Shown piece after piece: positions 1 to 33,769 of a stretch of DNA of 33,769 nt. The DNA is taken from the IMG/VR virus record IMGVR_UViG_3300017913_002605, positions 1-33,769 of that record; one strand, written 5' to 3'. The stretch comes from a virus (lineage: Duplodnaviria; Caudoviricetes). Each line of letters starts with the position of its first letter. Within the stretch, counting starts at the first letter, position 1. Under the pieces are notes generated by a model. That model was not told the origin of the DNA. It was given only the letters and a program-made list of their open reading frames with translations, and searched no databases. A program made the translations under genes and the position numbers.

Positions 1-974
1 ACAATAAGGTTAAATTTCGAACTATCAGTAGGATGGTCTTCATAATTGATAGTAAAAGGCTTTTTAATAAAGTCACCATTAATCTCTCTAATTCTAGTTG
101 CTGCATGATCTTCAAGTTTGTTGTAAGAATCATCAGCAGAGACAACTTCAGTCACTTTACCATTTTGTACATTTGCATAGAATACAAAGATCTCATCCGA
201 GTCAACTTCTGACTCAAGAGCAAGTGTCATGTCAATACGGTAACGGTGCGCACCTGGAGCTGTTAGGTTAGGAGTATTAGTTGAGTTATCATATAAACGA
301 TTATCATCATCTTCAGTGTATACTGTTTGTACTACTTTGAATCCGACTTTTAGATTTGGCTTATTGTCATACTTTGCAACAATCTTTGACTGTGCATCAG
401 ACTTAACAAAGTGGCCCTGAGTAAAGAATACACCAGAGTTTACATTAGCTTGAGTACCAGCACCAACTGCTGGATTTGTATTTGTATTTGTTGTCTGTAC
501 AGTAAGCAGCTTAACAGAGTTTGTTAAGTTTTCACCAGGAGTGAAACGAATAGGAGTTGCACCTGGTGTACCAGATGATGTTGATGTATAACGTACGTAC
601 AATGTAGCTGGATCGGAACCAGTTGCAGTAGTTACTTCTAAGATCTCAGCCTGAACACCAGATGATGATCCAGTAATAATAGTACCTTCTAGAGTCTGTG
701 CTGACCCAGGAAGTGTGTTTACTGACGTGTCAAGTTTGATAAATTCATAACGGTTATCAAGAGTAATGCCACCACCTAATACAGCAGCACCTTCTTTGAA
801 GATGTTCTGACCAAACCGTTCAATCTCTTTTTGAATAATTGTCTGCAGTTGTGTAAGTTCACGAGACTGCAGAACTTTACCACCATTAAACAATATGCGA
901 TGATAGTGATCACTATCTCGAAAATCGTCCCTGTATTTGGTCTCAAATAATGAACTGGTTAAAGTAGTTGGCAT
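1..974 (-). CDS. Large virion structural protein, DUF4815/VrlC-like (partial, runs off window start)
   Basis: Manually translated from ATG at 974: MPTTFTSSLFETKYRDDFRDSDHYHRILFNGGKVLQSRELTQLQTIIQKEIERFGQNIFKEGA. The 'Y.DDF...YHRILF..G..LQ.RELTQLQ' N-terminus and a later 'APGAHR' motif are typical of this family, which follows gp8 in marine T4-like phages. Confidence 0.85.
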   Translation of the reverse strand, partial: MPTTLTSSLFETKYRDDFRDSDHYHRILFNGGKVLQSRELTQLQTIIQKEIERFGQNIFKEGAAVLGGGITLDNRYEFIKLDTSVNTLPGSAQTLEGTIITGSSSGVQAEILEVTTATGSDPATLYVRYTSTSSGTPGATPIRFTPGENLTNSVKLLTVQTTNTNTNPAVGAGTQANVNSGVFFTQGHFVKSDAQSKIVAKYDNKPNLKVGFKVVQTVYTEDDDNRLYDNSTNTPNLTAPGAHRYRIDMTLALESEVDSDEIFVFYANVQNGKVTEVVSADDSYNKLEDHAATRIREINGDFIKKPFTINYEDHPTDSSKFNLI

Positions 975-984
975 GACCTATTCC

Positions 985-2334
985 TTAGAATTGAATAATA
1001 ATTTTTACGTCTTCAGACTGAGTTGCATCTCTCAATACTGCAGCTCTATTGTCTATGTATAAGATATCTCCAGCATCAACATCTACCTGAGCATCAATGC
1101 GTGCTGAGTCAATGATTCCATCGCCAGTACCATTCTTCTCTTCAACTTGTTCACCATCCTGGAATGCTTTGAACCCAGTAAAGTCTGTTTGGTGATAGTA
1201 GATCTTATCTGAATCAAAGTTATCAACATATGCTTCAGCAAGAGAAGTGGCTCCTCTAATAATTTTGTCTTTTGTAAAGTTAGATACAACACTACTCAGA
1301 GTCATAAAATCAAGAGCGTTTGCTGTTGCATCTGTAAGAAGAGATCCATCATGTTCTTTTGGATTTCTAATAAGTGATACTTGTCTGAAGTCTTGATCAA
1401 GAATCAAATCACTATCTGAACCTTCTAGCTTTGTGTGGAACATAACTGAAGATGCTTTTAGTGTTTCACGAGCATCTGCTCCAATACCTGAGTCTGGTCC
1501 AATAACTGCACGAGCTGTTGCAGCAGTAGTTGCACCACCACCTGTAATGCTTACACTCGCAGTTGTATATCCAATACCATGATCAAGTGTGGATGAATCT
1601 GGTGACATCTCAATCTTAGTTACAACTCCGTTAGCTGAATCAATAAATGCTCTTGCTGATGCAGATGTACCAGAAGTTGATGTAATTGCAACTGTTGGAA
1701 TTGATGTATAACCAGCTCCACCATCTGTAAGAATAATACTCAGAATCTCACCAGCAACAGCTTGATCTTGTACTTCACGGTGACGTGTAGCAATACCAGT
1801 TGAGTTAGAATCCGTTACTCCTTGCTTCTTAACAGGCATGTAGTTAGCAGACATGAAATCGTTTGCATCTGCAGCTGAGATAGTATATAAGAACTTCCAA
1901 ACATATCCATCAGATGTACGGAAAGAGTTAATGTTTGCTCCTGTTGGTTCTACTGTTGATGCTTGAATAACACCAAGTGCATTCCGTCCAACTTCCAAAC
2001 AAACGTAAACCTGATTGTTATCTGTCTTTACATAATATGGGTTTGCTGTATATCCAGCTGCTCTATCATCATACTGAGAATAGATTGTACCTTGAGTCCA
2101 ATTGTGTCTTGGAATAACAAGTGAGTTATTTGTAACTTTTTTGACTGCTTGTAGCTGATCACGTAGATCTTCTACTTCCTCAAAGGTATCCTTTGGAGTT
2201 GGTACTGTATCGCTACTGTCCCACTGTTCAGAACGGCCGATACCAATATAGTAATTATGTGTACCGTTATTGAACCCATCAAAGAACTCGCGAGCAATAA
2301 TCCTACGAAGTTTAGTTGTAATAATAGCTGGCAT
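985..2334 (-). CDS. gp8: Baseplate wedge subunit gp8-like
   Basis: 449 aa with 'YIGIGRSEQW', 'IPRHNWTQGTIY', 'VYVCL', 'DGYVWKFLYTI', 'DFRQVSLIRNP' and a C-terminal 'YIDNR...Q.EDVKIIIQF', as in cyanophage-type gp8; baseplate context. Confidence 0.85.
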   Translation of the reverse strand: MPAIITTKLRRIIAREFFDGFNNGTHNYYIGIGRSEQWDSSDTVPTPKDTFEEVEDLRDQLQAVKKVTNNSLVIPRHNWTQGTIYSQYDDRAAGYTANPYYVKTDNNQVYVCLEVGRNALGVIQASTVEPTGANINSFRTSDGYVWKFLYTISAADANDFMSANYMPVKKQGVTDSNSTGIATRHREVQDQAVAGEILSIILTDGGAGYTSIPTVAITSTSGTSASARAFIDSANGVVTKIEMSPDSSTLDHGIGYTTASVSITGGGATTAATARAVIGPDSGIGADARETLKASSVMFHTKLEGSDSDLILDQDFRQVSLIRNPKEHDGSLLTDATANALDFMTLSSVVSNFTKDKIIRGATSLAEAYVDNFDSDKIYYHQTDFTGFKAFQDGEQVEEKNGTGDGIIDSARIDAQVDVDAGDILYIDNRAAVLRDATQSEDVKIIIQF

Positions 2335-2344
2335 TTTCTATTCC

Positions 2345-4429
2345 TTAATTACTTTCAAGTGCTGCGACTCTTGCTTTGAGTGCTGTATGATCTGAGTCTA
2401 GGTTATCATATTTAGTGCTGAGCTCTTGAACCGCTTTCCACAGGATTGGTAACATATCACCAGCTGTGAATCTTTGTACGTCGTATGAGAAACGAGTATC
2501 TCCAATATCCTCTTCAAAGGTGAGGCGAGCACTATCAGCATATCCAGATGGTAACGCTGTCTCTACATCTTGTGCAATCCAACCAAACTCATATCTTTCG
2601 TTCTTTTCACCAGCAGCTACATGAGCATCAGAATCAAAATTCCATGATTGTGTTAGTGATGGATCAGCATCAAGTTCTGCTTGTGTATACGTTGGTGTAT
2701 AGTAACGGGCTCTATCGTTTCTACGGAAGTACTTTGGAGTTACATCATTTACAAAATTAAGACCAATAGTCAAGTCATTAATTTCAACTTTGTCCCGTTT
2801 ATCCGACAATGATGTAATAGTAGTATCTTGACATCTAAGATCGGTTGTGTTTGAGCTACCAATAACTAGACGGCCGGCAGAGCCGTTTGTTACGTTTGGT
2901 CCTAATGTTACTGCATTGTTTGCAGTAGCGGTAGTTGAACTTCCAAGAGCAATTGTATCAGTACCTTGAGCATTTGATGATGCGCCAACAGCCACATTCT
3001 GGCCAGAACCTGCTGAAAGTGCGTTGTAACCAACTGCTACGTTCAAGTTCTGGATGGCTTGTGCACTTGCACCAATTGCAACAGTTCGATATGGTTGTCC
3101 CCCACCTTTTGCATTATATCCAATTACAACTTGCTGATATCCAGTATTAGCACCATTGGTTGCATCTGCTCCAGCATTTCTACCAATGAGTATATTATCA
3201 TCCCCTGTCGTCAATCTGGATCCAGCATCGTTACCAATTGCAATGTTATTTTGCGCGCCAGCATCTGGATTGTCTGTATTGTATGAGAAAATGTTACCTT
3301 CACTATCATGTAAGATAGCATTACCAGAGTTGGAGTCACCTCCTCCACCGCCACCACCTGTTGAGATAGCAACACCATTCAGAGTAGTACCTGATGGAAG
3401 ATCAAGTACACCACCTGCTTCTGTGATGGTTGCAAAAGATCCAGTTGCACCAATTTTGATTTCATTTGAAACGTAGATGTCTCTCCAACGTAATGCTGAA
3501 TCACCAAGATCTTTATCATTATCAGCAAATGGTCTCACAGATCCAGTTACAAAGAATTGGTCTTCGCCAGTAGCGCGAGTAAATCCAAATGTACCAGAAT
3601 CATTACCACCATCAAATTTAATTGATCGTACATTTGTAGCTGTTATTCTCTCATTTGACTGTGTATATCTCAACCGAGCATTACCACCCATATGAATATC
3701 ACTATCAACATGAAGATCACGGCCATGGAAGTCGCGAGCATAGATGTCTTTAAATGCCGTAGCAGAGTCGCCAATGTTTCTTGTTCTGTGACCATCTGGA
3801 ATAATGTTACGACCAACAGATGTAAGCTCATCACGAATCAAATAATTTGCATGAGTTGAATCTAGGAACTGACTAGTATTAATATTATTGTTAATGTAGT
3901 TTGAATCAACTTGATCTTGGATCAATGCAATTGCTGCATCAGAATCAACACCAAGTGTGACCTGAGCTTTAATAAATGATGAATCAATTACTGTACCAAC
4001 TGTAGCTGAATCTAACGAATTCTGTTCAATTAATGTAAGAACTTTTGCTGAGTCAAGTACCTCTGCACGAACAAGAGATTTTACTTCGGCTGAATCTAAA
4101 CCAGCAAGATCTGAGAGAAGAGCAATTGTACCAGATGAATCTGGGAGCTTGATATAGTTGTCTGAAGTTGGTTCAGTGGCTTGCAAGAAGGTTTCGTTAT
4201 TATCCCCATCACCAACACTATCTTCACCAATAAACACTACTGCACGTTGATCAAAGGTAATACCTTCAATGTTCAACGCACCAACTGAATCAGCGGTCTG
4301 AAGTTTCAGAGCACCAATGTCTGAGTATACTTCTTCAAAGTTAGCATTGATCTTAATGGCGCCACCACGAAGGGTATCCCCGGTGCCGTCGTTACCTGCA
4401 CTACCAACTGCTATAATTGCTCTTGCCAT
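2345..4429 (-). CDS. Tail fibre/spike: gp9/gp10-like N-terminal anchor, Asp-Ser repeats, YadA-like head repeats, C-terminal intramolecular chaperone (peptidase S74-like)
   Basis: N-terminal 'NDGTGDTLRGGAIKINANF'; repeated 'N[IV]A[IV]G..A' units; 'SDKRDK' cleavage-type motif followed by 'GWIAQDVE' and 'ILWKAVQEL' ending in a coiled coil. Confidence 0.8.
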   Translation of the reverse strand: MARAIIAVGSAGNDGTGDTLRGGAIKINANFEEVYSDIGALKLQTADSVGALNIEGITFDQRAVVFIGEDSVGDGDNNETFLQATEPTSDNYIKLPDSSGTIALLSDLAGLDSAEVKSLVRAEVLDSAKVLTLIEQNSLDSATVGTVIDSSFIKAQVTLGVDSDAAIALIQDQVDSNYINNNINTSQFLDSTHANYLIRDELTSVGRNIIPDGHRTRNIGDSATAFKDIYARDFHGRDLHVDSDIHMGGNARLRYTQSNERITATNVRSIKFDGGNDSGTFGFTRATGEDQFFVTGSVRPFADNDKDLGDSALRWRDIYVSNEIKIGATGSFATITEAGGVLDLPSGTTLNGVAISTGGGGGGGDSNSGNAILHDSEGNIFSYNTDNPDAGAQNNIAIGNDAGSRLTTGDDNILIGRNAGADATNGANTGYQQVVIGYNAKGGGQPYRTVAIGASAQAIQNLNVAVGYNALSAGSGQNVAVGASSNAQGTDTIALGSSTTATANNAVTLGPNVTNGSAGRLVIGSSNTTDLRCQDTTITSLSDKRDKVEINDLTIGLNFVNDVTPKYFRRNDRARYYTPTYTQAELDADPSLTQSWNFDSDAHVAAGEKNERYEFGWIAQDVETALPSGYADSARLTFEEDIGDTRFSYDVQRFTAGDMLPILWKAVQELSTKYDNLDSDHTALKARVAALESN
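3844..4100 (-). repeat. Imperfect [LIV]-D-S-x-x-[VIA] peptide repeat in the fibre (7 copies)
   Basis: LDSAEV, LDSAKV, LDSATV, IDSSFI, VDSDAA, VDSNYI, LDSTHA at 9-15 aa spacing; boundaries approximate. Confidence 0.7.
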
Positions 4430-4453
4430 TGCTTCTTCCTAAAATATTTGAAT

Positions 4454-5500
4454 CTATTTATAATAGTTATACAACGAAACTGGTCCATCACTGTCAACAT
4501 ATTGTACATGGTATGCCATATCAAATGTTGTGTATGATGAATCAGAGAATCTTGTATATGTGTCAGCAAGATCTAAGTGGAAACCAGCCCACTGATCGAT
4601 CGTACCGTAGTTATCGATAATATGTCCAACAGTTTGGTTGAGACCAAACGCCAATGGAGTTTTGTATACTGATAAACGCTCTCTCGCCAAATCTGCATCG
4701 TCCTCCTCTGGTGTGTAGTAACCAGGCTGTACATAACGACGCTGAGCAAAGTATTGACCCTCATCATCATTGTTATCTTCATACAAGCCAGTAACTTCAC
4801 CTTCAATTCTATTGTAATTAAATACAACAGAAGAGAATACATTGAGCGGACCTTTGTCACCAATTGACTGAGCCGTAGTAAATGGCATTGTATCGGTACT
4901 GGTGATAACAATATCAGCTGCAAGATGGAATCCAGATGGATGTACATACTTTCTCCACAAATCTCTCCACTGCTTGATTGGTAATGGTGATTTGATAAGC
5001 AAAGAAAAGATCTGGAAGATTGCACCATCTTGTAGAACATATCCCATCTCTGGTCCAAGTTCTGATGTATTTGTTCTAAACAATCTATCCTTTGGCTGGG
5101 TAATTTCTATTTCTTCTTCATTAAAGAATGCTCTGAAGAAACCCATACCAGAATAATCAGAGCCTTTTACTCTAAAGAAGTTACCCATGTTTCTGAGAGC
5201 TTCTCTAGGATACGTAAACTGACCATTAGAAATGCCAAGACCTAATTCATGAAACAAGAAATCCAATCGAGAGAGCTCTGTATCTTCCATATCACGAATT
5301 GTTTGCAACTCGTTGATGATACCACCCCATTGTTGATCCGAATCTAGATACTCATAGTATCCTTCTAAGAACGTAATGAGATCTGGAAAATCCTCTTGGA
5401 AATATTCTGGTAGGACTTCCTGTATAAGACTCTTACGATAATTAATTGCAAGTCTATTGAAGTCCTTCAGAGTTTCTGAATTATTCGGTGAATGAGTCAT
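4454..5500 (-). CDS. Compact gp7-like baseplate wedge protein
   Basis: N-terminal 'LPEYF.EDFP.LITFLEGYYEYL', 'FFRVKGS' and 'YVHPSGF' motifs; lies directly after gp6. Confidence 0.6.
   Translation of the reverse strand: MTHSPNNSETLKDFNRLAINYRKSLIQEVLPEYFQEDFPDLITFLEGYYEYLDSDQQWGGIINELQTIRDMEDTELSRLDFLFHELGLGISNGQFTYPREALRNMGNFFRVKGSDYSGMGFFRAFFNEEEIEITQPKDRLFRTNTSELGPEMGYVLQDGAIFQIFSLLIKSPLPIKQWRDLWRKYVHPSGFHLAADIVITSTDTMPFTTAQSIGDKGPLNVFSSVVFNYNRIEGEVTGLYEDNNDDEGQYFAQRRYVQPGYYTPEEDDADLARERLSVYKTPLAFGLNQTVGHIIDNYGTIDQWAGFHLDLADTYTRFSDSSYTTFDMAYHVQYVDSDGPVSLYNYYK
4455..4462 (-). promoter_or_regulatory. T4-type late promoter TATAAATA
   Basis: Exact consensus about 25 nt upstream of the fibre start codon. 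Confidence 0.75.
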
Positions 5501-7341
5501 TAGAACTGTACTTGTAAGCTAGGTGTCTGTCTATCAATGATAGCTGTTGCGGATGATGCATCAGTTTCATATTTGAGAATGTAGTTACGCAGAGGCTTAA
5601 TTGTACCTTCAATCTTTGGTTCTGCACTGATCTTTAATGTAGTACCTCCACCAAGGATTGCACTTGGCTGGAAGCCAACTATGCTTACTGTGCCCTTCAG
5701 TGTATTATAACTACCAACATTATCAAGAAGGATTTGATCAGATAAATCATATATTGACAATTGGTTTGAGTTTGGTCTATTCTTAATTCTTGCTGTCACA
5801 CCATTATATGTGAATGCATTACTTTGTACTCTTGTGAACACATCATCTGGCTCAGCGAGCTGTGCTGGGAAGTTTAGATCAAAAGTATTCTTGACTGATG
5901 TATCAATAACTTTACGCATCTGAATCTTCATATCAATACGAGTAGATAAGATAGAGTTATCAATAGAATCAACTTCTGTTGCAAGATTACTCTTTCTGAA
6001 TGTCTTACCAAACGTATTCAAGTTATCGGTGAAGTACTGATTAATAAAGTTGAATACTTTGTTTTCCATAGTAGCTTGTGTCAATCCAGATAATGCTGGA
6101 TCAAAATCAAACTCAGTTGTAAGTTCTAAGAATACATCTATAGGATCTACAAACTTAGGAGTCATAGACATAGTAGATAGATTCTCAACAAAGTTGTTCA
6201 GAATTGAGTTTTGTACTGCAGTCTTTGTTGCTGAGTTTGTATTAGCTTTATAGTTGAGTGAAATGTACACAGCACCATAATCAATTGGTACGTTTTCATC
6301 ACCTGACCAGACAGCAGCTTCTTGTACTTGCGAGAAGTTTGTTTCAATCATTGCTTTATAGTCGAGTGATGTTACAAGTCTGTGCTGACCCGCATACGCA
6401 ATAGGTGCAAGCTGACGAATAGATTCAATAGACTGTTTCTCTGAACCACCCGCTGACTCACCAGCGGTTGCAACACTTAATACATAATCAATACTATTGA
6501 CCCGTACTTGACTGTTTGCTGTAAACACAGTACCATTATTAGCCGTAGGACCTTTCGTGGAAAGATATGTAACTTCAATCTTCTCACCAGGCTCTGGAGA
6601 CTTACCAAATGAAGTACCGTCACCAAAGTTCAGCTCATAGTATCCATTAGGTACTTCATGAATTGAATAGAATCTTGATCCTGAATTAATCACTACTGCT
6701 TGTGAAAGTGGTTTGTATGATTCATATGTACTTGAAGTCAATGATTCATATACTAATACTTGTGCAGTAGATTTATCCATCGATTCATCTGGAATAACAT
6801 AAACCTGACGTTCATCTTTTTGGCCAACAATAAATGTTTTTGTTTTCTCAATACCTTCAAAGATTGGGATGTCAGTTGATCCATCAGATGTAATAAAGCT
6901 GTATAATCCATTACCATTATCTCTTGCTGTATATTGTTCAAGAGTTCTAAATGTATATGATGTACCATCAATATTAGATGTGAATAATGTATCTTTTGGA
7001 ATTGTAATTGTAAGAGGTCTACCAGAAACACCAGCAAGATTCAATGATAGATTTACAAGAGCTCTTGCTGCAGACATTGATCTTGTTTCATATCCAAGAG
7101 TAGCTGCATGCGAGATAACCGAACTACGAAGCTGAGCTGATGCAAGGAATGATTCATTCAACGCAAAGTTTGCTGTCAAAGCATTTACGTGAGTGTTATA
7201 TGCTAACACATCCAATAGGTTTGACAGACCAGCTGCTTCAAAGTCATATGTATTGAATTGACTTTGTTTCTTTAGATGGTCTTTGAGTCTGGTCTTAATA
7301 GTATTAAAATCAAGATCAGCTGATTTGGTCGTAGTAGCCAT
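5500..7341 (-). CDS. gp6: Baseplate wedge subunit gp6
   Basis: 613 aa; 'LDFNTIK', 'YDFEAAGLSNLLDVLAYNTH', 'NESFLASAQLRSSV', 'FGDG', 'RLVTSLDY'. Confidence 0.93.
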   Translation of the reverse strand: MATTTKSADLDFNTIKTRLKDHLKKQSQFNTYDFEAAGLSNLLDVLAYNTHVNALTANFALNESFLASAQLRSSVISHAATLGYETRSMSAARALVNLSLNLAGVSGRPLTITIPKDTLFTSNIDGTSYTFRTLEQYTARDNGNGLYSFITSDGSTDIPIFEGIEKTKTFIVGQKDERQVYVIPDESMDKSTAQVLVYESLTSSTYESYKPLSQAVVINSGSRFYSIHEVPNGYYELNFGDGTSFGKSPEPGEKIEVTYLSTKGPTANNGTVFTANSQVRVNSIDYVLSVATAGESAGGSEKQSIESIRQLAPIAYAGQHRLVTSLDYKAMIETNFSQVQEAAVWSGDENVPIDYGAVYISLNYKANTNSATKTAVQNSILNNFVENLSTMSMTPKFVDPIDVFLELTTEFDFDPALSGLTQATMENKVFNFINQYFTDNLNTFGKTFRKSNLATEVDSIDNSILSTRIDMKIQMRKVIDTSVKNTFDLNFPAQLAEPDDVFTRVQSNAFTYNGVTARIKNRPNSNQLSIYDLSDQILLDNVGSYNTLKGTVSIVGFQPSAILGGGTTLKISAEPKIEGTIKPLRNYILKYETDASSATAIIDRQTPSLQVQF

Positions 7342-7342
7342 T

Positions 7343-7786
7343 TTATCTTACTCTCGTTAAATCTAATTCTAATGTGACAGGTTCAACCGCATTTAGTACT
7401 TGAAACACTACTTTTACTCTAACCTGATTAGATTCAGGGAAGACAAAGATATCCACAGTACGCATTTGTGCTCGTGGTTCATGTCTTGCTATTGTTTCAA
7501 ATATTCTATCTCTAAAGATATCAGCTTCAATACTAGTATCAAGTTCAAATAGAAAACGATTGAGGTTCCCACCAAACGTATTGTCAAATGGTTTCTCCAT
7601 AAAGTTAGTCATAAGAATATTTCTTACAGCTTGCTTTACGGCTGCAGCTTCTTCTTTCTTAAATATTTCACCAGATGGTTTTGCCTTGAATGAAAGATCA
7701 ATATCCTTATACACAACTTCTTTAGCTGAAGTTATACTAGGACCAGACTGATTACCATCCTCAATTGAAAAAGCTCTTGCGACCAT
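7343..7786 (-). CDS. gp25: Baseplate wedge subunit gp25
   Basis: 'YKDIDLSF', 'AVKQAVRNILMTNFMEKPF...FGGNL..FLFE', 'HEPR'. Confidence 0.93.
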   Translation of the reverse strand: MVARAFSIEDGNQSGPSITSAKEVVYKDIDLSFKAKPSGEIFKKEEAAAVKQAVRNILMTNFMEKPFDNTFGGNLNRFLFELDTSIEADIFRDRIFETIARHEPRAQMRTVDIFVFPESNQVRVKVVFQVLNAVEPVTLELDLTRVR

Positions 7787-7811
7787 TATACTTCCTTAAA
7801 AACCTTTTTTC

Positions 7812-7819
7812 TATTTATA
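7812..7819 (-). promoter_or_regulatory. T4-type late promoter TATAAATA
   Basis: Exact consensus about 25 nt upstream of gp25. Confidence 0.75.
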
Positions 7820-9851
7820 AGATTTCTACAAGTTCGTTTGTGCTCTGAACGTAATTATTGAAACGCGTCTCAATCTTATTACTGAAGTCAGCTTGATAGA
7901 ATCCACCTGTGAGCTCAGGCATGACAAGTATAATCTGAACATTTAATGAATCATCCGGGTTGTATGTGTCATAATCCAGAATCATCTTTTCAAACTGTAA
8001 ACTATCTTTCCACCATGCGGCCAGCTTAAATGTTTCTTTGAACGCAATCTTACCATTACGATCTCTTAACTCATATACAATTGCTCTACCAGTTGTACGT
8101 AAATCATTAATACCGTCTGGTGTAACTTGTTCTTTCTCACCTGGTTTGTAGACACCTTCAGATACAATCAACCTAACATCAGCAAAGTCTCCTTCATCTT
8201 CTTTTACTGACTTCATAGCATTTGCATGTAGTGCTAGATTCTTAGCAACAACCAGTCTTCCCTCAGTTGTCATATGATCAAGAGTAATAGGATCGCTGTG
8301 GCTTCCTAAGAATTTTGAGACTGTAATGCCGCGTGCAAGTCTTGTATTTGCAGTAATCTTCTTTTGTCTCATTGGATCAAATTCTGGCTCAGGAAAGTAT
8401 TCAACCTTTATGTTTTGTGTACTACCTTTGTATCGTTTTGCTTCAGCACCTTTTACTCTACCAAGTACATCGTTAGGATGAGTAAAACGAGGAGTTGCAT
8501 CATTGCTTATAATCTCACCAATGTTACTTGGAGCTGCATTTGCAAACGTTGATGATAAGATACCTTCAGTTATGCACTGACCAACAAATGTAGAGTTTGA
8601 ATGTACATCATCATCTTTTAATTTTGACCTAACTTCTTTTGTCGTAAGAGTACGATTAGATACATTGTTATAATCAACTAGACGATTGATAGCATTATAG
8701 ATTACATTACCAACATCTACTGCAACTTTGAATACACCATATTGTGAATTGAACCAATCATTCTTGATAACCGAATCTGTTGGTAATACAGTTGCTTTTG
8801 TATCAACTGCTTGGGCAGCTGCTGTATTCTTTGTTCCTGCAGAACCACCAGCACCAAGTGCACCTGCTGTACCTGCACGACCTGCCTGTGTTGCTGTATC
8901 CGCATTACCAGTTAATGATCCAACAAACTCTGTAGCTTCTGTTCTTGTTGTGTATGCTGTATTAGTTGTGATAGTATCAGTTGCAGTAATAGAATGTCCT
9001 GTATACTGATTATAGTTGTATGTGATGATATTCTCACCACCCATTGTTCCACTATCGCCAATAACAGTCAAGCTAGAAGCCCCAATGTTAATATCTGGTG
9101 ATGTAGCAATATATTTGTTCTCGGCTGATATTTGATATTCCGAACCAACAGTTAACTCATCATTTGACTCAATAGCAGTACTACGATTACCCTTAATAAT
9201 ATTATTCTGATCACCTAGTACTAGAGTTGTATCTGCTCCTGTGATTGTCTTAGATACATTACGGTTAACGAACGTCTGGTAATTCTTATTGATATCTTCT
9301 CTGAGACCACCTTTGATATCGATAGTTTGATCACCACCAATATTCATGTTCATATTACCGCCAACATCAAGATCAAAGTCACCATCAACTCTCATCTTCA
9401 AGTTGCCATGATAAACCATTTGACCATTACCTTCAATAATGACTTTTTGATCTCCACCAGCAATTGTAATCTGATTGTTGATTGCGTTGATGATAACTGT
9501 ACCATCAGCTCTCATCTCAACACCTGCACCAGTCTTATGTTTAAACAACATACGTTCACGGCCAGGTGTATCATCCATCTCTGTTACATGACCAGAAACG
9601 GTACGACGTACTTGGTTCAGAGGATATACAGATGCAATGTAATCGTCTAAGTCGAGATCTAAGTTTACATCACCACCACCAAGCAAGAGATCATTCTGCT
9701 CAATTCCTCTGGCTTCAAAGTTAGTAGTTGGAGCGTTTACATATTCTCTTTTTGGATAGTTTTGTTTTGGATCTGAATACGGATCCTGCTTTGCTGATGG
9801 TCGAGTTATTTTACCGCCAGCATCAATATCGAATGGATTATCTAAACTCAT
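7815..9851 (-). CDS. gp5 C-terminal-like spike protein (beta-helix) with a degenerate peptidase M15-like C-terminal domain
   Basis: 'YPLNQVRRTVSGHVTEMDDTPGRERMLFKHKTG' is the gp5 post-lysozyme signature, followed by 8-residue V/I-x-G-D/N repeats. The C-terminus follows an M15A-like layout without the usual His ligands (tentative). Confidence 0.75.
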   Translation of the reverse strand: MSLDNPFDIDAGGKITRPSAKQDPYSDPKQNYPKREYVNAPTTNFEARGIEQNDLLLGGGDVNLDLDLDDYIASVYPLNQVRRTVSGHVTEMDDTPGRERMLFKHKTGAGVEMRADGTVIINAINNQITIAGGDQKVIIEGNGQMVYHGNLKMRVDGDFDLDVGGNMNMNIGGDQTIDIKGGLREDINKNYQTFVNRNVSKTITGADTTLVLGDQNNIIKGNRSTAIESNDELTVGSEYQISAENKYIATSPDINIGASSLTVIGDSGTMGGENIITYNYNQYTGHSITATDTITTNTAYTTRTEATEFVGSLTGNADTATQAGRAGTAGALGAGGSAGTKNTAAAQAVDTKATVLPTDSVIKNDWFNSQYGVFKVAVDVGNVIYNAINRLVDYNNVSNRTLTTKEVRSKLKDDDVHSNSTFVGQCITEGILSSTFANAAPSNIGEIISNDATPRFTHPNDVLGRVKGAEAKRYKGSTQNIKVEYFPEPEFDPMRQKKITANTRLARGITVSKFLGSHSDPITLDHMTTEGRLVVAKNLALHANAMKSVKEDEGDFADVRLIVSEGVYKPGEKEQVTPDGINDLRTTGRAIVYELRDRNGKIAFKETFKLAAWWKDSLQFEKMILDYDTYNPDDSLNVQIILVMPELTGGFYQADFSNKIETRFNNYVQSTNELVEIL

Positions 9852-9862
9852 ACTCTATCTCC

Positions 9863-11911
9863 TTAAAAGAACACATCATCTGTTTCAGCTGCTTTAATAG
9901 CTTTTTGTTCATCGTTATAAAAACGTCTTGTTGATCCACCCTTTGGTCCTCTAAGGAACAGAACAACCCACTCGTTATAATTGAGAGTTGATTCAGTAAC
10001 TTTGTTTCCATTTGGAAATCTCATAGGATACTTAGATGGCTCTTCTGGTGGCGGTGGCGGTGATGCTGGCTTTGGCGCTGGTGCAACAGGTTCAGCTTCT
10101 TGTTCTGTGCTGAAGTTTTGAATCGTGCCATCTACATTTACCGCATACTGACGTTTATCTTTATCAAACGCAATTGTTGGATTCTCTGGTGTTGCATTTA
10201 CTTCTGCTTCTGCAGCTGGAGTATCAGATGTAGTAGATTTGTGTGAAGACTGTCTTCTGAATTTCTTTACATACTCACCAACATCAAACCCAGGACCATA
10301 TCTAGTATCACCACCAAGTTCTTCTAATCCTATAGCTTCTCTAGCTTTTGGTAATCTGAAGAATACCTTCAGAACCATATCAAGCGATCTCCATTGTTCT
10401 GCAGTTATTGAATCTGCAGATAAGAAAGCTGACTGGCCACCACCTTCTGTACGTGGTATAGTTAGTCCAGCATCTAATGTAAATATAAGTTTAGTTAAAA
10501 ACGTTTCACCACCAACAGTTCTACCATTATATGGTATCATATCTGCGGGAAGCATACGTTCTATTGTACCATCTTTACGAATGAAGTAATTGGCTTGCCA
10601 AGCCTTATCAAGTGTAACAATATTATACTTTAATCTGTCACCAGATATCAACCCGTGCTGCAATCTCTTTTTAACAAAAAAGTCGTTCCACTCTTTCCCG
10701 GTCCAGTTATCATCTGATCCAGATGCTCCGACCCAACTAATCACTAAAGTTTCTGGTGTTCTCAAATCAGTTAAACTTGCAAGCTCTAGCTCTAGTTCTT
10801 TTGCCCCATTAACTTTTTTGTATTCAAGGTCAGATACAAACACAGGTCTTCTTCCGGAAGAAGTAGACACATCTAATATGTCTGTAGTTGGTTCAGTCAC
10901 ATCAGTTAACTTATTCCCTTTATTAACAACTTTTGATAGATTTGTATTACCACTGAGATCAACTATTGGAGGAACAGGTAAACCATCAGCAGGATTAATT
11001 CCACCAGGTAATGTGTCGAGAGGATTCCCAATACCCTGAAATGATCCCACATTTGTAATTGAGCCAACTACAGATCCAAGTATATTACCAAACGGCAAAC
11101 CTTTTGGGCCAAATCCAGGAGTATTCACTTGTGGAACATCAAGCGATGGAACACTTACACCAGTAGGTGACTTTGGAGTAATCCCCTGTGCAATTGCACC
11201 TATATCAAACCCAAATGGATTACCAAGTGATTTCATTTGCAGCTGAGATGATTGTGATAATCCTTCAGCAACTTTCTCAGTCTCAATATTTTGCATCAAA
11301 GAGTTTACACCTTGACCTTTTAGCAAATTATTAAATTCGCCAAGATCGGTTTCAGTAAATCCAACTGACTTTAATTGTTCTTGGACTTGTGGATTGTTTA
11401 TTGCATCAGATGCTTCATTAGTAGCTTGTTTAATTGCTGGCTCAGCTGCCTTTAGTTCATCACGCAATACTTTATTAATTGCCTTTGGATTACCACCAGA
11501 TATAACTTTACGTAACTTCTTTTCAGTAGCGGTACTCTTACCAGCTAGTGCATCTACATTTGCTTTTGTTGCAGGCTTAGAGTTTACAGTGATACCAGGA
11601 ACATTAGATTGCATTTCTGATATAACTGGATCTACACGTTTACGAACATCTTCAGCAATTTCTTCTAACTGTGGCTTCACTTCTTCACTAAGCGACTTGA
11701 ATCCAGCAACAGTTTGGCCAAACGTAGCTCCACCTGACGCAAAGTTTTTAACTAAATTAATTGCTTGCTGTTGTTGCGCTTGTGTTAGTGCAGGACCTTT
11801 ACGTGCAGCAATTTGTGATTCATTTAATTTAGATTGCACCGACTCATTTGGAATCAGTGTTCCATCTGGGGCTTTTTTGAACCCACCTTTATCTGAACCT
11901 AAGTCTACCAT
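9863..11911 (-). CDS. Tail-associated protein with a degenerate N-acetylmuramoyl-L-alanine amidase (Amidase_2-like) domain
   Basis: 'LVISW', 'NYFIRKDGTIERMLP', 'ITAEQWRSL', 'IGLEEL', 'GPGFDV' match T7-lysozyme-like motifs in order; helical and Gly/Pro-rich N-terminal half. Confidence 0.65.
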   Translation of the reverse strand: MVDLGSDKGGFKKAPDGTLIPNESVQSKLNESQIAARKGPALTQAQQQQAINLVKNFASGGATFGQTVAGFKSLSEEVKPQLEEIAEDVRKRVDPVISEMQSNVPGITVNSKPATKANVDALAGKSTATEKKLRKVISGGNPKAINKVLRDELKAAEPAIKQATNEASDAINNPQVQEQLKSVGFTETDLGEFNNLLKGQGVNSLMQNIETEKVAEGLSQSSQLQMKSLGNPFGFDIGAIAQGITPKSPTGVSVPSLDVPQVNTPGFGPKGLPFGNILGSVVGSITNVGSFQGIGNPLDTLPGGINPADGLPVPPIVDLSGNTNLSKVVNKGNKLTDVTEPTTDILDVSTSSGRRPVFVSDLEYKKVNGAKELELELASLTDLRTPETLVISWVGASGSDDNWTGKEWNDFFVKKRLQHGLISGDRLKYNIVTLDKAWQANYFIRKDGTIERMLPADMIPYNGRTVGGETFLTKLIFTLDAGLTIPRTEGGGQSAFLSADSITAEQWRSLDMVLKVFFRLPKAREAIGLEELGGDTRYGPGFDVGEYVKKFRRQSSHKSTTSDTPAAEAEVNATPENPTIAFDKDKRQYAVNVDGTIQNFSTEQEAEPVAPAPKPASPPPPPEEPSKYPMRFPNGNKVTESTLNYNEWVVLFLRGPKGGSTRRFYNDEQKAIKAAETDDVFF

Positions 11912-12846
11912 TATGATGTCATCTTTCTGAACATTTCTTCAGCAAACGCTATTCGTTCTTCTTGGCCAAACATTATTCTATTACCATCTTCATCTAGCTT
12001 AAACTCTTCATGACCACTCTGGCCAGATTTTTCCTTTACTTGTTCTGGTCTTTCATACTTGCGGCCAAACACAAGAGCTGCTTCTTTGGGTGTCTTTGTT
12101 TGTTTCAATTGGCCTAACCCAAGATATGAAAACTTTACAAGTTCATGTTTCAAGAATAAAAGTTGAGCATATAGTGATGTATATGTTAGGTTTACAGACT
12201 CAGCAAACTGTTGTAGTTGACCATATCTATTACCAGCAGCTTCTGCAGGATTCCACTGAGCAATACCAAACGATCCTTCTGTTGTGTTTTGAGCTATTGG
12301 ATTAATTGTTGGTCCAGACTCAACACAGAAGTTACCAATGATACCACAAGCCTGAGCAGCAGTTAACCCTAATCCTTCTTTTGTTATCAAAAAGTTGAAA
12401 CAACGCTCAGCATTAGATGTCCCTTGTAGATATTCTCTATCTACAACGTCGGGTGGTAATTTGTTTTTATCTACACCAGATTGTAAGTTAGACTTTGCTG
12501 CATTACCAACTTCATCACCTTCAAGATCTATATTCTCTTCATACTTTGACATGGACCCAACGACGATAGGAACCTGACTGTTCTTACCATCTAAGAAGAT
12601 TCCAAACACTTGAGCTTGTTCTTTGATTCCGGTGTTCGCGCCAATACCAGATGATGCACCTTCAGTAACTGGAATCACAACTTGAGCCCAAGGTAAGAAG
12701 TCTTCAGTAATCTCAGGATTATCATGAATACCAACAATACGAATACGTACACGGCCCATCTGTAATGGATCGTTAATGTTGATGACTCTACCTATAAACC
12801 AGCGAGTAGTGTCACCATAAAAATCAATATCACTTCCAGGAATCAT
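11911..12846 (-). CDS. gp5: gp5 N-terminal OB-fold fused to a phage tail lysozyme (Phage_lysozyme2-like) domain
   Basis: 'WFIGRV....DPLQMGRVRIRIVGIH...LPWA...VFGIFLDG...Q.P' OB fold, then 'QACGIIGNFCVESG', 'GIAQW', 'AQLLFLKHEL', 'YERP'. Confidence 0.88.
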   Translation of the reverse strand: MIPGSDIDFYGDTTRWFIGRVININDPLQMGRVRIRIVGIHDNPEITEDFLPWAQVVIPVTEGASSGIGANTGIKEQAQVFGIFLDGKNSQVPIVVGSMSKYEENIDLEGDEVGNAAKSNLQSGVDKNKLPPDVVDREYLQGTSNAERCFNFLITKEGLGLTAAQACGIIGNFCVESGPTINPIAQNTTEGSFGIAQWNPAEAAGNRYGQLQQFAESVNLTYTSLYAQLLFLKHELVKFSYLGLGQLKQTKTPKEAALVFGRKYERPEQVKEKSGQSGHEEFKLDEDGNRIMFGQEERIAFAEEMFRKMTS

Positions 12847-14162
12847 AGTGGTATGTTATCCTCTTTATAATCATTGACCTTTGCAAGTGTAATCTGTAAG
12901 TTGTATCTCTCTTGTGAGAATACATGCTTAGTAGCATACATTAGATAGTCACCAGACTTCTTTCTATCAATTGGTATGTTAGTTTTGTTCAATGATGTGT
13001 TTGCCATGAACAACACTCTCAGTACGTTACCAATAGTACGGTGTTCATCTGGAATCAAAAAGCCTTCACCAGGAACCAAGATAGTCATTGGAGCTTTCAT
13101 TAGATGTGTCTTTAATGCACGCGATGATGCTTTGAGGATATGTGCTTGCGCATCTTCTTCCTCACTAAACGACTTTGCTTTGATTGCTCCAAGATTATAT
13201 ACCCCTGCTCCACCTATCTGTGTAATGCGACGAGCTTTGTGCTCCTGAACTTTTTTGTCCATGATCTCTACATTTGGAGCAAAAGAGTTTTCTTTACCAT
13301 CAGGTGATTGTAGTTTAACTACTACATCTTTCTCATAATCAAAGTCCTTCTTCATAACTCTACCAGATAATGCATCATAGTATTGATATTCAGCACCAAC
13401 TAAGCCTTTACCAATAACATCATATAGCTTTTCTGTATCTTTATATGAATATCCTTGTATTGGCATAAAGTGAATATCTTCACCTTTATCTCTAACCACT
13501 TTTGTACTTGGACCATGAAAGAATGGATATGTCTTATTGATTGGAGCTGTATTCATTACAGTCTCAAGATCTGTATAGTATAAGTCATTCAGCGCAAGAG
13601 TAGAAAATAAGAATGATGGTCCACCAACTGATGTTGTCATACGATTCTTGATCCACAACAGAGCATCGATGGGATGTAAATTAGGTACAACCAACTTCAT
13701 AGCATTCTGGTACAGATCAACATTTTCTGGTACGACAGAAATATTCTTTTGTAAAAACTCTGACGAGATCTCTTTAAGAATCTTTAGAGGACTACCAGCA
13801 TAACCATTATTCACATTCTGTAGTTGTGAATGATATACAACATCTTCATACAAACTAAACTGGACAACTTCAGTAGTTTGGTTAACTTTCTCTGAAGTTA
13901 GTTGTGAAGCAATAACAAATCTTTTCTCAATAGACTTTTCTTCATTAGCTGTCTTAATTTTAATAGTACAGTATTCATTACCTTGTAGATCTAATCTATC
14001 GACAATACGATATGCATCAGCAAAAGCAATGTTTGCTGTGACATATGGCAACTCGATATGCTCATATATTTCTACATCAGTTACCGACCGAAGGTCTAGG
14101 TCTTCATATAGTCGGCTTGAACTGATCGTTACACCTTCAAGTGTGTATCGTGCAGTTGTCAT
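12843..14162 (-). CDS. Baseplate hub protein, gp27-like
   Basis: Between gp53 and gp5; N-terminal 'IYEHI..PYVTA.I...D...L.LQGNE' and C-terminal 'SGDYL....KH.F' pattern. Confidence 0.6.
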   Translation of the reverse strand: MTTARYTLEGVTISSSRLYEDLDLRSVTDVEIYEHIELPYVTANIAFADAYRIVDRLDLQGNEYCTIKIKTANEEKSIEKRFVIASQLTSEKVNQTTEVVQFSLYEDVVYHSQLQNVNNGYAGSPLKILKEISSEFLQKNISVVPENVDLYQNAMKLVVPNLHPIDALLWIKNRMTTSVGGPSFLFSTLALNDLYYTDLETVMNTAPINKTYPFFHGPSTKVVRDKGEDIHFMPIQGYSYKDTEKLYDVIGKGLVGAEYQYYDALSGRVMKKDFDYEKDVVVKLQSPDGKENSFAPNVEIMDKKVQEHKARRITQIGGAGVYNLGAIKAKSFSEEEDAQAHILKASSRALKTHLMKAPMTILVPGEGFLIPDEHRTIGNVLRVLFMANTSLNKTNIPIDRKKSGDYLMYATKHVFSQERYNLQITLAKVNDYKEDNIPL

Positions 14163-14911
14163 TATTCTTTCAGAGCTTTCTTATATGCAGATGCAATTAC
14201 AGACATGTTTTCTGGTTTGATTACTTTAATTTGTTTCAGAGCGTCATTCTGTCTTCTATATCTATCGGCTATGGTTACCTCATTGTATATTGCTGGCGCT
14301 GGTCCTGTTGGACTGACGTCAACATATTCTTTAGCTGCATTCTCATAATGATGAGTTGCATTATACTCAAACCCAGACGACACAACATTGAATGTAGCTG
14401 TGTTTGGTGGTTGTGATGCAGCTGTGATAGCTTCACCAACTTGGAAAGGTCCAGTCGAATCTACAATTAATATACCGTGATCAAGATCTCTTTTAAGAAT
14501 CTTTCCACTCTTACCTGACTGCTGGCCATATACTATTTCATTTTGCAAATAGAAGTTTGATATATCAGCGTTCACTTTTATATAATAATGTGGATGATCT
14601 TTTTTCAATTGTTCATCCATCTGCTTGAGAGTCAATGGCCAACCCTGTTCACGAATATGATCATTCATCATCCAGAATGTCCAATGGAATACTGGTGTAC
14701 CATATAGATACTGAGATACCTGATCTGGTCTTTCATTTTCAATAATGTTGTAATAATTATAGAAGTGAGCAGCCTGTCTAACCTGATCAACAATATCAAC
14801 ATACTGTGACAGATCTTGAACATATTCAATCTGACGTCGGCCCGAGCCAGCCTTTTCAAACTCATCACCAAAAGTGTATGCTACCTTTTTAAAGTTTTGA
14901 AAGTATTTCAT
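14162..14911 (-). CDS. gp53: Baseplate wedge subunit gp53
   Basis: 'MKYFQNF', 'YNIIENERPDQVSQYLYG....HW...MMN......WP', 'N...KQIKVIKP'. Confidence 0.9.
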   Translation of the reverse strand: MKYFQNFKKVAYTFGDEFEKAGSGRRQIEYVQDLSQYVDIVDQVRQAAHFYNYYNIIENERPDQVSQYLYGTPVFHWTFWMMNDHIREQGWPLTLKQMDEQLKKDHPHYYIKVNADISNFYLQNEIVYGQQSGKSGKILKRDLDHGILIVDSTGPFQVGEAITAASQPPNTATFNVVSSGFEYNATHHYENAAKEYVDVSPTGPAPAIYNEVTIADRYRRQNDALKQIKVIKPENMSVIASAYKKALKE

Positions 14912-16170
14912 TAGAATCCTGCCTCAACATCTCTCTTAGATAGTGGACGATATTCTACAAAGTTCAGTGACAGATCAACTTCTGTTGGATGTCCATCAGC
15001 ATAGAATACATCTGCTGTACCGTTGTATGTTGTATTTACTGATTCAAGATAACAATATTGTAATCTTGGAATATGTGGTGATGCACCAGTAGCTCCAAAT
15101 TTCATACTAATTCGAAATACGTTAGGGAACTCATATCCAACTGGAATGTTATTGATATCAATTTCTCTTGGGTATGCTTGAATTCTAAATTCTTTCACTA
15201 TCTGTTCAATCTGCTCAGCCTCTTGTGGAGACGTTGCAATCAACTTAAATGAAAACGTAAAACGTCTTACATTTGGTTTATCAAATAACATACGTGTTCC
15301 AGGATTCAATCCAGCCTGAACACCAAGACTAACAGCACCACTTAACCCTTGACTTGGAATAAGATTAGCTGCACGTGCAGCAACTAGTCTTGCAGCTTCA
15401 CCTGAAACTGTACCGCGGGCCAGGTTAAAGATACTTTCAAGACCCTCACTCAACCCTTTACCAAGTGCACCCATAATAGATTGTCTTTGATTGATACCAG
15501 CTAATGCTGTTAATCCAGCTGGACCTAATGATGGATCGTTATAGTTTACAGCATCAACATATTGTAATCCTGGTGGAAGATATAATACAAGAGTTGGAGC
15601 TTTCTCATCACGATATGCTCTAAGATCGGTTAACTTGTTTCCCATCTCTTGCCTATTTTGATCAATCTGAGCTGCACGTTCAGCTTGTTCAGCTTTTTCT
15701 TGTTGTATTCGAGCAAGCTCCTTTTGTGGACCGTCGTCATAACCAATAACATTACCAGTGTCTGGATTAACTGGCTTTGGTGGGGTTGCAACACCATCTA
15801 TCTGATACCCTTCACTAGTTGATGTTACAGCTGCAGCTGCATTAGCTGCCGTTCTAAGAAATTTTTGTACAAGTGGTGCATCCATAACATCCTTTAAGCC
15901 TTCAGTTGATACTTTGTATGCATCAACAATATATGGTTCAAATACAATAGATGCTGGATATGCATCTTGACGATCTAAAGGATATCTTAGAATCTCAGCG
16001 TCACGCTGCTGCTTATTCCCACCAACAGCTAAAGTAGGCGTTGGACGATCTTGATATGTGTTAGCACTATTCAATGGTGTTGGACCAGCTCTTTCGGGAG
16101 CATTAGGTATCAGCTTTCCATCAGCACCTTTTTTGAAAGGCTGTTTATTACTTCCTAAGTTTACTGGCAT
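14911..16170 (-). CDS. gp48: Baseplate tail-tube cap gp48
   Basis: 'LRYPLD', 'LYLP', 'NP...LF..P..RRFTFSFKL....P.EA..I..IV..FR', 'CYLESV..TY', 'LSLNFVE'. Confidence 0.85.
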   Translation of the reverse strand: MPVNLGSNKQPFKKGADGKLIPNAPERAGPTPLNSANTYQDRPTPTLAVGGNKQQRDAEILRYPLDRQDAYPASIVFEPYIVDAYKVSTEGLKDVMDAPLVQKFLRTAANAAAAVTSTSEGYQIDGVATPPKPVNPDTGNVIGYDDGPQKELARIQQEKAEQAERAAQIDQNRQEMGNKLTDLRAYRDEKAPTLVLYLPPGLQYVDAVNYNDPSLGPAGLTALAGINQRQSIMGALGKGLSEGLESIFNLARGTVSGEAARLVAARAANLIPSQGLSGAVSLGVQAGLNPGTRMLFDKPNVRRFTFSFKLIATSPQEAEQIEQIVKEFRIQAYPREIDINNIPVGYEFPNVFRISMKFGATGASPHIPRLQYCYLESVNTTYNGTADVFYADGHPTEVDLSLNFVEYRPLSKRDVEAGF

Positions 16171-16180
16171 AATCTTTCCC

Positions 16181-16188
16181 TATAAATA
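16181..16188 (+). promoter_or_regulatory. Late promoter TATAAATA for gp4
   Basis: Exact consensus 30 nt upstream of the gp4 ATG. Confidence 0.75.
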
Positions 16189-16202
16189 AAAATTCGTAAA
16201 GG

Positions 16203-16210
16203 TATTTATA
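16203..16210 (-). promoter_or_regulatory. Late promoter TATAAATA for the gp48-gp53-gp5 operon
   Basis: Exact consensus on the minus strand in the 48-nt divergent intergenic gap. Confidence 0.75.
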
Positions 16211-16218
16211 TAGTTTCT

Positions 16219-16704
16219 ATGGCATATTCTGGCAAGTACAAAGTAAAGAACATGAGCAAGTATCGAGGTGACCCCGATAAGGTTACTTATCGTTCGTCAT
16301 GGGAAAAGGCTTGTTTTATTTGGTGTGATAATAATCCAAACATCAAAGAGTGGTCATCTGAAGAGATTGTCGTTCCATATAAGTGGGAAATAGACAAACG
16401 GATGCACAGATACTTTGTTGATCTGAAGATTGTATTCAATGATGGCAAGACACTATTAATTGAAATAAAACCAGAAAAAGAAACAGCACCACCAAAGAGA
16501 CCAGACAAGTCTAAAAGATATATTGGTGAGGCAATGACATATGTTAAGAATATGAACAAGTGGGAAGCTGCCAATGAATATGCTAAAGATAGAGGATGGG
16601 AGTTTCAGATATGGACTGAAGAGACTCTATACAGCATGGGTATCATGAAAAAGCTCAAAGCTCTAAAGCCTCTTAAACCTTTTAGAAAGAAACGTAAGAA
16701 ATAA
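16219..16704 (+). CDS. gp4: Head completion protein gp4 (PD-(D/E)xK, TnsA-like fold)
   Basis: 'MAYSGKY...N..KY.GD....YRSSWE', 'WSSEE..VPY', 'HRYFVD', 'IEIKP', 'N..KWEAA', 'F.IWTE'. Confidence 0.93.
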   Translation: MAYSGKYKVKNMSKYRGDPDKVTYRSSWEKACFIWCDNNPNIKEWSSEEIVVPYKWEIDKRMHRYFVDLKIVFNDGKTLLIEIKPEKETAPPKRPDKSKRYIGEAMTYVKNMNKWEAANEYAKDRGWEFQIWTEETLYSMGIMKKLKALKPLKPFRKKRKK

Positions 16705-16706
16705 CA

Positions 16707-16714
16707 TATAAATA
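16707..16714 (+). promoter_or_regulatory. Late promoter TATAAATA for gp2
   Basis: Exact consensus ending 5 nt before the gp2 ATG. Confidence 0.7.
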
Positions 16715-16719
16715 CTGTC

Positions 16720-17310
16720 ATGAGTAATCTATTTCAAAAGTTAGAAATTGAAGCATTCAAAGCTGGAATCAATCCACGGACGGAACAGTCTCGTCAGTGG
16801 TTCCGTAGACGTTTGCAATCTATACGTAGAGTGAATAGACGAGAGCTATTACAGTCTGATGAAATCAACCTTGTAAATAAATCTCAGCCACTTATTGGAT
16901 CAATGAATATGTTTTTCTATGATCCTAAAACAAAAGATACATTGCCATACTATGATCGGTTCCCACTTGCTATTATTGTTGGACCTGCTCCTGGTGGATT
17001 CTATGGATTGAACTTACATTATCTTCCACCTATATTGAGAGCGAAGATGCTTGATGCATTGATGGATATTACTACAGATAGTAAGTATGATGAGCGTACA
17101 CGATTCAGGTTGTCATACAACACTCTTCAAAGAGTATCAAAACTGAAGTATTACAAGCCGTGTTTGAAACATTACCTATTTGCTCATGTGAGATCAAGAC
17201 TTGGTCGAGTGAATGCTCCTGAATGGGAAATTGCAACATTCTTACCAACGCAGGATTTTGCAAAGAAGGGAATGAGAGCAGTGTATACAGACTCTAGGAA
17301 AATGATTTAA
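16720..17310 (+). CDS. gp2: DNA end protector protein gp2
   Basis: 'G.M.MFFYDPKTKDTLPYYDRFPL', 'GLNLHYLPP..RA', 'CLKHYL..HV.S', 'LPTQDF'. Confidence 0.93.
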   Translation: MSNLFQKLEIEAFKAGINPRTEQSRQWFRRRLQSIRRVNRRELLQSDEINLVNKSQPLIGSMNMFFYDPKTKDTLPYYDRFPLAIIVGPAPGGFYGLNLHYLPPILRAKMLDALMDITTDSKYDERTRFRLSYNTLQRVSKLKYYKPCLKHYLFAHVRSRLGRVNAPEWEIATFLPTQDFAKKGMRAVYTDSRKMI

Positions 17311-17966
17311 TGGCTACTCTTGATTCATTAAAAGGATTAGTTTCTTCTAAACTTGGTGTTGCAAGATCCAATCAGTTTCTTGTTGAACTACCAACATCAT
17401 TTCAATCTGGGGGCTTCTTAGCTCAGCTATCAAGAGCTCTCAACGGTAATGATATGAATCTGTTATGTGCACAGGCTTCATTACCTGGACGTCAAGTTAC
17501 AACTCTTGATCGTCGTATTGGAATGGAATATCAAAAAGTTGGATACGGATATGTTGTTGACCCAGTATCAATGACATTCTATATGTTAAATGATTATGGT
17601 GTAAAGAAGTACTTTGATTCATGGTACAACACTATACTCAATGATGATCTTAATATGGCTTTTTACAAAACACAATATCAAAAGCCTGTAAAGATTCATC
17701 AACTACGTAAGCCTATTGTTAACAAACAGTTTGACATAGGACCAATCAATATCGATATTGGTATTGGAGCAGGTACAGTTTATTCTTGTCTGCTTGAAGA
17801 CGCATACCCAGTAAACGTAAGTTCAATTGAATTGAATAATGAACTTGACGGCCTTGTACAGCTGACTGTAGAGTTTGCTTATACAAAATGGAAGCCAGTA
17901 AGTGATACTCAAGGATTCTTCAAAGTATCTGCTGGACTACCTGGAGGCCTTGGTGGAATATTTTAA
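17310..17966 (+). CDS. Tail tube-fold protein (gp19-like / gp54 tail tube initiator)
   Basis: 'ARSNQFLV', 'LLC..ASLPG', 'YFDSW', 'L.DAYPV.V..IEL', 'LTVEFAY..W'; position between gp2 and gp26. Confidence 0.75.
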   Translation: MATLDSLKGLVSSKLGVARSNQFLVELPTSFQSGGFLAQLSRALNGNDMNLLCAQASLPGRQVTTLDRRIGMEYQKVGYGYVVDPVSMTFYMLNDYGVKKYFDSWYNTILNDDLNMAFYKTQYQKPVKIHQLRKPIVNKQFDIGPINIDIGIGAGTVYSCLLEDAYPVNVSSIELNNELDGLVQLTVEFAYTKWKPVSDTQGFFKVSAGLPGGLGGIF

Positions 17967-17976
17967 GGAGTAAATT

Positions 17977-18690
17977 ATGGCTTTGCCAAAGTTGAATGAA
18001 GTACCTCAGTATGAATTGACCATACCTTCTACAGGAAAGATTGCAGCATACAGACCTTTCCTCGTAAAAGAACAGAAAGTACTTTTGATTGCTAACGAGT
18101 CACAAGACCGCAGACAAGTACTAAGAGCATTATTGAATACTATTGATGCTTGTGTACCAGATGTGGATGTGCACCAGTTAACAGGATATGATGTAGATTA
18201 TATCTTTACACGAATCAGAACAAAGTCTGTTGGTGAGACAGCTAAAGTTGGTTTGAATTGTAAATCTTGTAATGAACAAAATGAAGTTACTATTAATCTT
18301 GATAGTGTATATTCGTCAGAACCACCTGAGAATAACATCATCAAACTGACAGATGAGATATCAGTTGAGATGTCTTATCCAAAATATCATCAGGTGATCA
18401 ACAGTGAGAAGCTATTAGACGATGATGCTCCTCTTGCTGAGAAGGCACTTGAAACATTAAAGATTTGTTTGACTGCTGTATTGACTGAAGATGAACGTAT
18501 TGCACTGAAAGATGAGACAGCACAAGAAGTAGATGATTTTGTTGGTAGCCTTTCTAATCAACAGTTGGAGTTGCTACTTACATATGTGAATAAAGTACCA
18601 CAGATTAAGACTGATGTAGAGTTTAAATGTGAACACTGTGGTGAGAATAACAAACACGTAATAGAAGGAATCAACGATTTTTTTTCATAA
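17977..18690 (+). CDS. gp26: Baseplate hub assembly protein gp26
   Basis: 'MALPKL..P.YELTIPSTG....YRPFLVKEQKVLLIA.ES', 'IRTKSVGE', two CxxC pairs, ends 'IEGINDFF'. Confidence 0.9.
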   Translation: MALPKLNEVPQYELTIPSTGKIAAYRPFLVKEQKVLLIANESQDRRQVLRALLNTIDACVPDVDVHQLTGYDVDYIFTRIRTKSVGETAKVGLNCKSCNEQNEVTINLDSVYSSEPPENNIIKLTDEISVEMSYPKYHQVINSEKLLDDDAPLAEKALETLKICLTAVLTEDERIALKDETAQEVDDFVGSLSNQQLELLLTYVNKVPQIKTDVEFKCEHCGENNKHVIEGINDFFS

Positions 18691-18857
18691 GCCTCTCTCA
18701 CGATAATCTTGAGAACTTTTATACTCTCAACTTTCAATTGATGAATAGCTTTAAGTATTCAATGAGTGATCTAGATCATATGATACCTTGGGAGAGGGAA
18801 ATATATGTGGCAATGTTGATAACTGACCTAAAAGAGAAATCACAGAGGAACCAATGA
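18684..18857 (+). CDS. gp51: gp51-like baseplate hub assembly ORF (absent from ORF track; -1 frame relative to gp26)
   Basis: Manual translation FISLSHDNLENFYTLNFQLMNSFKYSMSDLDHMIPWEREIYVAMLITDLKEKSQRNQ*. 'MIPWEREIY' is the motif of the small gp51-annotated ORF of marine T4-like phages. First ATG is at 18741. Confidence 0.8.
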   Translation, partial: FISLSHDNLENFYTLNFQLMNSFKYSMSDLDHMIPWEREIYVAMLITDLKEKSQRNQ

Positions 18858-20287
18858 GTACCTTAGCATCAATTAATGAGACCCTCATAACTCAGAATAC
18901 CGTCCTTGGCTTGATTGGTGATACAACTCATCAAACAGCAAGAGGTATTGAGCGTCTGAATGCATACTTTGATGCATCAGCTGATGATGCAAGAGAAGCT
19001 GAAGCTGAGAATCGTGGTGATGACCAAGCCGATCAACAAACGCAGACATCTCGCGGCCAGACATCATCTGGCGGCGGTGGATTGTTTGATATGCTAAGCA
19101 AAGGTGGATTCTTATCGAGTATACTGAGTAAAGCTGCCATTGGTGCATTACTTGGTTCTATTGCTGTTGTATTGTCGGATGAGATTGGTAACTTTGTATC
19201 ATCTATTACTGGAAGTGATATACTTGGTTCGTTAGCTGAGTATGGATTAGTTGGTGCAGGTCTAGGATCTATATTTGGTATTAAAGGTGCAGCGTTTGGT
19301 GCAATGATAGGAGCAGTAGTTGGAGCTGCTAATCTTATAGGTGATGAAGTTCAAAAGTTCTTTAAAGAAAATGAGATTCCAGGCGATGCAGTAGCTGGTG
19401 AGGTTGCAAAAACGCTTACGTTAGCAGGATCTGGCGCGTTAGCTGGATTTGCTATGGGTGGTCCTGTTGGAGCAATCATAGGTGGACTTGCTGGAGCAAC
19501 AGTTGGTGTTACAGGCACGCTTATAGAATATTTTGGAGATCCAAAGTTTCAAAAAGCCATTGATGATGATATTAATGAAATCAAATCCGCTCTTGATGAT
19601 ATTTACAATAATGTTAACTCTTTCTTGGAAGAGAATGTACAAAAGCCATTAGTAAGTGCAGCTGATAGTGTTCGTGAGGCATTAGGTATGTCCACATCAG
19701 AAGATTATCAAGCCGAAGCTGTGAAAGCTGTTGACGCTGAGATAGCTGATGTCAAACAACAGATAAGTGATATGAGAGATGAGGCTCTTGCTCTTAGACG
19801 AGAAGCAAACAATGTCAAGACGACTGGGTTGAAAGGAGCTGAGAGACAAGCTGCTCGTGACCAAATAGCAGCGCTACAAGCACAATCAGATGAGATTGAA
19901 GCTGCTGCAAATAAATTAAGTAGAGATGAAATTGGCGCTTATGGTAGATTAACTAAATTAAAAAAAGATACTGTAGCTGAAGTTACTGCAGCTAAACAAG
20001 ATGAGCGGACAACAGTGAATGAAATGGCTGCAGATGCTACGCAAGCAGTTATTGATATTGGTAATAGAAACGTGCCTCCACAAGTTACAACCCCAGCCCA
20101 AACAGGAGCTGAGGTTGCACAAGCTAGTCAAACAATGAGAGAAGCTGAATCAGCTGCCAGTGGACCTGCTCAAGTTGTTGGCCAAGTTGGTGATAATGTC
20201 ACAAACAACAATAGCCAGAACATTATTGGCAATGGTGTAATGAGCACCATGAACCCTGCAGGTCCTTACTGGACACCAGTTAATTAA
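18854..20287 (+). CDS. Probable tape measure protein (gp29-like position)
   Basis: 477 aa, Ala/Gly-rich hydrophobic segments (GAMIGAVVGA, GGPVGAIIGGLAG), long predicted coiled coil, low-complexity C-terminus; follows gp26/gp51 with an ATGA overlap. Confidence 0.6.
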   Translation: MSTLASINETLITQNTVLGLIGDTTHQTARGIERLNAYFDASADDAREAEAENRGDDQADQQTQTSRGQTSSGGGGLFDMLSKGGFLSSILSKAAIGALLGSIAVVLSDEIGNFVSSITGSDILGSLAEYGLVGAGLGSIFGIKGAAFGAMIGAVVGAANLIGDEVQKFFKENEIPGDAVAGEVAKTLTLAGSGALAGFAMGGPVGAIIGGLAGATVGVTGTLIEYFGDPKFQKAIDDDINEIKSALDDIYNNVNSFLEENVQKPLVSAADSVREALGMSTSEDYQAEAVKAVDAEIADVKQQISDMRDEALALRREANNVKTTGLKGAERQAARDQIAALQAQSDEIEAAANKLSRDEIGAYGRLTKLKKDTVAEVTAAKQDERTTVNEMAADATQAVIDIGNRNVPPQVTTPAQTGAEVAQASQTMREAESAASGPAQVVGQVGDNVTNNNSQNIIGNGVMSTMNPAGPYWTPVN

Positions 20288-21186
20288 TCTTCGTTAGCTA
20301 ACTTAGCAAAGTAAGACATAGTATCATCATCAGATGAACTCATACTCTCTGCTGATACTGGCTCCGCTGCCATTGGTGATGGAGCTGGTTCATTCATCTG
20401 TACTTCCTGCTTCATAGTAGGAGCACCCGCAGATACTTCTTCACCCAACACACGAGCTAGTTTTGTTTTGAGCTCGTCATAGGTTTTGTAGTTCTTTGGA
20501 TCGGTGAACTCACCGAGGTCATGTAGTTGGTTATAGACAGCTTCCAGCTGGGATTCGTCTCCACCATGGAGAGCAGAAGCTCCTGCAAACTCTGACTTAT
20601 CATAATTACGGTATCCTTCAACATTACGAATCTTTAACTTAAAGTCTGCACCTTCCCACATATCGAATGGGTTGATAGGAGTCTCATCGGCAAACTGAGG
20701 CTGCATCACATCCATAAGTTTATCAAAGATCTTTTTACCAAACTTAAACAACATCACTTTGCCCTCGTTCTGAGGAGCAGAAGGATCTTGTACGACCAAG
20801 ACGTTTGCTACGTAGTGGAGTCTGCGCTTTTGTTTGCGGACAGTCTCTTTGTCTTCGTCGATGCCTGAGTTCCAGAGTCGTGAGTTGAGTTCACTAACTG
20901 GATCAGGTTGACCAATAGTAGTAAGGCTGTTTTCGATATACCACAGACCGGTTGGTCCTTTGAATCCGTGATCCCAGTATCGTACCCATGGAAGGTCTTG
21001 GCCTTCTGCTGCTGGTAAGAATCTGAGGACTGCGTATCCATTGCCTGCCTTATCTACTGTAGGTTTCCAAATACGATCGTCGCCGTAGTTGTTCTGCTGA
21101 GGTTGGCTACCACCACCAGCTTGCTCTGCTGCTTGAACGAGTTTGGAAATCTGATCGCGATTGCGTTTTAGGTTTTCGAATGACAT
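20284..21186 (-). CDS. gp32: Single-stranded DNA-binding protein gp32
   Basis: 'DDRIWKPTVDKAGNGYAVLRFLP', 'HGFKGPTGLWYIENSLTT', 'FGKKIFDK', 'GADFKLKIR', acidic tail 'DDDTMSYFAKLA'. Confidence 0.97.
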   Translation of the reverse strand: MSFENLKRNRDQISKLVQAAEQAGGGSQPQQNNYGDDRIWKPTVDKAGNGYAVLRFLPAAEGQDLPWVRYWDHGFKGPTGLWYIENSLTTIGQPDPVSELNSRLWNSGIDEDKETVRKQKRRLHYVANVLVVQDPSAPQNEGKVMLFKFGKKIFDKLMDVMQPQFADETPINPFDMWEGADFKLKIRNVEGYRNYDKSEFAGASALHGGDESQLEAVYNQLHDLGEFTDPKNYKTYDELKTKLARVLGEEVSAGAPTMKQEVQMNEPAPSPMAAEPVSAESMSSSDDDTMSYFAKLANED

Positions 21187-21222
21187 ATATTTGTATCCTT
21201 ATATAACTGAAATATGTTTTGT

Positions 21223-21261
21223 ATTATACACTGTATGTGCTGAAATGTAAACTTATTTATA
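21223..21261 (-). promoter_or_regulatory. Tandem late (TATAAATA 21254-21261) and sigma70-type (TTTACA-17-TATAAT) promoters for gp32
   Basis: Minus strand reads TATAAATAAG TTTACA tttcagcacatacagtg TATAAT. Confidence 0.75.
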
Positions 21262-21267
21262 TTCATT

Positions 21268-21510
21268 TTACTCAAAGAATGATGAGTCTAATGAATTTGT
21301 TTTAGGCAAGAAGTTAAGAGACATAGCCTCTGCTTCCAGCTTGCTCTTGATACCAGGTGAGATGAACCTGCGTACATCTTCTGGATCAATATCGTTCTGA
21401 TCACACAGAAGCAATATTGCTTCCATATAACCAATAGACTTAGTTAAGACCTCACCCTCTACGAGTTTTGAGAACTTAGTTTTATTTAGAAAGTTTTCTT
21501 CGACGCTCAC
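21268..21510 (-). CDS. gp33: Late transcription coactivator gp33
   Basis: 'FSKLVE..V......YMEAI...C....IDPE.V...IS..IKSKLEAEA..LNFL'; GTG start. Confidence 0.9.
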   Translation of the reverse strand: MSVEENFLNKTKFSKLVEGEVLTKSIGYMEAILLLCDQNDIDPEDVRRFISPGIKSKLEAEAMSLNFLPKTNSLDSSFFE

Positions 21511-22091
21511 GCCTTCTTCCTCTTCTTTCGAGTCTTCTTTACAGGCTCTTCAACGATCCCATAATATTCATTGTGCATCTCTTCAGTCCATAGACCAACA
21601 TCTGGATAGATCGTATTGATGTCTCGCTTTGGTTCACCTTTATGGGGACCTTCCCAATGATAAGCCATTGCTCTACAAACATAACGAATTCTATTCTGTT
21701 GCTCCTTACCATAAAATCTATCAACCCAATCACCCGTACGGATGTAGTGTTCGATGTTTCTAATATAGCCTTCAATGTCTGCAACCTTAGACTCAGCACC
21801 CTTCACTCCTGCACGAGCAGACTTACGTTCTTCTGACAAGAGCTCTTTGTTATGCTTAATCCAACCACGAACACTTTGCAGGCTCAATAGATTCTCATCT
21901 GGTAAGGCAACAACAGATGGATGGACATTCTTTGGAGGACCAGCAGTCTTCTTACGATTAGCTCTAGCTTTAGCTAGACGTTCAGCTGCAGCGGCCTTCT
22001 GCTCAGCAGTCATAGGCTTGCGCTTCTTCCGAGGCTTTGGTTGCTCAGCTAATTGCTTCATACGAATTGACTTCTTAGTCTTTCCAGCCAT
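21507..22091 (-). CDS. Basic hypothetical protein
   Basis: 194 aa, Lys/Arg-rich termini, 'AAERLAKARA' helix; overlaps both neighbours. Confidence 0.75.
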   Translation of the reverse strand: MAGKTKKSIRMKQLAEQPKPRKKRKPMTAEQKAAAAERLAKARANRKKTAGPPKNVHPSVVALPDENLLSLQSVRGWIKHNKELLSEERKSARAGVKGAESKVADIEGYIRNIEHYIRTGDWVDRFYGKEQQNRIRYVCRAMAYHWEGPHKGEPKRDINTIYPDVGLWTEEMHNEYYGIVEEPVKKTRKKRKKA

Positions 22092-22257
22092 GTGCTTTTT
22101 CCTCCATCTCTCTCATACGAGCTTTCATATACTCAACGACAAGAATGTCGATGCCACTAAAGTTCTCTCGACCACCTCTCAGAGTTTCCATGCGTTCTAT
22201 CTCACCTTGGAAGACTCTGTAGGTGTTCATTCTATCACCAGACATTACTGGGATCAT
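22075..22257 (-). CDS. Hypothetical protein
   Basis: 60 aa ORF filling the operon with overlaps on both sides. Confidence 0.55.
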   Translation of the reverse strand: MIPVMSGDRMNTYRVFQGEIERMETLRGGRENFSGIDILVVEYMKARMREMEEKAHGWKD

Positions 22258-22892
22258 TGAGATGCCTCAGTAATGATCTCAAGCTGAGCTAACTCATCAG
22301 CTTGAACTTCTTCTACTTTCTGATCAAGCTCTTCAAAAGCCCGTTTAGCTTCTAAGCGAGACAGTAGTTCGTTGTTCTGTGCTACACGAGTCTTAATGAT
22401 CTGCATTGCAAGTTCATTCTTATACTCAAGCAGAACATATGCACGATACTGTGTACCGTTCTGAACAATAGACTGTTCCTTAACAACATAGCCTGCAACA
22501 TCTGCATCAGCAATCAAGTTAACAGTAGCTTGCTCAAACTCTTGAATCACTTGTGAGTCAAAGTCTGATTGACCAAGTCTCTTCTTGAATGACTTCAGTT
22601 GAGAACGTAGCTTTGATTCAACACGATCAGCAAGAGTAGTCTTGGCTGCTAGAATAGCCATATCAACTGAAAGTTGTAGATCAGGTGTTTGGGACGTGCC
22701 AACAGCAAATACAGCATCATCTGACTCTGGCATTTTCTCATACCACTTAGGCATGATCTTTAGTTGTTCTTCAACTTGCTCAGTACGATATTCAAACTCA
22801 GCCTTAGTCATAGTACCTTCGGGTGGAATATCTTTATCGGCACAAGCCGCTAATGCAGACAGAGCTGCTAATGGTGCAATAAACTTTTTCAT
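22254..22892 (-). CDS. Lipoprotein, LPP20-like
   Basis: Lipobox LAA-C after MKKF plus hydrophobic core; 'PKWY', 'FAVGT..S.DLQLS...A', 'YRAYVL'. Confidence 0.7.
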   Translation of the reverse strand: MKKFIAPLAALSALAACADKDIPPEGTMTKAEFEYRTEQVEEQLKIMPKWYEKMPESDDAVFAVGTSQTPDLQLSVDMAILAAKTTLADRVESKLRSQLKSFKKRLGQSDFDSQVIQEFEQATVNLIADADVAGYVVKEQSIVQNGTQYRAYVLLEYKNELAMQIIKTRVAQNNELLSRLEAKRAFEELDQKVEEVQADELAQLEIITEASQ

Positions 22893-23014
22893 AACTTTTG
22901 TAACCTTTCAATCATTGCATCGCGAAGTCCAGAGTCAATGACGTAGCTCAGAGCATCTGGATAAAATATTACTGTACATACGCCAATAATAAAACCTAAC
23001 AAAATCTTAATCAA
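22889..23014 (-). CDS. Small membrane protein (41 aa, not in ORF track)
   Basis: TTG start, MIKILLGFIIGVCTVIFYPDALSYVIDSGLRDAMIERLQKL*; 4-nt overlaps with both neighbours. Confidence 0.6.
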   Translation of the reverse strand: MIKILLGFIIGVCTVIFYPDALSYVIDSGLRDAMIERLQKL

Positions 23015-23325
23015 TTCAAAATCCCCATACTAAATATTGTCTGTAAGCCTTTAGACAATTCATCACCTTCAGGTTCCCAAGGATCACAATCAACACCAAA
23101 CAATACTTTCTTCATGCATGTTTGGACTTTGACTACCTCAGTTTTTGTGATAACCTCTCTAGGTGCAGTTTTACATTCATAACGCTGAGTGCTGTTAGTA
23201 CGTCCATGTTTGTCAGTCTCAACAATCCTAACATACTTACACTCTTGACCAAGCTCAGCCTTAGTTCCAGTCGTTATCATAATTAACGGTATCGCGGTAA
23301 GCATCACCATAATACTTTTCCGCAT
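23011..23325 (-). CDS. Secreted Cys-containing hypothetical protein
   Basis: Likely start MRKSIMVMLTAIPLIMITTGTKA (signal-peptide-like) inside the 130-aa track ORF; four Cys. Confidence 0.6.
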   Translation of the reverse strand: MRKSIMVMLTAIPLIMITTGTKAELGQECKYVRIVETDKHGRTNSTQRYECKTAPREVITKTEVVKVQTCMKKVLFGVDCDPWEPEGDELSKGLQTIFSMGILN

Positions 23326-23482
23326 ACTGAGATGCATCAGTCCAAGCATTGATATTTCCATTATCATATTTGTCAAAGGAACGCGTCTCGGTCTTACGGA
23401 CACGCTGGTTACGATTCAGCTTCTTAGAGAATTTCTTAGAGGCCTTACGAATAAGTGCTAATCTCTCTTCACGTGTTTGCAT
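23261..23482 (-). CDS. Early hypothetical protein
   Basis: 73 aa, GAGGAG RBS, directly behind a sigma70-type promoter. Confidence 0.75.
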   Translation of the reverse strand: MQTREERLALIRKASKKFSKKLNRNQRVRKTETRSFDKYDNGNINAWTDASQYAEKYYGDAYRDTVNYDNDWN

Positions 23483-23497
23483 ATTAACTCCTCATAA

Positions 23498-23531
23498 AAA
23501 AATAGCAGATGATCTATTATCCGCTATTTTT
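23498..23531 (-). terminator. 13-bp hairpin with A/T tracts (probable intrinsic terminator) overlapping an early promoter
   Basis: Minus strand AAAAATAGCGGAT-aatagatc-ATCTGCTATTTTT(TT), one G-U pair. Confidence 0.55.
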
Positions 23532-23544
23532 GAAATAAGGTCAA
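23516..23544 (-). promoter_or_regulatory. Early sigma70-type promoter TTGACC-17-GATAAT
   Basis: Same -35 and spacer start (TTGACCTTATTTCAAA) as the promoter at 25822-25850; A-tract upstream. Confidence 0.75.
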
Positions 23545-23554
23545 CAATTATTTT

Positions 23555-23812
23555 TTATGAATTGTAAATTTTTCTGAGCATATCTTCAAACTCATCTACC
23601 TTCTCTACACGATTAGGCCAGAGGATGTATTCTTTCTCAGGATTCTTTTTGAGATTATTCAGCAATGGTGTAATGGCATTATACAGTTTGTCAAGTTTAT
23701 CTTGAGTGACATTTTGTCCAACATCAAGCTGATCAATGACATCTTGCTTCTTCTTAACTACATCAAGTTCGTTTTCATCAACGGCCGTAAAGCCAAAGTC
23801 AAAGTCATCCAC
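23555..23812 (-). CDS. Hypothetical protein
   Basis: Probable GTG start at 23812 (MDDFDFGFTAVDENEL...LYNAITPLLNNLKKNPEKEYILWPNR) behind a purine-rich RBS. Confidence 0.75.
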   Translation of the reverse strand: MDDFDFGFTAVDENELDVVKKKQDVIDQLDVGQNVTQDKLDKLYNAITPLLNNLKKNPEKEYILWPNRVEKVDEFEDMLRKIYNS

Positions 23813-23972
23813 TCTCTCTTCTCCATACTGCATAATTGATAAAGAACATATAACCAACAACAAACCAAAAGACACTACCAGTCATTATGGCTTGAGTGAT
23901 CATCCAAGCACAGATTAATACTAGACCAATATCGCCTATGTTTATTCTGGGCGTTTCACTTGTTTGTAGCAT
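23805..23972 (-). CDS. Small two-helix membrane protein (55 aa, not in ORF track)
   Basis: Manual translation MLQTSETPRINIGDIGLVLICAWMITQAIMTGSVFWFVVGYMFFINYAVWRRESG*; fills the operon gap. Confidence 0.5.
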   Translation of the reverse strand: MLQTSETPRINIGDIGLVLICAWMITQAIMTGSVFWFVVGYMFFINYAVWRRESG

Positions 23973-24157
23973 ACGTATTTGTTTCCAATTGGTGTTTCAA
24001 TTGGCATTGAGTATACACCTGGTTCAGTACTTGGAGCCCTACATGGCTCTAGCTTTTCCCAATATGTGTACCCGTTTGCCTCGTGTTCAACTTTTGCGTT
24101 GAAAAAGTCTGCGTTAGTCCATGCAACCAGACCTAAAAATAAAATGCCTTCAATCAT
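23942..24157 (-). CDS. Small exported hypothetical protein
   Basis: GGAGA RBS before MIEGILFLGLVAW; two Cys. Confidence 0.65.
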   Translation of the reverse strand: MIEGILFLGLVAWTNADFFNAKVEHEANGYTYWEKLEPCRAPSTEPGVYSMPIETPIGNKYVCYKQVKRPE

Positions 24158-24176
24158 CTGTTTCTCCAAAGTGTGA

Positions 24177-24330
24177 TGGTGGCTAACCATTGGCCACCGC
24201 GGATGTATTTAGGCATCACCCTTAATAAAGCAGAGCCAGCGTATACTTAATGGTACTGGGTGCGTTCTCCTTTGTTATTTAGGGCTTCCACCTAATCCCA
24301 CCTCACTTTAAAGTCTGCGTGTCCAAGACT
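24177..24330 (-). ncRNA. Putative structured RNA (~155 nt) transcribed from a late promoter
   Basis: Locally GC-richer intergenic segment with 5-6 stems found by eye and complementary loops ACCATT/AATGGT; starts a few nt after TATAAATA. Confidence 0.65.
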
Positions 24331-24334
24331 ATCT

Positions 24335-24342
24335 TATTTATA
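24335..24342 (-). promoter_or_regulatory. Late promoter TATAAATA ahead of the putative RNA
   Basis: Exact consensus inside an otherwise early region. Confidence 0.7.
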
Positions 24343-24345
24343 GGT

Positions 24346-24395
24346 TTCCAGCGAGGGAGCTGAGAGAGGAGCTAAATGGCTCAACCTCGCTGGAA
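24346..24395 (-). ncRNA. Hairpin with a perfect 11-bp stem carrying an anti-Shine-Dalgarno sequence
   Basis: TTCCAGCGAGG-TTGAGCCATTTAGCTCCTCTCTCAGCTC-CCTCGCTGGAA. Confidence 0.55.
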
Positions 24396-24401
24396 TCTCT
24401 A

Positions 24402-24448
24402 TCAGTTATAGACTTCTATCGTCTAGCCGTCTGTAAGCCTATAACTGA
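24402..24448 (-). other. 14-bp hairpin overlapping the stop codon of the upstream ORF
   Basis: TCAGTTATAGGCTT-19 nt-AAGTCTATAACTGA; a G-U pair forms only on the minus strand. Confidence 0.6.
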
Positions 24449-24660
24449 AACTTTATATACGATATAATATCACGAATTGTTTCTCTCGTTGCTGTCTCAT
24501 AAGGACCCATAACATTATCTATCTCATCATAATGATGTACACCATTTGGATCTACAAGGCAATGCCATAACTTACGAGTACGATCATCCGGATCTTCATC
24601 AACCTCTGTACGATATTGCCAACCGTCAACAGTAAACTGTAAAAAACCGAATGGTAACAT
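24439..24660 (-). CDS. Hypothetical protein
   Basis: Likely start MLPFGF at 24660 (TAATG overlap with upstream ORF). Confidence 0.65.
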   Translation of the reverse strand: MLPFGFLQFTVDGWQYRTEVDEDPDDRTRKLWHCLVDPNGVHHYDEIDNVMGPYETATRETIRDIISYIKFQL

Positions 24661-24971
24661 TATGCAGCATCCGCTCTCATTAAGATTGTCATCTGAGCAC
24701 AAAAGTCAATCAACTGATCGTTAGTTAAAGTAGAAAAGTCTAACGAACGAGCATAAGACTTGCTCATGGCATCAGCAGCCAGATAGTATGCTGACTCCTC
24801 AAGATCAATACGCTGATACTCAGCCAGCGTACCAGATGGTACACGCTGTGACCAATACTCAGTATCAGTGTGACATGGAAGTTTACCCATGAAGTTACCA
24901 GGTGCAGCTGCTGTGAATGCTTCTGCTTCAGCGCGCTGTGCTACGATATAATCTACAAGTGCCTTTTCCAT
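24660..24971 (-). CDS. Hypothetical protein
   Basis: 103 aa, GGAGAG RBS, in early operon. Confidence 0.75.
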   Translation of the reverse strand: MEKALVDYIVAQRAEAEAFTAAAPGNFMGKLPCHTDTEYWSQRVPSGTLAEYQRIDLEESAYYLAADAMSKSYARSLDFSTLTNDQLIDFCAQMTILMRADAA

Positions 24972-24973
24972 AA

Positions 24974-25123
24974 TTACTCTCCCAAAGCATATTCAATTGC
25001 GGCATCAAGAAGCTCTTCAGCTTTCTTCTTATCAACATCAAATGCCTTCATGATGGCTTCAACACCTTCTACAGCATTCTTTGTAGGACCCATAACTTCT
25101 AAAACAGAATCTAGCTTTTTCAT
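24974..25123 (-). CDS. Small early protein (49 aa, not in ORF track)
   Basis: GAGGAG RBS; MKKLDSVLEVMGPTKNAVEGVEAIMKAFDVDKKKAEELLDAAIEYALGE*. Confidence 0.75.
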   Translation of the reverse strand: MKKLDSVLEVMGPTKNAVEGVEAIMKAFDVDKKKAEELLDAAIEYALGE

Positions 25124-25154
25124 TTTTAACTCCTCAGTAACTCTCTACCCTTTT

Positions 25155-25215
25155 ATTATACATCATTTTTAAAATAGGGTCAAGCTTTTTTTTCAACTTT
25201 TTTTAATTTTTTTTT
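25155..25215 (-). promoter_or_regulatory. Early sigma70-type promoter TTGACC-17-TATAAT with A-tract UP element
   Basis: -35 at 25178-25183, -10 at 25155-25160, several A-tracts upstream. Confidence 0.85.
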
Positions 25216-25227
25216 CTATTGTTACTT

Positions 25228-25398
25228 TTACCAGGTTCTTTCATCACCACTAAGTGTTGGTGGATCTTCCAACATCTGCAGACGATATTTTAGTTTATCA
25301 ATTTCTTCGTTCAGTTCTTTGATACGAGCATACAACTGATACTTTTCTTCAGTTTCCATTTGCATTTGTCTTTTATAAATGTCTATATCTGGATCCAT
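25228..25398 (-). CDS. Small coiled-coil protein (56 aa, not in ORF track)
   Basis: MDPDIDIYKRQMQMETEEKYQLYARIKELNEEIDKLKYRLQMLEDPPTLSGDERTW*; GGAGG upstream. Confidence 0.65.
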   Translation of the reverse strand: MDPDIDIYKRQMQMETEEKYQLYARIKELNEEIDKLKYRLQMLEDPPTLSGDERTW

Positions 25399-25802
25399 TT
25401 GTTATATATTTCCTCCTGGAGTCTATATGCTTCTTCTTCCCAAGGTAAAGCCATATACTCATCAGTAGTACTGAATGCAGTAATATGTTCTTCACCCTTC
25501 CAAGATTTCACAATACCTCTATCTTTTAACTCACCGCGTTCATGCTGCTTGACATGAACCATCTCATGAAAGATAGCTGTTACAAAATCTTCCTCAATCA
25601 GACCTTGTTGGATCTCAATCTCATGTTCACCTTTATCAAGAAACATATGAAACCCATCAACATCACCTTCAAGGTCGGTAATGCTAAGATCAATAGATAA
25701 AAATTTCTTCTTAGGCATAAGTTCTTTTACAGCAAACTCTACAGCTTTGCGAGCTAATAGACGCTCTGTACCTGAACCACCTTCTAAAGATATATGTAAC
25801 AT
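25383..25802 (-). CDS. Zincin-type HExxH metallopeptidase-like protein
   Basis: 'IFHEMVHVKQ' and 'Y..LPWEEEAY'. Confidence 0.8.
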   Translation of the reverse strand: MLHISLEGGSGTERLLARKAVEFAVKELMPKKKFLSIDLSITDLEGDVDGFHMFLDKGEHEIEIQQGLIEEDFVTAIFHEMVHVKQHERGELKDRGIVKSWKGEEHITAFSTTDEYMALPWEEEAYRLQEEIYNKWIQI

Positions 25803-25821
25803 ATTAAGCTCCTCTGCTAAT

Positions 25822-25850
25822 AGTATACATCAGATTTGAAATAAGGTCAA
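25822..25850 (-). promoter_or_regulatory. Early sigma70-type promoter TTGACC-17-TATACT
   Basis: Consensus spacing; GAGGAG RBS follows. Confidence 0.8.
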
Positions 25851-25851
25851 C

Positions 25852-26460
25852 TTATTTTTTCTTATGTACTTCTATTCTTGCATTCTCAGGAATGTCAATC
25901 TTGATAGCATCGTGCTTATGATGTAACACCCATTCAATATCTTTAAACTCTTTGAACATATGAGTCCAGATTGGTCTCCAGTTATTAGACAATCTGTTAT
26001 TGTTCATGTTCCCTCTATCTGATTTAAGAACCAGATCAGTATAAGAACGAAGATTAAAATCAAAGATGGAATCAAAGCCCCAAAGGTGAATCCTGTCTGG
26101 CTTAAGACGCCTAGCTGCGTAATAACTAGCCATGTGGCCACAATTAAAGTCTGTATAGTTAGCTGCATATTTTGGTTTCTCTGTAAAGAATTCTTTGATA
26201 CGTGGAGCAATCTTCATATGAAACTGAGGATTCTTATCACAATACATCTTAGGACGAATACCACAGATCCATTCACCAGGAGGATTAATCTCTCCTTTAT
26301 GAATCGTAGCAAACATCTTAAAGTCTACAATTGCTGTTGCATACATGTCATATATTTCAAAAGGTGGTACGTTACAAGTAATCTTCAAACCTTTGCGAGG
26401 TTCTTGTTGATACCAAGCAGCATTATCACCATTGCCTATAATATGTACAGCTTTTGCCAT
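25852..26460 (-). CDS. Putative Maf/CstII-like (DUF115-type) sugar transferase-fold protein
   Basis: 'VHIIGNG', 'ITCN', 'NCGHMA', 'IHLWGFD' pattern; last gene of the sugar cluster. Confidence 0.5.
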   Translation of the reverse strand: MAKAVHIIGNGDNAAWYQQEPRKGLKITCNVPPFEIYDMYATAIVDFKMFATIHKGEINPPGEWICGIRPKMYCDKNPQFHMKIAPRIKEFFTEKPKYAANYTDFNCGHMASYYAARRLKPDRIHLWGFDSIFDFNLRSYTDLVLKSDRGNMNNNRLSNNWRPIWTHMFKEFKDIEWVLHHKHDAIKIDIPENARIEVHKKK

Positions 26461-27122
26461 TACAACATACTCCTAATCTTATCTTTACCTTTCTTACCAG
26501 TCCAATGCATTAGCTTAACCTTACCATCATAGTTATCTACTTCAACATCCAGCCTTAACACATTATATGGTTTTGGTAAAGTATGTATAGATCCAATACG
26601 AGTGATGGGATTCAACATAGCGTGAAGTGTTTCTTGATCTCCACCTTTGTTACCTCTACCACATTCTTGAGCCCATTTCTTTAGTATCAGTGGTTTATGT
26701 ATAACTCCTACTACTCCAGAGTTATGCCAAGTCTCTCCACTTCTCTTTGTCCACGGAGTATCCTCAACCATGTTTAATCTATTTGGTTCAAGGTGATCAA
26801 ATATATCATCTACATTTGCTTTTACTTCAATATCAAGATCAAGCCATACCATTTTTTCTGCAGGAGCAAACCACATAGCTTCTGGTTTCATGAACCAAGT
26901 CTTGTGGGCAGGGTTCTTTGGAATCATCTCCATACGACCACAGAATATATCACTAGCATCCACTACTCGTTTCATAGAGTCTGATATACCAAAGTCAGCA
27001 AATATAATTTTAGTCTCATGGCTATGATAACGGAAGTTCTTCATAAACCATTTCAGTAACCATTCTTGACCTTCATCACATCCAGTAACAAAAGCCTTTG
27101 GAAATACTTTTCTCTTAGACAT
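26460..27122 (-). CDS. GT-A glycosyltransferase, GT8-like
   Basis: 'WLDLD' DxD, 'HNSGV', 'GDQETL', 'HWTGKKGK'. Confidence 0.8.
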   Translation of the reverse strand: MSKRKVFPKAFVTGCDEGQEWLLKWFMKNFRYHSHETKIIFADFGISDSMKRVVDASDIFCGRMEMIPKNPAHKTWFMKPEAMWFAPAEKMVWLDLDIEVKANVDDIFDHLEPNRLNMVEDTPWTKRSGETWHNSGVVGVIHKPLILKKWAQECGRGNKGGDQETLHAMLNPITRIGSIHTLPKPYNVLRLDVEVDNYDGKVKLMHWTGKKGKDKIRSML

Positions 27123-27765
27123 GCTCTAACCTATATGTTTCATTATATGAGTGCTTAGCTAAACAACCTCGATCGTTTTGAATCGTACTAAAATTATCTC
27201 TAGCTTCTACTGGCCATGGATAATATTCTTGTAACCAAGGGAAAGTATCTGTATTCAAAAATACGTCGGTTGGCTTAGCATATCCTCTTTGTGCACTCTC
27301 AATTAGTAACCAAGCTCCAGATGGCTTAACCATATATGCATGTGCACCACCAAAGTATCTTTTATGAGTGAGAGGATTAACACCAATTGATTCTGGAGTA
27401 TTAAACTTACCATATGATGGTTTACCCACAGTCATTACATGCATGAAGTCTACAGGAGGGACTTCACCAACAAAGTATGCATCATGTTCTAAGATTAGAA
27501 ATGGCTCATTACTAACAGCACATTTTTCCCACAAACTAAAATGTGAGCTGAATGCTGCCATACAATTTTCATGACGGGAATAAACCTCTTCAAAGTGACT
27601 ACTGTCAATTCCTCTGCTTGCCAAGAACTCAGCTGGTTTATCACTAGGAGTCATCGCTTGATGTTTCTCAACTTCAATGTCATACATCTTTGCAGACTTG
27701 ATACAACGATTAGCTGCTTGAACAGACTTCTCGTTATTCATAATTGTAATCACATAGGCTTGCAT
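27115..27765 (-). CDS. Glycosyltransferase, GT25-like
   Basis: 'AYVITI', 'SSHFSLWEKC', 'LILEHDA', 'GAHAYMVKPSGA'. Confidence 0.8.
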   Translation of the reverse strand: MQAYVITIMNNEKSVQAANRCIKSAKMYDIEVEKHQAMTPSDKPAEFLASRGIDSSHFEEVYSRHENCMAAFSSHFSLWEKCAVSNEPFLILEHDAYFVGEVPPVDFMHVMTVGKPSYGKFNTPESIGVNPLTHKRYFGGAHAYMVKPSGAWLLIESAQRGYAKPTDVFLNTDTFPWLQEYYPWPVEARDNFSTIQNDRGCLAKHSYNETYRLEHV

Positions 27766-27768
27766 AAT

Positions 27769-28464
27769 TTAATCCGTAGTTGTTGATGGCAGTCCTTGAA
27801 CTTTAGTATAGAACTCTCTTGTTACACCCATTCTTGGTACCAGCTGTTTACACATCAGGGCATCGTTAGGCCATGCACCATATTGTTCAGCAGCATCCAA
27901 TACATTCTTAGCTCCAGCTGGTTTAATTATATATGCACTATTTCCAGCAAGGCCTTGAGGCACATTAAACTCATCAATATCAGGTATTGGTTGTATCTCT
28001 TGTGGATGTTCTTTAATCAGATCATGAAACACTCTAGCTTTACGTGTAGCCATCAATGGGTTGTTGATACCTATTATATCATATTTTGAATCTAAAATAT
28101 ACTGGTAATCTAACTTTTGTACAAATTGTGCATCATGTTCTAATACCAATATTGGCTCATTAGTGCTTACTGCTTTATGCCATAATCGATAATGACTCAT
28201 GAAACACGCAATACGTCTCTCTTTGTAACGAGTGGGATAAGCCTTGAGAGTCAGGCCAGATGCAAAGTCAATTGATTGACCTTCCCAAGGATAACTCCAC
28301 TTGAGACCAGCACCATGCAAAGTTATATTTGCAAACTCCTGAGTAGTTGCATCAAGTCTCTCTATATTGAAACTATTTTTAACTTTAGTTGAAGATTCTC
28401 TCAAGGTCTTGTAAGCATTTTCCGATACCTCATTATCCTTGATTACAATTGCATATGCTTTCAT
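27769..28464 (-). CDS. Glycosyltransferase, GT25-like
   Basis: 'ACFMSHYRLW', 'LVLEHDA', 'GNSAYIIKPAGA', 'PND'. Confidence 0.8.
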   Translation of the reverse strand: MKAYAIVIKDNEVSENAYKTLRESSTKVKNSFNIERLDATTQEFANITLHGAGLKWSYPWEGQSIDFASGLTLKAYPTRYKERRIACFMSHYRLWHKAVSTNEPILVLEHDAQFVQKLDYQYILDSKYDIIGINNPLMATRKARVFHDLIKEHPQEIQPIPDIDEFNVPQGLAGNSAYIIKPAGAKNVLDAAEQYGAWPNDALMCKQLVPRMGVTREFYTKVQGLPSTTTD

Positions 28465-29051
28465 GACTTCTTCAGTACAGTATATCCTACATTTGTTTTA
28501 CCACGTTCAATAATACTCCACCCTTTATTATTCTCACAGAAATCAGATAGACAACGATACAGAGCATCTTTAGGATTATCTTGGCAGATTGTAGTATCAT
28601 GAGCAATGATATACTTTTTGACAGAGCTTGCGTGTAAGGCAAGTTCTTGTTCCATATGCGAGCGTTTATGTAATGAATCAATCATAAGCATATCAACATC
28701 TCTACCACTCATAGAATTGAACGAGGTTGAATCAGCCTCTTTCACTACAAGTTCGATACCATGCTCTTTACAATATGGTTCAGCAAGAGACTTTAGTTTC
28801 CATCTGTATTTGTAGTGATCAATATCAATCAGTTCCATATATTCAGGCTTATGTTCACCTGACATTACAGCTGCAGCAGATGCTCCTTGATGTGTACCAA
28901 GCTCTTTATATGACTTACAGTCTTTCATATACTTACGGATTGCATCATGCATAGCACAATAGTCTTCGCCATGATATTCTTCTTGTTGTGAACGAATGTC
29001 TGTATAAAACTCCTCAACACTCTTCACATGCTTCATATCAGCCGTCAGCAT
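28461..29051 (-). CDS. Class I SAM-dependent methyltransferase (Methyltransf_24-like)
   Basis: 'ELGTHQGAS', 'DMLMIDSLH', 'YIIAHDT'. Confidence 0.75.
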   Translation of the reverse strand: MLTADMKHVKSVEEFYTDIRSQQEEYHGEDYCAMHDAIRKYMKDCKSYKELGTHQGASAAAVMSGEHKPEYMELIDIDHYKYRWKLKSLAEPYCKEHGIELVVKEADSTSFNSMSGRDVDMLMIDSLHKRSHMEQELALHASSVKKYIIAHDTTICQDNPKDALYRCLSDFCENNKGWSIIERGKTNVGYTVLKKS

Positions 29052-29874
29052 TTAACCTCCATTCACTTACAGGTAAGTTTGTTATTCTATGTAGTTTATC
29101 ATAATCCCAATCATCAGCACCACGTAACTGAATATGAACAAACTTAGTATCTTCATTACGATAATCTGTCACAGGTCTATTATCACCAGACGTACCAGGT
29201 TTATAATGTACATAGTGATTCCATCCTGGATGCATTTCTGTCCAATCAAAACCAGCTACTTCTAACATAGCATGTAGATAAGGTTGATCACACATATAGA
29301 ACCAAGGGAGTGGAGGATTAATTGATCTTGTTAGTGCAACATATTCTTCAAACTTCACAAAGTTTTCACGGGCATGAGCTCTACCTTCTTTTGTCCAAAG
29401 TACCACACCAGAGTTGTATACTTTTGGTAGACCTGACTCTGTACGAGGCATATCAACTTTATACACTTGTTTGAGAAGTGCGCACCATCTTTCATCATTA
29501 GCATTATTAATAATACCAGATATTGCTTGATTCTTTCTGAGCTCGGGCTGAAGACCTTCTGTACAGATACCTACATGGCCAACATCTAAATCAAAGATAT
29601 TCTCTTGTAAGTTGTCGACGACCATTATATCTTGATCAACAAAGAGAATCTTATCATACTGCTCAAAGTACTCATCATAGATAATCTTGAAACATCCATA
29701 GTGTGGAGAATACTTTCCAAAGTCTTGACCATATGTTCCTCTAAGCCAATTAGGATCTTGTTCAAATAAATGCTCAGCGCCCATACGCTCAGCATATTCT
29801 TTCATAGATCTAACTGACGCTCGTGTGCCTGGAAGGTCTGGTCCATCAAAGTATTGATAGATTAAGTTTTTCAT
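29038..29874 (-). CDS. GT-A glycosyltransferase, GT8-like
   Basis: 'ILFVDQD', 'YNSGVVL', 'DQPYL', 'WN', 'FVH'. Confidence 0.8.
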   Translation of the reverse strand: MKNLIYQYFDGPDLPGTRASVRSMKEYAERMGAEHLFEQDPNWLRGTYGQDFGKYSPHYGCFKIIYDEYFEQYDKILFVDQDIMVVDNLQENIFDLDVGHVGICTEGLQPELRKNQAISGIINNANDERWCALLKQVYKVDMPRTESGLPKVYNSGVVLWTKEGRAHARENFVKFEEYVALTRSINPPLPWFYMCDQPYLHAMLEVAGFDWTEMHPGWNHYVHYKPGTSGDNRPVTDYRNEDTKFVHIQLRGADDWDYDKLHRITNLPVSEWRLNADG

Positions 29875-30812
29875 TTATAATAATCCTTATACCATTCTAC
29901 AAAGTTCTTCACGCCAACGTCAATAGGAGTTGATGGCTTGTATCCAACCATCTGCTCTAACTTAGTTACGTCAGACCATGTCTCAAGAGCATCTGCTGGA
30001 TGTCTTGGTTTGAATTCCATTTCTGCTTCTTTACCAAGATTCTTCTTGATAAGATATATGAAGTCCATAAGATCAACTTGTTTGCCATAACCAATACAGA
30101 AAGTTTCTCTTTCAAACTCATGCTGCGACACAAGTTCAATACCTTGAACAATATCATCAACGTAAGTAAAGTCACGTTTCATTTGTCCATTATTATACAC
30201 AGTTATTGGCTTATCGGCAAGGATATTTTTTGTAAAAGTAAACAGAGCCATGTCTGGTCTGCCCCATGGTCCATATACTGTAAAGAACCTTAAGCAAACA
30301 GCTGACTTAATATTTGAGATATGAAACTGATCTTCGTTTGTAGCTTTTGTTAATCCATATGGATTGAGCTGTTTACCCAACTTCTCATCAGGTCCCCATG
30401 GCAAAGGATTACCTTCCATAGCACATGATGTAGATGCATAGATTACTTTATTGACCCCAAACCGTTCCATGGTATCAATTAAGATCTGTGTACCTGCAAT
30501 GTTGTTCTGAATATATTCATACTGCCTATTCATTGACGTACGAACACCAGCATGTGCTGCTAGGTGAATTACAAGATCTGGAATGTCATATCCAATTGTC
30601 TGTCCCATACTAAAACTATCGCATAAGTCAATATCATGTATCTTGATACCACACATATCCTCTAGTTCTTTTGCTCGAGCATGTTTCAATTCTGCATCAT
30701 AGATGATACTATTGAAGTCATCTATGCCATATACTTCATGTCCAAGTGAGTGAAACTTTAGAGCTGTGTGAAAGCCAATAAATCCTGCACAGCCCGTAAT
30801 AAGAACTTTCAT
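29871..30812 (-). CDS. NAD-dependent nucleotide-sugar epimerase (UDP-glucuronate 4-epimerase-like)
   Basis: 'TGCAGFIG', 'HLAAHAGVR', YxxxK 'YGLTK', 'RFFTVYGPWGRPDMA', 'RDFTYVDDI'. Confidence 0.92.
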   Translation of the reverse strand: MKVLITGCAGFIGFHTALKFHSLGHEVYGIDDFNSIIYDAELKHARAKELEDMCGIKIHDIDLCDSFSMGQTIGYDIPDLVIHLAAHAGVRTSMNRQYEYIQNNIAGTQILIDTMERFGVNKVIYASTSCAMEGNPLPWGPDEKLGKQLNPYGLTKATNEDQFHISNIKSAVCLRFFTVYGPWGRPDMALFTFTKNILADKPITVYNNGQMKRDFTYVDDIVQGIELVSQHEFERETFCIGYGKQVDLMDFIYLIKKNLGKEAEMEFKPRHPADALETWSDVTKLEQMVGYKPSTPIDVGVKNFVEWYKDYYK

Positions 30813-31477
30813 TATAAGATTCCTTGATCTACAAGAGCCTGATAGTTTTCTATCTTTTCACGTTTAGGACCTTGCGGTGTTACTTTTGTTCTAATATGTA
30901 TAAAGCCTGCTTCAGATGGGTTTGGTAGAAAAGAACACTGACACCATTTACGGTTCATATATGGTGTGTCATATTGGAACTTTGTCTTAACTGCAAGCAC
31001 ATGCATGATGCCTTCATCTTCAAAAGTATATGGAGCATTGAATGGATCCATCCAAGACTCATCACCACCTAAACCTTTACGGAGATGTTGACGAGTATCC
31101 CTATCCATAAGATAGATTGCACCACCCCAATATGGAACGGTAATACTTGCATCAGGACTTACTTTTGCAATCTTTCTATGTAACATCTTCTGTACATCAG
31201 CATACAATCCAATACCTCTACGATCAAAGATATTGTCTTTGTTCTGCTTTGGAGAGAACATATCAATGTCAAGCATGAGCACTTTGTCATACTCATCAAA
31301 CTCTTCATCAATCATATGTACTTTCTGACAAGGTGATGTTAAATGTTCACGAAAAGGCTTTCCAGTAATCAAACGATACTCAGCACCATGCTGCTTTGCA
31401 TACTGTTGTATGTTTGCCATGGAAAGTTTATCTAACTCTCTCAGCTCACCATCAAAGTGCTGAAGTATTATATTCAT
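30812..31477 (-). CDS. GT-A glycosyltransferase
   Basis: 'YDKVLMLDID', 'WGG', 'EDEG', 'FIH'; layout parallels the other GT8-like ORFs. Confidence 0.7.
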   Translation of the reverse strand: MNIILQHFDGELRELDKLSMANIQQYAKQHGAEYRLITGKPFREHLTSPCQKVHMIDEEFDEYDKVLMLDIDMFSPKQNKDNIFDRRGIGLYADVQKMLHRKIAKVSPDASITVPYWGGAIYLMDRDTRQHLRKGLGGDESWMDPFNAPYTFEDEGIMHVLAVKTKFQYDTPYMNRKWCQCSFLPNPSEAGFIHIRTKVTPQGPKREKIENYQALVDQGIL

Positions 31478-32160
31478 TTAGTTCCCCAGAAATGCCAATG
31501 AGACATTTGCATAGGACTTTTAGATGTTGTCCAATTGAATTCATCGTGCTTTTTACGTATCTTCATAAAATACTTTACATTATCTATACCATCAATAATA
31601 TGGTTATGAGCAACAAACACTTTACCAAAGTAATTCCATGGAATCTTTTCTCTATCTGATAGAGGCATTTCGTTGATGCTATGAGTTGCAATCATAAGAC
31701 TACTAGCCCTTGGTATAATGTCATCAAGACCACCAAAGTCTACGTCTGTAACACCAGCTTCTTTTAACCACGTTCGTTGAATCTCATGCATGATAGGAAA
31801 ATCAATACATGTATACTTACCTGTGTATCCATTCTGCCTCAACAACCAAGCTAGGTTTCCATACCCAGATCCAACATCCCAGATTTCATCAATGCCGTCC
31901 AAAAGATTATTATCTTTTAATATACGGATATACATTGTAGACTGCAATGTAATTAAACTATAATCACCTGTTAAGTATGGATTACCAAACTTTGGATCTG
32001 GTCTAATGATATCATCACTAGCATATTTGAATGCATACCTTTGAGCAGTACTTAGTAGATTTGGATGTACTGTTTCCGATATATGCTTTTGTCTTAGAAA
32101 ATTATCTCGGTGTGTCCATTCACCTTGTATGCTCGCAAGCATATCATCCCATAAACTCAT
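31474..32160 (-). CDS. Putative sugar O-methyltransferase
   Basis: SAM motif 'DVGSGYGNL', 'IDFP....IQ', 'IATHSINEMP..DR'. Confidence 0.7.
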   Translation of the reverse strand: MSLWDDMLASIQGEWTHRDNFLRQKHISETVHPNLLSTAQRYAFKYASDDIIRPDPKFGNPYLTGDYSLITLQSTMYIRILKDNNLLDGIDEIWDVGSGYGNLAWLLRQNGYTGKYTCIDFPIMHEIQRTWLKEAGVTDVDFGGLDDIIPRASSLMIATHSINEMPLSDREKIPWNYFGKVFVAHNHIIDGIDNVKYFMKIRKKHDEFNWTTSKSPMQMSHWHFWGTK

Positions 32161-32936
32161 GTAACCTTACTCATCAAATTTTGTACATCTTCACCTCTAT
32201 TTGGAAGTTTATCTTTCAAAAAGAAGTGTACGAAGTATGCATGTTTAATATCTTCAACAGCAGTATACAAAGCATTCCACTTATAATCAAGATGCTGTAG
32301 TTTCATCTTTTCATTACGAACCCAATAGTTCAATAAAGTTTGATCTGTTGACCACTTCCATGGTCCCATGCCATCTACAAAGTCTTTGAACTCTGGTCTT
32401 TGAATAAACTCCTTACCACTATCACCACGAAGATATTTAGTAATGCTTTTATTCATCAGCATTAGACCCATATTGAAGAACTGACCGCCTTTTGAATTGA
32501 AGTCCCAATCAATATTCTTCAACTGGCCATATTGCATTTGTGTATAGTTTCTGAGCTTGCCTGCATACCAAGGTAAGATAGGACCTTCACGTTCTACCAT
32601 ACCAGCAAAGTCAGTATCTTCATTCAACTCATCAAATATATTTGGTGATCCAGGACGGATCCAGATATCAGCATCAACAATACAGATCTGATCATACTTG
32701 TCCCAATAATCAAACGCATTCTCTTTTTCATAGATAGGCAAGAAGCCCCCATACTTCTCATAGGACTCCTTGCTTCTATTTGTTCTGAATACATCTGGTT
32801 TGATACGCATCTTAGGCGTACGTTGTACTATATGATCAATATTATACTGTGCACAATATTCTTTTACTGATTCTATACAATGGTCATATAATTTAGAAGG
32901 CTTACCTGTGTAAACCTGATATATCATTCGATTCAT
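32157..32936 (-). CDS. GT-A glycosyltransferase, GT8-like
   Basis: 'IVDADI', 'FNMGLM', 'TDQTLLN', 'KWNAL', 'FVHFF'. Confidence 0.8.
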   Translation of the reverse strand: MNRMIYQVYTGKPSKLYDHCIESVKEYCAQYNIDHIVQRTPKMRIKPDVFRTNRSKESYEKYGGFLPIYEKENAFDYWDKYDQICIVDADIWIRPGSPNIFDELNEDTDFAGMVEREGPILPWYAGKLRNYTQMQYGQLKNIDWDFNSKGGQFFNMGLMLMNKSITKYLRGDSGKEFIQRPEFKDFVDGMGPWKWSTDQTLLNYWVRNEKMKLQHLDYKWNALYTAVEDIKHAYFVHFFLKDKLPNRGEDVQNLMSKVT

Positions 32937-33289
32937 TATTTGTCTTTCGCGTTTGTCCTAGCTTTCTGATAGGCTTGTGCACCAAAGAATGCACCGACTA
33001 GTGCTGATACTGATACAAAATAAGTTGGTGCAATATCAGCTAAGAGCTGACCGGTTGACTCAAAGCTGAACGGAAGAATGTCTGTAACTACAATTCCAAT
33101 TGGATATAATAACATTCCCCAAAGAGCAAACCATGCCATGCGGCGGATTTGATCTTCTTTTTTATCTTCGTTCTCTGCTCTCATCATTTCTTTTTCAAGT
33201 TCAAACTCTTCGTCAGTTACAATTCCATCACCATCAAGATCGTAGTGCTCATACTTCGATCCCGATTCTAGTTTCTTTTGCGCATTCAT
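32936..33289 (-). CDS. Small membrane protein with an EF-hand-like loop
   Basis: 'DLDGDGIVTDEE' followed by two hydrophobic helices and a basic tail. Confidence 0.7.
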   Translation of the reverse strand: MNAQKKLESGSKYEHYDLDGDGIVTDEEFELEKEMMRAENEDKKEDQIRRMAWFALWGMLLYPIGIVVTDILPFSFESTGQLLADIAPTYFVSVSALVGAFFGAQAYQKARTNAKDK

Positions 33290-33500
33290 CTGAATACTCC
33301 TTAATAGTCTGAGCTATTTCAGTTGCCATAGCAAAACCATTACGAAGTGAGTTCGATCTATGACCGTTCTCCACAAACCACTCAATAGTATCTATACAAG
33401 AACCATCTGGCATATTATACTCTTTAGTAACCTCTTCAAACTCAGTCCGAAGATTCATAATTTGCATAAACGTCATCCATCCATCCTCACAGTTAGACAA
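33249..33500 (-). CDS. Hypothetical protein (start uncertain)
   Basis: 83-aa ORF in operon orientation; may start at an internal Met. Confidence 0.55.
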   Translation of the reverse strand: MSNCEDGWMTFMQIMNLRTEFEEVTKEYNMPDGSCIDTIEWFVENGHRSNSLRNGFAMATEIAQTIKEYSDECAKETRIGIEV

Positions 33501-33769
33501 TCTTGAAGTTGTTCAAAAAGATACTCTTCAATATCATCCTCGTTACATTGAAAGCGAATACCAAGCCCACCAGCTTGTTCCCAGCGGTAGATATTCTCAG
33601 GCTTATCATCAATCAAAATGTTAGGTCTGCCATCAATAGGACTCATGGCGTACTTGTGTTTGTTTGATGTAAAGATACAGTTACAAACTTCTGGCATGAA
33701 GTTCATACGCTCTAACCATACACGTTTGTGGTATATAGAGTTTGTCTCATCACCACGCATAGGAGATGA
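33473..33769 (-). CDS. 5'(3')-deoxyribonucleotidase-like HAD protein (partial, begins beyond the window)
   Basis: 'SSPMRGD...K..WL' and 'NILIDDKPENI..W..AGG.GI'; frame stays open to the window edge. Confidence 0.75.
   Translation of the reverse strand, partial: SSPMRGDETNSIYHKRVWLERMNFMPEVCNCIFTSNKHKYAMSPIDGRPNILIDDKPENIYRWEQAGGLGIRFQCNEDDIEEYLFEQLQDCLTVRMDG

Follow-up and report, generated by a model that had tools for sequence, protein, structure and literature searches.

It has long been known that small RNAs without an assigned function are found in the tRNA clusters of phages. The species 1 and 2 RNAs of T4 (rnaC and rnaD), which we take to be small RNAs of unknown function in the tRNA cluster, are like two of the three modules described here, B and D, in being small phage RNAs among tRNA genes; compared by description, B and D are shorter, pseudoknotted and without a conserved NCCA end. 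The orphan motifs manA (RF01745) and wcaG (RF01761) are reported, like modules B, C and D, from marine T4-like phages, with manA placed before ibpA chaperone genes much as D often stands before Hsp20 (PMC2864571), but neither model matches the window (the whole 33.8-kb stretch of DNA analyzed here) or its homologous loci even at E 10, or further loci at E 1, and the modules measure 35-55 nt, shuffle freely and also occur inside tRNA arrays. Similarly, pseudo-ToxI and the type III antitoxins are small H-type pseudoknot RNAs, by which phage TE is described as neutralizing host defence (PMC3475682, PMC5086642); ToxI-type RNAs are tandem near-identical repeats, however, and no such repeats are found here, where three unrelated folds occur once each. 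Theta (minimal HDV-like) ribozymes are also small pseudoknotted phage RNAs, some of them reported behind tRNA 3' ends (PMC10879173), whereas tRNA-adjacent copies of our modules are a small minority and the alignments of B and D, by inspection, hold simple pseudoknot-plus-hairpin folds with no nested double pseudoknot. Module D, the first bases of which pair into a loop and which often stands at a predicted 5' end, resembles the xrRNAs (PMC8374639, PMC5760640); the likeness is one of pairing alone, and xrRNAs are described from eukaryotic RNA viruses, whereas D also occurs at 3' ends. Guanidine-IV RNA (PMC7736828) and HK022 put (PMC9378689), the latter compared by layout alone, are like the modules two-hairpin RNAs near promoters, and the guanidine-IV terminator is described as lying within the motif (PMC7736828), as in some D copies, but the modules have no Rfam match and no consistent regulated gene, and most copies lack a U-tract.

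The window is a fragment of a T4-like myovirus that encodes baseplate and tail proteins, the late co-activator gp33 and a single-strand binding protein. Read on the minus strand, the flagged stretch occupies an intergenic gap that separates a 71-aa ORF from small ORFs of early type. An initial annotation had proposed one late RNA of ~155 nt, comprising a multibranch domain and a possible kissing-loop pseudoknot; its broader claim, a non-coding structured RNA on this strand behind a T4-type late promoter, is borne out, and four of its local stems covary. We are highly confident, however, that the stretch consists of three independent modules, B, C and D, with the folds described below, of which the window holds one full copy each. 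The features of the locus are as follows.

24346..24395, minus strand: module A, which precedes the promoter and is not part of the late transcript; a pyrimidine loop, GCUCCUCUCUC, is conserved on its long, variable stem
24342-24335, minus strand: T4-type late promoter TATAAATA, recognized by sequence and kept in 17 of 19 syntenic loci
24279-24330, minus strand: module B, a hairpin, a 3-bp pseudoknot and a T-loop arm
24225-24263, minus strand: module C, a bulged hairpin
24178-24222, minus strand: module D, a 2-bp pseudoknot and a hairpin
23942..24157, minus strand: ORF of 71 aa that belongs to no known family; it has a GGAG ribosome site and begins 20 nt beyond D

The promoter sequence TATAAATA occurs seven times in the window against 2.8 expected, a count of at least seven being reached in 4 of 100 shuffles. 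In T4, transcription from late promoters is described as starting about one turn of the helix downstream (PMC2988020), and the start predicted from this, a fair inference, is at the first pair of module B (24330) or adjacent to it. The 71-aa ORF, whose homologues downstream of D are confined to this clade, is likely co-transcribed with the modules. As a whole, the 166-nt stretch folds modestly better than shuffled sequence (z -1.67; 11 of 200 shuffles as good).

The comparison with Rfam proposed in the initial annotation returned no family: searched against Rfam 15, the window gave no match at gathering and only chance lncRNA matches at E 0.5-4.4, and across 40 homologous loci no match was centred on B, C or D, with one Lacto-phage-1 match (E 4.7) clipping the end of D in one locus (L225). 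ARAGORN found no tRNA in the window, and a tRNA identity was rejected, neither B nor D having an acceptor stem with a single-stranded NCCA end. The CCA-like end that had been noted is accounted for by the terminal stem, in which both C's are paired; of 112 D copies, 4 have NCCA after the last pair, as do 4 of 81 B copies. A literature search yielded, among the matches listed, no description of the B, C or D motifs or sequences, some of these matches being unrelated primers. The modules may be among the 8,495 DNA-virus candidate RNAs that Fremin et al. (2023; PMC10690425) report mining from an earlier IMG/VR release, there without a function; the tables of that study, which may hold no sequences, gave no match to them. 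Collectively, the modules do not carry the full defining features of manA, wcaG, tRNAs, theta ribozymes, type III antitoxins or riboswitches, and judged from sequence they are best classed as orphan phage structured RNAs, here apparently as swappable cassettes.

Module B begins with a 5-bp hairpin (24330-24326 with 24316-24312), the loop of which contributes CGC (24319-24317) to a predicted pseudoknot with GYG (24306-24304), after an invariant AAA; a linker, ARGUGG, leads to a 5-bp arm (24295-24291 with 24283-24279) that closes a 7-nt T-loop-like UGGAANC. Among the 65 distinct of 66 aligned sequences, drawn from 89 pattern cores, 94% of cells are paired, compared with 23-50% in slid controls, and two-sided changes occur in 7 of 14 pairs, including the outer hairpin pair and five arm pairs. 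The pseudoknot is consistent but varies on one side only (G-C in 50 sequences, G-U in 15), and has no two-sided support because the IMG/VR scan yielded no further variant of its middle G; the H-type pseudoknot is indicated by one-sided variation in B and by four-way covariation in D. A model built partly from the window sequence matches the window's B at 78 bits. The 5-bp arm covaries, and its nearly invariant 7-nt loop contains the U..A pentaloop given as the definition of a T-loop (PMC4810234), which suggests that the arm adopts the T-loop fold in three dimensions. Besides this one clear T-loop-like loop, B has a possible second pentaloop, U-N-G-G-A, atop the first hairpin; the elbow binders T-box, RNase P and the L1 stalk have two head-to-tail interdigitated T-loops.

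The first 52 nt of the stretch match 48 cultured Pseudomonas phage records by BLAST, including phage D3, where B lies between tRNA-Met and tRNA-Gly, and IMG/VR pattern scans returned 88 and 91 loci. Here and below, module counts are of related sequences, overstating independent events, and part of the invariance is fixed by the search patterns. After deduplication by 30-nt flanks, 123 of 130 B instances have no C or D within 300 nt, and seven, including the window, have both (L280 is an eighth, its C recognized by pattern only). A tRNA or tmRNA is nearby in 41 of the 130; six lie between two tRNAs with 4-29-nt spacers, and 4 of 131 start within 5 nt of a tRNA 3' end. Outside Pseudomonas, B follows TAAATA in 8 of 76 cases (0.2 expected), nearly all of one clade, that of the window; in Pseudomonas it does so in 0 of 36. 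It ends in a U-tract in 4 of 118 copies and is single-copy in both of two records. A scan of 185,579 prokaryote species genomes gave seven pattern matches, six of which were dropped as chance, their stems missing; the sole true match is on a 1.4-kb MAG contig. No B was found in E. coli genomes, and the five P. aeruginosa plasmid records with B are all phage-sized. T4-like myoviruses and temperate phages of P. aeruginosa share the invariant loops of B. On the flanks of B, D3-like phages of P. aeruginosa carry additional GC-rich structured blocks, which differ from one phage to another (in D3, L001 1400-1770, record 53610-53980); the annotated orf86 of D3 overlaps these blocks and may be spurious.

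In module D the pseudoknot (24222-24221 with 24212-24211; alignment columns 2-3 with 12-13) engages the module's 5'-terminal bases, as in xrRNAs. A 4-bp GAUG/CAUC stem (24217-24214 with 24205-24202), with a loop ending in AAUA, is joined by a CRY linker to a terminal hairpin (24198-24193 with 24183-24178) that bears a conserved loop of 8 or 9 nt, C(N)AYGGUUA. Because the first alignment (95% paired, 46 sequences) was pattern-biased, D was rescanned with the stem and pseudoknot letters left free, which gave 240 loci with 175 distinct cores. The 4-bp stem, its letters free in the search, is complete in 170 of the 175, whereas the GGGTG/CATCC register read in the initial annotation is complete in 22 and has no two-sided change in the 46 sequences (500 of 500 shuffles as high). 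The first pseudoknot pair, which joins the base before the G-run to the third loop base, is AU in 93 cores, CG in 45, GC in 20 and UA in 4 of 175, and ranks second in corrected mutual information across the 170 full-stem cores; the other pair is G-C in 171. A third pair (columns 4 and 11) had seemed real in the pattern-biased alignment and was dropped on the freer set, which has GA in 99, GC in 44, GG in 30 and GU in 2 of 175, although one of the two scans did not admit C at column 11. The covariation of that column with columns 5 and 10/19 is not of the Watson-Crick kind and hints at a base triple at the pseudoknot junction.

Module D is widespread. The last 41 nt of the stretch match four Melnitz records by BLAST, in which C and D both occur and the matched region is downstream of a two-piece tmRNA and a glutamine riboswitch; where the Melnitz paper (PMC9004378) discusses the tmRNA and riboswitch of this region, it makes no mention of C or D. 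Three D variants searched among cultured phages gave no match. IMG/VR pattern scans returned 17 and 120 loci (~140 estimated), and metagenomes are estimated, from 6 of 64 parts and one fixed-length pattern, to hold ~1,400 stored stretches. Within the freer set (n=197) the neighbours of D are C in 15 cases, B in none, and a tRNA or tmRNA in 31. In 28 of 261 copies, against 2.0 expected, TAAATA lies 1-10 nt (mostly 4-7) before the start of D, and in 103 of 265 a stop codon precedes D within 30 nt. Copies ending in a U-tract number 74 of 265, to be read against a background of 200/2,400 that includes coding DNA and is hence lenient; 32 of the 74 have no ORF behind them, and the window's D has no U-tract. 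Half of the promoter-proximal copies (14 of 28) end in a U-tract, making predicted units of 50-55 nt, and 11 of these 14 have an ORF within 60 nt. D lies between two tRNAs in 1 of 287 cases, starts within 5 nt of a tRNA 3' end in 5 of 288, and is single-copy in 9 of 10 records with a match. An ORF follows within 100 nt in 103 of 197 cases; these 103 ORFs fall into 41 clusters, and 9 of 15 scanned representatives have a PHROG match, including Hsp20, clamp loader, gp33, HNH nuclease and carbamoyltransferase. In one clade (L139, L147, L152, L199 and others), D is followed by a conserved 74-82-aa protein without a PHROG match, then C and gp33; Melnitz has the order D-C-hairpin-gp33 without this ORF. 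Units of late promoter, D and U-tract are predicted to be complete in seven loci (L367, L494, L498, L500, L520, L558, L566), most of which have a ribosome site and ORF just behind the unit.

Module C is a GCA/UGC stem, a 3-nt CUC bulge, a variable stem of 4-5 bp, a loop ending in UAUAC and a short A/U tail. In 29 insertion-free sequences of 55, aligned with the window excluded and with the basal GCA/UGC stem fixed by the search pattern, 96% of cells are paired and 4 of 8 pairs have two-sided changes; the resulting model matches the window at 36 bits. A pattern scan of IMG/VR gave 25 loci, and C follows TAAATA in 1 of 82 cases. Where C and D occur together, in 29 distinct pairs, the order is C-D in 17 and D-C in 12. 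One locus (L120 642-779, minus strand) has two divergent D copies flanking C (D-C-D), behind a late promoter and tRNA-Arg.

The position between promoter and C behaves as a slot. In 19 syntenic loci, with folds read by eye, it holds B in seven, a lone hairpin in four, another predicted H-type pseudoknot in four, a further fold in one, nothing in one and a promoterless module in two, and whichever module is present starts ~4-11 nt after the promoter (by eye). At least four further folds replace B or add to it (L007, L012, L123, L124; L009, L010, L013, L133; L116; L119, L126), and include two predicted H-type pseudoknots, a module in which the loop is the D-like CRYGGUUA, and a hairpin that stands alone and has the loop UGAAAUC. 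Seawater RNA-library contigs of relatives either skip 24265-24334, which is exactly B, or insert 46 nt between B and C. These contigs inform on neither expression level nor transcript ends: the runs (X1-X4, shares 0.14-0.16) come from one study, the relatives' contigs are mostly less than 95% alike and the flanking genes are covered too, and short contigs ending at 24177, considered as RNA ends, are explained by assembly branch points.

The elements from which the single 155-nt RNA had been assembled are all present on the minus strand: TATAAATA at 24342-24335 with AGTCT/AGACT starting 4 nt later, the stem sequences TTAGG/CCTAA, CCAGT/GCTGG and GGTGGC/GCCACC, and the complementary loop segments ACCATT (24254-24249) and AATGGT (24191-24186). 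Homologues nevertheless split the stretch into B, C and D, with separate pseudoknots in B and D, in place of one multibranch RNA. The closing helix TAAAGTGAG/CTCTGCTTTA joins strands of modules that mostly occur apart, and of 8 distinct contigs with both B and C, 2 have all five of its outer pairs. The two CCTAAATA copies to which attention had been drawn belong to the T-arm/spacer and to the D loop, and their sequence is not constant among relatives. Covariation, one of the checks suggested in the initial annotation, upholds pairing within each module and goes against the loop-loop pairs: a duplex of at least 5 bp between the C and D loops is possible in 1 of 29 distinct C/D pairs, the window itself, which also has the only 6-bp match. 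ACCATT occurs in 3 of 29 C loops, AATGGT in 1 of 29 D loops, and the nearest relatives keep ACCAUU but have AACGGU opposite; in the window's C loop ACCAUU arises from an insertion. A 3-bp AYY/GGU remnant duplex is possible in many C/D pairs, among which GGU never varies.

The modules behave like small RNA genes in that they are single-copy, have loops that stay invariant in unrelated phages and hosts, are indifferent to the next gene and stand at 5' ends, at 3' ends and between tRNAs; for this reason we place most weight on trans-acting RNAs, and tentatively propose that B, C and D are gene-like small RNAs that bind a conserved host partner. The row of three compact modules would be transcribed from the TATAAATA late promoter, each presenting an invariant surface to its partner. 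The modules would then be cut free, by tRNA-processing nucleases in tRNA arrays, by termination where there is a U-tract and by RNase E in the A/C-rich linkers here, and would act in trans, late in infection, on a host factor for RNA handling or defence, which they would probably inhibit or, as the likeliest use, decoy. The T-loop arm of B points to a protein partner that binds or cuts tRNA. A phage RNA mimic has a reported precedent in the pseudo-ToxI of phage TE (PMC3475682, PMC5086642). We count in favour of trans-acting RNAs the three folds, their independence, the slot swapping, the restriction of B to phages and the mostly single copies; against them stand the arrangement of 133 of 265 D copies, in which a ribosome site and an ORF lie no more than 60 nt away, as they would for a cis-leader, the start-site enrichment of D and B, which fits 5'-end protection equally well, and the want of a general flanking processing helix (an RNase III-type helix in 60-nt flanks reaches z <= -3 in 1 of 76 B and 3 of 260 D copies, and not in the window). 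A packaging RNA or a leader specific to the next gene, both left open in the initial annotation, is unlikely because the modules precede unrelated genes and occur in tRNA arrays. The modules need not share one function.

A bolder and rather doubtful extension is that such modules form an exchangeable arsenal of phage RNA decoys, in which B would mimic or grip the tRNA elbow, C and D would bind other host factors or signals, and the promoter slot would be a hotspot of swapping; if true, this would be an RNA counterpart of anti-defence protein cassettes. Three sharply delimited families that Rfam does not contain come from this one locus, and one of them, D, is very common in aquatic metagenomes. 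The modules are traded as cassettes, and B (Pseudomonas phages) and C and D (Melnitz) occur in cultured phage-host pairs; their function can now be put directly to the test. As decoys or aptamers they would add an RNA-based class of counter-defence, and as protectors or ribozymes they would be minimal new RNA tools.

It is unlikely, though the best placed of the alternatives to trans-acting RNAs, that the modules are cis-acting end protectors, each fold sequestering the 5' end or blocking RNase E scanning and so stabilizing late mRNAs and tRNA precursors. Obstacles to RNase E are reported to protect largely regardless of composition (PMC9943677), and end protection would therefore explain both the interchangeability of the modules and their enrichment at start sites: a TAAATA stands 4-10 nt before D and B much more often than chance would give, any module in the slot keeps a similar distance (by eye), and several copies begin 4-9 nt after a tRNA CCA. 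Moreover, the first bases of D pair into its loop, and xrRNAs are described as blocking 5'-3' exoribonucleases including RNase J1 (PMC8374639). A generic obstacle, however, needs no invariant loops, and the modules are present in a single copy per genome; ~90% of D copies have no late promoter directly upstream, and among the 74 that end in a U-tract, 32 have no ORF behind them to protect. In addition, beta- and gamma-proteobacteria are described as having almost exclusively RNase E/G-type enzymes (PMC3997798), yet B occurs in P. aeruginosa phages.

We consider it decidedly unlikely that the modules are cis-acting transcription switches, with D as a ligand- or protein-sensing attenuator whose last hairpin serves as terminator, and B as a put-like element that modifies RNA polymerase. 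The promoter-D-U-tract-ORF layouts (the 11 of 14 copies above) have the order that an attenuator would have, D adjoins the glutamine riboswitch in Melnitz, and there are reported parallels in guanidine-IV, whose terminator belongs to the conserved motif (PMC7736828), and in put, a two-stem RNA downstream of promoters (PMC9378689). Against this, the 103 downstream ORFs in their 41 clusters offer no coherent gene theme, copies also lie between tRNAs, and a U-tract is absent from 191 of 265 D copies, the window's included, and from 114 of 118 B copies; a guanidine-IV-like attenuator would have a U-tract in almost all copies and functionally related genes consistently behind it.

That the modules include at least one self-cleaving ribozyme, of a class not described before, that cuts polycistronic late and tRNA transcripts is a conjecture from fold and placement that we regard as quite improbable. 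Compact pseudoknots and invariant cores would suit a ribozyme, as would the few copies that start within 5 nt of a tRNA 3' end (4 of 131 B, 5 of 288 D), the position reported for theta ribozymes (PMC10879173), but there is no nested double pseudoknot and no Rfam ribozyme match, copies at start sites and terminators would have little to cut, and three different cutters in a row would be redundant. The single 155-nt late RNA with multibranch domain and kissing-loop pseudoknot is highly implausible, for although the B-C-D order is kept in eight related contigs, the 6-nt complement is exact in the window and its nested fold is 3.9 kcal/mol better than the nested modular fold, the kissing match and the complete closing helix are as rare as described above and the modules are found alone, reversed or replaced. 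With pseudoknots and tertiary contacts unscored, nested energies in the window are -24.7 kcal/mol for the modular fold, -28.6 for the fold of the initial annotation and -46.5 for the minimum; since both folds are far above the minimum, long-range mispairing may compete with the modular fold.

Several observations concern the surroundings of the modules. On the plus strand, a 477-aa ORF (window 18854-20287) opposes the neighbouring replication genes and has weak matches only, to glycine-zipper and SbcC-like proteins. Upstream, module A precedes the promoter in syntenic loci; 20 variants share its fold and its stem covaries, while a 21st match (L127) is a different structure. Its loop is anti-Shine-Dalgarno-like, with 9 nt complementary to the ribosome site (25815-25807) of an ORF starting at 25802, and is also complementary to the AGGAG immediately before module C; module A is possibly a small RNA that silences early genes. 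A-like CUCUCUCCU stretches also lie directly upstream of D in a different clade (L137, L156, L216, L252).

Follow-up and report, generated by a model that had tools for sequence, protein, structure and literature searches.

A conserved RNA hairpin in T4-like phages with a loop complementary to early-gene ribosome-binding sites

An RNA hairpin located in a non-coding gap of a T4-like phage genome is a real, conserved and uncatalogued phage RNA structure. The explanation judged best, with a slightly better than even chance on the sequence comparisons described here, is that the minus-strand hairpin RNA would pair with the GAGGAG(C/U)U leaders in front of early genes of the same phage, block ribosome loading and brake early translation while sparing late genes. 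The stretch of DNA analysed, called the window, comprises 33,769 nucleotides of IMG/VR record IMGVR_UViG_3300017913_002605, a viral record that is 16% complete. The window carries baseplate, tail, gp32 and gp33 genes, and its gp32 is closest to those of phage C48C1 (64%) and Methylophilales phage Melnitz (56%), both placed under Kyanoviridae. The hairpin gap lies between a 73-aa ORF at 24439-24660 and a 71-aa ORF at 23942-24157, inside a minus-strand block with three sigma-70-type early promoters at 25822-25850, 25155-25183 and 23516-23544, all of them consensus matches only. The promoter at 25155-25183, an 11/12 match, is the nearest one upstream that would transcribe the hairpin. The three promoters and the three ribosome sites quoted with them in the preliminary description of this DNA are all there. 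A motif match to TATAAATA at 24335-24342 (minus strand), which we take to be a T4-type late promoter, lies just downstream. Because it is directly 3' of the hairpin, the hairpin belongs to upstream transcripts. Similar wording for a late promoter appears in the available part of the Melnitz paper (PMC9004378). A minus-strand block at 25852-33760 features epimerase, glycosyltransferase-like and 2OG-Fe(II) oxygenase genes with a plausible role in sugar modification.

The hairpin spans 24346-24395 on the minus strand, as determined by folding, alignment and a covariance model. The perfect 11-bp basal stem that was first noticed is formed by 24346-24356 and 24385-24395. The feature had been drawn out to 24411; the remainder beyond 24395 is merely an 11-codon ORF and is not part of the hairpin. 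Past a 2-nt bulge, an upper stem of four pairs (24357-24360 with 24379-24382) closes an open 18-nt loop at 24361-24378, and the loop core GCUCCUCUCUC at 24362-24372 is antisense to GAGAGAGGAGC. Folding of the minus-strand segment 24340-24395 yields -23.7 kcal/mol (z -4.8), a stability that 0 of 200 shuffles reach, and the loop is predicted to be accessible, since unpairing its 15-nt core costs 0.4 kcal/mol. Features of an intrinsic terminator were absent: the loop is 18 nt, there is no U tail on either strand, and the hairpin was not called as a terminator. Rfam 15 gave 0 matches in the window at the gathering threshold, merely three chance lncRNA matches in the region 23900-24800 at E values up to 10, and tRNAs only at ten related loci, and a tRNA search did not match the hairpin. 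No published description of the hairpin was found in the open literature as judged from listings, nothing relevant came up for phage C48C1, and the word "hairpin" is absent from the main text of the Melnitz paper (PMC9004378) in its available part.

Pattern scans recovered 18 distinct copies of the hairpin in related T4-like phage contigs. The loop core is invariant in 18/18 aligned copies (alignment A1), and one further copy has A in place of a loop G. The loop had been described as antisense to an SD (Shine-Dalgarno) sequence plus ATG; the SD part stands as the invariant core, and the start-codon part falls away, because the CAT opposite the start codon is not conserved in alignment A1 and is peculiar to the window genome. 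Two loop-blind anchors were used so that copies were not selected on the loop, namely a stem-only pattern built from six known copies and a downstream module, module D. The stem-only search gave 16 matches, 14 with the loop and two unrelated. With module D as the anchor, the hairpin is upstream with its loop kept in 12/12 viral contigs, and 14 metagenome matches comprise nine true loci, all of which keep the loop, and five chance matches in bacterial genes; the stem-only, viral and metagenome sets overlap through shared contigs. The stem varies beneath a loop whose conservation the preliminary description had proposed to check: 7 of 15 pairs change on both sides (2/500 shuffles as high) and 25 stem cells are double-changed (0/500 shuffles as high), shuffle results that kinship of the copies can inflate. 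Paired cells make up 96% of the stem, against 35-51% in slid controls. The covariance model, R1, recovers the hairpin in 29 of 48 sources, and the other 19 are controls, one of which has a weak 17-bit match.

The strand of the RNA was assigned from G-U wobbles. Read on the minus strand, the basal stem contains ten G-U pairs and no unpaired cell among 198, and on the plus strand these ten pairs turn into A-C mismatches. Model R1 scores the window at 82.7 bits on the minus strand and 28.5 bits on the plus strand. The preliminary description had offered, as an alternative, a plus-strand SD sequestered in front of a small peptide, and the ORF at 24376-24411 (plus strand) does translate as stated there. 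The plus strand of the window also folds (-25.7 kcal/mol, z -3.6) and an ATG, GTG or TTG start is found in 12/22 copies; however, ATG is present in only 2/22 copies, no start in 10/22, neither the spacing (3-5 nt) nor the ORF length (6-131 aa) is constant, and the plus strand from 23300 to 26500 has no sigma-70 and no late promoter match. With the wobble pairs and the start codons against it, the plus-strand alternative, including a type I toxin-antitoxin version, is largely refuted and hardly credible, and the 11-codon ORF is judged incidental.

The hairpin is found once per contig, and the three additional 9-nt matches in 20 records do not represent second copies. The neighbours of the hairpin vary among contigs and may be hairpin A, motif C, another module, tRNA-Arg or, on the upstream side, gp32, and the hairpin therefore behaves as a movable module. 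An exact-stem scan of viral contigs gave 50 matches with just one true relative (L003). All 15 matches in GTDB fail to form the hairpin, so a chromosomal copy was rejected, leaving no host homolog and no clue to the host; tmRNA, considered as a host hint, was absent from the 40 loci scanned.

The gap that contains the hairpin holds an array of uncatalogued RNAs. Hairpin A (24400-24448, minus strand) is a conserved module in its own right, carried by some relatives only (L326, L345, L346), and features a long stem-loop with a conserved loop and a co-varying stem. Motif C (24280-24330, minus strand) is a structured module of about 50 nt with two stems, the second arm T-loop-like, and has no Rfam match. 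It was found in 29 of 30 pattern matches in viral contigs (including L052, Pseudomonas phage D3, and L053-L082), where it often sits within a cluster of tRNAs, and 48 Pseudomonas phage records carry it as well. Across 14 copies, both sides change in 6 of its 13 predicted pairs. Motif C, widespread in phage tRNA clusters, looks like a separate phage RNA family. Module D (24178-24270, minus strand) is a conserved multi-stem element present in all 12 viral matches (L339-L350). It served as an independent anchor for finding the hairpin, and parts of it recur downstream of the Melnitz tmRNA (L083). A glnA-like riboswitch was predicted downstream of that tmRNA, according to the available part of PMC9004378. 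Within 350 nt on the downstream side of the hairpin (0-350 nt), no fewer than four other small conserved modules are present in some contigs and replaced in others (L341, L342, L345, L330, L332).

The relation between the loop and early genes was examined in 21 clade records, which are the window and 20 related records taken whole (4-47% complete). Early leaders were defined by a sigma-70-type promoter within 60 nt and late leaders by TATAAATA; non-matching gp32 and nrdA-like genes were kept in the early counts. The loop pairs through at least nine contiguous bases with 23/68 early leaders and 0/34 late leaders, counts that are not independent since the genomes are related. The median loop-leader duplex energy is -13.2 kcal/mol for early and -6.5 kcal/mol for late leaders, and it ranges from -5.8 to -9.6 kcal/mol with the early leaders of nine other phage sets. 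Counted by protein family, GGAG(C/T) leaders precede 11/18 early and 1/13 late families (p 0.003). Late leaders of the clade contigs (L352-L371, L401-L417 and the window) are mostly without GGAG (29/34), and G021, a complete uncultured genome, has GGAG in 10/14. Early promoter-SD cassettes recombine in T4-type phages, as described in the part of PMC2839356 that was available.

Three further comparisons were set aside. A shuffled-loop control (0/500) was discarded as too weak, because any anti-SD sequence beats shuffles. A possible co-change of loop and leader in G005 and G010 was not counted, as it concerns one gene family in near-identical contigs. Full-length complements of the loop in viral contigs were not used as support: among 167 distinct sites, 21 are followed by an ATG that opens an ORF, two have a promoter-like site, and most are in unrelated viruses.

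Within the window, 39 leaders were ranked with accessibility included, and the leaders behind the three early promoters match the loop as first proposed, at ranks 1, 3 and 4, in keeping with the strong excess of early over late leaders across relatives. The top-ranked predicted target is the GAGGAG-type leader and start of a 49-aa gene (25121-25135, minus strand; ten contiguous pairs), which is the first gene in the hairpin's own early operon and lies 750 nt upstream of the hairpin. The leader and start of a 139-aa gene behind the upstream early promoter (25800-25815, minus strand; nine contiguous pairs) rank third, and those of a 73-aa gene behind the downstream early promoter (23480-23493, minus strand; ten contiguous pairs) rank fourth; the transcript of this 73-aa gene would not include the hairpin. 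Ranks 2 and 5 belong to internal genes.

The base that follows GGAG distinguishes these early leaders. Among the clade early leaders with GGAG, it is C in 25/48 and T in 17/48 (C or T in 42/48). C follows GGAG in 4/114 other leaders of the same contigs, and C or T does so in 8/41 early leaders of nine other phage sets. The anti-SD sequence of the host 16S tail would favour G at this position of the leader. The loop base facing it is G, which pairs with C or U. In the 5.4-kb contig with the A-variant loop, all three GGAG early leaders have T next, a single case.

The CU-rich loop could instead serve a protein. The hairpin might be a decoy for ribosomal S1, Rho, Hfq or a defence nuclease, or an element for the processing or stability of an RNA end, with the leader match being a by-product of strong extended SD sites. 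Its place in an array where small RNA modules and tRNAs are shuffled would suit such a function, and an invariant loop on a variable stem also suits a protein site. A protein target leaves unexplained, however, why C follows GGAG in early leaders only and why the G-to-A loop variant occurs with T-only leaders, and the missing U tail and terminator call also speak against it; this possibility is regarded as improbable.

The 3' end of the loop raises a different alternative. Loop positions 12-15 are nearly invariant, yet no more than 1-2 of the 68 early leaders of the clade use them; 6/14 early leaders of G021 and the contig G022 do. The partners of these positions may be early genes missing from the incomplete records, host mRNAs, other phages or a protein. 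A fixed but little used 3' end is consistent with a hairpin whose main targets are foreign, either host mRNAs whose ribosome sites are strong or early leaders belonging to T4-like phages that superinfect the cell, and the clade loop does pair through at least nine bases with 6/14 G021/G022 and 2/18 Melnitz early leaders. However, the 5' half of the loop is tuned to GGAG(C/U)U, the mark of the clade's own early leaders, and it would mismatch the canonical GGAGG. Foreign mRNAs as the main targets are thus considered quite unlikely.

Pairing of the loop with the phage's own early leaders could take place in cis or in trans. The data allow a cis action on the gene that opens the hairpin's own transcript, a possibility absent from the preliminary description. 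At a distance of 410-770 nt, the closest early leader upstream pairs through at least eight bases in 17 of the 21 contigs with an upstream early promoter, and is often the best match in the contig. In the other four contigs, two near-identical pairs, the hairpin follows gp32, whose leader is unmatched, and the matched leaders are about 5 kb away. Additionally, of the 45 early leaders that match, 14 are located downstream and have promoters of their own. Because the nearest leader matches in 17 contigs but not in four, and because of the 14 downstream leaders, the action was read as both: the hairpin probably acts both in cis, on the gene that its own transcript begins with, and in trans, on early mRNAs other than its own. 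A purely cis control like that of icaR mRNA, with the loop folding back only on the first-gene leader of its own transcript, is a narrower form of the same explanation. The 17 contigs agree with it; the four gp32 contigs and the downstream leaders do not, and the loop stays open in the predicted fold of the 819-nt early transcript, a fold that cannot reveal kissing between loop and leader. Control confined to cis is accordingly viewed as unlikely.

In the mechanism proposed for the early-leader reading, the hairpin would be transcribed from the upstream early promoter and its RNA would accumulate as a stable RNA end or a processed piece, which would introduce a delay. The loop would then pair with early leaders in the cell and block ribosome loading, so that early protein synthesis would be repressed and late genes would be left untouched. 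Metatranscriptome contigs of close relatives span the hairpin in 4/4 seawater runs of one study; these contigs are unstranded, have no readable ends and may include DNA carry-over, and they indicate presence in RNA libraries only. A gap in RNA cover at 24408-24491 was discounted, as it is due to divergence of hairpin A.

G021 (and G022) and Melnitz each feature a single long hairpin whose stem is unrelated and whose loop is CU-rich, located at L425:8000-8057 in G021 and at L442:18747-18795 in Melnitz (about 38,550-38,600 of that genome). The Melnitz hairpin and the beginning of an annotated hypothetical ORF of 59 aa overlap. Model R1 gave no match in C48C1, Melnitz, G021 or D3, and the Melnitz and G021 hairpins are likely analogs, or else too remote for the model. 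The leader motif GAGAGAGG or GAGAAAG occurs in 6/14 early leaders of G021/G022, 4/18 of Melnitz and 1/68 of the window clade, and the G021 loop has perfect 11-12 nt complements in two nearby leaders. At the median, G021 early leaders pair at -10.1 with their own loop versus -10.6 with the Melnitz loop, and Melnitz early leaders at -9.1 with their own loop versus -10.3 with the A-variant loop. These hairpins, the GAGAGAGG-type early leaders and the absence of RegB hits in both genomes count in favour of the best explanation; that the own loop is not the best partner at the median in G021 and Melnitz counts against it. Scans of Mosig, HTVC008M, T4, P-RSM6, Cr30 and C48C1 found no clear analog of the hairpin. 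Sinorhizobium phage phiM12 has two candidate hairpins with pyrimidine-rich loops (L623, minus, near 11470; L624, plus, near 14255) and no matching leader class by the early-promoter rule. Large-loop hairpins with CU-rich loops also lie upstream of TATAAATA in the short contigs L428 (4587-4628) and L429 (near 2749).

No middle promoters are reported for such phages in the available part of PMC9004378, and RegB was not found in four complete genomes of the group. RegB was found in T4, the positive control, and not in G021, Melnitz, Mosig or HTVC008M; a search of four clade fragments and C48C1 gave no match, which is uninformative for incomplete fragments. Since Mosig, HTVC008M and C48C1 showed neither RegB nor such a hairpin, the hairpin is no obligatory replacement for RegB. 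No ribosomal S21 was found in four clade fragments and G021, and hence no tie to a phage S21. One RNA that recognises many mRNAs by a code common to their leaders would be an economical way to stop early protein synthesis, and Melnitz is a cultured phage with an analogous hairpin. A wider reading is that the T4-like phages of this group run early shut-off by RNA and not by RegB, with one movable hairpin per genome, unrelated stems across lineages, a shared code of all early leaders read in trans, and a fixed 3' end that would silence the early leaders of competing T4-like phages (superinfection exclusion). This wider reading is doubtful and is put forward tentatively.

The hairpin has features in common with several known systems, which are compared here as they are given in the available parts of the cited papers. 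T4 RegB is an endoribonuclease that cuts the GGAG of early ribosome sites (PMC3014915), and the role proposed for the hairpin would parallel it, in that early mRNAs would be silenced through the GGAG of their ribosome sites while late mRNAs escape. RegB, however, is a protein nuclease that needs S1 and GGAGRAYARAA (PMC3014915), whereas the hairpin is an RNA matched to GGAG(C/U)U; A follows GGAG in 14 of 17 T4 early leaders. According to the same part of that review, no trans-acting small RNA has been functionally characterised from T4, so an RNA of this type has no characterised counterpart there. Other cyanophage RNAs are catalogued in PMC9964418.

The PeSL cassettes of T4-type phages account for alike early promoters and SD sites within a genome (PMC2839356, PMC4122927). 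These cassettes are multi-copy and located at promoters, whereas the hairpin occurs as a single copy away from early promoters, at least 400 nt from the nearest early gene start. The icaR mRNA of Staphylococcus aureus carries in its 3'-UTR an anti-SD motif downstream of the matching SD on the same transcript (PMC3868564). It involves one gene and a 7-nt motif; the hairpin is movable and matches leaders on other transcripts too. The c4 antisense RNA of phages P1 and P7 is a structured phage RNA with loops that pair around the ribosome site of a phage mRNA (PMC12197685). The hairpin loop is likewise complementary to phage ribosome-binding sites, on complementarity only, and the hairpin has no Rfam match to the c4 family model. 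The c4 RNA acts on a single antirepressor mRNA in temperate phages (PMC12197685), whereas the hairpin loop matches early leaders of T4-like phages as a class. The Cuckoo/RSs0680 sRNAs of Alphaproteobacteria combine variable, co-varying stems with a fixed anti-SD-like loop (PMC4615179), and the hairpin has both features. However, these sRNAs are bacterial and consist of 2-4 adjacent hairpins with CCUCCUCCC (PMC4615179), whereas the phage copies comprise one long hairpin per contig, in which the CCUCCUCCC motif is absent and the core GCUCCUCUCUC is present in 18/18 copies. The hairpin most likely works like the anti-SD sRNAs and fills a RegB-like role, as a member of none of the families listed.
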